The position numbers were made by a program, and so were the translations under genes. A DNA stretch of 63,982 nucleotides, the filler included, from Reticulomyxa filosa (taxonomy: Eukaryota > Protista > Foraminifera), in the NCBI GenBank assembly GCA_000512085.1. It is 17 parts of 17 records of this genome, joined end to end, with 100 filler letters (N's around TTAATTAATTAA, not from the genome) between each part and the next. Parts side by side here need not be neighbours in the genome. Positions count along the whole stretch, not along the records: positions 8,978 to 16,656 come from ASPP01025809.1; 16 more parts are not named here. One strand, given 5' to 3'. Each line of letters starts with the position of its first letter. The stretch's first letter is position 1. The notes under the pieces are model-generated. The model searched no databases. It worked only from the letters and a program-made list of their open reading frames with translations, and was not told the DNA's origin. Of the stretch, positions 1 to 63,982 are shown piece by piece.

Positions 1-161
1 TGTATACGTATTGTGTAGTTTTTTTTTTAAAAAAAAGGTCAGCCAAAAATACGTATACGTTCATTTATTTTTTTTGCAAGTTTGTAGAAGAGATACACAT
101 CCCCCCCTCCCCCCCCTCACCGAAGATTTCAACAACAACAACAAAAAAAAAAGATGATAAC

Positions 162-456
162 TCAGTGTAAATGTGATGAAGAACATCTGCACAAAGATTT
201 GATAGATAAAGGCACGGAAGTATAACAGATGCGGGTTGTCTTCATAACCAATCATTTGGACCAAGAAAGCAAATGGACGCTCGGATATTTCAAATATTAT
301 GCTGCACAGCCCGGAGAAAAGGGCCAAGTGACCGAAACGCTTTCTTATGCATGGGTCATTTCGAACGTTATAGTAACGGTAACACAGCACACAACTCACA
401 GCTGGAAAAACTACACACTGCAACACAGGCACCAAGACTAGAAGCGCTGATATCAT
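162..456 (-). CDS. 5' exon of a multi-pass membrane protein (7TM, possibly 7TM-RGS-like); rest lies beyond the window edge
   Basis: MISALLVLVPVLQCVVFPAVSCVLCYRYY..IRKRFGHLAL.. gives three hydrophobic segments with a basic R-K-R loop after TM1; GT donor near 161 followed by a low-complexity intron. Confidence 0.55.
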
Positions 457-902
457 TTCACTTTTTTTTTTTCTCTCGACGTTATGCTGCTGGAGCAAAC
501 TATTGTTCAATATTTTAATTGAAATCTTTATGTTAAAACTCGAATTGGGAAACACGTGCTGTTCACTTTTCACTGCACGGTACCCTTGGTATGTGAACTG
601 CTTCTGTAAAGCAATATGATATATCGTAATTTGTTCATCATATAATAAAGTACGAAATTCATTTAACACAATGTGTTGAATTTTTTAAAAAATTAATATG
701 GCTGATGGATACTAAATAAAGATTAGAATCAAAATCTTATAAAAACTTGAAGAGTTATTTACAGGACTTCTATGGTTTGTACTGTACAATATTTCTTGCA
801 GTTGTTGACAAAAAAGAAATAGCAAAATGTTGGCAAAGTAATTACTTTTTTCTAAAAAGTATGTAATAATTGTTGTATATACGTGGCTGATTAACTATAA
901 CA

Positions 903-3197
903 ATGGAATGAATCATCATGTTTGAACAACTTCAACAAACGTTTCTTAAGACAGAAAAAGAAGTTGTTTTAAAAGCATGAAGCAATGTAATGGAAATGTT
1001 GAAGAAGCAAAGGCTCTCTTAACTTGGATAACAGAAAACACGTAACAATACATTTTTATTTTCTTTTTTTAAATAAAACATTGTATTGCAGTATTGGTTA
1101 ATACAGTACAGCAACAACATTTGCTGGTGTTATTTCGGGATTTCGGAAAAATACTTGAAAAATTGTAATCAAATTTTTGTTGACACACTTGAGAAATTAA
1201 AAAAGATTTGCGCAACTTTCAACCTAAACGGGTTAAATATAAATGAAATGTACATGTACTACTCTAAAATAAAATGGGAAAATACATGCAATGCTTTGGA
1301 TTAAAAAAAAAATATGATAATAATTGGTATTATCAACATGATCATTTCAATTTTCATGGTTATGGATATGCTACTTTCACTGGACCTATTGACAGACCGT
1401 GTACTTGTTATATATGTGTTTATTTTGTTGTTTTAATAAGACAAATGGTATAATCAATCATTTCAAATAGATATAAAACACAATCTTATTTTCCAAAAGA
1501 GTGTGTATGTTATCGGAGGAAAATGGAAAGATTATTAATTTTATTTGATTATGGACATCGAACAATAATGTTATTTGATGAAAATAAATTAAAAATAAAG
1601 TCATTACAAGTTGGAAATCCAAGCAAATCATCATTGAAATTCAATGTTCATATTCAATGCTATAATGATTTTCTGATGTCAATAACACATATGCCAAATT
1701 GCCTTGTCTCATCTTCAATCATACCTGGTACTTCCGCACAATTGACAAAGATGAATTATCAAATTATATATCAGTTAATGAAAACATACAAATATCTTTA
1801 TCAATTACCAATTTTTGATCGTATAATTCAATCTCTTTCAAATAACACAATTGCTTAATTATTGCACTTATATTTCATAGGAGTTTAGCTCTTTCCACAT
1901 TATTTGGGAAGATTATGATGATAGAGCGCACAAAGAGTCATTGAATCCATATTCAACGACTTTCAAACAACACGTAAAAGATAAATTACAAAAGAGAGAA
2001 AATTTTGCAAATGGAAGAAGCGAATTAATATATTTTCAATGTAAATTTGACAAATGTAGACCGGCAATGCCAGCAAAAATGAATGACTCAGATGTATTAT
2101 CACATGATATTTACAAATATCTTCCTCATTATCCAATTATTCAAGTACATTGTGAAATATTTTATATATTCATGGCACCCTACAAACGCACAATTAGTAT
2201 TGAAAGAAATAATTTACCAAAAAGTGTTCTAATTTAAGATAGTGCTATTTCATCAACCAAAAATCTAAATTCAATCCATTATAATATGAATGCGATTTAC
2301 ACAAACTCAAAACTATTCAAGATACAGTACATGTATCATGACGATATTCATAAACAAATGGGATATCTACTTCAATTATGGCATATTGTATTGTGGTAAA
2401 TCGTGTAATGTTCAATTCAGTTATGATCAAATACAATTTAGACATCATAATTGGCCTTATTTGGATTGCTATTTGTGGAATGCTATCAACATACTTCATT
2501 CACATGAAAGAAGAGAAGGAAGTGAAATGGAATTATATTGTGGATTGAAAAATGTGAGATTGGAGAATATTAAAGAAATAAAATTTGGATTTTTCATAAG
2601 TCGTGTAAGTAATTCTGATGACATTCAAGTTGCATAAATGTATAGAAGTCATTAAGGATGTATTTTACATTTTCATCCTTCTATGAGAAGAGCAGGTGGA
2701 ATATTTAGTTGTGATATCTCCATTCAAACATAAACGTAAAATTTTGTTTGCAAGGTCTTTAATAGTCATATTCTTAATGAGAAAACATATAGAGAACAAT
2801 TTGCATGGAATGCAAAAATAGATAGTGAAGATGAATATACGCAAATGATATTATTGACATGGGTACAATATGATCAGTATATCCAACAAACGATGAAAAC
2901 AAGTGCAATGCCGAATCACTATATTGATTTCGATCTTATTTATGTAGCACTTCATCATTGTTGTGAAAATAATATAAGTAAAATGTTTAAATTATTATTA
3001 GAGTTTAAAGAATGGAAACTTCGAGATAACCATGAACAAAATTACAAAAAAAGAAAGAATTTTTAGAAAGACGTTGCAATTACAATATCAATTTATTATG
3101 TATTTTCTTTCTGAAAGACATAAAAAGTGAAAGCTTTTGAACATCAATATTAAATATTATTCACAATGGATTGCCATTTGTTAAAAAGAAGAATAAA
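903..3197 (+). pseudogene. Degraded gene: N-terminal CUE/UBA-like domain plus ADP-ribosyltransferase-like (R-S-E type) domain
   Basis: N-terminal FEQLQQTF..KEVVLKA.KQCNGNVEEAKALL; core MELYCGLKNV...GFFISRVSNSDDIQVA*MYRSH*GCILHFHPSMRRAGGIFSCDIS..KHKRKILFARS; multiple stops and frameshifts; paralog at 36879-37592. Confidence 0.6.
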
Positions 3198-4868
3198 TAT
3201 AAAAACGTGTTAAATTTGTAAAAGAAATGTTAATTTTTCCTTAAACAGAAATCAAACAACATTCTATATGAAATAAATAAATTGGAGGTGATTAGCAACA
3301 AATCCACTCGGATTAATTTCTCACTACATAACAAATTCATATTTCTAAAATGTATTGAATTTTTTAATTTTTTTAATTAATTTATATTAATAACTGAATC
3401 GGTACTGATATTAATAATTAAAATTTGCTCATAAGTGGAGTGTCCTGGATTGTGGACCATAATATATTTTGGAATGGATGGAGGACGGAAACAAAGGAAT
3501 TAATACTTTTCTACTTTTTCCATTATCTTTAATTATAATATATTGATTCTTATACGTTATCATTGGAGTATATTTGTAAATATTTGGTGATAACTCGTGC
3601 ATTGTCGTATATGTTTCGATTTTAGTGATATTGTTAATTTGTTCATTGATTTATTTGTGATATTTGATGTAATTAATTATGGTTCATATGGTATAACAAT
3701 TGATTTGTTCATATGTTTTTCATAAGATATTTCACTGGGTTCTTTAATCAGTGTTTTATCTTGTGACAATGAGTTTGTATTAATGTCCACAATATCTACT
3801 TTTGCTAATTGAATATTTGCATCAATATTCATAACATTAATTTATGTTTATATACTTGTTGTTGTGATATTCTGACAATATCAATATCGACTTGATAAAC
3901 GTGTTTTCATTTATATTCTCATCATTATCATTATTATCAAATAATGATAATCTGAAATTAATGTTAAATATAGTGGTCCTTCACTTTAAACAATGAATTA
4001 TGGTAATAATGATAATTTTTGTAATAGTAACTTTATCTTCTTCTTTTTTTTGTTCTGTTAATTGTCGTCCTTTTTTGTACTACAATAAAAAACAAATAAA
4101 AAATGACATTTGTTATATTATTGTATATTACACACAATCATTTAAATACACATTATTATTCAATATCAATTCACATTAATATACTAATAAGGAACTGCCC
4201 TTCAACCAATTTTTCATTCATTTTTCACATTATCCAATTAATGTCAAGAAATTTCATGTATCAATTTTTGCAATTTTTTCCATTTGTCATAAATCATAAA
4301 ATTAATTTCTAATTCCAATTAATATCATTCATTTATTTCCATTTAATTTCATTTATTATCAAGTTAATTGGTTTTTTAAGAAAAATATTTAAACTCAACA
4401 TAACAAAAACAGTTTCAAGAAATTCTTCCGTGCGTTCAGATGTCTTGTTTGGTTCAGGTATCTTGGGGGGTATCAGACGCTTTTGGTGTACTCATCTTTT
4501 TCTTTCGAAACATTATCTTTTCTAATGAAGCGACAGTCAATGGGAACTCTTGGAATTGGAGTTTTATAGATTGTTTTTAAGTTTGTTAAAAAACAGCAAT
4601 AATAAATCTTTTTGTTTTAGTCATGATGAATACATACTTACTTTAATCAGATTCACATTACATTGATTTTTTAATTGATAAAAATTTTGAAACAAACTTG
4701 TAAAAAAAAAATGAATTTAGATAGACCAGGTAAGTATTTTGGCAATTTTTGTGAAAAAAAGGATTGTTAGATCAAATACGGTTCATCACAGGAAAAGGAC
4801 AGTTTACTTTAAAAAAAACTTGACAAGTTTCAAAAAATCGAAAGCAAGGGCAGTAAGTATAAACGAAA

Positions 4869-5509
4869 ATGAAGATTACTTTTCTCAACAGAGAAGGAGC
4901 CATTGATCTTTTCGTGGTGGTGGCGGTTGCAAGACTAGGGGTGGTCGCCCCCATACTGTGTTACAAACTGTACAACTTTCGAAAGTACCAAAGATTGGAA
5001 TTTATTCACCGAAGAAGGCCTTTATTGACAACTGTACTGGCTGTTTGTACCATTATTGAAATTGGTAAAGATATTTCTTTTTTCCATCCACCCCCCCCCC
5101 CCAAATCAAAAAATGAATAAGGTCAATCGTGTACGTATCACCAAAAAAAAAAAAAAAAAAAGTATTGCTTCCGATATGCCGTTACGGGGCAATATTTGGC
5201 GAAGGACTTGAGCGCACAGTTTATAACTGGCTTACATTATTAATTTTAGTGCACGAGACATTACTGATTCCCCGTTTTTGGTTTTTGTTTTTCGACTGGC
5301 AGGTAGGGAAGGACTTGAGCAAATTGGAATGGAAGCAGTATCTGTATTTGGGCCAATTGCAAGTTCAAGAAGCGACGGGATGCAATACAGCTAAAAGTGA
5401 GATGTCGACGTCCGAGTTGGCACAAATGGCCAATAGCAATGTCGACGTCAATGAAAATAACAATGACAATAACAATGACAATGACAATGACAATGACAAT
5501 GACAATGAC
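4869..5509 (+). CDS. 5' part of a 7TM-like membrane protein (exons about 4869-5064 and 5163-5509), truncated by contig end
   Basis: TM1 (LFVVVAVARLGVVAPILCY), IHRRRPLL loop, TM2, GT..AG intron with poly-C/poly-A, TM3 ending LLIPRFWFLFFDW, then an N/D repeat; same layout as the 162-456 gene. Confidence 0.6.
5450..5509 (+). repeat. (AATGAC)n hexamer repeat encoding an Asn-Asp tract
   Basis: Direct tandem repeat running into the contig end. Confidence 0.9.
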
Positions 5510-5609
5510 NNNNNNNNNNNNNNNNNNNNNNNNNNNNNNNNNNNNNNNNNNNNTTAATTAATTAANNNNNNNNNNNNNNNNNNNNNNNNNNNNNNNNNNN
5601 NNNNNNNNN
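5510..5609. other. Artificial contig linker N44-TTAATTAATTAA-N44, first of 16. Others: 7618-7717, 8878-8977, 16657-16756, 21284-21383, 22630-22729, 24371-24470, 32705-32804, 35457-35556, 41228-41327, 43803-43902, 46530-46629, 48232-48331, 60166-60265, 61304-61403, 62693-62792
   Basis: Identical 100-nt spacer whose core gives stop codons in all six frames; genes and base composition break abruptly at each one. Confidence 0.99.
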
Positions 5610-6819
5610 CAATCTTTGCGGATCATTGTTGGCGTGGCAGCCAGAGACTTGTGCGAGCATATGTTAATGCTAAGTTTTTTTCAATTTTTTCCAGTTATCA
5701 CCGCAAGACATTTCTACGAACTTTTCATTCTTTTATTGGCACATTCTATTGGAAGGTAGTGAAGTCTGAAAACACGAAGTCCTCTCTCGCGGGCGTGAAG
5801 GGCCAGTACATAAACATACTAAGCAATCTGGTGATAAACTTTTTTTTAAAAAAAGCAAATCCAGTGTGATAATGTTTCGATATTCTCTTTCTATTCATCT
5901 TCTTCATCATAATACTATTCTTAGTTGCCAATGTATTGACGGAGTTTCGCACAACTCCTCCACCAAGTTGATCCACTCCATATGGAATGTTCTACAAATG
6001 TAACAATTTTCTCGATTGACGTGAGTGTGCATTCACTAACAACTTCGACGTTTTTTTCTTCACCAACTTCCACTTCTTATCTGCCGCCATTGCCACCACC
6101 TTTTCTACTTTGCACGTATCAAAATTCTTTCTTCTTAAATAGCTTTCTTTCGTCGACTGGCTGCACCAAGGCCCATCTTTCCGGGGTCGATCTGTGAAAA
6201 TCTTGTTTGACTGTTCTACGAGACAGGCTGGACTTAGTATTTAAAAAAAGAAGTATACCTTGTGATGATAGACACACTTTGCGCGGGCATTTCCAGTATG
6301 AAGTTCTATTCTTTTTTTTTCATCTTGGGTATATTCGTTGCGAATGATCCCTACAATCAGACTATGCACCAACCAAAATCCAAGTTGCGAATATGCGTAC
6401 GCACATAATCAGTTTCGATACGATCATTTATCGCCATTTTTATAACAACTGAGCTTCCCTTGTTTGCTGGAACATTTAAATCGCAGTCGAGCTATCTTTG
6501 AAGTAATTGTTGACTTGGCACAGTACCAGACATTTGTTTGCACTTGTGTTGATTATCGAGTTCTTTCCACTTGTTCCGGTTACTTCTAGACATTTCCACA
6601 CTATTTATTAATTTGATATCACATTGAATGTTCTCACAATTGCCTGATTAAGTAACTGTCGAACGGACTAGACTATTCCATACACCCAACGTTTGGATTG
6701 TCAATCTAAGTATTGAGTAAAATTTTTTTTTCATTCTTGGGCATCGTCGTTCAAGATTTCACCTGCCATAATAATAATAAAATCTAGAGTTGCGCATATG
6801 CGCACGTACACGATGCGAT

Positions 6820-7190
6820 GTTTTTTTCTTTTTTCTTATTTTTCTTCATTTTTCTCTTTTATTCAATACCCTTTTCCCTTTTTCTTTTTTAATCTTTTTT
6901 ACATTTTTGAAATTGCCATTTTTTTTTTTTTACATTTTTCAACATTTTATTTTTTTTCATTTTCTAATTCTTTTTTATTTTCTAATTATTTTTCATTTTC
7001 CTTAATAAAAATTTTTATCATTTTTTTCCCCTTTATTTTTTACTTTTCTTCAATATCTTTTTCCAATCTTTTCCCCATATTTTCCCATCTTTCCCCCATA
7101 TTTTCCCAACCCTTTTGCAACTATTTTAATAATATTTTCCCACCCTTTTCAAAACAATTTTCCCATCTACTTTTTCCCTCTCAAATATAA
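6820..7190. repeat. Pyrimidine-rich low-complexity tract with TTTTCCCCATAT-like units
   Basis: T/C-dominated sequence; the F-rich ORFs here are compositional artefacts. Confidence 0.8.
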
Positions 7191-7717
7191 ATAAAAAATA
7201 AAAAATAAATTATAAAAAAAAATTTCCAAATTCGATTTGATCTTGACTCCTATTCAAACATTCGCAAAGTTTTTTTTTCATTTTTTAAAAAAACACAAAC
7301 ATACTTTTGCATTTGAGCTCAAAGCTCTAATACCAATTTTCCTATATTTTTTCTTTTGCACAGGACAAACATGTAAATTTTTTGGTGGGGGCATGCCTAT
7401 TCAAATACAAACATACTTTTCATAAAAAAAATTAAATAAAAAATGAAAAAATAAATAAACCTTTTCATTTTTTTTTGGACATGGGGGTGGCTTCAACCCC
7501 GAAGTTTTGCTTTGTAGGGAGGGGACGTATAATTTTTTATTTTCTTTGGACAGAGGGCTGCAGCTGTAATTCAAAAAACACATAATATCATTATGTAAAA
7601 AAAAAAAAAAAAAAAAANNNNNNNNNNNNNNNNNNNNNNNNNNNNNNNNNNNNNNNNNNNNTTAATTAATTAANNNNNNNNNNNNNNNNNNNNNNNNNNN
7701 NNNNNNNNNNNNNNNNN

Positions 7718-8202
7718 TGATGCAGGCTAACGGCAAAACAGGTCAGCAGCTGCAATTGTTTACCTCGCAATATCCGGCACAACGGATCAGCCTGTACCGG
7801 CAAAAAACGCTGACAAGTGCAGAACAACAGATGAGTTACCAGCAGCGTTATGATGTAGCCATCACAACAACGGGCTCTACCCCAGCTGTAACCTTACCGC
7901 AACAGGAATCCACGCTGGCGGCGCAGGCCAGCAAACTAGCGCAAGGCTGGCAGTTTATCGCAGTGCCGGTTGAATTGGCCGGGTTAGGTCAATACAGCCG
8001 GTTGCAGTTGACCGCCAAAGGTCAAAACGCCAATGGCCAAGCTGCGCAGTGGCGCCTGACGGCACCACTGAACAGCACATTACCGCGGCTGCAACTGCCG
8101 TCAGCATTTAGTGGCGCATGGTCGGTTGTGCAACCGAGTTTAACGCTCAGTGTGCAAGGGTATGCCAACAGCTGGGATGAAAAACATTGCGCAACGAGTT
8201 AA
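7718..8202 (+). CDS. Bacterial hypothetical protein, C-terminal part
   Basis: Open frame from contig start to TAA 8202; about 50% GC, gammaproteobacterial-like codon usage, Q/A/L-rich, no introns. Confidence 0.6.
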
Positions 8203-8303
8203 TTGCACTGCAAAACGGCAAAAACCACAGCGACAGACAGCCGATTTGCCACCTATCGGGAAGAGTCCATTACGTTAAAGGCAATTAAACGCACTCTCAA
8301 CCA

Positions 8304-8329
8304 CCCAGCGCTTACTCGGATGCGCTGGG
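8304..8329. terminator. GC-rich hairpin between convergent bacterial genes (possible terminator)
   Basis: CCCAGCGC-ttactcggat-GCGCTGGG, 8-bp perfect stem; no strong U-tract. Confidence 0.35.
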
Positions 8330-8374
8330 CAGCGAAGCTATTTAAAACGCACATCTGCAGGCAGCATGCGCCGG

Positions 8375-8877
8375 TTAGCCTTGATACAGAGTCCGGATCC
8401 ACTTCTCCTCGGTGATAAAATTCCAGTGCCAGCTTTGCCACTGCTCAGATAATCCCTTTGCAACCGCTTGTTCGACTGTCAGGCCCTGCTGGCGCATGGC
8501 CTGCACCTCAGCACGGGTTGCCAGCATCATGTCATAAAAACGCTGCAAACCGGCTTTGTCCATTAAAGCACCATGCCCAGGTACAATTTTGGTCTGGTCA
8601 TTCACTGCTGCTAATAGTTGTTTGACATTCGCAATATAGCCATCCACCGAGCCGCCGCTGTTTAAATCAATAAAGGGGAAACGGTCGGCAAAAAACAGGT
8701 CGCCGAGGTGCACCACATTCTGCTGTTTAAACCACACCACCAGATCGCCATCGGTATGACTGGCCGGCATCGGCTGTAAGACGACCTGCTGACGAGCAAT
8801 ATTTAAGGTTTTGCTATCGGTAATGGTTTCGGTCGGTAAACCGGCTGGCGCAAACTTGCTGTCCAGTGCCAGCCGCT
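8375..8877 (-). CDS. Bacterial MBL-fold metallo-hydrolase (cyclase-like), 5'-truncated
   Basis: SHTDGDLVVWF..NVVHLGDLFF..FPFIDLNSGGSVDGYI..KIVPGHG: the H, GD and PGHG metal-ligand motifs of the MBL fold; frame open to the contig end. Confidence 0.9.
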
Positions 8878-8977
8878 NNNNNNNNNNNNNNNNNNNNNNN
8901 NNNNNNNNNNNNNNNNNNNNNTTAATTAATTAANNNNNNNNNNNNNNNNNNNNNNNNNNNNNNNNNNNNNNNNNNNN

Positions 8978-9344
8978 AATATTATCTGGATCTGCAGATA
9001 AAAGTGTTCGTTTGTGGGATATTCGGTCTGGTCAACAAATTCAAATGTTCAATGGACATGAAAGTGTTGTGTATGCTGTTGAATATTCACAATTTTTAAT
9101 AAAGAATAATATTGGCAATTCAAATGTGATATGTTCTGGATCAAGTGATAATACAATTCGTTTTTGGGATATTCGATCAGATAAGAATGAATTATTTATG
9201 ATTAAAGGAGATGAGAAAAAAGATAATGGAATAGTGTGTCTTAAATTTATTGTATTGAAAAATAAAGATAAGACAAAGAATGTTACATATGATTTGAATT
9301 TGTGTTATGGCTCAAATAATGGTCTCATTCGTATTTGGGGATAA
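8978..9344 (+). CDS. WD40 repeat protein, C-terminal fragment (expanded family ending ..LCYGS..G.IRIWG*)
   Basis: ILSGSADKSVRLWDIRSGQQIQMFNGH..ICSGSSDNTIRFWDIR. Confidence 0.9.
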
Positions 9345-9910
9345 TTTACTTTTTGTTAAATAAGAAATGAAAGTGTTTTTGTTTGAAAGTTTGATTAAAA
9401 GAAAAGTAAGACGATATTGAGCTTGTTTGATTTGATTGAATGCAAGCATGAAAGATGTGTTCTATTTCACTTTGTTGTTTAAAAAATTGAAAATGCTACG
9501 TTTAAGTATTTTAAAGAATTCAAAACATAATTAATGAAAATTGTATTCAAATAGCAAAATAGATTGCAACATCAAATTAATTTTCAATATCTTGTATCGT
9601 TTGTCTTAGACATGAAGCATTGAACAAGAAGCTAATTCGGAATTTGTACTTATTTTCTCATTAGACAATTTTGTGAACATACATATTAAGCCGCATTAGA
9701 TGAATAAAATCAAAATTCTTAAAACAGAAAAAAGTTAAAGGGACAGAATAGTACATTATTGAAGGCAATATTTTCTCCTAAATTAAGATATAAACGATCA
9801 ATAATTCAAAAAATGAAATCAAATAGAGATCCTTCGATATCTCAGCGATAGTTCTTTCTCCAACGCAGCAACTGTTAAAAGATGTTCAGAATCGAAGTTC
9901 ACTAATTCAT

Positions 9911-10270
9911 TAGAATGCAAAATAAAGCTGACACCTAAAATGGCACCTTATATATGTTATTGATTTTTTTCATTCAGACCTAATTTTTTGAAAAAATCTA
10001 CGCATCGAATACGTTCTGAAACTTCTTTAAAAAAAGTTGACAAATTTCATTGTTACGATACAGTCACGATTGAAACTTTTTCTCAAAAATTTTGAAAAAT
10101 CAATAAAATATTCAAATATTTGAAACAATTATGAAAGATTTAATAAAAACTAAATTCAAAATCATATTAAAAACTACACAATTTGCTTATATTTTTCTTT
10201 AAATAAAAAAAAATTACGTATGAATGTTGTTTTTTCATACTTCCTTAAGGTCGTTATAACACATTCAAAA
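9911..10270. mobile_element. Degenerate MITE-like element bounded by inverted copies of the TACAGTAG TIR family
   Basis: 9911-10010 matches the reverse complement of 18975-19112 and 62815-62956; 10150-10260 matches the same sequence in the opposite orientation. Confidence 0.5.
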
Positions 10271-11057
10271 CTTTAACTATGTGCAACATCAAGATTTTTT
10301 CACATTATGTAATTCTTTTAATTGAATAATTTTATATGCAAATAATTCATCTATTTCGAGACTTCAAAAGAAATTTTTGTTCTGTTTTTTTTCTTCTATT
10401 TTTCAATTTTTGTGGATTATATCTTCTTCGCACTTGTTTAACCAATCTTTACGTAGCTCAAATCGATCAACAATAATACTCAAATTGTTCCTACCATACT
10501 TCGAGCTATATAACAAGTAAGCCACATATTTCTAATAGTTCTAAACACAAATCCTCTTGTACGCAATTGATAGCACAGTCACGAACTAATAACTGATTCT
10601 AAATATAACATGATGCTGTTTTCAAGTACAAAAATAAGGTGCTGTATTTGAGCTTGCATTTCTAGCATTAAACTGTCCAAGTCGTGATAGTTCAAACAAT
10701 AATCCTTTATTTCATTGAATTTAGCAGCACCAATATTTATCCTGGTGAAAATTACTGTTTTTCAAAAATTTTGAATTTTGTTCGTTGTTCCATTGTTTTG
10801 CGCTTTGGTACAATAGCCATAAAAGTGAGTATATGTACAGATTTCCAAATGGCATAGAAAGAGTTGAACTTCTGTGTGTTTGAAATGTAAGTCTAATAAT
10901 TCAACAATTGATATTTGATAATTGATAATCCAGACTGTAAACTTTTTTAAAAAATGTACGAGTCAATAAAGACCAAAATCAAAAATCATATTTAAAGACA
11001 ACATGATTTATATATGTTTTAATTGTGCTCTTTCATGAAAAAATCGATATGTCAAAC

Positions 11058-12341
11058 TTATTCCATTCTACTATATTTGATAATGATTTTATTAAAAATC
11101 ATCGATCCATCCTAATTTTATTTTTAAAGTTCGAACCCAATATTGAATAACAAATTTTGTATCATTTTCTGACTGTTGATTATTTGTATACATTAATTTA
11201 TGTCTAATAAAAAAAAAAACATAGATCTAAATTGATAAAAGAAAGATTACCAATTCTGAAACATCCCATATGCGCACTTTTGTCTTCATGTGAGTTGATA
11301 CTATAGTATCTTTATCATTTTGCCCTCCGATAATGTGTATATTAGTGTTGTCTTCACTTAGTATTGCAACACAATCGTACAATGGACTGGGTAAAGTATT
11401 TTCAAATGTTATCCATTTGTTTTCTCGAATTGAATATTTGTGCACTGACTTTGAAACAGCAGAATCCCAATCTTTCCAACCATACGCACCAAAAAACAAA
11501 ATGACATCATTGACATACACATATGCATATTTATAGAATGGAGCAATATCATCACAAACAGATAATTGATGAAATAGAAAAGTGTTGACATTTTCATCAT
11601 ATTTAATTGATAATCCTAGTCCACCACAAAATAACAGCATTTCATTATTTTTTTATTTTTTGCTTCATTCATTTTCACCATTTTTGACTTTGATACAAAG
11701 CAATGAAATGATATGCCATTTCTAGTTGGTAAAGTATCATGTTTAATAAATTGAAATGTATTTAAATCAAACACACTAATATTGTGTGGTCTATAAGTGA
11801 TAAATAGCAAATGATTGTTGCTTCCACCAATCAATGTACGCACTCCATTATAATAATCTCCATTTCTTCCAATGTGAAATGGGTTATTGTTATCGTTTGT
11901 TAAAGGGACCCATTCATTATAATTGCTTAATTTCTCTAATTTCTTTGATTTATTCATTTCGTTGTCATTACTCCAAACGCTTGCATATTTCATTACTAAT
12001 GTATGTCTATATTGATATCCACCAAAAGACAACAAAGTAATTTCATTGTTATCTTTATTGTTGTTATCCATCAGTTTCACTACACAGTGTCCATCTAATA
12101 TTACATCATTTGGATACTCACATATAAACTTATATTCATTTTTGAGTATATGATAAGAATAACAATATCTTTTAAATTCACCTCCACAAATGAGGATTTC
12201 ATGTTTGTGTAGGACACATTGAGATTCTGTAAGTGGAACAGGCAAATCCTTCAAATTTTGAAATGGAGCTGAAGTAGTAATATATTGACTTTGTCCATTT
12301 TGTCTTTTAGAAAGTTTCTGTGCTGTGTTTCGATTAGCCAT
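11058..12341 (-). CDS. Kelch-repeat protein with a C-terminal shared-module exon (11058-11172; intron 11173-11250); two homopolymer frameshifts (pseudogene or sequencing error)
   Basis: LPVPLTESQCVLHKHEILICGG, LLSFGG, VHKYSIRENKW, IHIIGG; frame breaks in the A-run near 11650 and the T-run near 11095. Confidence 0.85.
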
Positions 12342-12937
12342 TAATGTTGCTGTTTTTTTAAAAAAAGGGAGGGTGATACGACTAAAAAAACAAAGTTATT
12401 TTACGTGGCAACAAACTATTCAAACAAAAAAAAAGTTGAATTGATATCTTTTTGTAAGGGAGGCAAAGATGTGAGGTTTACTTGTTACAAGAACTAGTCA
12501 ATAAACTTGGTGCCGAATTGGGGTAATTATAATGATAAAAAAAAGTTCTGTGCTACACTCCAGTTTTTTGCAAGGACGCACGAAAGTAATAACATAAAAG
12601 ATTACAACAAAACAAAAAATCCGTTGCTGTAATATTTAAGAACAATTTTTATAAATCAATAAAAAAAAACTGTACTTGGGAAACGACACAAACATTTTCT
12701 TTTGTCAATTTCACAATCTTTAGAGCCTAAAAATACTGAAAAAATATAAAAGACTAGACAATAAGATTTAAAGGTTATTTTTAAAAATATCATAAAATAG
12801 AATTATCTACTACAAAAAAACAATAACACTGAACAGATACAAGGTCTTCAAAATCAAAGTATTTTGACAATTCCTTTATTGAGTTTGATCAAAAAGTTCA
12901 ACATTTTTTCTCTGTCAGTCTCAAAAGAGTACTAAGA

Positions 12938-13360
12938 ATGACTGACTACTTTTATTGAGGAAAAACAAACTTCAACAAAACATTGGTAAGTTTCAAAACT
13001 GATTGCCTTTAAATCGCTGTTATATGTGATTATTATTGAAACAGTCAGAAGAAATCCAAATTATAATTAGATTCGAATATCTAATATTAAATTAGGATGG
13101 ACTAATGATTTTAACAAGCTCATTGCCAATTACGGATGTTTTTTGTTTTTCATTTATAGCAAATAGAGACTAACTAATAAATTCAATCATTTAATAACCA
13201 TTCAAATACTGTTTATTCTGACTCAAAGGATAAAACTGTTCGTTTGTGGGACATTCGATCATGTAAAAAAACAAGCATTCAATAATCATACTGATTATGT
13301 GAACGCTGTTGAATATATACCATTTGTAGTAAGTAATATTAAAGCTACAAAGATATGTCA
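12938..13360 (+). pseudogene. Internally deleted WD40-family pseudogene with shared-module exon (13045-13135)
   Basis: Short exon ending TL|gtaag, then SEEIQIII..IRISNIKLGWTNDFNKLIANY, then DKTVRLWDIRS..HTDYVNAVEY fragments with stops and frameshifts. Confidence 0.75.
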
Positions 13361-13555
13361 AAAAATATACTTTCTTTATTTTTTTTTCAAGATTTTGTTT
13401 GTTTGGAAATATTATTAAGAAATCAAACATATTGCTGAATGATGTTAAACAACAAACTATTTGTTCAACTTATTTATTTTATCTAAATGAGCTTTTCATT
13501 TGTAAATTGCGGAACCCATTCAAGCTTATTTAATTTCAATTTGTTTGTTTAGGGG

Positions 13556-14671
13556 TCATCCCCATAGCCGAACAGAGCCATCAAAAGAGCATGATACGAT
13601 TGTTGTACCATCTTTTGAAATATCAAGTACTCTTACACCACTAGAATGCCCTTTTAATTCTTGTATCTCATTTCCTATTGTATCCCATAGTCGGATTGTA
13701 TTATCATCGGAGCTAGATACAATTGCTTTGCCATCTGGAAAATATTGTACACTAGTCACTGTTGCTGAATGTCCTTTCAATATTTTTAATCGCTTTCCTG
13801 ATGCCACATCCCATAATTGGATTGTTTCATCAAATGAACCTGATACAATAAATCGATTATCTGGTGAAAATGTTACACTCCTTACTCCATCAGAATGTCC
13901 AATTAATTCTTTTATTCTTTTACCTGTTTTTACATCCCCACAAAGTTATTGTTGTACTTCGAAATGATGATACAATCATTGTACTATCTGGTGAATAATT
14001 TACGCTCAATACACCGCTCCCAGATACTAGTTGTTGGATCTCTTTTCCAGATTTTATATCCCATATACGAATTGTGCCATCATACGATCCTGATATAATA
14101 TTTTTACCATCAGGAGAAAAGTGTACGTCCCATACTGGTTTAGAATGTCCACTAAATTTCATTAGTTCTTTCCCTGTTTTTACATCCCATAATCGAACTG
14201 TTTTATCTTGTGAGCATGAAACAAGTGTATTTCCATCTGCTGAAAATTCTACAACGTTAACTAGTTGTAAATGCCCACTACAAATTTGTATTGGCTGTCC
14301 TGATGCAATATCTAATAACTCAATTTTACCACCAGTTGCTATTGAAGCAACTGTACGACCATCTGGTGAAAATCTTACATTGTTTGTTTGAACTTTTAAA
14401 ATTTTTAACAATTGCAAATATCTGGCCTAATGTCAGATTATTTGTAAACGCGTTAAATTAAAATACAATAAATAAATAAAAAAACGTAACATATTTGAAA
14501 ATAATTTTATCAAAATCACTTATCCACCCAAATTTAATCCTCAAAACTCGAAGACAATTTTGAATTAGCAGTGTTACTTGTTTTTCTGACTGTTTGTTTT
14601 TGGTTATATTTATATTTAACAAAATATGCGAACAAATGGAAGATTACCAACTGCGATACTGCAGTATTCAT
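13556..14671 (-). CDS. WD40 repeat protein (about 7 repeats); exons 14648-14671, 14491-14589, 13556-14426; one +1 frameshift in GGGG near 13938
   Basis: Canonical GH..V..V.FSPDG..IVS.S.D.TIRLWD repeats; GT-AG introns of 58 and 64 nt keep the frame; removing one G joins ORFs 13920-14417 and 13556-13807. Confidence 0.9.
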
Positions 14672-15619
14672 TTCTGCGATAATGCTTTTTTTTTTTATTG
14701 AACTTATAAAACCTATTTTTAGGTACGTCAAAGACTCGTTTTTAACTATTAAAGCTATTGAAATTCTACCCCTTTATACAAAAAAAAGTATGACAAGCGA
14801 AGCGTTTTTCTTCTATCTTTTACCCAAATAACTAGAATGTTGCAATTATACAATATATAATAGCAAAAAGAAATTCTTGCAAAAGAAATAATCGTAATAA
14901 AATCTACAATAATATTAAACTTGCTTGTTCATTTCTTGTTATCTTTCAACATAACATTTAACGATATAAAAAAGTTCAATAAGTTAATGTAAACATGTGT
15001 TATTTTAAAAGGCATTGAGTGTATTATATTGATCATAAAATAATTTTAAAATTATTTTCCACTAGTTTTTTATAATAGGAGAGCGTATGCGAGAAGCGTA
15101 CATTGGAAGTAATTTTTGTACGCTTAATATCTGTAAATGTTATTTTTTGTTGATCAAAAATCAAGTAAATATGATCGGAAAAAAAGGGTGTTGATTTAAT
15201 TTATGCATCCATTGGATAATTTTGTTAATGAGGAGGCATAAGGATTAGAGCATTGATTTTTTTTTTGAAAAAAAGAAAAGGGGTAAGAAAATTCTGGGAG
15301 ACTAAGAGATAAATCGAAAAAGGGGCGGAAAAAAGTTATATATTACAAAGTGTTGTCCAATTATATTAAATGAGAGAGCAAAAAAAAAGACTTGATTTGA
15401 AGTCTTCCATTGTTTACTTAAAACAAGCAAACAAATATTAACAAATACTTATAAAAAAAAAAAAAAAAAGAGTAGTTTATGCAAATGCAATTACATTAGT
15501 TATGATGTCTTAGATCCAAATTTCGCAGAAAAAGTAGGAACAAACGTATTGCTATTTATGTCATAACATACAAACGGTTATACATTTGGCTTTTTTTTTT
15601 TTTTTTTTGTTAAGTCAAC

Positions 15620-16547
15620 GTAACTCTAAAGTCTTAAGGCGTTGCTCAGTAGCAAGAATTCTTTCGTGCAAGCCGTCCAAATCTTGTCTTATTTCATCAT
15701 ATTTGGCAAAAGCTGTTTCTGTTTCTCGAACTTTTGCAACAAGTTGGTTCTGTTTGTTTGTTTGTTTGTTTGTTTGTGTTTTTTTTTTTTTTAAAAAAAA
15801 AAAAGAATGAGGATGTGTTGTTTTGGAGCACATAAAAGAAAAGGAGGGGGAAAAGAGTGGCTCCAACTTGTAGCTCGTCCAATGGGGAATGAAGACTATC
15901 ACAATGGAATTTTCCTAAACGGGGTACGATTTCATTGACTAATTTTTGAAGTGGCTCCAAATATTTTTCCTCAAAGTTGCTGAGGTAGATGATAGGAAGT
16001 GGAGCCTCTTCACCGGTCAATTTCAGAATGTCACGAATTTTGTTGGAAAATTCTTTGCCATATTCGGATGCTTTTTTGGCCTTTGGTCCCTCGACTCTGG
16101 TCATAACAATGACCATGTGTTTCCAAACGTTGCGACCCAACATAGCCTCCAAATTTTTGAGCATGCTTTGATAGGCGTCACTGACACGAACATCTTGATA
16201 ATTCTTCACGAGCACAACAGCATGAATATATTCAATTCCTTTCAAATAAGACACCAAGTTTGTGGCATGTTCACGGTCTCTTCCAGTGGAGTCCGACTCT
16301 CCGGGTTGGTCGGTCAGACTCACCGGATACTTGTATATGCCTTTGCGAATGAACACCTTTTTAATCTCCTGGGTTTTCGACTCCACACTGTCGCTAGGGA
16401 CAAACGGACCTTCGAGCCCCTCTTCCGAGTTGTCACCCGCTATGCGGTTGCCCAGCAGAGACTTGCCCTCGCCTGTTGGACTGTACAGCACAATGCGCAA
16501 GGTGTCCGGATCACTAACTTCCGGTTCAAATTTTAATAATTTGCTTG
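15620..16547 (-). CDS. AIG1/GIMAP-type (TRAFAC) GTPase domain plus coiled coil, partial; exons about 15868-16547 and 15620-15749
   Basis: LRIVLYSPTGEGKSLLGNRIAG (G1), S.T (G2), LTDQPGESDS (G3), IHAVVLV, GRNVWKHMVIVMTR (G4 region). Confidence 0.8.
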
Positions 16548-16756
16548 CTGTATACATATATGTACATATATATATATATATATGTACATATATATATATA
16601 TATATATGTACATGTATATGCATGTACGTATGTTACTTTTTATTTTTTTTTTTTTTNNNNNNNNNNNNNNNNNNNNNNNNNNNNNNNNNNNNNNNNNNNN
16701 TTAATTAATTAANNNNNNNNNNNNNNNNNNNNNNNNNNNNNNNNNNNNNNNNNNNN

Positions 16757-17995
16757 TTTTTCCAATGTCAGAAATTCACAGCTGGTTTGTGATGTCTCAA
16801 ATCGGCACTTGCTGAAATGCCATCGAATGCCTCGTATACATGCATAGCCCCAAGGTTGGCACGCAAGATTTTAAGCTGGAATGAGCAAGTTAACATGGTC
16901 GATTATGATTATGCCAATAGTAGTTCAGCATTGACCTTGTTTTATTACAAAGGCTATTCACTTCCCCATTCAGAAATGCTGTCAAGTTTGATGGACAGAC
17001 TCGATTATGTCACGCTCAAGACTTCCACCAACTTTGGTATATGATAAATATACGCGTGAGCATAAAAACCACTTTGTAATTTGTTTACAAAATAATAAAA
17101 TTGTATTTATCACGTTATAAATGAAATGAAAAAAAAAGCTGTTGACGTTGAGCAATTAACAACATATTCGAAAACAATAAATGCAAGTATACATCGCGTC
17201 ATTTGTCAAGTTTTTGTAACTCAACGTTGACGAAGCATGTGTGGCCCGATGTCTCCACTTTGCAAACATCGTTCGATGCAAATTACAATAGCAACCAGTT
17301 GCCACCCAATTTGAAACTCGCGCCGCACAACATTAGCGGTATGTCACATCCAGATGTGAACATCAAGCAAGGCAAGTACTCGGCAATCATCAAGTTAACG
17401 TCAGAATAAATCTCTTACACGATTGAGGGAATGTTCGCGCATTTGTGGAACAGCTACTTTTATAGCAAAATACAAGAGTTTGTTTGTCTGTAGTAGCCGC
17501 ATATCCAATCACTACCACTATTAATACTAGTAGTACTGCAAGCACAAGTGTTGCTGCCATTTCAAAGCAAGTAATATTTTGAATGTATATGCAAATACAA
17601 ATGCATACGCCGATATCAATCATAATGCCAATCTCAATATTACTAACAATGCGAATGTCAATAATGTAAGTATCAGCGACAGTACTAATCCTATTACCAA
17701 TGCTAATATCAATGACAGTGTGAATTGCTGGCGTAAGCGACGACAATTGCCAGTAGAAATTTCAACTGTTATGAAAATAAATCGCTGTATTATCATTGCA
17801 ATGCCTACTATCGAGTTTAATTTGCTTTTCTATATGCAATCAGCGCGCATATGATGACTACGCCCAACATTTGCATAGTCGAGCGAGCACAAAAAATTCT
17901 AGATGGAAGCTTGTCCAAGTATGACATATTCCGAACACACACTCTTTACACATGACGGACACCTACATATTCAATTCGACAGTTATGTGTCATCT
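16757..17995 (+). pseudogene. Unidentified degraded coding sequence with an Asn/Ala low-complexity tract
   Basis: Coding-like composition with a probable intron near 17037-17137 and several stops or frameshifts; no family recognised. Confidence 0.3.
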
Positions 17996-18246
17996 TGCTT
18001 AGTATCGCAGTAGTTTTTGAGAAAACTCAATTTTTTGTTAACAAACAAAATTTTTTTTTGCAGAATTTAATGTTATTTTCAAATTTTGTACATTGTGAAG
18101 GTATGATGGTTTTTGACTCTGTTTGCTTTGTCTTTACTTATTGTTGGTTTTTTTGCTTTTTTTTGTCTAATGCCAATTAAGCCAAGTTAATTCAAAAGCA
18201 TAATAACTGAAATTTTTTTTTGTGATAAGATTGTTTTTAATGAAAA

Positions 18247-18725
18247 TTACCATTTGGTTACATTACTTTTTGCATTGTACACTGATTGTATTTTTTTTGG
18301 CATTGATTTTGTTAAGTTGTGCATGTTTCTTTGTCATTTTTTTTCCATTTTAATTTAAATTGTTTCCAGAGTTCTTTTTTTGATTCGAATGGTCCATTTT
18401 TGAATACTTTCGTTTTCACTATCCACCACAGATTTTCGATTTAGTTCAGGTCTGGAGAATTTGGAGTGAAATTCGATACTTTGATACCATTTTTTTTCAA
18501 ACTATTTTTTTGCTGTATTTCTGTGTGGCTAGTGGCATTATCTCGCTGAAATATCCAATTTTCATTATCTCCTAAACCCCAATTAATGCTTTTTGAGCAT
18601 TTCACCAACTAGAATTTCTTTGTAAATATATGCATTGGCACATCAATTAATGTTACATGCATAAACAGGGTTTAACATTCCAAAGCAAGGCCACACGATT
18701 ATGCTTCCACTATCAATTTGATATT
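18247..18725 (-). mobile_element. Tc1 (DD34E) transposase relic
   Basis: SGSIIVWPCFG..WIFQRDNATSH..FTPNSPDLN*IENLWWIVK..KSMPKKIQSVYNAKSNVTKW*; exactly 34 codons between the second D and the E. Confidence 0.9.
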
Positions 18726-18974
18726 TTTATGATGCACGTCAGCTTCGATTTATGCACACATTCATGACTACAAAATTGTTTTGCAACTTTGTGCGAACTC
18801 CAGCACTGACGCAACAGCTCAACAGCACGTTTTTTGTTAAATTTTCAACCCTTTAATATTTGAGTTTTTAATTATTTTTTTGAAAATTACTAAACTACAT
18901 TGAGCTAAAAAAAAAAAAAAGAAAAATAAAAGATAAAATATTGAAATAATTAGGAAAGATGTAATAAAAAACCA

Positions 18975-19112
18975 AAATGATATTTAAAACCTACACGATT
19001 TGTAGATATTTTTTAAAAAAATTATGTTTGAATGTTGTTTTTTCATGTAGAAAATCAATCATCTCTATAATGTGCCGTTTTAGGTGTCAAATTTACTTTG
19101 CATTCTACTGTA
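18975..19112 (-). mobile_element. Terminal inverted repeat of a Tc1/mariner-type family (TA-CAGTAGAATGCAAAG...)
   Basis: Ends CTACTG-TA; homologous to 62815-62956, 60123-60165, 9911-10010 and 37781-37800; lies 5' of the transposase relic. Confidence 0.65.
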
Positions 19113-19553
19113 TTTCCGTTGCAATTACTGGCTCAACAAGTTAATACAAAAATTATACAAAAAATTTAAAGAAAAATCAAATCTAGACATGATTCCATTA
19201 AATAATGACTTAAAGTAATTGATTAAAGAAATGATGGAAATCCAATAGAAATATTCAAAAAAGCGGGAAAAATGTAAATAAATAAAAATAGAACACATTA
19301 AAAGAATTTGAACCAACACATAATTGATTAAAATCAAATATAGTGGAAAGAGAAAAAATTATAATTCAATATTTTAAAGCTGCAAATGTCATTATGTTTA
19401 CCACCAAATTTTACAACAAATTAATCAATTGTTTACAATTCATGCATATGCAAGAATAAAATATTCAAAAAGTGTTGCATAAATTCTTCAATCATGTCAT
19501 GTTACGAGAAATATTGCTTATTTATTGTATTTTACAATTTAAAATATCAAGTG

Positions 19554-20150
19554 CTATATTTTTATTTTTATTTTTATTTTTTTTTGCTTGCCAATGTCTA
19601 AATCTTGATCAAATGTACTATTCAAATTTCTCTTTTTTACTTTAGGTGTAATATCATTGCCAGTGTTGATAATTGTTTCTATTATTCCAATTATTGTTTC
19701 CATATTTGTATTTTCTGTTTTCAGTTCTTCAATTTTGTTATCAAGTTCCAAGTTGCTAATTTTTAATTTGTCAACTACATCTGTAATTTGACTTTGTAAA
19801 GATGTTAATTTTAATTTTTCATCACTAAATAATATTTTTTCAGAGTCAGGTGAACTAATATCATTCAATGACTGTAGATAATCATTATTTAACGTATTAT
19901 TATCATTATTTTGAAAATTTTCAATAGTTTTTTTATTTCTACAATTGTGGAATTTGCATCAGTTAGTAATTTCTGTAATTCTTCTTGTTTACTTTCTAAT
20001 TCTTTGACATTTGTTTTCAGTTCTCCAATTTCTGTATCTTTTTTGCAAATGTCTTTTTGTAATAATTTAACTATTTGTTTATTTGTTGTTTTAGTATTTC
20101 TTTCTTGTACAATAATAATATTAATTATTTGTTGAAAGTCTTGTTGTTGT
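19554..20150 (-). pseudogene. Coiled-coil protein relic of unknown family
   Basis: Heptad-like K/E/L/I frames (..IGELKTNVKELESKQEELQKLL.., ..LELDNKIEELKTEN..) split by a frameshift. Confidence 0.3.
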
Positions 20151-20154
20151 TGTT

Positions 20155-20545
20155 TTTACTTTAATTATCCACCAAATGTTCTCAATTGGATATAGTTCTG
20201 GTGAATTATGGTAAAATTTATCAGTCTATATTATTTTCTTTAAACCAATCCATTATTTCTTTAGCTTTGTGGCTGATGCATTGTCTTGTTGAAACAACTA
20301 GTCATTTTCAACATTTACATAGTAATTTACACTTTTTAACATGTAGTCTTCTAATACCTCTTTATAAATTTCATAGTTCATACCACCTTCTATCTTGCAG
20401 TCATTACCAACACCTTTTGCACCAAAGCAAGCCCAAATCATGATACTTCCTCCACCAAGCATAAATCTTTTAATTATTCAACTGTCTCCTAAATCTTGGT
20501 TTGGTTTTTACATAAATATTTTATTCTATCACTTCCACACAAATT
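20155..20545 (-). mobile_element. Second Tc1-type transposase relic
   Basis: GGGSIMIWACFGAKGVG..IEGGMNYEIYKEVLEDYML..LFQQDNAS.HKAKEIMDWFKENNI..NSPELYPIENIWWIIK, with frameshifts. Confidence 0.9.
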
Positions 20546-20704
20546 AATTTTTTTTCTTAGCATGATACGAAATAATGTAGCAAAATTTTGGAAAAATTAT
20601 TTTATTACTTTACGTAATATTATTTTATTAAAATTTGAATAATTTTATAATTTTTCGCATTATTTTCAATTTTTGTGTATGAAAAAAATTGTTCATAATT
20701 ATGT

Positions 20705-20990
20705 CAAGTGTAGCCACCAATTATGATTAAAATATTGTTGTTTTAATTGTCGATCATAACAAGCTGTATACATATCCTTAAAAACACTTTTCTGTTAATA
20801 TATTTCATTAATATAAAATAAAATTTAGTATTCTATATTATTAAATTAATTTTATACACACTCATACACATAGTTTTTTCTTTTTAAAAAAGATATTTAA
20901 TATTTACTAGTGCATAATTTGCAGAATCCTTGAAAACGCTTTTCTACATATTCGCATGACTATAAAAGTAAAATTAAGGATTCATAAAGT
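20705..20990 (-). repeat. Dispersed AT-rich repeat, homologous to 53306-53525 (+)
   Basis: Reverse complement TTATGAATCCTTAATTTTACTTTTAT..TTCAAGGATTCTGCAAATTATGCACTA and GTTTTTAAGGATATGTATAC..TTGTTATG align with the 53.3 kb copy. Confidence 0.7.
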
Positions 20991-21383
20991 TGTGACTATA
21001 CAATTTGAATTTACTTATTTATTTGCATAAATACTATAAGAACAAATTTAAAGACAATAACGTATAATGAATAAATGAAAATTATTTTTCTTCAAAAAGA
21101 AAAAATATAAATAAATGCAAATTGAAATTTAATTGTTAATCAGTCATAATATGTTATACTTTGTTATTACAATAAAGTAATTAAATATTATCACTTAATA
21201 TAAAAAATATTAAATTAGTTATTTGTTTAAAATTTTACAATATTTTATTTTCTAAAATAATGTAATTTATATATTGCCTAAAANNNNNNNNNNNNNNNNN
21301 NNNNNNNNNNNNNNNNNNNNNNNNNNNTTAATTAATTAANNNNNNNNNNNNNNNNNNNNNNNNNNNNNNNNNNNNNNNNNNNN

Positions 21384-22561
21384 GACAGCAAGACCTTTGA
21401 CGATTCCAATCAAGAAGCCACTGCACCCATTCCAACGGATTCTGCCAATGGCAGGAAAGAGGACGCTCTGTCCAATCCAACTGCGACTTTGGACGATCCC
21501 CATCCTCCTGTCAACACAACACCCGCGCCGGCCACAACCGAGACGAATCCAGAGTTAAAGCCAGCTTCCAATTGCGAATCCATCGAAGACATCAAAGACA
21601 AAGAAGCACCTGCAGAGGACGTCACGCAATCACAGCAGCAAGAAACAACCACACACAGTCCTGCAGAGACAAATGATCCAATCCAGCCTGTCCCGACAGT
21701 TACCGACCCTTCAACCGTTAAGAGAAGAGCAAGCCAAATCCAATGCAAAATGACTGTCCAAGTGTCGTTGCACCCACAAATGCTCACCTTTTTTTTTTTT
21801 TTTTTTTTTTGTAAGCCACTTATAAACAATATATATATGTATTGTTTATATGTGGGATATAACAATGTATTAGTTGCCAACGGTAACGTTGGATGTCGAA
21901 AAGCAGCAAATAGTGCCAGCACGTGAAAGTGAAGGCAAAGGCAAAGTACAAGGGGAAGCTCAAGATGACAATGGGAATGAAGACCGGGAATGGAACGAGA
22001 GTGAACTAAAGCAGCCAAGCAAAACGGATAAGAACGACAATGAAAAGAAAGGAGAAGAAGAAGAAGAAGAAGAAGTAGAAGAAACTAGTGGCGATACAAA
22101 TGTGGACAAGGCGAGTGAGAAACATGCACAAACGCAACCAAACTCACTGTTAAAATTAGCGAAAGTCATGATCCACCCATTGTCATCGGTGCGTTCCGTG
22201 TTCAACTACAAAGCCGGCAAAGACAAAAAGTTTTTTGATCATGTGGAAATTGATTATGAAGGTGTCACAATTGTCAGCGAGTCCAACTCTACCCCAGTGC
22301 AGTCGCCTCCTGAGCACAAGATATCCGACCGTGACAATTTGGAATTATGGACGCAGATTATGAAAGATGTGAATCGCACGTTGCAGTATCGCGAATTTTT
22401 CCGAGATATTTCCCATCGCTGTTCCTTGGGCAATGTCCTCTACATCTGGTCGAGGTCATGCGCAAAAAACTACTTCCAAGGGATGAACGAGCTCGCTGCC
22501 ATCATTTTGTGCGCATTATCGGATGATTATGTGCAAATTGTCAACACTGAGTGCTTGTATG
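21384..22561 (+). CDS. TBC-domain Rab GTPase-activating protein, internal fragment (intron about 21760-21873)
   Basis: QIMKDVNRT (IxxDxxR arginine finger) and NYFQGMNELAA (YxQ glutamine finger) after a disordered P/T/E-rich region. Confidence 0.9.
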
Positions 22562-22585
22562 GTATACTATACCAAACAAATTTTC

Positions 22586-22619
<34 letters not shown>

Positions 22620-23489
22620 TTTTTTATTTNNNNNNNNNNNNNNNNNNNNNNNNNNNNNNNNNNNNNNNNNNNNTTAATTAATTAANNNNNNNNNNNNNNN
22701 NNNNNNNNNNNNNNNNNNNNNNNNNNNNNATAGAAAAAAAAGGATATATAAAAAGAAAAAGAAGAAAAGAAAATGGAAAAAAGAAAAAGAAATATAAAAA
22801 AGAGAAAAAAGAAAAGAAAGATTATAATTAAAATTTTTTTGGAAAGAATGGTTGGATCCAGTTGTGGATAGCAAAGTTAATGATATCCTTTTTTTGTTTA
22901 TATTTGTTTAAAAATATGTCTTAATCAAAACAATGTGGACATGGACAAAATGTTAAAATTGTATTATACTGTTGTCAAGTAAGATTGTCAGGAAATGATT
23001 AACATCATTGATTCGAATACTTTTGAAAGAAGATTGAAGTTAAGAACAATTGATTATTTGTACCTTTCTTTCTAGACAATTTGAATTAATTTATTATTTA
23101 TTATTTTTGTTTTTACAACAGCTAGAACATGATAAGCCACAAACAGTGAAGATAACGGAACCACAAATGAATAAGAAGAATGAAAAGACAAGCACAAAAA
23201 TGATGAAGCAAATACTGCAGTCTTCGTGATAGTGGAAAGCGTCACAAAAATTATAATGAAAATTTGTTTGCAAATGATGTCCAGAAGATAATAATATAGC
23301 AACCCTTCTATGATAAACAATATCAATTACAGCGAATAATATCAATGAAAAAGACACAGTAAGAGATTGAACGGGGAAACAATATCGTGAATATCATTTA
23401 CACAAATTGGTTGATCTTTTCCAAGGCGACATTAGAATTAAGAAAGTGATTGTCTGTCATTTGTTGCTCTGGTTTCCACTTCTGAAATT

Positions 23490-24370
23490 GATTGAATCGC
23501 AACAACTGATCTTCGTTTGACGAACTACCTATTCCTGGGACACAGCATTTTACATTCAAATCAACTCACTTTCAATTTGTATACGTATTTTGGGTTCAAA
23601 CAAGTATAGTGCAACAAAAAAAAAATCTGAAAGTGTATTTGTTGTACATACTATCATGAGCACCAGGAATCCATACATCTATAAAGAAAACATACATAGC
23701 ATTACATATCAAAAAAATTATTTATTAAAAAATAAACCTAATTCAATATCAATGAGGTGATTCGATCCAATATATTTGACAACTCCAGAACGATTTTTGG
23801 TCACATTAACTTTGTCTCCGATTTTCAATTGCCAGGTAACGTGTTAAAGATAATATCGCTGTTGGCGCTGCTGTCGTGAGCATTCGCGGACCAATCATCC
23901 AATTCAATGTCGACAACTTTGTCCTAGGCAAAAGGAAAATAGCAAATGTATTTGATGACAACTGTTACCCCTTCATTGACAAAAACTAGGCGATCGTTGG
24001 ATTTGAACAATTTCAATTGAAAGGTCGCATTATACGTTTTCAGGTCCAATGGCTTCACCAAAGGGATCCCTACTTGATAAAGGAGCTTCTTCGCGTGAAA
24101 TGGACACGACGTACATTGGCGTCAAAGATTTCTTTCCTCGAGATGTACCATTGTGTCGGCAAGTGCGTCAGGTATTTAACTCCAAATTGATGATTTCCCT
24201 TTTCGCGAAATCGGTTTCTCCAATGCAGTTCACGCAGTCTCCAATTTTGAATTGGATTTTTGGTAACGGCATTTGCAGAGGTGGCGTTGTCTCGTCTTCT
24301 TCAGCGAGATCGTTGTTATTGTTGCCGCCAATTTTTTTTCCAACATTAAAACAAAGTTCAACGCACAGTT
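23490..24370 (-). pseudogene. Multi-CAP-Gly domain pseudogene
   Basis: FKIGDCV..IGETDFAKREIINLELNT*..HNGT..GKK and LKIGDKVNVTKNRSGVVKYIG..IDIEL; many stops and frameshifts. Confidence 0.7.
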
Positions 24371-24602
24371 NNNNNNNNNNNNNNNNNNNNNNNNNNNNNN
24401 NNNNNNNNNNNNNNTTAATTAATTAANNNNNNNNNNNNNNNNNNNNNNNNNNNNNNNNNNNNNNNNNNNNGCCTTACATGCTCTGTGCAAGAAAGGACGA
24501 AAAAAAACATACATTTTTTTATTGAGAGCTTAGCAGTCCTTTTTTGTACACCCTCGGTCCCTCGTTTGTGTTATTTTGTGTCATTGTTGGGTTGTTTGTG
24601 AA

Positions 24603-27160
24603 GCGGCTTGCACTGGAATTATGGCGGGTGCAAACATCAGTGGCGATTTGAAAAATCCATCTGAAAATATTCCAACTGGTACTTATATTTTGTTTTTTGG
24701 GCATCCTTTGTTTTTATGGAAGGAAAAACAAACAAACAAAAAAGGAACCCTGTGGGCTATCGGAACCACTTCGGCTGTGTATTTGTTTATGGCATTGGCA
24801 GCAGCTGCTAGTGTGACATATGATGAATTAATTGAAAATTACTTTTCATTCATTAACGTGAGTTTATGGTCACCGTTAGTGTTTATAGGCATTTATGCGG
24901 CTAGTCTGAGCAGTGCTTTGTGTATGTTAGTAGGAGCACCACGAATTTTGAGATCTGTTGCTAATGACAATTTATTGCCTTTTTTACATATATTCACCAA
25001 AGTTAATGCCAAAGGCGAACCAATGAATGCTTATTTTGTAAGTTTTGCAATTGCCATTTGCTGCATTTTGGTGGCTGATTTGAATGTCATTGCCCCTTTG
25101 ATCACTCAAGTTATGTACATTTACACATATACACAAGCATATATGTATGGATTATTTTTTAGTGATCCTCTCACACCAACAAATGGATACAGTTTTTTTT
25201 GGGGACGTATGCGTTTATCTCAATATCGTGTTATTTTATGACAATTAGCCATTCTCCAGCTTGGCGTCCAGCGTTTAAATATTATAGTCAGCACACGGCC
25301 CTAGTGGGTGGTCTTTTGTGTATTGTTATCATGTTAGCCACACGTTTGGATTACGCCGTTGTTGCCATCATTACTGGCGCTAGCATCTATGGTTATGTGT
25401 CATATTCCAAGCCCAATGTCAACTGGGGTTCTGCTTTTGAATCCAGAGCTAAATGGAAGGTTGGTCAAAACACAAAAAAGCTTTTTTTTTCCATTGTTTG
25501 CTTGTCTTACAATGATTGCTTTGAAAAATGTAGGCGAACCGAGCAGTATTGCAATTGATGCATTACAAAGCCCATGTGAAAAATTTCCAACCCTCGTTCT
25601 TGGTGATGTGTGGAAACCCGGAGACTCGTATTCCTTTGGTGAAATTTGTGTATACGCTGCAACGAGGCCATGGGATGATTATTTATGCCAATGTTATCAA
25701 TGGCGATTTTACACAACACATTAGCGAAATCCAACAAAATACAAGCTATTTGCCGGAGGAAATGAAAATGCAAGCCTTTTTTGAAAACGTGGCCGCTCCA
25801 ACAGTTCGAAAAGGGGCCCACGCCTTGTTTCAGTTGGCGGGGTTGGGAAAACTGCGTGGAAACGTCTTGGTGTTGGGCTTTAAAAATCAATGGCATCACA
25901 ACATACCGATCAAAGCCCAAATAGCAGAAAGACAGACACAAACCAGAGTCGATTTAGAAGAAAATGCCCTTTCTGGTGATCAAAAAGAACAAAACTCTAA
26001 TATCAACGAGTCTTTTGAAAATGATCAAGGATCGCACGAGAAACAATCGTTATTAGCCTCAACGAGCAATTCATCAGATACATTTTCAAATGACGATTAC
26101 GTAGCATTATTGATGGATGCTTTGGTATTTTATTGTTTTGTCTATTTCTTTATTGCTTTAACTTTTTTTTTTCCTTTCAAAATTTAAATTGAATAAATAC
26201 ATACGAAGAAATACAAAATGGGATTTATGATTTGTCGAGGATTGGAAACGTTGCCACTTGGTGAAATTAAATCAGGAAATGTGATCGTCGACCTGAATGA
26301 ATTGTCAGAAAACAGTTTGTTCCGATCGACAGCGGTGATCGATGTGTGGTGGTTATTGGACGACGGAGGACTGTCGTTGCTTGTACCACATCTAATGAGC
26401 ATCGATCGATTTTGGAGACAATTAAGTTCCATGAACGCAACTCCAAAAGAAAAGAATACATTTTCGAATCGAAATAACACCAAAGTACCCAAAGATCTTA
26501 GCACTCGTGACGCACGTTTCATGGTGAGACTATTTCTGGTGGCCGATGATGACATCGGGGCCGACGGACTTGATCAGGCAACCACCGGAAATCAGGGTAA
26601 GCATCAGCGACAAACCTCCTCCATGCAATTACAAGAACTCGCTAGGATATCTAGACAAGGACTGGTTGCAGAAGATTTAATTGGTCAAATCGAAAATACA
26701 ACAGGTTTTTTTTTTATTCCTCCAAATGGCAGTAACCACACTGTGATAACACTTTTTTTTTAAAAAAATAGATTTATGGAAAGCAGAGCTATCTTCATTA
26801 CTACAGAAATTTCGATTAAATATTAACGGTCCTTACACAGTGAAATCAGGACGTCGTGAACCAAGCATGGAAACCTATGAAAAGTTTGCACAATTGACAG
26901 GGTATCAATTGAACAACAAAGAACACAGCCATGTTTGGAGCAATTCAAAGCTGAATCGATGGCTACGTGTCTCTGAAATGATTCACGCCTATTCTCGCAA
27001 TCAAAGATGCGTGTTTGTGACTGCTCCTTTTCCTACTTGCTTTGATGAGTCCACAATGTATCTTGGTGTGTTAGATATGTTGAGTCACACCACTGAAAAT
27101 CGAGCCACTGTGTTGATTCGAGGAACAGGAGACAATGTACTCACCTTCTACTCGGAATAA
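24603..27160 (+). CDS. SLC12 cation-chloride cotransporter (NKCC/NCC-like), C-terminal half; exons about 24603-24678, 24745-25109, 25192-25459, 25534-26124, 26208-26704, 26772-27160
   Basis: TGIMAGANISGDLKNP, SPAWRPAFKYYS, VNWGS, HVKNFQP, GLGKLRGNVLVLGFK, IDVWWLLDDGGL, VLIRGTGDNVLTFYSE*. Confidence 0.95.
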
Positions 27161-27675
27161 CGAACATATACAATCCGTTTTACCATTTTTATTCATTTTG
27201 ACTTGCAAGATCAATTGCATTCTTTTTTCTTTTTTTCCTCTCATTTACTTTGATTTTGTTGGTACTTTGCTTTTATACTCTTTTAGTCGTTATCCCATCT
27301 TGCCAGTGACAACATATTATTTGAAATTTACTTGTTTTGCCTTTTGGTTGCTCACAAAAGAAACGTGTATCTTACCTTTTATTTTCGTACCAAGCGCTGT
27401 AATTTTATGCATTTGTTTTGAGAGTGCGTAGATCAACTGTATTTGGAAAATCTAAGTAGCATGAAGGAAAGAGAAATTGAATGAAAGAGCAAATCAGCTA
27501 ACAAAAGGCGTTGAAGAAATATGTATTTAAAAAATTTTAAAGGTAGTTAGCTGTATTTTAAGTACTACCCCTGAGTCAACAATAGTGCAACTTGACACAG
27601 CAGACGCTACAGTACACACGTCAAAGAAAGAAAAAGGGAACGAAATGTGAAGGTTCAGTGCAAAAGGCATTGAGA

Positions 27676-30600
27676 ATGATAGTCCCACAAGTTGAGAAAT
27701 GGAGTTCTAGCAAAAATACAACAGTTTTAAATCGATATCTTGAAGATTCTCCAGAAATATCACAGCCGAATAGTCGACAAGTTTCGCCGGTTCAAGGAAA
27801 CGAATTGGATACGAATTCATTTGAGCCAGACGACCTTCCACTAACCAACTTTGGAACAGTGACTGAGAGGAGAGATGAACGAATGAATGAAAATAGTTAT
27901 GGCGATTATAACGCGTCAAATGAATTGCTGACCGATAATCGCGAGCGCGCTCCGATATTGTTTGACGAAGACAACGATGTTCCTCCGCCACCGAAACATA
28001 CGCTAGAACAAGAACAATCATTTATTTTGAAAGAAGAGCAGATAAAGCAACAAGGTAATAATAATAAGGGATACCATTGTATTCTGTCCTCGCTCTTCCC
28101 AGTATATATTGTGTTTGTTGTAAATGAACATTGCACACAGATGCGGTGGAAATGGAACAAAAAGAAAATCAAATCGATGGTCGTGTTCGTCGCATGTTAA
28201 ACATTTTCTCCAAGCAATATATTCGTGAATACATAAAGCGCAATATTCAAAAGCCTTTGTTCAAATGCGTTGACGCTGGTGTGTGTGTGTGTTTTTTTTT
28301 TTGAAAGAGCGTCGGAATAAAATATACAAATGTAATTTTATATGCAATATACATATATACATATGTATATATTCAAATATCAAAATGCGAACAAAATGAA
28401 TCAAACCATTTTGAAAAGAATTACAAAATAAACAACTGAATCCTCCTCATTACTATTTGTTGAAGAAAGCAGAGATTAATATGCATTCTTATGTGTATTC
28501 CATTCGTATTGCCTCTTCACGTATGTGTTTGTTGTGTGTTAATGGGAACTGATATTCCCACTTTGAAACTGTTGTGAAAGCAACAGAGTTATGGATTAGC
28601 AAATCAATGAACAGACAAATAACAAACAAAAAAGGTACTTCAATTGGCGCAGATAAAAATGAATATACATCGTATGTCATCGTGGGTGCAAGTATGACTC
28701 CTTTCAATTCAAAACTCACTGTTTGTGTCAAAAGATTTGACGAATTGCGTCAGTTTGCTCAACAAGTTGCTTATTTATTTATTTTCTCCTATATATGTAC
28801 ATACATATATATACATATATATATATATATATTATTTTTTTTTTTTTTGATTGTAATGTCTTTGTGTCGTCTGCCAGTTAAAGCAAGAGTTGCCACGAGT
28901 GTTCATACGCGAAAGTAATGGACAAACAAAAAATGAGTATTTATTTCCATCGCATATGCGCTTGTTTGGATTTATTGATGAACGGAAGTTGCACCAACGA
29001 AAACAATTGATCAATGAATATTTTAGTGCCATTTGTGAAAATGCGAATGTCACTCGTCACCCCTTATTTTTATCTTTTTTCCGCTTAACAGGTGTTTGTT
29101 ATTAGATAAGTAGAAGAGAAAGGTGTTTTCAGACTCTCTTTTGCGAAAACACACATACACACACACACAAGTGAATTTTACTTTGTGTTGTCTTTGGAGA
29201 TGACACATAGACCCTGAAGCCGAGGAGCGCATGCGATTGGACAGTATCGAACAAACACTTGTCTCAATGTCCAAAGGCAAAATTTACAAACGGCAAGAAA
29301 AGGCCGCCATGGGTGCGCTCGTACGTCATCACAGCAATAGTGAGACACCGCATAAGCTGCTATTCGGTACTGAGTACAGCGAAGAGCAGCGAAGCGATTA
29401 CGAGTTGACCTCTTCGGACGATAACGATGATGACGACGACAATGACACGACAATGACGATAATGACGACAATGACGACGATGACAAAGACAATAACAATG
29501 ACAAAGATAATGATAAAGATACTGACAAAGATGAACATGGAAATACAAAGCGAAACAACGCAAAGGAAAAAGAAGACCACCAGTCAATGGAACATAAAAA
29601 ACGGAATAATGACAGTGGGAACGCAGGTCGCAATACAAGTCGTGGACAAGAACAAAACCACTCCAGACATCATCCACATTACTCAAAAGAAAAAAAAGAG
29701 GAAGAACAGGGAATGGAAGACGAAAAAGAAGAGGAAGAAGAAGAAAGAGGAGGAGAAGGAGGAGGAGGGGAAGAAGAAGACGGAGATTCGTTGGTAATGA
29801 CACAAGAAGACATGGAATTTGACATTCCGAGCGATATTCATCATTACAACGATCCTAAACATCAATTGATTTGTACTGCTTTTGATATGATCCAAAAGCA
29901 AATCGAAATTGAAGAATGGAGTTTCAATAAGAAGTCCAATCACTCCAATGCGATCGCCGATGCATCACAGCACGACACCACTGTCGGCATTGGTAATGCC
30001 CTTGCTCATCACTCCATACGCAATCGTAGTGAAAGTAGTCCTGTTCGACGTGGCAAAGAGAAAGTCGCGTCCTTTCGAAATGATTTTGGAAATCCTCTCT
30101 CTTTTCATGGCCATCATAACATTGAACTACGTTGGAAAAAGGCTCGGCACCCAATGAATTCCCTCAAAGGCTTGGTGTGCCTTCTTCGTCGCCCATGAGT
30201 CAAAGTCATCGAAACAGACAGCATTTAGTTCAGTTTTGTGAACTTTTTTTCCCCATGTCCTCGACTTTGCAATGCTTGATTTTTGATCACACAATACCAT
30301 CTTGTGACATAAATAAATACATCAATCAATCAATCAATCATATTAAACTCCCCCTTTGTTGAATAGCATATCCGTGTGTCGTCCATTATTGCATCCACCT
30401 TTTCTCCCGCTGAATTAATTGGCACTGCGATAATTGATGAAGAAGAGGAAGATGATGATGGCAACGGATATCGAGGCAATGATCAGTTCGCGCAATCTCA
30501 AGCCAATGGCTATCCCAATGGTAATAAATCAACGAAGCTACTACCAAAGGGCGGAGTGGTGTTAAATCGAAAGCGCAGTTCGTTGTCGGCGACAAACCAA

Positions 30601-32450
30601 TTGACCACCCAATTCACTGGACCTCGTATTATTCGCAGCGCCTCTGAGGCAACCAGCGAACAATCTTTGTCATACAAGATCCCTACACACGTTGGTGATG
30701 TGTGGAGAAAGGTTATCGCGCAAATTGATAACAAGCATAAAGTCATTAACAAATTTAAAGATAATATCGCGCAAACCATGTACCCTATCATTCAGGTTAT
30801 CATGAATGGTATTATTCCTGCCATCAAAACAATGCTTCGAGAACCATCTGGTGTGTAAATAGTGTACATACATATACATATACATGTATACATATATTTG
30901 TACATATATGTATACATGTATATGCATATATGTATCAAAGCTTCGTCACCAGACTTGAAACCAAAAAGTCACGACAAAGATATATCCAGATTGCAACTAG
31001 ATACCAATTTCAATGACGAAAAAGACCAAGGTATGTTATCTTTCAACAACAATAATAATAAAAAAAAATATTACATATATAATTTTGAGGAAAACAAAAG
31101 ACATCCAGTGGTATGTCATACATGCATACAAAATCAAAAACATTGTAGAATCGCAATATTCCACAGACAGCGACGAATCTCATGTGCACAAAGACATATC
31201 ATTGTTCGATTTCCCCTTTATCAATGCAATGTACCAATATTGTTTGACCGAAGTGAATTTGTACGAATACTTTTTAGCATTCGAGCGATTAGCAATTGAG
31301 GAACCATTTGGTCCGATCATGGGGCAAGATTTCACACAAACATTCGGATCTGGTCGAGACCGTTCGCAAAGTGACCAAACTCGTGTCCATTTGAAACCGC
31401 AGCTTTCAAATTCCAATAGCAGCAATAACAATTGGACAAAGTTGGGTCAAAATGATAACGGCATCTCCAATGCTAGTTTGCACCATGATCCGGGAAATGC
31501 TAAATACAAGTATATGCACCTGTTGGAGTACAATTTTGAGTTGTTATCCAAAATGTGTTCGGAAGAGTTTGAGGAGCGAATGCGATATGTCATGAGAGTA
31601 CATGCCATGATTCGACGTTTTATTTGTGAAATCTTTTATGAATTTGTTCGTGCCTTTTCAAAATGTTTGCGACTCTTAATTAATTATCGTGACACCTTTG
31701 AAAAGACTTCTCTTGTGGACGAAGATGCTGTGGTATGCATTTTCTTTTTTTCAACTTGAAAGTTATATGTACGTATATACTCTTTGACAATAAAAGGAAA
31801 TGGATCCAGAATATCACGAGGAAAGACTAATTGGAATATTACGAGACAGTGGATATAACATGTCTTGGATTTGTGATGATTTGATTCAAAGAAGTAAAAT
31901 ACGATTTGGAAAATACAGCGAATGGATTTATACGCCATTGATGGACGGCATCAACACCATCGCGCAGTTGTGTTGCAATGCATTATCTTTGATAATCGTT
32001 GACTTTTCATTTGAAAATAGTCGGCCCAAGACAATTCAAGAATACCGAAGATACTTTATTAAAGCCTGGAAAAAACCTATCGATATGTTCATTTTTGATT
32101 TGAGTGAGGCGATATTTGAAATATTGTATCAGTCCACCGTTGGATTAATCTGCAGCACATGTGTCGACTTGTTAAAAGGCACTCTGAGAACGCACGTGTT
32201 GCCCAAAGTAAAACTTATCCTACGGGGACAACACAAAGCCGCGAACTCGGATAATCACAACAAATCCCAAACTTCTCAGAAAAAACAACGGATAATCCCA
32301 AAAGCAATAAAACATTATATCAGCCTAAAAGAAATTGTTGACATTGTCACAGAACGAGTTTTATACAATGTTGTCAGCGAAAACTTGACTTATTTAAGAT
32401 TTGAATGTGAGAAAAAGTTTTACAAAACATTTGAAAAAAACATCAAATGA
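27676..32450 (+). CDS. Large multi-exon PX-domain protein with acidic linker and helical C-terminal region (probably one gene)
   Basis: PX signature YTSYVI..VKRFDELRQF..LFP..IDERKLHQRKQLINEYFSAI..RHPLFLSFF at about 28660-29090; consecutive plus-strand exons separated by TA-rich GT-AG introns to TGA 32450; one -1 slip near 29447. Confidence 0.7.
29420..29535 (+). repeat. Coding GAY/AAY trinucleotide repeat (Asp/Asn tract)
   Basis: gataacgatgatgacgacgacaatgac... Confidence 0.85.
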
Positions 32451-32804
32451 TGGGACTCCACACAGAACAATGACTGGGCATATTCCAAAGTTATTGTTTT
32501 GGTTTAGAGATTGTGCACTATGACTTTTTTATTTGTTCTTGTCATTCCAATGTAAATTTTTTGTTGTGTCGTTTTTCTTTTTGAATAAAAAAATCTTTTA
32601 TCAATACTATCAGAAACATTGAAAATATTTGTATTGTCGATTATTTTTTGCAGACTGTGGTTTGCAAAAAAGACCAACCACAAATTATACCATTATGAAA
32701 AAAANNNNNNNNNNNNNNNNNNNNNNNNNNNNNNNNNNNNNNNNNNNNTTAATTAATTAANNNNNNNNNNNNNNNNNNNNNNNNNNNNNNNNNNNNNNNN
32801 NNNN

Positions 32805-33969
32805 TCAATCCATCCTAATTTTATCTTTAAAGTTTGAATCCAATATTGAATAATATATTTTATTTCATTTTTTGACTGTTCATTGTTTATTATTTGTCAT
32901 ACAATAGAATTTATTTTTGTATGATCAAATAAATAAACAAATCATTACCAACTGTGAAGGATCCCATGCACGTACTTTAGTCTTCATGTGAGTTGATACT
33001 GTTGTCCTTATATCACATCTTCCTCCAATAATATGTATATAATTATCTTCTTCATTCGATATTGCAACACAATCTATCAATGGACTAGGTAAAGTGTTTT
33101 GAAATGTTATCCATTTGTTTTCTCGAATTGAATATTTGTGCACTAATTTTGAAATAACATTATCATTACGACATCCCCAAAAAATAAAATAGCGCCATTG
33201 ATACTTACACATGCATAGCGAAATAATTTTGCAATATCATTATAAGCAGGAGTCGCTGAAATTGAAAAGTGTTTTATCTTCATCATATCAATTGATAATC
33301 CTGTATTCTGGTTAAACAACAGCATTTGATACTTTTGTTTATTTTTTTCTTGATTTTTTTCATCATTTCTTGTCCTTGTCCATTTTCTGAATTTGATACA
33401 AAGCAATGAAATTGAATATAATTCCTAGTTGGTAAAGTATCATGTTTAATAAATTGAAATATATTTAAATTAAACACACTAATATAATTGATAAAATAAG
33501 TGATAAATAACAAATTACTATTGCTTCCACCAACCACTGCACGCATCCCCCAATAATTGTCATTATCTCTTCCAATGATAATTGGATGATTGTGATTGTC
33601 TGTGAAAGGAACCCATTGATTGTAATTGTTGAATTCATTTGATTTATTTGATATATTATTCCAAACACTAACATATTTCATCACAAATGTATGTCTTTTT
33701 GTATATTTACTTCCACCAAAAGACAGTAAAGTGATTTGATTGCTGTCTTTGTTGTTGTCTATAAGTTTCACTACACAGTGCGCTTCTAATTGAACATTAC
33801 TTGGATACTTACAGATAAACTTGTATTTATTTTTGGTTGTATGATAAGAATAACAAGCTTTTTGACCAAAACCTCCACAAATGATTAGTTCGTGTTTGTG
33901 TAGCACACATTGAGATTCACCAAGTGGAGTGGGTAATTCCTTCAAGGTTTGAAAGGTTTGATTGATCAT
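32805..33969 (-). pseudogene. Kelch-repeat gene with frameshifts and C-terminal shared-module exon (32805-32875; intron 32876-32948)
   Basis: Close paralog of 11058-12341; frame breaks near 33370, 33280 and 33185; exon SKNEIKYIIQYWIQTLKIKLGWI cut by the contig end. Confidence 0.85.
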
Positions 33970-34364
33970 GTTGTTAAGATTGATGAACTATGAAGTGGTT
34001 TTGATTTTTTTTAAAGGGGAAGGTAGCTCAAAAAAAATACACATTAGATTTAAACAAAAATTATGTTAAATTCGTTTTTCTTTTTTTTTAAATTTATAAT
34101 GAATAAAATTTGTGTTTGAAGGAAACATATCTGTTATTTGTTTTGTTTTTTATAAAAGCAGCAAATAAATCATGTGAAGCAATCAAAAATTTCAATTCTT
34201 TTGTTTACATATTATTTAATAATTGAAAAAAAAATCACATGCATTGTTAAAATCCTATTTTTTTGTTGCCAAAAATATTTGAAAACCCCGTTCATTACAC
34301 TTGATAGAAAAAAAGTTCAATATCTTCCATTTTACATCAAAAACGATCTTAAGAAAAAAAACAA

Positions 34365-35456
34365 ATGATAACTCTTAGCAATGAGAAGCGAATTTCAACA
34401 CAATTAGCGTTGGTAAGCTTTATTACAAGCTTTCAGAAAGTTTTTTTTTATTGTTTATTTATTGTATGTAATTTGTGACTTAAACAGTCTGAAGAAGAAA
34501 AGATTCAAGTAATTGTACAACACTGGATTCGAATATTAAAAATAAAATTAGGATGGATTTATGAGTTTGACAAATTTGTTTCAATTATGTTAGTTCATTT
34601 GTCCTTTCTTTTTTTTTTTAATATCAATCAAAATATTCAAATATTTATTTAACATAGGTATCTACTGTCCTCATGTTTGAAACATTTCGCTCATCATCCA
34701 AATTAATCAATACATTAACTGGACATACAAACGCTGTGTTTAGTATTGATTATTCAATATTTGATGATTGTCAACTTATTTGCTCTGGGTCAGATGATCG
34801 AACAGTTCGTGTATGGGATGTTGATAACAACAAGCAAATTCAATCATTCAATGGGCATTCAAATTTTGTGAATTTTGTGAAATTTTCATCATATCATTAT
34901 CATAGCCGTCGTCAAAATGTCATTTGCTCTTCATCAGATGACAATACCATTCGATTTTGGGATTTCAAACACAATAAGCAATTACAAATACTCAATGGAC
35001 ACAAATCAGGTATTTACGGCATTGAATTTTCACCATTTAATAGTGGTAGATATTTGTGTTTTGGATCATACAAAACAATTTGTCTATTGGATGTTGAAAC
35101 ATCAAAATCATTACATGTTTTCAATGGACATGAAAAAGCTGTTTGGTGTATTGATATTTCACCATTACAAAGCAATGACGGCGATAATAATAAAATGAAT
35201 AATATTGGTGTGATTGGTGGAAATGGATATACAATTTGTTCTGGATCAGCTGATAAAACCATTCAAATATGGGATATTGAAACAAAAAAACAATTCAGTG
35301 TATTTAAAGGACATGAAGATTGTGTGATTAGTGTAAAATATGGATCAAATGAGTTACTAAATACAATATTATCTGGATCAAATGATAAAAGTGTTCGTTT
35401 GTGGGATATTCGATCTGGTGAACAAATTCAAGTGTTCATAGGACACACTCATTGGG
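34365..35456 (+). CDS. WD40 repeat protein, 3'-truncated; exons 34365-34412, 34488-34588 (shared module, 1 nt short), 34658-35456
   Basis: GHTNAVFSIDY..ICSGSDDRTVRVWD repeats; GT-AG introns; same family as 8978-9344. Confidence 0.9.
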
Positions 35457-35566
35457 NNNNNNNNNNNNNNNNNNNNNNNNNNNNNNNNNNNNNNNNNNNN
35501 TTAATTAATTAANNNNNNNNNNNNNNNNNNNNNNNNNNNNNNNNNNNNNNNNNNNNAAAAAAAAAG

Positions 35567-35576
<10 letters not shown>

Positions 35577-35599
<23 letters not shown>

Positions 35600-36031
35600 G
35601 ACCTACGTAAGTGGATGAAAGCATTTGAAATAAAATCGTGTATGTTAATATGGGTGATATCGTTGACTGGCATTGTGGAAGATTTAACCTATTTGCGTAA
35701 TAATTTGGAATATTTTGAAAAAGTGCAAGGCAATGCCTCTTTGAGTAGGTGCAATTTCTTGATTATAATGAACGATAGTTTGGAAGATGAGGTATACAAA
35801 TTGATTAAGAAAAAAGGAGGGTTTCCCTTGACAGAGGCAGAGAAAACTACGGATTTCAAAGCTATCACCGAATTAATTGAAAAAGCATTTACACAAAGGT
35901 TTGAACAAAAATCCGACGGATCTACCTTCACTCGTTTGCTTACCTTTTATTACTCTCATCTTTGTGATAATAAACTTTTGGTACATATTCACTCTCGCTT
36001 TTCTCATCACCATGATATTTGCAAGTCCTAA
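35577..36031 (+). CDS. Divergent G-protein alpha-like C-terminal fragment
   Basis: LRKWMKAFE..MLIWVISLT..LRNNLEYFEKVQGNASLSRCNFLIIMN..ITELIEKAF..FYYSHLCD follows the G-alpha order RKKWIHCFE / IIFCVALS / ESMKLFDSICNN / IILFLNK / YTHFTCA. Confidence 0.5.
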
Positions 36032-36878
36032 CACCCTCCAATTTTTTTTTGTATGATTTATAAATTTTTTTTTTTCATTAACAAATAGAAAACGTTTTTG
36101 TGATCATAAAAAAAATTGATTTTTGTTTTTAGACGGAATTTTTTTTTTGTGCTGTTGTATTTGTCTGTTAATTCATTGACGTACTTTTTCTTGTTAGTTT
36201 TCAAACACTTTTATGAATAGTGTTATCGAACGTTATAAAAAAAAAAAAAAAATTTAAACTGAGAAATGGAAAAATATGCTCCTTCATCTGCAAGCCTTTT
36301 TAACAAATGATCGAAATTGTCAAAAAAAAATTATTTAAACTTGTATCTTGCATAAATAGAAGAAACAATAATAAAAAACATTTTTGTTTCATTTGCGCAA
36401 TAATAACAGCTTCAAACATGCACGTGAAACGGAATTCCAGTTACGTCATCACTTATCTACTCAATTTTGTATACTCCAACAGAAAGAATATCAATCTAAT
36501 TCTTTTATCATCATAGCCAAAGTTGAATTAACTTATTGATTATCACAATTTATTGAGCATTTGGTGAAAATGTTACTTACATGATGCAATAATAGTTCAT
36601 TTGGCGAAAGTTATGCATAATTTACAATTTTTAGCATGTTTTTTCAATTCTTGAATTTTAAAATTGTTTTCTCAGGACGAGTTCATTCGTCTCTTTTAAC
36701 AAAACAATCATGAAGTGTTGCATTATGTTATTTGTTGCTGATTATTTAATGTGAGAAGCACTTGTACATTAATATCAGGAATTGAAATATGGTTTTGTTT
36801 ACTCAATAATAAACAATATCTTTCAAATAAGTCAAGTTCAAACAAAGATTCACAAATTTCTTTTTTTCTATTTTCTCT

Positions 36879-37592
36879 TCAAATCTTTCTGTCTTTTTCA
36901 ACAAATGGTAATCCATAATAAAAAGTAACATTGTTGCAAATTCAATTAAAGTTAATGACAATTTAGAAAAAAACAAGCTAGTAAATTTACGTCATGGTTA
37001 CAACAACGATTGCTTATAAATTTTTTCATTCTTTTTTTGTATTTTTCTTTCACTTACTTTTTTTAAAGTGAAATGAATTCAACGCTCCATCCACTTCATC
37101 CATGCTATTTTTACACAATTGTAAAAGCAGATAAATAAAATTTAAGTCTATAGAATGATGCCACATTGCACTGATTTGCATAGCTTGTTGAATATATTTA
37201 CAATATTCCGTCCATGTTACAATATCATTTATGCATCTCATCTTCATTTTCTACTTTTGCATTCCATGCATTACATTCTTTATGTGTTTCTTTGTCACGA
37301 GTAAAAATTATATGCGATCTTGAAAACAAAATTTCACATTCATGTTTGTGGATATATCCATGTTACATCACAACTATTAATTCCACCTGCTCGTCTCATA
37401 GAAGGACAAAAATGTAAAATACATCCTCAATGACTTCTTTAAATCTCTGCAATTTGTAAAGGATCTGAAGTACTTACATGGCTAATAAAATACCAATTTC
37501 TTTTTCATTCTCCAATCCACAATATAATTCCATTTCAATTTCTTCTCTTTTTCATGATTGTGCAAAGTGGAAATAGCATCTTGCAAATACCT
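36879..37592 (-). pseudogene. Second ADP-ribosyltransferase-like pseudogene, 5'-truncated
   Basis: LQDAISTLHNHE..MELYCGL..YFISHVSTSDPLQIAEI*RSH*GCILHFCPSMRRAGGINSCDVTWI..KHECEILFSRS..GLPFVEKDRKI*; collinear with 2460-3197. Confidence 0.7.
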
Positions 37593-38289
37593 AAGTAAAA
37601 TTCATTGAGCTTCTATGATGAACATTTTTTAATTTGAAAAATTTTTGCATTTGATTGAATAACTTATAGGCACTAACCACACGATAAAACTTTGTCGTAA
37701 AAAGAAGTACATTATGTATTATTGAAAAAATAAAAAGAGCAATGAAAACACAAATGGTGATTATTGCCGTGATCACCTAACAGTAGATTGCAATATATTA
37801 TTTACTAAAAGAAACTGGAAGCTACATGCAAAGTTCAACTGAACATTATAAATGGAACTTAACGTTTTTTTTTTCCAATAGAAATTGTGATAATTATTAA
37901 AAATACATTTATCTTCATTAAAAGATTTATTTACATTAAAAAAGCTGGAGTGAAAGTCTTCATTTCTATCCAGTTAGTTTTATTTTACTTAAAATTGTGA
38001 TCGTTATTTTAAAAAGATATCAATTTCTCTACTATACATAGCAATTTCTAAAGTTTGCAGATGAGTATTCTTATAAATTCAATTTACTTATATCAAATCT
38101 CTTTGAAGTGCATTGTCAATCATTCCAAAGACATAGTGTTTTGTTGATGTTTGAATATTCTACAACATTTGCATTCCTCATTAAATAGAAAAAATATGCA
38201 TTATTTAATTCAGTTTTCATTAACCTAAAAAAGTTCAAAAGCATTTTTTCGCTTGCATCATCCAGAGGAAATAACAAAAAAAGTTGAAA

Positions 38290-39050
38290 GGATGAACTTA
38301 AGCTTATCCACGAAAGTTGCGGTCAAGTTTTTTTCTTTCAGAAGCCAAGTTTTTATTATTTATTTTTGCTTGTCTTTTTGAAACAGTCGAAGAAGAAAGA
38401 TCCAAATAATTGTTCATAATTGGATATATTAAACATTAAATTAGATGTATTAAAAATTTTAACAAACTCATCGTCAATTATGTTAGTTCATTTATTTTTT
38501 TCATCAGTGCAAATAAAAAATATTTAAATATTTATTTAACATAGGTTACTGTTTTCATGCTTAATTCGTTTCGTTCATCATCCAAATTACTTAAAATGTT
38601 CATTGGGTATAGTAATTGTGTGAATAGTATTGACTATTTAACACTTGATGGCGACCAATTCATTTGTTTGAATCAGATAATAATACAGTCAGCGTATGGA
38701 ATTTTGATAGCAACAAATAAATTCAATCATTCAATATCATTAACATAATAATTATCAAAATATCATTTGTTCTTCACCAGATGATAACATCAATCGTTTT
38801 TGGGATTTCAAACAAATCAACAATTACAAATATTCAATGGACACATTTATTGTGTTTGTGGTATTAAATAGTAGATATTTGTATTCTGGATTATCGGATA
38901 ATACAATTCGATTTTTGGATGACAGAGCAAATAAGAAGGAACCACATGTGATTAATGAAGATAATAACAAAGAAAGAATAACATAGCTTAAATGTGTATT
39001 ATTGAAAAAGAAAGGAAAGAACAATGGAAAATAATCATTTTTCAAATCAA
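38290..39050 (+). pseudogene. Degraded WD40-family pseudogene with shared-module exon (38387-38481)
   Basis: Same intron positions and FRSSSKLLK..G.SNCVNSIDY start as the 34365 gene; many indels. Confidence 0.8.
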
Positions 39051-39319
39051 ATAACATTTGATGATTATCAGTATTAAATCTAAAATTGTGTTGTATTTAC
39101 TGCAAATTTCAAGTGCAATTTTGATTTAGCATTTCATAAATGACAAAGGGATCAGTATGTGAATGTTCTTCTAAAAAAAAGTCTATTTGTGTTTTTCCGA
39201 TCATTTTGGTTAAAAAAAGAAAAAGTAGAAAATAAAGGTGCAAATGTAAGTATATTATGTTGTACGCCTTATCTTGATACGAACGAATAAGATGAATATT
39301 TATTTTAATTTTGATTAAC

Positions 39320-39620
39320 TTCGTGAAAACCTTAACCAAAAACAATCACGTTGGATGTTGAGCCCAACGACACAACCTAAAACGTGAAAGCCAAAATCCA
39401 AGACAATGAAACCATTCCAACATAGCAATAACGACTAACCTTTGCTAGAAAACAATTGGAAGATGGAAGAACTATAAGTGATTACAACATCCAAAAGGAA
39501 ATCATGTTGCGTTTAAGCATTGGAGCGATGCAAATGTAAGCGTTTTTATTTTTATCCTTTTTATTTTCCGAAAATTTTCAATCTTATTTTATTGTCTATA
39601 TAGTGAGGACGCTGATTGGA
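39320..39620 (+). pseudogene. Polyubiquitin relic (one monomer plus start of the next)
   Basis: [57 protein letters not shown], then GGA GCG ATG CAA (G-A-M-Q), an intron, and VRTLIG. Confidence 0.9.
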
Positions 39621-40705
39621 GCACATGCAAATTTGGACAAAAGTGAATCAAATATCATCTACTTCCACAAAAATGTTTGAATACAATCAAAGTCAAAAAA
39701 GATACTAATCTGTCCTGGCAAACACGAGAGCCATAATCATGCATACTTTGGAATTGCACATCAAGTACCCCGACAACTCCCGTTCAAAGAACAGACTTAT
39801 CAAATATATCAACGCTTTGATGGTGTTGAAGTGGCATGTGTATATTATTGTCCTTTGTCCTGTCACAACAGCCGTTCCAAATAATCCATTAAATTCGCAG
39901 TCTTCCACAAATACAACACATCACATTCAAACACACCACAGTGAAAAATCGCACCTCTTCTTTGCCACTACGATCCACTTTGTACCAACACACATGTCCA
40001 GTTCGATCCATACTCACTTTCGTTCCTTTTGCTCCACCAGTAGTCTAATGCAACACCTGTTGTATCTTGGTTTTACCAAACACAAACGGTTTGTCATTGG
40101 CATTGACATCCGAATCCAATTTAATCATTGATCGGATCTCTTATATATTTTGTGAAACAATAATAAAATCTTCATTGTTATTATTAGAGTTGGATATTGT
40201 TGAATATAATTACTAAAAAAGACGTTGGCGTCAGTTATTATTTTTTGGAAGAATATAACATTTTAACATTAATATTCTCCTTTTAAAGATATTTAACTCC
40301 AAAGTACATTATTGAATTGCATATACTTAGGCGTTATTTTGCATTTATTTCTTAAATAATGTAATCAAAGCTGAAATGCCCGACATGCTCCTCACTCAAA
40401 ATAAAAAATTCTATCCCCAAAACTCTACCCCAAAAAAATATGAATTTAAATCTAATTTCCTTTCATTCATAAAATAAAAAACTAAATCATACAGACTTCT
40501 AAATATAAACAGGTTTTTTTTTCTTGATTTTTTGAGTTGTTATGTTATTTGTTACAGTATAATCTATCAGAAAGAAAAATTTTTGGAAGCTCACAACACC
40601 AATGCTATTTTTTTCAAAAAAAAAGTAAAATGAAGAAAGTGTTTAAAAAAAACTATAGTTTTTTTTAGAATAATTAATAACTAATAATACGGAATAAAAA
40701 AAAGA

Positions 40706-41227
40706 ATGCCTTACAGTGCTTTTATTTATCTTGAAAAAGAAATGCATAAAGTAACATTTGCTTTCCTGAGATTAAAAAGATTGAAAGAAAAAGTGACAGA
40801 GATTATTACAACCAACAGTAAAGCAAGAGACTATATACCCCATTTTAAAATTGCTGATAATAATGGTCAGTATATTACCAGCAACAGAGAATTAAGAATT
40901 GCATTCAAAATGAAACCTGTACTTTTTTTTATTCATTTTATTCAAAGTTTTGTTTATCTTTTTTATTCGATTATTTATTTATTTGTTGATAATAACAACG
41001 ATTGACAAAAAAGATAACGATGACGAAGGAAAGAAATATCAAGAAAATGAAAAAAAGGAAAATGAATTCAACAATATCGTGAAATATAAAAGTTTAGATA
41101 CTGAAATTGATAAAGATATTTCATGGAATGAAGCAAATAAAAAAGCGCATGAAATGGTGAATGAAATGATTAATAATAAACTGCAAGGAATTGTTGTTGT
41201 TGCAACAAATATTGATCAATTAGCAAA
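40706..41227 (+). CDS. 5' part of a hypothetical protein with a PB1-like N-terminus (intron about 40947-41005)
   Basis: FKIADNNGQYITSNRELRIAF resembles the PB1 acidic hairpin (D.DGD.I.I.SD.DL..A); truncated by contig end. Confidence 0.4.
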
Positions 41228-41371
41228 NNNNNNNNNNNNNNNNNNNNNNNNNNNNNNNNNNNNNNNNNNNNTTAATTAATTAANNNNNNNNNNNNNNNNN
41301 NNNNNNNNNNNNNNNNNNNNNNNNNNNCAAAAATATTACTTCCTATAATGTGCTCGATTAACAAAAAAACG

Positions 41372-43770
41372 TTACAGAAACTCTGATTCCAATAAACACA
41401 TTGCAATCTGTTCCAACAAAAATTCTTCGAACCAACACTCTTGAGACTGCGGATCGATGTGTTGACATCTTACATGCGGCACGCAGGCTTTGTACATGGC
41501 CAGTCGAAAGCGCTTAGGTTGGAACTCGAGCAGGTTGGTGTAAAAATTGAAAATCGGAATGACGAGCTCGTATTCTTTGCGTTCACAAATGTTGACCAAT
41601 AACGTTAAAATCGGAGTGAAGCATGGTTCTTCGAATATGCGATCGCAAAAGGCACTTCGATTCGCCCATCGTCTCTTGTCCGTCGTTTCGATGGAAGATT
41701 CGACATGTCTGTCCTTGTTTTGCAAATGATTTTCATTATCCCTCATTTTTTCCAAAATGCAATTGAATATATCCACAATGGCAACACCAGTAGCTAGTCG
41801 ATGTATATCTTCGCCGCTTGAGTTCCAAAATCTGCGTATAATATTACATATTATGTATACGTATATGCATATATATTATTACAAAAAAAAAAACAAACAA
41901 AAACATAACATTTCAGAACATTTGGGATGCTTATAATCAACTGGAACATCCAACAACTCGAAATGCCGTACAAAGCGCTCTTTGAACTCTTTCATATTCA
42001 ACAGCAATTGGAATTGAGCAAAGTAAACACAATCGTGAATCAACTCGTTGTATTCGCCGATTTGAAACACAATTAGCGTTTTGATGAGAACAAGCAATGA
42101 TTTGAAGTACAATGCGTTTCCATAGCTGTTGTATAATAACTTGCGAATATTCAATTGTTTGCAGAGCTGGTTCACAATTGTAGTTTCAATGATCTCCGAC
42201 GCTTGCGAAGACAGCAACGGACGCGTTGTCTTCGTCTCTCTTTCTCTCTCTTGTTTTTTGCTTGTTCCATCTTTGGAGCGCATGCAAGACAGTTCCGTTA
42301 GCCGCGTGTCCATGTCCACGCGTGATTGCGGGCGTTTGCATCGCAAGTACTCATTCAACACCAAGTTCAAGCAGTCCAACGCCTGCGCTTGCAACAGCGC
42401 ATGGGCGGAGCAGGTGATGGCCCGGAACAAATGCCGGCCCAAGTCTGAGTGGCTCAATATGATATTTTCCAAAGGCGTTGAGTACGTATCGGCGGCGGAG
42501 GAGCGTATCAATCCGGACAGCACCGAAACTGCCAACGTCCGCGTCACTACATCGCGATGGGAGAAAAACCGGAGCAACCATGATATATTCTTACGATATG
42601 CACAAATGCCAGTTGTGTCTTTTTATTGTTATGCAAAGTACTTTATTTTTGGAACTCACATTTCGAAACACAAATTGAAGTAAGATATACGTGTATTATA
42701 TATACATATATATATATGTATACATAACCTTTGACAAAAGAACTGCAGAAACAATCGAGACACAGCAACCCCAATCGAAACAAATGGAAGAATTGAAATG
42801 AATTAGTGACATAAGTTTTCGTTATGATATTCAAGAGATGATTCAAAATGTTGTGTTGTTCATGGACGAGAATGCGCTGACATGGATTCTTTGTGATTGG
42901 ATTGGGAGTTTTCTTTGTGTTCATCGCACTCTCTTCGCCAAGGCTTGTACCGCCTCTCCACCGGACAATGGCACTAGTAGTGGAACGAAATACATTGTGC
43001 AAGCATTGCAGCGACAAATACATTCGCGTGGTGCGATGTATCCAAGCGTGTGTCCAACGACGTTGTTGCGTTTGCGCATCCAGGTCTGTTTCCATTTCCA
43101 CCACAATGCAATGCAGTATTTCGCGAAAGGCCAGTTCGTGTTCTTTCTGAATCCATTGGCAAAGCCATGCATTACACGACAAGTACAGCAAAACAAAAAA
43201 AAGGCTTCAAAAACGTTGCAAAAAAAAAAATATTAGAAACATTAGAAACAAAACTTTCGTATTGATAACATTAGTCCGTGTGCTGAATGTGAGCCATGCG
43301 TCCAAGAGTTCGAACATGTGTCCGACCACACATGTTTTCATGGCGGACATTTCCGAGCGCACGCGTGTGTTGGTCTGCGTAGGTAGCATGCGCTCCTTTT
43401 CTTGACCTGCGACACTCCCACCAAGGGACCGTAGCCACGGAATGTACTCACTGCGTATGCATTGCGCAATGTGGTCGGCTAACTTCAGCAACGCTGCGTC
43501 GCTTTCGTCGCCCGTCTCAAGCAGTCGCGCCACGTGATTGCTGATGTGCACAAACACTCGAAAGTCGTCCATTGACGAAGGCACCACTTTCAAAAACTTT
43601 TCCAAAGTAGCATTAAAACTCGGTTTCACGCAAATCAACTGTTCAAACAATGCAGGATACATCTCCGCAATGTATTCAATCACCGCAAAGTGTTTCAAAA
43701 AGTCGCTATGGCAAGTGGCATGTTCCAAGCCCTGTACCGCTTGTGTACACAGTCGTTGTTCATATTCTCG
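41372..43770 (-). CDS. Internal exons of a large alpha-helical (ARM/HEAT-like) protein
   Basis: Four consecutive minus-strand, L-rich, higher-GC ORFs separated by short AT-rich introns; no specific family recognised. Confidence 0.6.
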
Positions 43771-43928
43771 TTTTATCTTTTATTATTATTATTATTATTA
43801 TTNNNNNNNNNNNNNNNNNNNNNNNNNNNNNNNNNNNNNNNNNNNNTTAATTAATTAANNNNNNNNNNNNNNNNNNNNNNNNNNNNNNNNNNNNNNNNNN
43901 NNAAAAAGTTCATTATACGTGATGACCA

Positions 43929-43959
<31 letters not shown>

Positions 43960-44008
43960 GTATATGTATACGTATACGTACATGCAATATACACACAAAA
44001 TGTATATA

Positions 44009-44709
44009 CCGTCCAGATTTTGATTGGCGTTGCTGGTGAAAGGCAAAGGGATGAGAGAAGGGGACAAAGGGGACATGACTTCATACGAACTCGAGGAATG
44101 GACTATGCGGAACAAGAGATCGATGGAGTTGCCATAGTTGTTAAGATAGTTTTGGTATTGTCGAAAGTAAGGTGTGAATTTGATAAAGTGCTCTCCGATC
44201 ATAGTTTTGTCGTTATCAAAGGACTTCCAGTCTTGCAACAACTCTTGCAGAAATGCCTCGTTAATGCCGCGGATCGTCTTAATGTCGCTAAACAGCACGC
44301 GGTGGTCATTGCGCGATATCGCCTTGGGCATGTTCTCCAATGGATTCGCAAACAAGTCAATGCACAGCGACAATGAGTCCACATACGTTTGCTCCGTATT
44401 TATCAACTCTTCGATGCTGTGCACGCGCTTTTGGGCCCATTTCAAACGTCGCTGTCGCTCCTCTTCCAACTTCCTTTGACGCTCTTCTTCTAATTTCCTT
44501 TGTCTCTCCTCTTCCATTTTTCTCTCCAACTCTTCCTGCTCGCGCTTTCTCGCCAACTCTTCGCGCGTTTGCTCCTCCTGCTTCTCTCTTTGTCGTCGCT
44601 CTTCGCTTGTCTCCTTCGCGGGTTCTGCATCTTTCGACAATCCGTCTGGGGGGAGATCAGAGCCCACGTCTGCTTCTTCCACTGGCGGTGCTGTACAACA
44701 ACCTCCCAT
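44009..44709 (-). CDS. Dbl-homology (DH) RhoGEF, N-terminal part, with MGGCC acylation motif
   Basis: KRVHSIEELINTEQTYVDSL..LFSDIKTI..FLQEL..IGEHFIKF..YQNYLNNY is a DH signature; preceded by an E/R/K-rich helix. Confidence 0.92.
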
Positions 44710-44713
44710 TCTT

Positions 44714-44716
<3 letters not shown>

Positions 44717-44747
<31 letters not shown>
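44717..44747. repeat. (TCTA)n microsatellite just upstream of the RhoGEF start codon
   Basis: About 7 tandem TATC units. Confidence 0.9.
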
Positions 44748-45278
44748 TCTTCAAAAGATAGTTTTTTTTTTTTAGGTTCCGTTAGAACGCACGGGGTCAC
44801 TGAACTTTTCCAGTTTTGCAAATAAAGGTTTGTTTGTTCAGTGGAAGCTATTCATAGAGGAATAAAATTTAATAAAGTTACACAGCTCTTGTTTTATGTG
44901 TATGTGAGCGTATATGTATATATAATTGAAAAAAATGTGGATGAAGCAGAGAGCCAGAAATAAAAATGTGAAAACGTGTCTTTGTCATTTAAAGAAAAGT
45001 TTTTGTTGTTGAAAGATTGCAAATAAGATGTACTGATGAGTGAATGCAAAAATTACACCTTGACAATTGTTCGTCATCTCCTTTTATTGTCTTTTTACTT
45101 ACACTATTGTACGTGAATTGAAATGTGTATACATACATATATACATATATGTATATGTAGTTGTCAGTCTGTTTAAAGTTTGATATTAAAAAGGAATTGT
45201 ATTTAAGTAAACGTTGCAAAAAAAAAAAAAGATTTGTGCAAGATCACAATATATGCTCTATTTCCAACTGAAAAAAGA

Positions 45279-46460
45279 TTAATTTGATTGAAGACGTCCA
45301 GGAAAAATGGAGTGTGTGCGGCAGTCAAGACACGCCAAATCCTGACCCAATTGCAAAACCAAATCTCTTCCAAACAAAACCCATGTTTGAGTCTGTTGAT
45401 CCCAGGTTTTGGTATTTTCCAAATTAAGGAACCATCGGTTGGGGATCCAAGAGGTGCCATGCAATGCTCCCAAAATGCCACCGACCATCGACGCGGTGGT
45501 GTCGGTGTCTCCGCCGAGCGAGACGGTGTTGATGATGCATCTTTCAGGATATCGGAACCAGCGACCGAGACAATACATCACCAAAGGAACGGCATCGATC
45601 GCCTTAATTTGAAAAAGCAGCAGATTCACACGCGAGGAAAGAGACTGAGACTTGGTCGAGGTGCTGTTCGTGCTGGATTTGGACGCCGAAGTCAACGGCC
45701 GACCGATATCCGACAAAAAAGCAATGTCCTCTTTGTCAATTGATTCACCACTTAAAGGTGGCTCTTTCGTTGACAAATGTCGGAGTTGGTTTCGAATGTA
45801 CTCCAAATTTTGTTTCATTTCTCGTGTTTTCATTTGCTCGATACACAAACTTATCAACTCGTCCATGTCGAATTCCTTGTCACATTTGTTTGTCATTTGA
45901 AAATTAAAAAAAATAAATAAATAAATATATATACATATATATATATATGTATATATATTTATTTATTTATTGTTATCCCAAAAAAAAAAAAATACCAATT
46001 TGGAGTGTTGTTCACTCTTTTTATCTTGTTTTTGTTCTGGCTCTACTTCTGATAGTGTTTCTGATTGCTTTTTATCTGGCTCCATTGCATGTTCTGACTC
46101 TGATGTTTGCTTCTGGTTTGAGGAGGGATGAACAATACATACGTGACGCAAAGCGTACTGGATGGCAATGGCGATGCAAAAGGCGCCGTCAATCGCCTGC
46201 GGGTGGACATGGCTGCTCAAGATCGCGTCTTGAACCACTTCGAACAGCACGCTCGTATCGGCGTTGCGATATACCAAAGGTACGGGGCTAATACGCATCG
46301 CTCCTCCATTTGCAAAAGACCCTTTCATTTTTTCATTATTTTTTATTCAGCTATGTATAAATGCGTTTTATGTGTGTTTGTCTATTTAGCAAAGACTGCA
46401 AAAAATACAAAACAAAATGATGGCTTCACCTGCCGCAAAGTTTTTACGTCCAGTTTGCAT
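45279..46460 (-). CDS. ADP-ribosylglycohydrolase (ARH3/DraG family), 5'-truncated, multi-exon
   Basis: GSFANGGAMRISP, SHVHPQAIDGA, SLGGDTDTTASMVGGILGALHG..WIP. Confidence 0.93.
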
Positions 46461-46488
46461 AACGTCACTACCTTTCAGCACCGACTTT

Positions 46489-46523
<35 letters not shown>

Positions 46524-47697
46524 TTAAAANNNNNNNNNNNNNNNNNNNNNNNNNNNNNNNNNNNNNNNNNNNNTTAATTAATTAANNNNNNNNNNNNNNN
46601 NNNNNNNNNNNNNNNNNNNNNNNNNNNNNAAAAAAAAAAGCAATTTGTATTCTATTTAAGTCATTGAATAATAGTAGACAAGTGTTTTCCTTACTTTAAT
46701 ATTGTAACAAAAAATGTATTGACTCCATTCATCAAGTAACAAAAACAAACATAAGATCATTTGAAAATACAAAAAGTAAATTTGTATATCTGTTAGTAGT
46801 GATCACATTTTTTAAAAAAGATACAATGTGCAAACTCGCACTAAACTTGCAAACCGGGTTAGTCTGCTTTATTCAAAGAACAAATCACAGATCAAAAAAA
46901 AAGAAACAAATAATAATTCACACAAATACTTGCAATAGAAAAAAATTTATAATGTTGTAATATTTGTTAGTTTTGCATTGTTTTGTTTTTTTGACTTTGT
47001 CTATTGATATAATTCTGTAGCTGAAGTAATGCAATCTGAAGTGTCTGCACCACCAGATTAAGCTATCCAACTTCTTTTGCCAAAGAAATAGAACGATATC
47101 TTTGTACGTCTATTTTCTTTTAATCGTTGAAATTTTTTCTAAATTTTCATTCAAATGATTGTTATGTCCTTTTTGCTTTCCTTTTGATTTGGCATGTTTG
47201 CTTTTTTAATTGATTGCCTTTTTATAAGAGTTTTCCTTTTGACTTGTCATATTGTAAACTCAGCACTTTTTAACAACATTAAAGTCTGATTTTGGCTTTG
47301 TTTTACTTTTCTTTTTCGATGTTGATTTTTTCATTCATTAATTTTTTGATAATTAAATTTGTGTGTTTGCATGAACAATATGATATTTTTCTTTTTGCTT
47401 ATGAGTTTTGTCTTATTTAAGGCGATGTATGCAAACTTGTTTCAATTTAATTTTGTTTTTATTTCTTAGCTAAATGAACAAAAAATATGATAGTCAGTGA
47501 GATAAAATTTTGGACATCGAAACCATTTTCATAAGATTATTATGTTCTATTAAGAGCTATCACGTTATTTTTTTAAAGAAACAAGACACAAACAAGAGAT
47601 AAACTTTCAAACCAAGTTTGTCTAAAAGAAAAACGCGTTTAGGTTTTTTTCCTTTTTTTTTTGATTTGTTAATGTGAGTATCTTGTGAAACCAGAAG

Positions 47698-48109
47698 ATG
47701 TCATCAATTGATAATTTCCGAGCCTTATGCCCAGTAATTTTATTTGAAGCTGAGGGTGAAAATGGTGTGGCGCAAGTGTACACCCTTCATTGTGAAAAAC
47801 TGGTAGTGGACATAGAATGTTATGTTTCCACTGCAATTATCTCCATGAAAGGACAATGGACGAACCAAACTGACAAAAAAGTTTTAAAAATTTCTTAAAA
47901 TATGCCACCTTCAATTATTATTTTTTTATGTGTACGTAAAAAAAAATTTAAAAAAAAATGGCTTGTGAATGGGTATAAAAAAACAGTTGGACTGTGTTTT
48001 CGCGCTGCCAACGACCGGGACAATAATGAACGTTTCATTAGGTATTGGAAAAGACCGCATGTTAACAACGGCCATTGTGTCCAACAAAGATAAAGATGAG
48101 ATTATCAAA
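47698..48109 (+). CDS. VIT (vault protein inter-alpha-trypsin) domain protein, first two exons (47698-47880, 47987-48109)
   Basis: LVVDIECYVSTAIISMKGQWTN..|LDCVFALPTTGTIMNVSLGIG..LTTAIVSNK matches the VIT beta-strand pattern (Q.F.N..E..Y.FPLP). Confidence 0.65.
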
Positions 48110-48331
48110 GTACTATATATTTCATTCATTATATTGTCACAATCATTTTTCTTTTTCTTTTTTTTTTGTTTATAAAAAAATTGAAACTCAAACAAATAAA
48201 CAAACAAAAAAAAAAAAAAAAAAAAAAAAAANNNNNNNNNNNNNNNNNNNNNNNNNNNNNNNNNNNNNNNNNNNNTTAATTAATTAANNNNNNNNNNNNN
48301 NNNNNNNNNNNNNNNNNNNNNNNNNNNNNNN

Positions 48332-49277
48332 GCGCCTTAATTTTGGAACGTTTGGCGGTTGACTATAGAAAAAATCCAAAAATTGGTTTTGATATATACA
48401 CTTCAACAAACTTGTCAACTTGCGTCGTAGAACCTTACAATGCGTTGTTGGTGACTCATTGGTTATTAGACCATACAAAAGTTTCTTTATTGTTGGACAA
48501 CGAGGCCATTTACGTGATTTGCCAAAAACAATTGAATTGCCAAACCAGATGTGGATAACTAAAACAAATTAATTTCGAAAGTTATCTCCGCCATGACTGC
48601 GTCTTTGCGATTTAGCGGTAAATTGAACGTAGATTTGAACGAGTTTCAAACGAACTTAGTCCCTTTCTATCGTTTACACCTTATGACTACCGGAATGAGC
48701 ACAATTATTCCAAAAGTTGATTTATCAACCGCGCCAAACGATATCCAAAAGACAACAGATGACTGTTTTAAGCCAGCGAACTGGTTTATGAAATTACTGA
48801 ATTTAATCCTGCTGAAGATAAATATATGGCATTTCCTTGAACTATCTGGTGACATAAATCGAAAGAAGCAAATGCAACAGTCCAATGGTTAAAATCAAAT
48901 AATAAAATAGCTTTAGTTGAATGTGTCCACTTGGCTTAAAATTGTTTAAATGAGATACTAGCAGTAACATTAGAATAAGATGATATTGGAGATTTTAGTA
49001 AAAACGCTGTAATGGTAGCCAACAATACGGGCATTTCGCTTGCATTCCGTAAACGCATTGCCCAAAAGTATGACATTATGTACTTCTAACGAGCATTTGT
49101 ACATTGGTACGTAGGAGAAAGAATGGAAGGAGAATTTGCTGAAGCTAGTGAAGATTTAGGCTTCTTAGAAAAAGATTATTTGAATATGTTGAGCTAACAA
49201 CCAACTGATGATATTTGAGGTGAGATATTTGAGGTGATAACGCTGGCAATGACTCAGGTGACAATGACAATTACTAA
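48332..49277 (+). pseudogene. Alpha-tubulin pseudogene of the divergent foraminiferal/retarian alpha2 type
   Basis: [70 protein letters not shown]; several stops, frameshifts and a 14-nt duplication. Confidence 0.93.
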
Positions 49278-50289
49278 AACTTTTTTATGATGAGTGAAAG
49301 TGAAGTTGTGTAAATGAATTTGTGATGAATATTTTTTTTAAGCAATGTGGCTTTCTTTGTAAATTCGAAAAGATTGGACTTAATAATTTAAAAAGTTTTC
49401 ATAAAATTATCTTTTCGCAACATTTTCAAAAGTGTACAACCAGTTTTCAATTCCAAAAAAATACTTTATATCTTTTAATATTATTTAAACAAAATTTTTG
49501 AAATTGTTATGCATTGACTTTTTGTTTGGGGTGTAAATACCCTTAATTCGACAATGTTTATAAGTTATCCTTTACAAAAAACCTTACTTTAAACGTATAA
49601 AAAATAAAATTATACGTATTGATTATTATTTCGTTAGATGCATGCTCTCCAAAAGATGTTCAACATTTGTACTAATGAAAAAAGAAAAAAGCAACTGCGA
49701 AATAAAGTTTTATATGATCGCCTAAACAATCAAAAAACATATCCAAATACTCTTGGAAGTAGATCTCTGTTACTTCTAGTGCCTTGGATAACTGTGGATT
49801 TTCTTAGTTTTTATGTCATTTTATTGGTTTTTATCACTTTTTTTTTCGGTTTAGACTTGAGAAAACAAAGGTTTTAAGCCAGTGACATAAGTGAACAACA
49901 AGTTTGATCAAATCCATCTATCTTGTTTGATCTCCAAAGATTATGTATGAACTTTGTAATTTTTACGACAATATAGCTAGAAAAACGTGTTATCTGTCAC
50001 ACAACATATCAACTCGACATGTCAACACAACATATCAGCAATATATCAATGCAATTAAAGGTAAAAATATATTGAAGAATGCTGGATTGAATACAGCAGT
50101 AAAGTTGAAAGCGCTTTAGAAATTCACAAGAACATTGTCAAAAAAGCGAAGGAACCTTTCTTAGCAGAGCTGTAATGTTGGGCTTGCCTCATGGACAACA
50201 TGATCGAAGCGATTCTGTTTTGTTTTTTGTGACTTCTTTTTCTTTTCCTTGTAACTTGGATTTTTTTGACGAGATAGGAAGCTGTTCGC

Positions 50290-50380
50290 GACTTGGAAAG
50301 TGTATCCAAAGCGGTAGACATTAACGGCGATGGATATTTAGACCAAGCATCATTTAAACACGTCGTTCATTGCACTCGTT
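50290..50380 (+). pseudogene. Isolated EF-hand relic
   Basis: SKAVDINGDGYLDQASFK fits a D-x-N-x-D-G-x-L-D loop; flanking frames are closed. Confidence 0.5.
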
Positions 50381-51189
50381 TAATCCATGCGAAGCAAAAA
50401 CAGAGGTCAATATTGAATGTAACAAATACAGTATCACATGACTACATGATCACTTGAGTAAGTAAGTCTATGTCACAATTGCAATTTTTGTGTAGCAACT
50501 TTGATGTAATATACCACAATATAAAAGTCAAAGTCGATCTTCAATGAGTAGAATGATAAAATATGGGATTTGAATAAATTGGGGAATCCATCCGGAACAG
50601 AGAAGTGAACAGGAATTTTAAGGGAATTTGACAGAAAGTGTACAACGTTTTGCAAGTGTAGTGTAACGGAGCCTTGCATATTGATAGAAAATTTGAATAA
50701 GATATGAAACAATTTAATTTCATGTTTATTGCACGTAGTCTTTGGAAACTGCGAATATCACAAACATTCACATTTGACTTATCCTCATCCACAAACTGCA
50801 AAAATAAGTGAGGAGAAAAGACGAATGACTTTCAATCCAAGCCTATATAACATTGTCAAGGAGCGACGTAAGCGCAGGCAAAAGTCAAGTGATTCTTTAG
50901 CTTGAAAGTGGACATGTGAATTTGTATGATGCCACCAATGACAAAATGTTGACAGTCACAAATTCGGTAAATTTGTTTCATTGGCTGCAATGAATGTTTT
51001 GTACCATAACACTTGTAATTCTCTTACTTTTCACGGCATTGTTGTCAATATCTTAAATGATATTTATTACTTTTCTTTTAATTTTACTCAAATGAAATTT
51101 TATTTCACACCTGTTCGTCCTCTTCCGATTTGTCTGACGAGAAAGAACAACAGTTGATCACTTTTATCAAAATTTAAAGTAAAAAGAAA

Positions 51190-51390
51190 GGCATTTCTTG
51201 TTGTGACGTTCGAAGATATCACCAATGCTTTGGGATACTGGGATCATCGAACAAGAATCTTTCAGTGCAAAAAATAACAAGCTACTTGCTGCTTTGAGGG
51301 GACACACTGATTCTGTTAATGATCTTTGCTTCCATTCTTCTAAAAATTAAATGTTTACCAAGTTTATTGATACACTTTTAAACTGATGAA
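51190..51390 (+). pseudogene. WD40 relic
   Basis: LLAALRGHTDSVNDLCFHSS.. with stops. Confidence 0.5.
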
Positions 51391-51599
51391 TCCCACTTTT
51401 GAGATAACAAACAAATGGCTAGTGTTAAATCCAATAACTTTTCAGTAATAGACGAAATCCAACAGTATAATCCAAGGTTTCAATGGAAAGCAGAAGAATG
51501 CATCGTTGTGACAAATAATGTTCTTTTTTTGTCTTGTCTAGCTACGAACAAGAAATGCAATACATCACATGTGGTTTTTAAAACAAAAAAAATTTGTAA

Positions 51600-52665
51600 A
51601 TAATTGACACGAAGTTATTCTGTTTCTTGAAGACAAGCTGTGGCCTTGAAGCACGATGCCATGGTAGTGTGTGTGATTACGTGATTTCGCACATTGAATT
51701 GGTTTGATTAGCAGGTGGAACGGAAGGAGCTGGATCGATGGTTTCGATTCATGGGAGTTGTTCAAGTGGTTGGATTGGCAGGTCAAGTGATGGATTTAGC
51801 TTCGGTGCAGGTGAAATCGATTCAAACGCATGGACTTTGCTGATGCCAAGTGTCGGCTGCAATTGGATGTGAACAGCGTCGCAATGGCCATGGTTTTGCA
51901 ATGTTTCTTTGACAACATATAAGTTTGGTATATCCTTGGATGCAGGGATGTGTCTTTCGGGTGATTGTTTTTCACCTGATTGCGTTGTATGTATTGGACA
52001 TTTTGTCTCTGGAGTTGTTTCTGGTGCATTTCATTTTACATGTGTTTTGATGTGTGCTGGTGATTTGCCGGTGATGTGCTTAGTGTTATTGATCACTTCG
52101 ATGCGTTGTTGTTGGTCTAATATTTTTGACTGCAATAATTATTGTTATCTACAACTGATAAATATGAATGGTGCGACATGGAATTGCAGCATTTGCGTAA
52201 GGCGGTTCAGTCGGTACGTAACAGGAGATTGATCTGGATGATGTCTATACATTCACGAATTTTGTAGTCATATTATCTCGACAACTCCTGATGGCTGTTG
52301 ATAAGATTGGTCATGATTTGATAATTTACCTTGGATATCTGCATTGAGTGGCGTAATAATAGCACCATTATTTGTTAGTGTCACATATTCATTAAGGCTA
52401 CATTCTTTGGTATAATATTTTATAAAATTTGACTTGTAGTCGATATCACCGATTGGCACGTTCAATATTAAAGTGTTAAATGTATAGTAATTTGGCACTG
52501 ACTCGAAAGGGTGTGGTGGAGCGATATTTTGGTCGGCAATCCATTCGCTTTTGTTCTAGTTAATGGATATGCCGTGAGTTTGATTGAGGCTGGATAATGA
52601 TATTAATGCGATGAAAATTGATTTGTAGCTAGAAGAAGCTATTGTGATGTTGTCGTGCTTAATAA
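51600..52665 (-). mobile_element. Degraded non-LTR retroelement (RT motifs 5-7 and downstream region), possibly CRE-like
   Basis: HDNITIASSS..GISIN*NKSEW..LILNVPIGDIDYKSNF resembles Y.DD..I / GL.IN..K / LG.PIG...F; strong strand asymmetry (A/C-rich on the minus strand). Confidence 0.45.
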
Positions 52666-53305
52666 ATCATTTGAGCTTATTGTTGTATCAATTTTCATAA
52701 CTACTTAATTTTTTTCAATTTTTGATTAACAAATGAATAAGATTTTTTTTTTGTTTTATCATTTTTTCTACTATTTCATCAAATCTTTTATTCTAGTGTT
52801 TTTTTTCTGTTATCAAGTAATTAATATAATTTTTTATTTTATCGAAAATTTTGTTCAATTGTAATTGTTCATTCGGTTTTAATATAACAGTTGAAATAAC
52901 TAATTGTAGTCATAACAATTTGAATATAATAGTCATTGTGAGAAAATAAAATTTAGTTTCATTTATTCTATTATTTGTCGAATCCTTAAAATTAATTTTA
53001 TTTTTATATGTACATAATATATAATACAATTAAATTTTTTCTTTATTAATTGCAGAAAATCAAATTGAACATTCAAGAATATAGTTTTTGAAATACTTAA
53101 AATCTAATTATTATGATATAGAAAAGTGAAATTGAGTAAAAATAATATATTTTGTAATTATTTGCAAATTGTTGAATTTGTGATAATTGAATATGTAGTA
53201 TCATGATGAAAAGCATTTTCCACAATTAATGCACTTTGAGTTTTCTTTAGATAAATAATGAAATCTTTGCATTGCTTGTTTGATATTAAGTTCTTTATTT
53301 CTTAA

Positions 53306-53525
53306 GCTTATGAATCCTTAATTTCGCTTTTATCTAGTTATGCAAATTATGTAGCAAATGATTTCAAGTATTCTATAAATTATACACTATAAATATAACT
53401 ATTTTTACTAAAGGAAAAAAATATTTGATCATATATTATCTGAATCCTAACATAAAAGTTTTTAAGGATCTGTATGCAATTTGTTATGCGACTTATAATT
53501 TTGACAATTACAATTAACAAATTAT
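53306..53525 (+). repeat. Dispersed AT-rich repeat, homologous to 20705-20990 (-)
   Basis: Collinear matching blocks; see partner feature. Confidence 0.7.
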
Positions 53526-54099
53526 TTATGCAACAAATACTTTGCCTGAACAAAGTTAATAATATGCATTATGACATAGCAATAGATTAATATTCAGCAT
53601 TATATCAAGTTGATGTTTATATCAAACTGATTATTAATTAACAAAAAAAATGAAAAAATAACAATAATATATATGTTATATGTACATTCATTTCGTTTAT
53701 ACATGCACATATCAAAAAAAATATAAAAAAAAAATAGCATAACATTCTCTTGGCTCAAGCAAAAGTATTTTCTAAATTACAGACAATATAATATATAAGT
53801 GACAAATCTTTAATGATAAAAATGATATACGTCATACGATATAATAAATAGAAACGCAAAAATCAAATATCACTACTGCCAGTCACATGAAGATATCTTA
53901 CACAAAAACTGAATATAGCATCAATGTTCTTTGAGTAGATTATGTTTATAATATATTTTTAGTGTAATTTATGGTTTGCATTTTATGATATAAAAAAAAA
54001 ATTTTTCCAACAAAGTTAAATCATTTTTTTCATTTAAGATATTCAATTAACTATATAATGTTTCAAATTTTTCTTTAATAGCTTCACATTATTTGATTG

Positions 54100-54540
54100 G
54101 TTCTTCCGTGAAGACAACCTTTCTCCTTTTTCTGAACGGATGGCATGTCAATCTTTGTGTTATGTTCGTTAATGTATTTTGTAAGGAGCTACGTACGTAC
54201 AATTCAATTCAAATATATATCTCTTTATGCTCAATCCAAGTATTAAAGTCTTGGTCGATTTTGGAATAATATTCCCACTTTTATAAGTCATTGGAAATGT
54301 ATACTTCATTTCATATCTTGCCCTCCAAAAGATAATAAGCTCATAATTGTTTGGGAATTTGGTAATTTTATAACACAATGTCCATCAAGGATAACATAAT
54401 CAGGATACAAGTAAATGTACTTATATATTTTTCCCTTAGAAGAATAATATGCATTGTTTTTACAACCCCCACAAATGAGCAGTTCATATTCGAAAAAGAC
54501 AAATTGAGTATCTATATCGAACTGGTAGTTTAATAGTATC
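54100..54540 (-). pseudogene. Kelch-family relic (N-terminal blades)
   Basis: YELLICGGCKNNAYYS..YLYPDYVILDGHCVIK..TLVMKY-like fragments. Confidence 0.7.
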
Positions 54541-55079
54541 AGATATTATTGTGAATGTGACAGAATGATCTTTTTTTTTTAATTTTAAATGAAAAATAAT
54601 ACTATTATGGGAAATATTTGCCATTGATAAGTGAAATCACAAAGGTTGGCCTGGCCAAAACGAGAACAGATTAAGTATCAATGTGATCAATTAGTGTTTG
54701 ACGAAGAAACATTTTTGAATTAATTTGAAATTGCCTTTTCTCTTTATTTTTATTTGGTTAATCAAGACTAAAACAAAAAAAATCGTCACAAAAAAATTCA
54801 ATTTCGAAAATATCATCACAATTCATTTCATATATTTTCATTTTATCGTCAAATTTTTTAAGTTTTGTTTAAACTATTCTTAGCATTTTTATGTAGTATA
54901 CTTGATCCTTCTCCTTTTTATGCGGAGGGAGTGGCGTTTCATTGATCATAATCATTTGCTCGTCTTGTAATCAGATATATCCATACAATTCGGCGATTTT
55001 CGCTAATTCTATTGTTTTATATAGTACGCTTAAATCTATAATGTAATGTAAGTTTTTATCATAATCATTTTCATAACCA

Positions 55080-55960
55080 ATTATATGAATTTGTGTACCA
55101 CGATCGTTCAAAATTGATGATGAATATAAGTCCAGTGGCATTTTAAATTTACATTTTCCATGAATGATTTTTCATTGACTACTTATTCACAAAGCTTCAT
55201 CTTCCTTGATCAGTTACATTTCTTCATCCAAATAAAAATATGCAATCATAAAGGCTCACAAATGAATAGAAAGGAATACTCAAATTATGGCATTCGCATA
55301 TGTTTACATAAAAAAATGTATTTGTTTTTTCATTATATTCTATGAAAAGTATTACTTAGTCACAAATTAAAATTAATTGATCTTGCACTTTGTATTGTTT
55401 ATTGTTAAATAAGTAAAGAAATGAAAACTAAATGAATAGTTCTTTTTTTGCAATTTTGCTATCTTTGATTGTAGTCATAGTTTTCAAATCGACAATTTTA
55501 ATATTGTGTGGAGGATGAGTAATAAATAATAAATTAATATCTTTTCCACCAATTAATCCTTTTGAATCCTTTAAATTTTCGTTGAATTGACCAATGTTTT
55601 GATTATCAGTATATTTAACCCAAATATTAAAATTTTCATCTGTTTTGGGTTCAGTGTAGTTCCACACTTTTATATTTCATTAAAAATACACATTTTGTTG
55701 TATGCTATCTATTCTTCCAAAGGATAACAGATTTAATTCATTGCACTTGTTCAATTTCACTTTTTTCTAATTATGATAATTATATTATCAAATTTTCAAA
55801 TTTGGTTTCCTGCAAATAATAAGAAAAAATTTAATTATATAATATAAATAAAATTTCTAAGGATTCGAAATAATAGAATATATAAATCCTGAATTTTATT
55901 TTCTCAAAATGACTCCAATATACAAATTGTTATGACTACAAGTGATAATTGTAATTAATT
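55080..55960 (-). pseudogene. Kelch-family relic
   Basis: VWN..FNIWVKYTD..GLIGGKDINLLFITHPPHNIKIVDLKT..IHIIG-like fragments, homologous to the Kelch genes above. Confidence 0.6.
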
Positions 55961-58900
55961 GATATAAAAAAAAAATAAACTCAAGCATATTTGACATTTT
56001 TCATAATACAAAAAAAGTTAACTAAAATTGCACTTTAAAAATAATCAATTTTTTTCATGAAGAAACAATATATAACATAAAAAACACATGAAGTATGTTA
56101 TAATAATTCAATAACGAAAGAATAATTATTTTAAGTTAAATAATTTAAATCTCAATGTATAAATCCATCAAAACTCAAAGTCAAAAAGTAAAACAATATG
56201 ACAAGCATTATCGTTCTAATGTGAAAAGACAAGCAACAAGAGTATTGCAAAGCAATTCTAAAAATCAGATCAAGTTTTTTGTTTTCTGTTTATTTTTTTT
56301 GAAGTTGATTTTCAACTTTTGTTATGCGTTTCGTTAAATCATCGATTTTTCTGTCAATATTTTGGAGTAACTGTAAAATTTCATAGATTTTGTTTGTATT
56401 GGACTTGTCGATTGATATTTCTTCAGATGTGTTTTTTCAACTGGTTTTTCTTCATCTAGTATTCATTCACCTTTATCCAATCGAATCTTTTTGGTGGTAT
56501 CATTTAGTGTGTATTATCATCTGCAATATCTTTTTTTTTTTGTTCTTTTAGTTGATTCTTTTTTAAAAATAAAATTTCTACGTTATTATTTTTTTGCTTA
56601 GAAATTTGTTTGAACAAATTTTGAGTCAAATTTGATTGAAACTTTAAAATTCCTTTAAATCTTGTCGTAACAAATGATATAAAAACTTTTAGTTTTTATT
56701 TTTTTTTTTGTCTAAAAATATGGACTACAGCCAAGATCATCCCCAAGACATATCAACATACTTTTCTATAGCGTAGTGTAAGCACTCAAACCAGTTCAAG
56801 AGTTGGTTCAAATCGCTCAAGTTCATCACCAAAGGCAAAAAGTCTAACGATTTTATCGTCGACTCTTTGCAAGTCCACAATTACGTCACTATGTTCAGCT
56901 AGTCGAATAGCTAAAATAATCAAAAGATGTTTGTTTTGGGCATCAAAATACCTTTTGTAATAACATAAACATTAGAGTTTTTTAAAAAAAAAGTGTAGAA
57001 GAATTTTTTGCAAGATATACTATTATATTTTGTTTTTTGTCATTAAATTTTTGTCTAATATTTATGTTATATATTATGTCTTGTTTTTATTCATTTGTCA
57101 CTACAATAGCAAATAAAGTTTATAAGTACATACATTATGTGTATCTAGACTTGACTTTATTTTATGTGCATCCTCGAGCAGATAGTACAAGTCCTTCTTT
57201 GTTGTCTTTGCCCACTAGTGTCATAAAATAATGGTATAGTCATCAATTAATGATAGTCATTATTTTATAATAAAGTATTTAAAATAATACTGTTATATCA
57301 ATACATATAAAGACTAAAGATAGAAGCAATAAAGAAATCTTTTTTTAATTATGTAAGTCACAATATTTCTTTTGCAAAAACGATTTTATTGGTTTATAGA
57401 AACTGTCATTTTTTAAAGAAATACGCTTTGTGCAATCGAAATTAAATATTACTTGTAATAAAATACTTAATTTTTATTAGTTTTTATGAAATCAAATGCA
57501 ACGATATGTAGTAACATATGCTGTGTTAATAATGATAATCATTATCGGAATAAATGTAAAAATAATTTCTTACAAATAAATTTAAATTAAAAAATAAATC
57601 CAATAAGTTTAAAAAAAGAGTTAAAAATGTACAAAAATCACAAAAAAAGTTATACAAGCCAATTACGAAATTATCAAAAGAAGACAAAACAGTATCAATA
57701 TATGCATAAACGAAGATATATCTATTGAGCGAATGAGAATATTGTATTGTACAAATTAGCAAACGCAAAGGCAGCTTTGTGCAGTAATGAAAAATTTTGA
57801 TGCTAATATATTGCTACATTATTGAAATTAAAGAACAAATTAACAATTATATTAAACATCGTAAAATAGATCAAATATTTTTAATAATCTAATCGATACT
57901 TATGACAACAACATCAGATTTAAGACTTATAAGTCACTGTTAACAAAAAATGAATTCAATCAATGCAGTTCTGAGTTTCTGATTATACTAATTAGTAATA
58001 TCAATTTGTACACAGATCATTAAAAATACTTTTCTTTTATGCAAAAATAAAACTCAGGATCCAGGCAAAACCAATTTATCGAATCCTTAAAATCAATTTT
58101 TACATTTGTGAAATAATTAGATAAAAGCAAAATTGATTATAAAAAAATTAATGTCTTTTTTTAAAAGTAATGTGTTTAAATCAACTAATTAGATAAAATT
58201 TTTTTGAAAATAGTATTCTTATTTCTTTCATTTGAGTCAATAATCTAGTTTTATGTGAAAATAATATAAATTAAATGAGAAAGCAAAAACTATTTTTTAA
58301 AAAAGATTCTATCAAATATGTATTGTATATGCGCGACAAGTGGCTGTGTAGACTTTCGTACTGCATTTTGTCTTCACATACAATTTCGAAACAATAAAAG
58401 TATGTTATTAATTCGTATGAAGCAATACAACGCGTAAATTAAAAAAAATCAAAGAAATGCAAAAATATCTGAATAGTGAACAAATTCATACAGATTATCT
58501 AAAATAAGATAATGTCAATGAAAATGACTAGCAGCATCATATTGCGCTTGCAAATTCTGACTATGTTTTGAATGCAAATGAGCATACAAGCGCTGATAAT
58601 GTTTTGAACGCATAAAGACTACTATTATTCAATATTTGTATCAGCTACTTTATTCAAACTTTGTAGTTGTACAAGTGTCCAATCTTTCTTTTCATTCTTT
58701 GCAATGTAAAAATAAAATTTCTTATTTTATTGTCAAATGATTTTAATTGCACTTGTTTGAGCTTAGATTCAAAACAGAAGAAATCAAATTCTTTTTATTG
58801 TATTTTTTGAAGATACTCCAATTAAAAAAATAATTCTATTGAACACATTACTTTTTATTTTATGTATGCACATAGTCTTTTGCAAAACGATCGTTTGTTC

Positions 58901-60122
58901 TATTCTGGATAAAAACAATTTATTAATAAAAGTTATATTTGAATGTTACATTATGTAATTTGTAATGTATTATTTTATGATAAATTGTACGTGTTAAAAT
59001 AAAACAACATAATTGACGTTCAACCCAAAGAAAACATAAAAATCTTTCAATAAACATTGTTATCATTCATATTAGTTTGTTGAATATTATTTAATTGATA
59101 AAAAAAACCAGCGCAAGTCAAACAACAACAAATAGCGTTTAACAGATGGAAAAGACAGAGGCAAAATTTAGAAAAGAGAATGACAATCCATAATATTAAA
59201 GTTTCAAAAACGGTTCGAAAATAGTTACTTTTATTTTTTTTCGTTAGCATTATCATTATCTTTAATTAACTCTGTGATACATTCGATGTGAAAACGATGT
59301 CCACAAGGAGTACAAATATTAGGGAAATGTGACAATACTTCCAAACCAACAGGGCATTTATCTGCATTGTCAATTGTTTCTCGTTTGCTTTTTTGTTGCC
59401 TGGACATAAAAAAAGAGAAAAATAGTTACAGAAGTTAGTGTTGTTGAATAAAAAAGCAGAATTTTTTATATCGAAAAATTCCATAATGAAACATTTTTTG
59501 AAAGATATTTTAAAAATCAATTTATACAGACCCATGATTGTATATAAAAATTTAATCTAGATTCCAAAAATTTTAGATGCAGAATTTTTTTAAGAAATTA
59601 TTTCAAGAGCAAAAGCGCAAATTTTTATTTGACAAGGCGCTTCTCAAAATGATACTTAATTGGAAAATGAAAAAATGCGAAAGTGCAAAAAACCTTTTAC
59701 AAAAAGTTTCTCAAAAAATTAATTTTCATCGCTCGTAGAAGGTGTATGAGCATTACGAGAAAGGTATGCTCTTGTGACAGGTAAATTCGGACGTTGTTTC
59801 TTTCTTGGCGGGATAGTTTCAATATCTGAATCATTAATACGATTGACATTATCCTCGAAGCTTACTCTGTTTCATTTCGTCGGAGTACCGTTAGCTCTTC
59901 TCACAGGTTTCTTTCCTTTTTTCGACGTCTTGTCTAATTCTTTCACATTTTCATTTTTCACTTAAGAAACATCAAAGATATCAAATTTATTTCGCTCCTT
60001 AGTCATACTTGTCAATATTTCTATAGCTTTTTCACCATGTTTTTCGGCAAATAATAGTTAATGTTATACGTTTCCGCAATCCGGCCCATCGCACCAAATG
60101 TTTTTTCTTTCACCAACTAATC

Positions 60123-60165
60123 TACAGTAGATTGCAAAAAAACTGCCATACCTAAATGGCACTAT
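60123..60165 (+). mobile_element. Start of TACAGTAG TIR at a contig end
   Basis: TACAGTAGATTGCAAAAAAACTGCCATACCTAAATGGCAC matches the reverse complement of 19070-19112. Confidence 0.65.
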
Positions 60166-60284
60166 NNNNNNNNNNNNNNNNNNNNNNNNNNNNNNNNNNN
60201 NNNNNNNNNTTAATTAATTAANNNNNNNNNNNNNNNNNNNNNNNNNNNNNNNNNNNNNNNNNNNNAAAAAAAAAAAAAAGAGCT

Positions 60285-61303
60285 GTTTTTTAACTATAAC
60301 AATGGGAACATCAACGGAAAAATTGAAGTTACAATAAGGATACAACTCTGCACACTGTGCAAAGTGTTGTTCAAACTGCCTCTTTATTTGAACTTTTTGA
60401 TCTTCTCCATGGGTGATATTTCCAAGCAGTAAGTTCAACACAATCAATGCATCGCATCTTCTTTGCGAAATGAAGTCCGTTCGAATGCCATGGAATGAAG
60501 GTTCATTTGTATGCGAAACATCCAACTTCTTGTCTTCATATAAATAGATTTCCTCGTGGGTTTTCCATTCGAAGACATGACAATCAGGATCAAACACACC
60601 CAGGGCCTGCAAGTCATTCTCATTCTTTGCTTTCATAACAACAACATCATCTCCTTCTTCTTCTTCTTCTTGCTCATTCTTGTTTGCTACGTAAAAAGAC
60701 TTTTTCACATTGGCTGTCTCAAATAAATCGTCAAAAAAAAGTTTTGCAAATTCATTTCTGCTGTCTACATTCCCTTGTCTCACGGATACTACGTTCCATA
60801 CTCCAACTTTTAATATATACATATGTATACGTATTTTACGTATAATACAATCTTTAATGTATATATATATATATATAATGTGTAACTGGTATGTAATATA
60901 TCAGGGAGCGTTTCTGTATTTGCACAGAGTGAAATAAATTAGTTTAGGAAATTGCTTGAGTGACGCAAGTGCATGTTGGATATCCTTATCGGTGACTAGA
61001 AGGAGCCCACCAAAGCCATCTTCCACCCACATGTGCTCTTTGTCCTTCCAAGGAGTATGGATCACCACCACGTCGCTTATTCTGCAAAAATGCCGCAATG
61101 ACTGCAGCGTCAACACCACGCTCTGAACTTGTGCTCGATTGCAGAACTTTGTTAGTATGGATTTCATTACAAAGTTGCTATCGTCGTTCATGTCACATAT
61201 TCGCGTGATTGGATTGCTGGTCAATATCGTCATCTTTTCTAGCTTTTTTTCATCATTTTTCATTTGTTCTTTACTACATGAAGCAATAATTTGCTTCTGC
61301 TTC
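60285..61303 (-). CDS. Internal exons of an unidentified protein
   Basis: Two coding-like minus-strand ORFs separated by a TA-rich intron near 60810-60940. Confidence 0.55.
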
Positions 61304-62814
61304 NNNNNNNNNNNNNNNNNNNNNNNNNNNNNNNNNNNNNNNNNNNNTTAATTAATTAANNNNNNNNNNNNNNNNNNNNNNNNNNNNNNNNNNNNNNNNN
61401 NNNCTCCTTCCTCTTCCTCTTCCTCTTCTCCTTCCCTTGTTCACACCACTGCCAATTTTCATACTCATTCTGGACAACACCTTCACAAACACATCTTTCG
61501 GGCAATGATATAAAAATAGTCTTTTCTAAATTTATTTATTCACAATTAAAGTACTTTTTTTACTAACTCCAATTCTCTTTGAGCAAACTGGATTGTACGT
61601 GTATGTTTTGGCTCTCTTTGCTTCTTTTTTGGTGGATTTTGCAATCTAATGTTTCCTTTTTGTACAAAATTCTGGTTCGGAAACTTCGTTTTATCTTTTT
61701 TACAACTCATCCCTTCCAAGGCTTAGTGAAAAGAAATTTTTCTTGTGTCGTCCCATTGCCATTCACTCCAACATTGGTCTTTTTGAAGCTTTAGATACTT
61801 GTATGGCATATTTAAACACAATAATTCTGGAAACAGCCATTTTTAAAATTCGGTGTTAAGCTAGTTTTGTGTCATTTTTTCTGGGCATGAATAGAAATAT
61901 TTGGAATGTTCATTAAACAAAATAATCAAGTGAGTCAATTGCCAAATAGGAAAAACAATTAGTTGAAGCGTGCCTTTGTTCAATTTTATCCAGTGTTCCA
62001 AGAAAAATTGTATTAATTTGCCCGAGATTTTTTGCAAAAAAAAACCAAACTGGGGTTTTTAAGCGAGTTAAAAAATTCCCTATTGTCAATGGCCAATCAA
62101 CTGCAACAACTTCAAGAAAAGTTTGCTACTGTTGAAAAAGAGACTATTTCGAAGGTATGGAAAATTTGTAAAGAGAATTTCGACAAAGCAGCTAAGATGT
62201 TGGACCTCGCAAAGAGGTCAAGTTAAGCGGCCCATACACTAACCTAGGATGTAATTTACTTATTTTTGTTTGGTGACATTCATGACACCTCAATTACAGT
62301 ACAACTTCTGAAGGTCGAAAATATTTTATGGAGTTATCGAAGCAATATTCTTATGAAATTGAAAAAGCAAAGTTTTTAGAAGCATCAAAGAACTCTAATC
62401 AAATTTTTGATGATACATTTACTGAATTAAACAATGCCTATTCCGCTCGCGATTTGAATAGATTAAAAGTCGATGAACACACATTACATACAAAAATTGA
62501 AAAACAAGATAAAGATAAATTGAAAATGACACGAGAAAAATTAATAGAGATTTGTGCAACTTCCAACTTAAATGAGTTAAGTGTAAATAAAATATAAAAT
62601 GTAGACTATAAAGAAAAGATAAAATAAATAAAATTTGTAAAATAATAGGTTGAAGAAAGAGATCATTTCAGATGTATTGTAAAAGGCTTGATNNNNNNNN
62701 NNNNNNNNNNNNNNNNNNNNNNNNNNNNNNNNNNNNTTAATTAATTAANNNNNNNNNNNNNNNNNNNNNNNNNNNNNNNNNNNNNNNNNNNNAAAAAAAA
62801 GTTATTAAAAAATC

Positions 62815-62956
62815 AATATCATATTTAAAAACTACAAGACTTGTAGATATTTTTTAAAAAAAAAATTAGGTCTAAATGTTGATTTTTCATTGAGAAAATC
62901 AATTATCATCATAAGATATCGTTTTAGGCGTTCAGTTTTCTTTGCAACCTACTGTA
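62815..62956 (-). mobile_element. TACAGTAG-family TIR copy
   Basis: Aligns over about 140 bp with 18975-19112 and ends CTACTG-TA. Confidence 0.7.
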
Positions 62957-63029
62957 GGATGCATCTAAAAAATTAATGAATGAAATAATAACTTTAAAAC
63001 AAAAAAGGTTATGTTTTGTTTCCTTTTTT

Positions 63030-63430
63030 TTATTTAAAATAAACGACAACAAAGACAGAAATTGATGAAACGTTATTTATCTTTTGAAGACTGACGATGA
63101 AGCCCAACAAATGAACTTTATGAATTATTTTCCAAAAGTTGTATACTTTGGAAAAAAAAGTATTTTTTTTTTCTTCTTTGTAATTATCTGTGAAAGGAGC
63201 CCATAGATCATAATTCATTTGATTTTACATATTTAATCACCAATATATGTCTTTTTGTATATAGAGATCCACCAAAAGGCAACAAAGTGATTTGGTTGCT
63301 TTGTCTGTTGATTACAATATTGATTGTATCACACAATGGCATGATTACTATTTTCAAAAATCAGATTGTTTTTAATAATGGAAAGGACTTGTCGTTCTCC
63401 TTTTTATGTTGTTTCATAAAAAAATGCATT
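63030..63430 (-). pseudogene. Kelch-family relic
   Basis: SNQITLLPFGGSLYTKRH..MNYDLWAPFTDNY, matching SNQITLLSFGGSKYTKRH..YNQWVPFTDNH of the 33 kb Kelch gene. Confidence 0.7.
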
Positions 63431-63982
63431 GTAAAGAAAGAAAATGTTACTTTAACTCTGCATCAAGTTTATTGACTAGTTCTTGGAAAAGAAGAAGTAT
63501 TTTGTATTTTATTTGAATCACTAAATAATAAGTATATCTTCACTTCCATCTTTCCACAGAAACAAAAAAGACACTCATTCAACTCTTAATTTTGCTTTTT
63601 TCATTTTTCAAAGGCTATTCACACACCTATTTTTTTTAGAGAAAAGTTAAAACTGCTTAACATTAACAGCATGGATATCGAATTACAACACAAAAATCTC
63701 ATAAAAGACAAACTTTGATACACTTTCAAAGTTTGATAGACAACAAAGAAAGCAATAAATGCATTTTGATGTCTATTGGGGATACGATAAACATTAATGA
63801 TAAAATATGTTAACAACAATAAAAAATAAAACATAACATAATGAATCTTTTCATATGCAATCACAATAATCAAATTTGTACCAAAAAATGATGACAAAAA
63901 TCAAAAAAAATAATTCCATTCAAGTTCGAAAACCATCCAATTGTGATGATACAATAATTAAGCACTCCAATTTTAAAAAAAA

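What the first reader, a model, noticed from the sequence alone, without database searches (positions are those of the whole stretch)
14491..14589. A 33-aa module on its own exon is shared by Kelch (C-terminus) and WD40 (N-terminus) genes: candidate lineage-specific adaptor system
Seen: six copies of one motif. SENDTKFVIQYWVRTLKIKLGWIDDF (11058-11172, -, Kelch end); SEEIQIII..IRISNIKLGWTNDFNKLIANY (13045-13135, +); SEKQVTLLIQNCLRVLRIKFGWISDFDKIIFKY (14491-14589, -); SKNEIKYIIQYWIQTLKIKLGWI (32805-32875, -, Kelch end); SEEEKIQVIVQHWIRILKIKLGWIYEFDKF..NY (34488-34588, +); and a decayed copy (38387-38481, +). All six begin right after an ..aacag acceptor, and five are preceded by a TTG|gtaa phase-0 donor. 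The clean copy is exactly 99 nt and phase 0-0, so it is shuffle-compatible. It is attached to two different WD40 subfamilies and to an unrelated propeller fold, at opposite ends. Established: F-box, SOCS/BC-box, BTB and LisH motifs are short helical modules joined to WD40 or Kelch propellers that dock them onto ubiquitin ligases or dimerise them, and such families expand and decay rapidly. Inference: this is a foraminiferal equivalent, a constant docking helix pair with a variable substrate-binding propeller, possibly serving defence or protein turnover. I do not recognise it as a named domain.
Basis: partly seen in the sequence, partly recalled or inferred. Interest (0 to 1): 0.85.

Follow-up and report, generated by a model that had tools for sequence, protein, structure and literature searches.

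The report
Foraminiferal helical module shared by propellers
A 33-residue two-helix peptide on its own 99-base exon is attached to about 200 WD40 and Kelch propeller genes of the foraminifer Reticulomyxa filosa; it is real and matches no named domain, but its function is untested.

Summary
The clean copy (14491-14589, minus) is a 99-nt, phase 0-0 exon between an 8-codon first exon and a WD40 propeller. Two damaged copies lie in the same piece: one ends a Kelch gene (11058-11172) and one starts a WD40 pseudogene (13045-13133).

A profile of the three copies found 156 representative proteins among 1.84 billion. Of 20 checked, 19 are Reticulomyxa filosa and one is noise. In about 200 gene models the module sits just before a WD40 propeller, just after a Kelch propeller, or between the two (10 models).

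AlphaFold2 predicts a helix-loop-helix outside the propeller in both contexts. W12, R14, G21, W22, I23, F26 and Y33 are nearly invariant. It has no Pfam or PDB sequence match, and the LisH, F-box and BC-box signatures are absent.

Module sequences group by host family, so a few shuffling or fusion events were followed by large family expansion. An intronless paralogue joins Kelch and module exactly at the predicted splice site.

The most likely role is a lineage-specific docking or oligomerisation hairpin. A ubiquitin-ligase role is an untested analogy. There is no RNA evidence, and the dimer test gave no verdict.

The parts
14648..14671 (-). First exon of the module-WD40 gene (MNTAVSQL), ending in TTG|gtaatc
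   Evidence: Read directly from the sequence. First exons ending in ..SQL recur in paralogues.
14590..14647 (-). Intron 1 (58 nt, gtaatc...aaacag)
   Evidence: It cannot be aligned with the introns of the other copies except at the splice sites.
14491..14589 (-). Clean module exon, 99 nt, phase 0-0, 33 aa
   Evidence: 72 bits against the module profile.
14427..14490 (-). Intron 2 (64 nt, gttacg...ttag)
13556..14426 (-). WD40 propeller coding region. The frame shifts by one base in a GGGG run near 13920-13942.
   Evidence: Pfam WD40 E=5e-35 and 3.4e-39 for the two pieces; frames.
11227..12341 (-). Kelch-type propeller gene as two overlapping ORFs (12341-11616 and 11640-11227). They are separated by a one-base shift in an A run. 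The gene ends in ..DVSEL|gtaatc at 11251.
   Evidence: There are at least 328 R. filosa paralogues. A paralogue folds as a 6-bladed Kelch propeller, Z 28.5.
11173..11250 (-). Intron between the Kelch exon and the module exon (78 nt, gtaatc...caacag)
11058..11172 (-). Kelch-terminal module. It comprises 26 codons, one extra T in a run of five T (11098-11094), then NKIIIKY and the tail SRME*. There is no GT donor after ..KY (AG instead).
   Evidence: The same tail type, S[RI][IM]K*, occurs in paralogues.
12938..12985 (+). Decayed first exon of a module-WD40 pseudogene (MTDYFY*..., ends TTG|gtaagt)
   Evidence: It resembles the MTTLSNEKQTSAQL first exon of paralogues.
13045..13133 (+). Decayed module exon (89 nt; about 10 nt lost including QHW; donor GT changed to GG)
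   Evidence: 40.5 bits over profile positions 11-33.
13210..13340 (+). Short frameshifted WD40 remnant downstream of the decayed module
   Evidence..DKTVRLWDIRS.. and ..HTDYVNAVEY.. in two frames.

Best explanation
The element is a Reticulomyxa-specific protein module of about 33-36 residues (consensus ..SQL|SKEEIKxIIQHWIRILKIKLGWIDDFDKIVVKY). It is encoded by a symmetric 99-nt phase 0-0 exon and folds as a helix-loop-helix hairpin outside the adjoining beta-propeller.

Shown:
- It occurs in about 200 gene models.
- It always lies directly N-terminal of a 7-bladed WD40 propeller, directly C-terminal of a 6-bladed Kelch propeller (followed by a stop within 3-5 codons), or between the two.
- Seven positions are nearly invariant.
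- Its sequences group by host family.

Inferred:
- It reached the two families through one or a few exon-shuffling or gene fusion/fission events among interleaved Kelch and WD40 genes, and was then amplified with them.
- Seventeen of the 33 consensus residues are hydrophobic, too many for an isolated hairpin, and R14, K19, D25, D27 and K28 are conserved. It therefore most likely buries a surface against another protein. That could be self or hetero association (Kelch-M with M-WD40) or docking to a common partner, so that variable propellers share one constant handle.
For: Exon anatomy:
- The window copy is described.
- The same 99-nt exon with ag| and |gtta(a/c)g boundaries occurs in five further assembly loci.

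Abundance and position:
- The profile found 156 representative hits.
- 44 of 120 Kelch paralogues carry the module at the C-terminus.
- Architecture counts are 53 Kelch-M-end, 97 M-WD40, 10 Kelch-M-WD40 and 2 WD40-M-WD40.
- In L001 the Kelch exon, the module and the WD40 exon are linked by phase-0 introns with intact sites.

Conservation:
- Conservation starts and stops at the exon borders.
- W12 is kept in 178/184 copies, R14 in 167, G21 in 178, W22 in 182, I23 in 173, F26 in 172 and Y33 in 169.

Structure:
- AF2 predicts a helix-loop-helix in both contexts, with propeller pLDDT above 90 and module pLDDT 56-76.
- Solved WD40 and Kelch propellers align only to residues 46-333 and 25-351 of the models, which excludes the module.

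Selection:
- Deep pairs have dS around 1 and dN/dS 0.16-0.4, while flanking introns cannot be aligned.

Splicing (indirect):
- The intronless paralogue L005 5360-6472 joins Kelch and module exactly at the L|S junction.

History:
- The module tree needs 7 label changes against 45 when labels are shuffled.
Against: - There is no direct evidence of binding. The homodimer prediction gave no verdict.
- The module's pLDDT is only moderate, so its packing is unknown.
- No RNA run was available.
- Recent Kelch-linked copies show dN/dS of 0.6-1.5 over 33 codons, and about a quarter to a third of the DNA copies examined are damaged. Many copies may therefore be drifting.
- All evidence comes from one draft assembly, in which homopolymer frameshifts are frequent.
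Confidence: 0.6

Rival explanations
1. The module is a ubiquitin-ligase docking box, functionally like the F-box, SOCS/BC-box or DCAF helix-loop-helix, that hands WD40 and Kelch substrate receptors to a cullin-RING core.
For: - A short helical element next to a substrate-binding propeller is the layout of known receptors.
- The best structural matches of the Kelch paralogue include the CRL2 receptors KLHDC10, KLHDC3 and KLHDC2 (Z 25-27.6).
- The EloB/C-bound KLHDC10 and KLHDC2 chains are, with MKLN1 (8ttq), the few rows whose aligned range runs into the first module helix, to residues 373-374. Their rmsd is 4.6-5.1 A.
- A helix-loop-helix directly before a 7-bladed WD40 is the DDB2/CSA arrangement (established knowledge, not tested here).
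Against: - The BC-box, Cul-box and F-box LPxE patterns occur in 0 of 131 copies.
- There are no significant Pfam F-box, SOCS or BTB hits: single weak FBA_2 and BTB-like matches in 131 scans at E>0.03.
- There is no PDB sequence match.
- No R. filosa Skp1, EloC or DDB1 was available to test.
Confidence: 0.17
2. The module is a passive inter-propeller linker. The ancestor was a Kelch-linker-WD40 gene, fission left the linker on both halves, and it has no role of its own.
For: - Ten Kelch-M-WD40 models exist, and L001 has an intact three-part gene.
- Their module sequences look intermediate between the Kelch and WD40 types.
- The module groups by context, so few events are needed.
Against: - A mere linker would not keep seven nearly invariant aromatic, glycine and charged positions across about 190 copies.
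- It would not show dN/dS of 0.2-0.4 at saturating dS.
- It would not be retained at the free end of more than 50 Kelch proteins with a conserved short tail.
Confidence: 0.15
3. The module is an integral propeller element, either a velcro strand or a cap.
For: It abuts the first WD40 strand (..KY|xKxFxLLKxLxGH) and the last Kelch strand directly.
Against: - It is predicted helical in both contexts.
- Complete solved propellers align without it.
- The same sequence would have to serve two unrelated propeller folds at opposite ends.
Confidence: 0.04
4. The similarity is not protein-level. It reflects recent DNA repeats, a transposon-borne exon, or a gene-prediction artefact.
For: The genome is highly repetitive, and many GenBank models around the module are poor, with read-through into introns and junk upstream extensions.
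Against: - Similarity stops at the exon borders.
- Introns differ in length (38-78 nt) and in sequence.
- Synonymous sites are near saturation between types.
- The open frame and splice sites are kept in diverged copies.
Confidence: 0.04

Closest known systems
LisH motif (PF08513) of LIS1/PAC1-type WD40 proteins
   Same: It is about 33 residues long, forms two helices, and sits N-terminal of a 7-bladed WD40 propeller. LIS1 homologues are among the nearest named relatives of these WD40 domains (35-37% identity; PDB 7mt1 Z 38.5). In LIS1 the LisH motif dimerises the protein (established knowledge).
   Different: There is no sequence relationship: hhalign probability is 0.9% against LisH regions of nine LIS1 homologues. 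The LisH core pattern occurs in 0/131 copies. LisH is not known at the C-terminus of Kelch propellers. Dimerisation of the module was not shown.
C-terminal BC-box/Cul2-box helices of the KLHDC2/KLHDC3/KLHDC10 Kelch receptors
   Same: A 6-bladed Kelch propeller is followed directly by short C-terminal helices. The KLHDC10 and KLHDC2 EloB/C complexes (9d8p, 8ebn) are among the best fold matches, and their aligned range extends into module helix 1.
   Different: The BC-box pattern [STP]Lxxx[CSA]xxx[AILV] and the Cul-box LPxP occur in 0/131 copies. Propeller sequence identity is 14-19%. Binding to Elongin C was not tested.
Helix-loop-helix / H-box of DCAF receptors (DDB2, CSA) that binds DDB1
   Same: A helix-loop-helix lies immediately N-terminal of a 7-bladed WD40 substrate receptor (from established knowledge of the DDB1-DDB2 and DDB1-CSA structures).
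   Different: The H-box has almost no sequence signature, so membership cannot be tested by sequence. DDB1 binding was not tested. The module also occurs C-terminal of Kelch, which DCAF motifs do not.
F-box (PF00646) of FBXW and Kelch-type F-box proteins
   Same: It is a short helical module coupled to WD40 or Kelch propellers in large, fast-evolving families.
   Different: The F-box has about 45 residues and three helices, and is N-terminal in both propeller classes. The LPxE signature occurs in 0/131 copies and there is no Pfam hit.

Membership tests
LisH (PF08513) | Sequence profile similarity to LisH | tested here: not met
   hhalign of the 131-copy module alignment against LisH regions of nine LIS1 homologues gave probability 0.9% over 8 columns. 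There is no Pfam LisH hit at E<=10 in 131 scans.
LisH (PF08513) | Core pattern [ILV]xx[YF]LxxxG[YFLM] | tested here: not met
   0 of 131 copies. The W12-to-G21 spacing is 9 residues, not 5.
LisH (PF08513) | Forms a homodimeric four-helix bundle | tested here: inconclusive
   Complex prediction with two copies scored 0.01 and returned 'no answer'.
F-box (PF00646) | Pfam profile match, LPxE start, about 45 aa in three helices | tested here: not met
   No F-box hit. LP.[ED][ILV] occurs in 0/131 copies. Two helices over 33-36 aa are predicted.
SOCS box / BC-box + Cul-box | [STP]Lxxx[CSA]xxx[AILV] followed by LPxP | tested here: not met
   Both patterns occur in 0/131 copies. There is no Pfam SOCS_box hit.
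SOCS box / BC-box + Cul-box | Binds Elongin B/C | not testable with these tools
DCAF H-box / helix-loop-helix | Helix-loop-helix directly N-terminal of a 7-bladed WD40 | tested here: met
   The AF2 model of P0136 has H11-30, a loop, H37-48, then the propeller from residue 49. This is arrangement only.
DCAF H-box / helix-loop-helix | Inserts into the DDB1 BPA-BPC cleft | not testable with these tools
   No DDB1 sequence from this organism was available.
BTB/POZ | Alpha/beta domain of about 95 aa with a Pfam BTB profile match | tested here: not met
   The module has 33 aa and two helices. There was one weak BTB-POZ_ANK-like match (E 0.13) among 131 scans.
WD40 propeller (host domain) | Seven WD repeats forming a closed propeller | tested here: met
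   Pfam WD40 E 5e-35 and 3.4e-39 in the window. The P0136 model has Z 39.8, rmsd 1.6 A over 276 residues against 5yzv.
Kelch propeller (host domain) | Six-bladed Kelch fold | tested here: met
   Pfam hits in the window are weak (PF24681 E 2.4e-5, below the cut-off). The P0021 model has Z 28.5, rmsd 2.1 A over 261 residues against NS1-BP Kelch 5yy8.

The most novel reading that the evidence does not exclude
The hairpin is a pairing handle. Kelch-M and M-WD40 proteins would associate through it, and the Kelch-M-WD40 fusions would be the 'Rosetta stone' for that pairing. This would give a combinatorial set of two-propeller receptors. The receptors would be encoded in clusters beside NACHT, metacaspase and AIG1-GTPase genes and would serve self/non-self recognition or defence in a giant multinucleate foraminifer.
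Probability: 0.1. Interest if true: 0.8.

Novelty: new variant of a known kind. Interest (0 to 1): 0.5.

Why it matters
If the hairpin is a constant docking or pairing handle on hundreds of variable propellers, it would be an independently evolved counterpart of the F-box, SOCS-box, LisH and H-box systems, in a supergroup (Rhizaria) where almost no protein machinery has been studied. It is also a clean protist example of a symmetric phase 0-0 exon shared by two unrelated domain families, with fused, split and intron-lost forms all preserved in one genome. In practice the profile would improve R. filosa annotation, because many GenBank models read into the flanking introns or omit the exon.

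Tried and rejected
- RNA evidence: the look-up of sequencing runs listed no run for 13540-14700, so read laying could not be used.
- Complex prediction on two copies of the module scored 0.01 and returned 'no answer'. It counts neither for nor against dimerisation.
- The ESM Atlas search by features gave no usable hit. By structure it returned only generic helical hairpins and foraminiferal WD40 clusters.
- A PDB sequence search with the 131-copy profile gave one chance hit at E 0.65.
- Pfam on single copies and on all 131 copies gave nothing significant.
- A metagenome contig scan with the module pattern gave 34 pattern matches, none confirmed by tblastn.
- Pfam on the long upstream extensions of 'unknown-M-WD40' models gave nothing, or only weak TPR and NACHT hits. 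These extensions look like translated non-coding sequence in front of the true first exon.
- Proteins named 'zinc finger' or 'RING' in GenBank have no RING domain by Pfam.
- Literature: no held paper mentions Kelch together with Reticulomyxa. The R. filosa genome paper is not held.

Full report
**Source and layout of the piece**

The piece comes from Reticulomyxa filosa. The window's Kelch ORF has at least 328 paralogues, and all of the listed ones are named R. filosa. The loci fetched later all belong to assembly GCA_000512085.1.

Within 8978-16656 I find the following features:
- a WD40 3' end on the plus strand (8978-9344), cut by the piece's edge;
- a Kelch-type gene on the minus strand (12341-11227) followed by a module exon (11172-11058);
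- a decayed module-WD40 pseudogene on the plus strand (12938-13340);
- a module-WD40 gene on the minus strand (14671-13556);
- an AIG1-type GTPase gene on the minus strand (about 16623-15615).

**Checking the observation**

Its gene structure can be read directly from the sequence:
- the first exon, ATG AAT ACT GCA GTA TCG CAG TTG (14671-14648);
- an intron starting gtaatc and ending aaacag (58 nt);
- the 99-nt module exon (14589-14491);
- an intron starting gttacg and ending ttag (64 nt);
- the exon GCC AGA TAT TTG..., which runs in frame into WD repeats.

Both introns are phase 0.

The Kelch-linked copy has the same acceptor and the same upstream TTG|gtaatc donor. It reads 26 module codons and then shifts frame at a run of five T. 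In the new frame it continues NKIIIKYSRME and stops. After ..KY it has AG where the WD40-linked copies have a GT donor, so it is a terminal exon.

The third copy has lost about 10 nt, including W12. Its first exon carries a stop and its donor is GG.

DNA similarity among the three copies is confined to the exon and the splice sites.

All three frameshifts in the piece lie in homopolymer runs. I cannot tell assembly error from real decay.

**How common the module is and where it sits**

A profile of the three window copies (A1) was searched against 1.84 billion representative proteins. It gave 156 hits at E<=1e-3. Twenty were looked up: 19 are R. filosa proteins, and one is an unnamed ENA fragment with four tiny partial matches that I regard as noise. 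A pattern scan of JGI metagenome contigs found no relative.

Independently, 44 of the 120 best Kelch paralogues carry the module within a few residues of their C-terminus.

| Architecture | Models |
|---|---|
| Kelch-module-end | 53 |
| Short first exon-module-WD40 | 42 |
| Long upstream extension-module-WD40 | 55 |
| Kelch-module-WD40 | 10 |
| WD40-module-WD40 | 2 |
| Fragments | the rest |

No model has the module after a WD40 propeller's C-terminal end alone, or before a Kelch propeller.

The 'long upstream extensions' are mostly low-complexity read-through in front of a recognisable first exon such as MTTLSNEKQTSAQL, and they have no Pfam domain. One partial model, P0195, has a weak NACHT match before the module.

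Both WD40 subtypes seen in the window occur with the module: the RFSPDG.. type and the SIDYS..FICSGS type.

**Limits of the module**

In a stack of 184 ungapped copies, information content rises at position 2 and falls after Y33, which matches the exon borders. Counts of the nearly invariant residues are:

| Position | Copies of 184 |
|---|---|
| W12 | 178 |
| R14 | 167 |
| G21 | 178 |
| W22 | 182 |
| I23 | 173 |
| F26 | 172 |
| Y33 | 169 |

The last residues of the upstream exon are often SQL in both contexts.

**Exon structure in other loci**

I scanned the six-frame translations of five further contigs and found nine more copies:
- Six are clean 99-nt exons preceded by ag. A seventh, L005 6362, has an open 99-nt frame but no intron before it; it is the intron-loss case described below.
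- WD40-linked copies are followed by gttaag, gttgag or gttacg.
- Kelch-terminal copies are followed by AGTAGA, AGTATA or AATATA and a stop within 3-5 codons (SITK*, SRIK*, SKF*, NIMK*; the window copy has SRME*).
- The L004 copy is heavily decayed.

In L001 the Kelch exon ends ..DPSQL|gtaata. The module exon has a caatag| acceptor and a |gttaag donor, and a WD40 exon follows aaaaag|. All junctions are phase 0, so a genuine three-part gene is possible.

Several GenBank models miss the exon. P0038 reads into the intron and stops 38 nt before the module exon, and the L002 Kelch model does the same. The share of Kelch genes with the module is therefore higher than 44/120.

**Indirect evidence that the splice is used**

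No RNA run could be listed. However, in L005 the single-exon gene 5360-6472 encodes ..HIWDISL|SVLIKFFIQYWIRTLNVKLGWIDYFDKIIFKYSKF*. Here Kelch and module are joined exactly at the L|S junction. Its neighbour on the same contig keeps a 68-nt intron there. Precise intron loss is what reverse transcription of a spliced message produces. This argues that the junction is real, but it remains an inference.

**Structure**

I modelled P0136 (module-WD40) with AlphaFold2 on a 70-row alignment:
- helix 11-30, loop 31-36 (..KLGW) and helix 37-48;
- pLDDT of 56-75 for the module;
- a seven-bladed propeller with pLDDT above 90.

I modelled P0021 (Kelch-module) on 119 rows:
- a six-bladed propeller;
- then helix 358-371, a loop, and helix 379-391, with pLDDT 59-76.

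Solved WD40 propellers align from residue 45-50 onward (Z up to 39.8). Solved Kelch propellers align to residues 25-351 (Z up to 28.5). The module is therefore an appendage, not a blade strand.

Seventeen of the 33 consensus residues are hydrophobic. That is more than a free two-helix hairpin can bury, and this is my main reason for expecting a partner surface.

**Comparison with known modules**

- Pfam finds nothing for single copies or for 131 copies scanned one by one.
- The PDB sequence search gives one chance hit.
- hhalign against LisH regions taken from LIS1 homologues found here gives 0.9% probability.
- The BC-box, Cul-box, F-box LPxE, LisH core and IQ patterns each occur in 0 of 131 copies.

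The closest resemblances are architectural:
- LisH-WD40 in LIS1.
- Helix-loop-helix-WD40 in DCAF receptors.
- Kelch plus C-terminal helices in KLHDC2/3/10. In the last case the EloB/C-bound structures are among the few whose alignment to the P0021 model runs into the first module helix, at rmsd 4.6-5.1 A. This is a lead, not a test.

**History and selection**

A maximum-likelihood tree of 128 modules (33 columns, poorly resolved) needs 7 changes of context label against a shuffled mean of 45. The WD40-linked label needs 2 changes and the Kelch-linked label needs 5. The module therefore moved rarely and was then copied with its host genes. The six fusion-gene modules are scattered in the tree and look intermediate in consensus.

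I calculated Nei-Gojobori estimates on eight intact DNA copies:
- Pairs across types, with dS about 0.6-2, give dN/dS of 0.16-0.5.
- Closely related Kelch-linked pairs, with dS 0.13-0.27, give dN/dS of 0.6-1.5.

Long-term constraint is supported. Recent copies may be drifting, but 33 codons give noisy values.

Kelch-M and M-WD40 genes are interleaved in the window and in L002, which would favour fusion and exon exchange.

**Function**

The docking or oligomerisation reading rests on composition, conservation and analogy. The one binding test allowed, a homodimer of the module, returned no verdict. A ubiquitin-ligase link is not excluded but has no direct support. The neighbours seen are suggestive of an expanded recognition or defence-type gene set, but this was not examined statistically. 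They are an AIG1 GTPase in the window and a metacaspase and a 1795-aa NACHT-HEAT protein next to a Kelch paralogue in L004.

**Verdict**

The finding is a real, abundant, sequence-novel two-helix module of R. filosa on a symmetric exon. It is shared by two propeller families, and fused, split, intron-lost and decayed forms are all present. It is a new variant of the 'short helical handle on a propeller' theme, and what it binds is unknown.

Noticed in passing
window 15615-16623 (-): An AIG1-family GTPase gene (P-loop ..SPTGEGKSLLGN..; Pfam AIG1 E 6.3e-12 for 15903-16560). It appears to have an intron around 15750-15900 and a coiled-coil-like last exon ending at 15615.
   Followed up: partly
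window 16540-16640 and 15745-15790: Microsatellites: an (ATATATGTAC)-type repeat at the right edge of the piece, and a (GTTT)n run followed by long T/A runs inside the GTPase gene's presumed intron.
   Followed up: no
window 8978-9344 (+): The 3' end of a second WD40 gene, of the SIDYS/FICSGS subtype with a long insert in the last blade. Its start is cut off by the piece's edge, so it cannot be said whether it carries the module.
   Followed up: partly
window 11094-11098, about 11620-11640, about 13920-13942: All three frameshifts in otherwise well-conserved genes lie in homopolymer runs (T5, A7, G4). They may be assembly errors rather than pseudogenisation.
   Followed up: partly
L005 5360-6472 versus L005 7868-9323: Two neighbouring Kelch-module paralogues, one without and one with the intron before the module exon. 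This is a precise intron loss at the L|S junction.
   Followed up: yes
L004 9301-18408: A Kelch paralogue lies directly next to a Peptidase_C14 (metacaspase) gene and a 1795-aa NACHT-HEAT protein. A heavily decayed module copy lies at L004 7362-7460.
   Followed up: no
L003 11132-11268; L002 9961-10162 (-): GenBank gene models for Kelch paralogues (P0038 and the 331-aa model in L002) read into the intron and stop, omitting the module exon that lies 38-103 nt downstream.
   Followed up: yes
P0195 (ETO01264.1, partial, contig end): A weak NACHT-like region (Pfam E 0.004) runs straight into the module (..DPFLLQLIIKHWIRILHIKFGWITDFN). This may be a NACHT-module(-WD40) architecture.
   Followed up: partly
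L001, L002, window introns after the module: The donor after the module exon is consistently GTTAAG, GTTGAG or GTTACG (T at +3), unlike the GTAAT/GTAAG donor before it. Read through in frame, it gives VK* or VE* in several copies.
   Followed up: no
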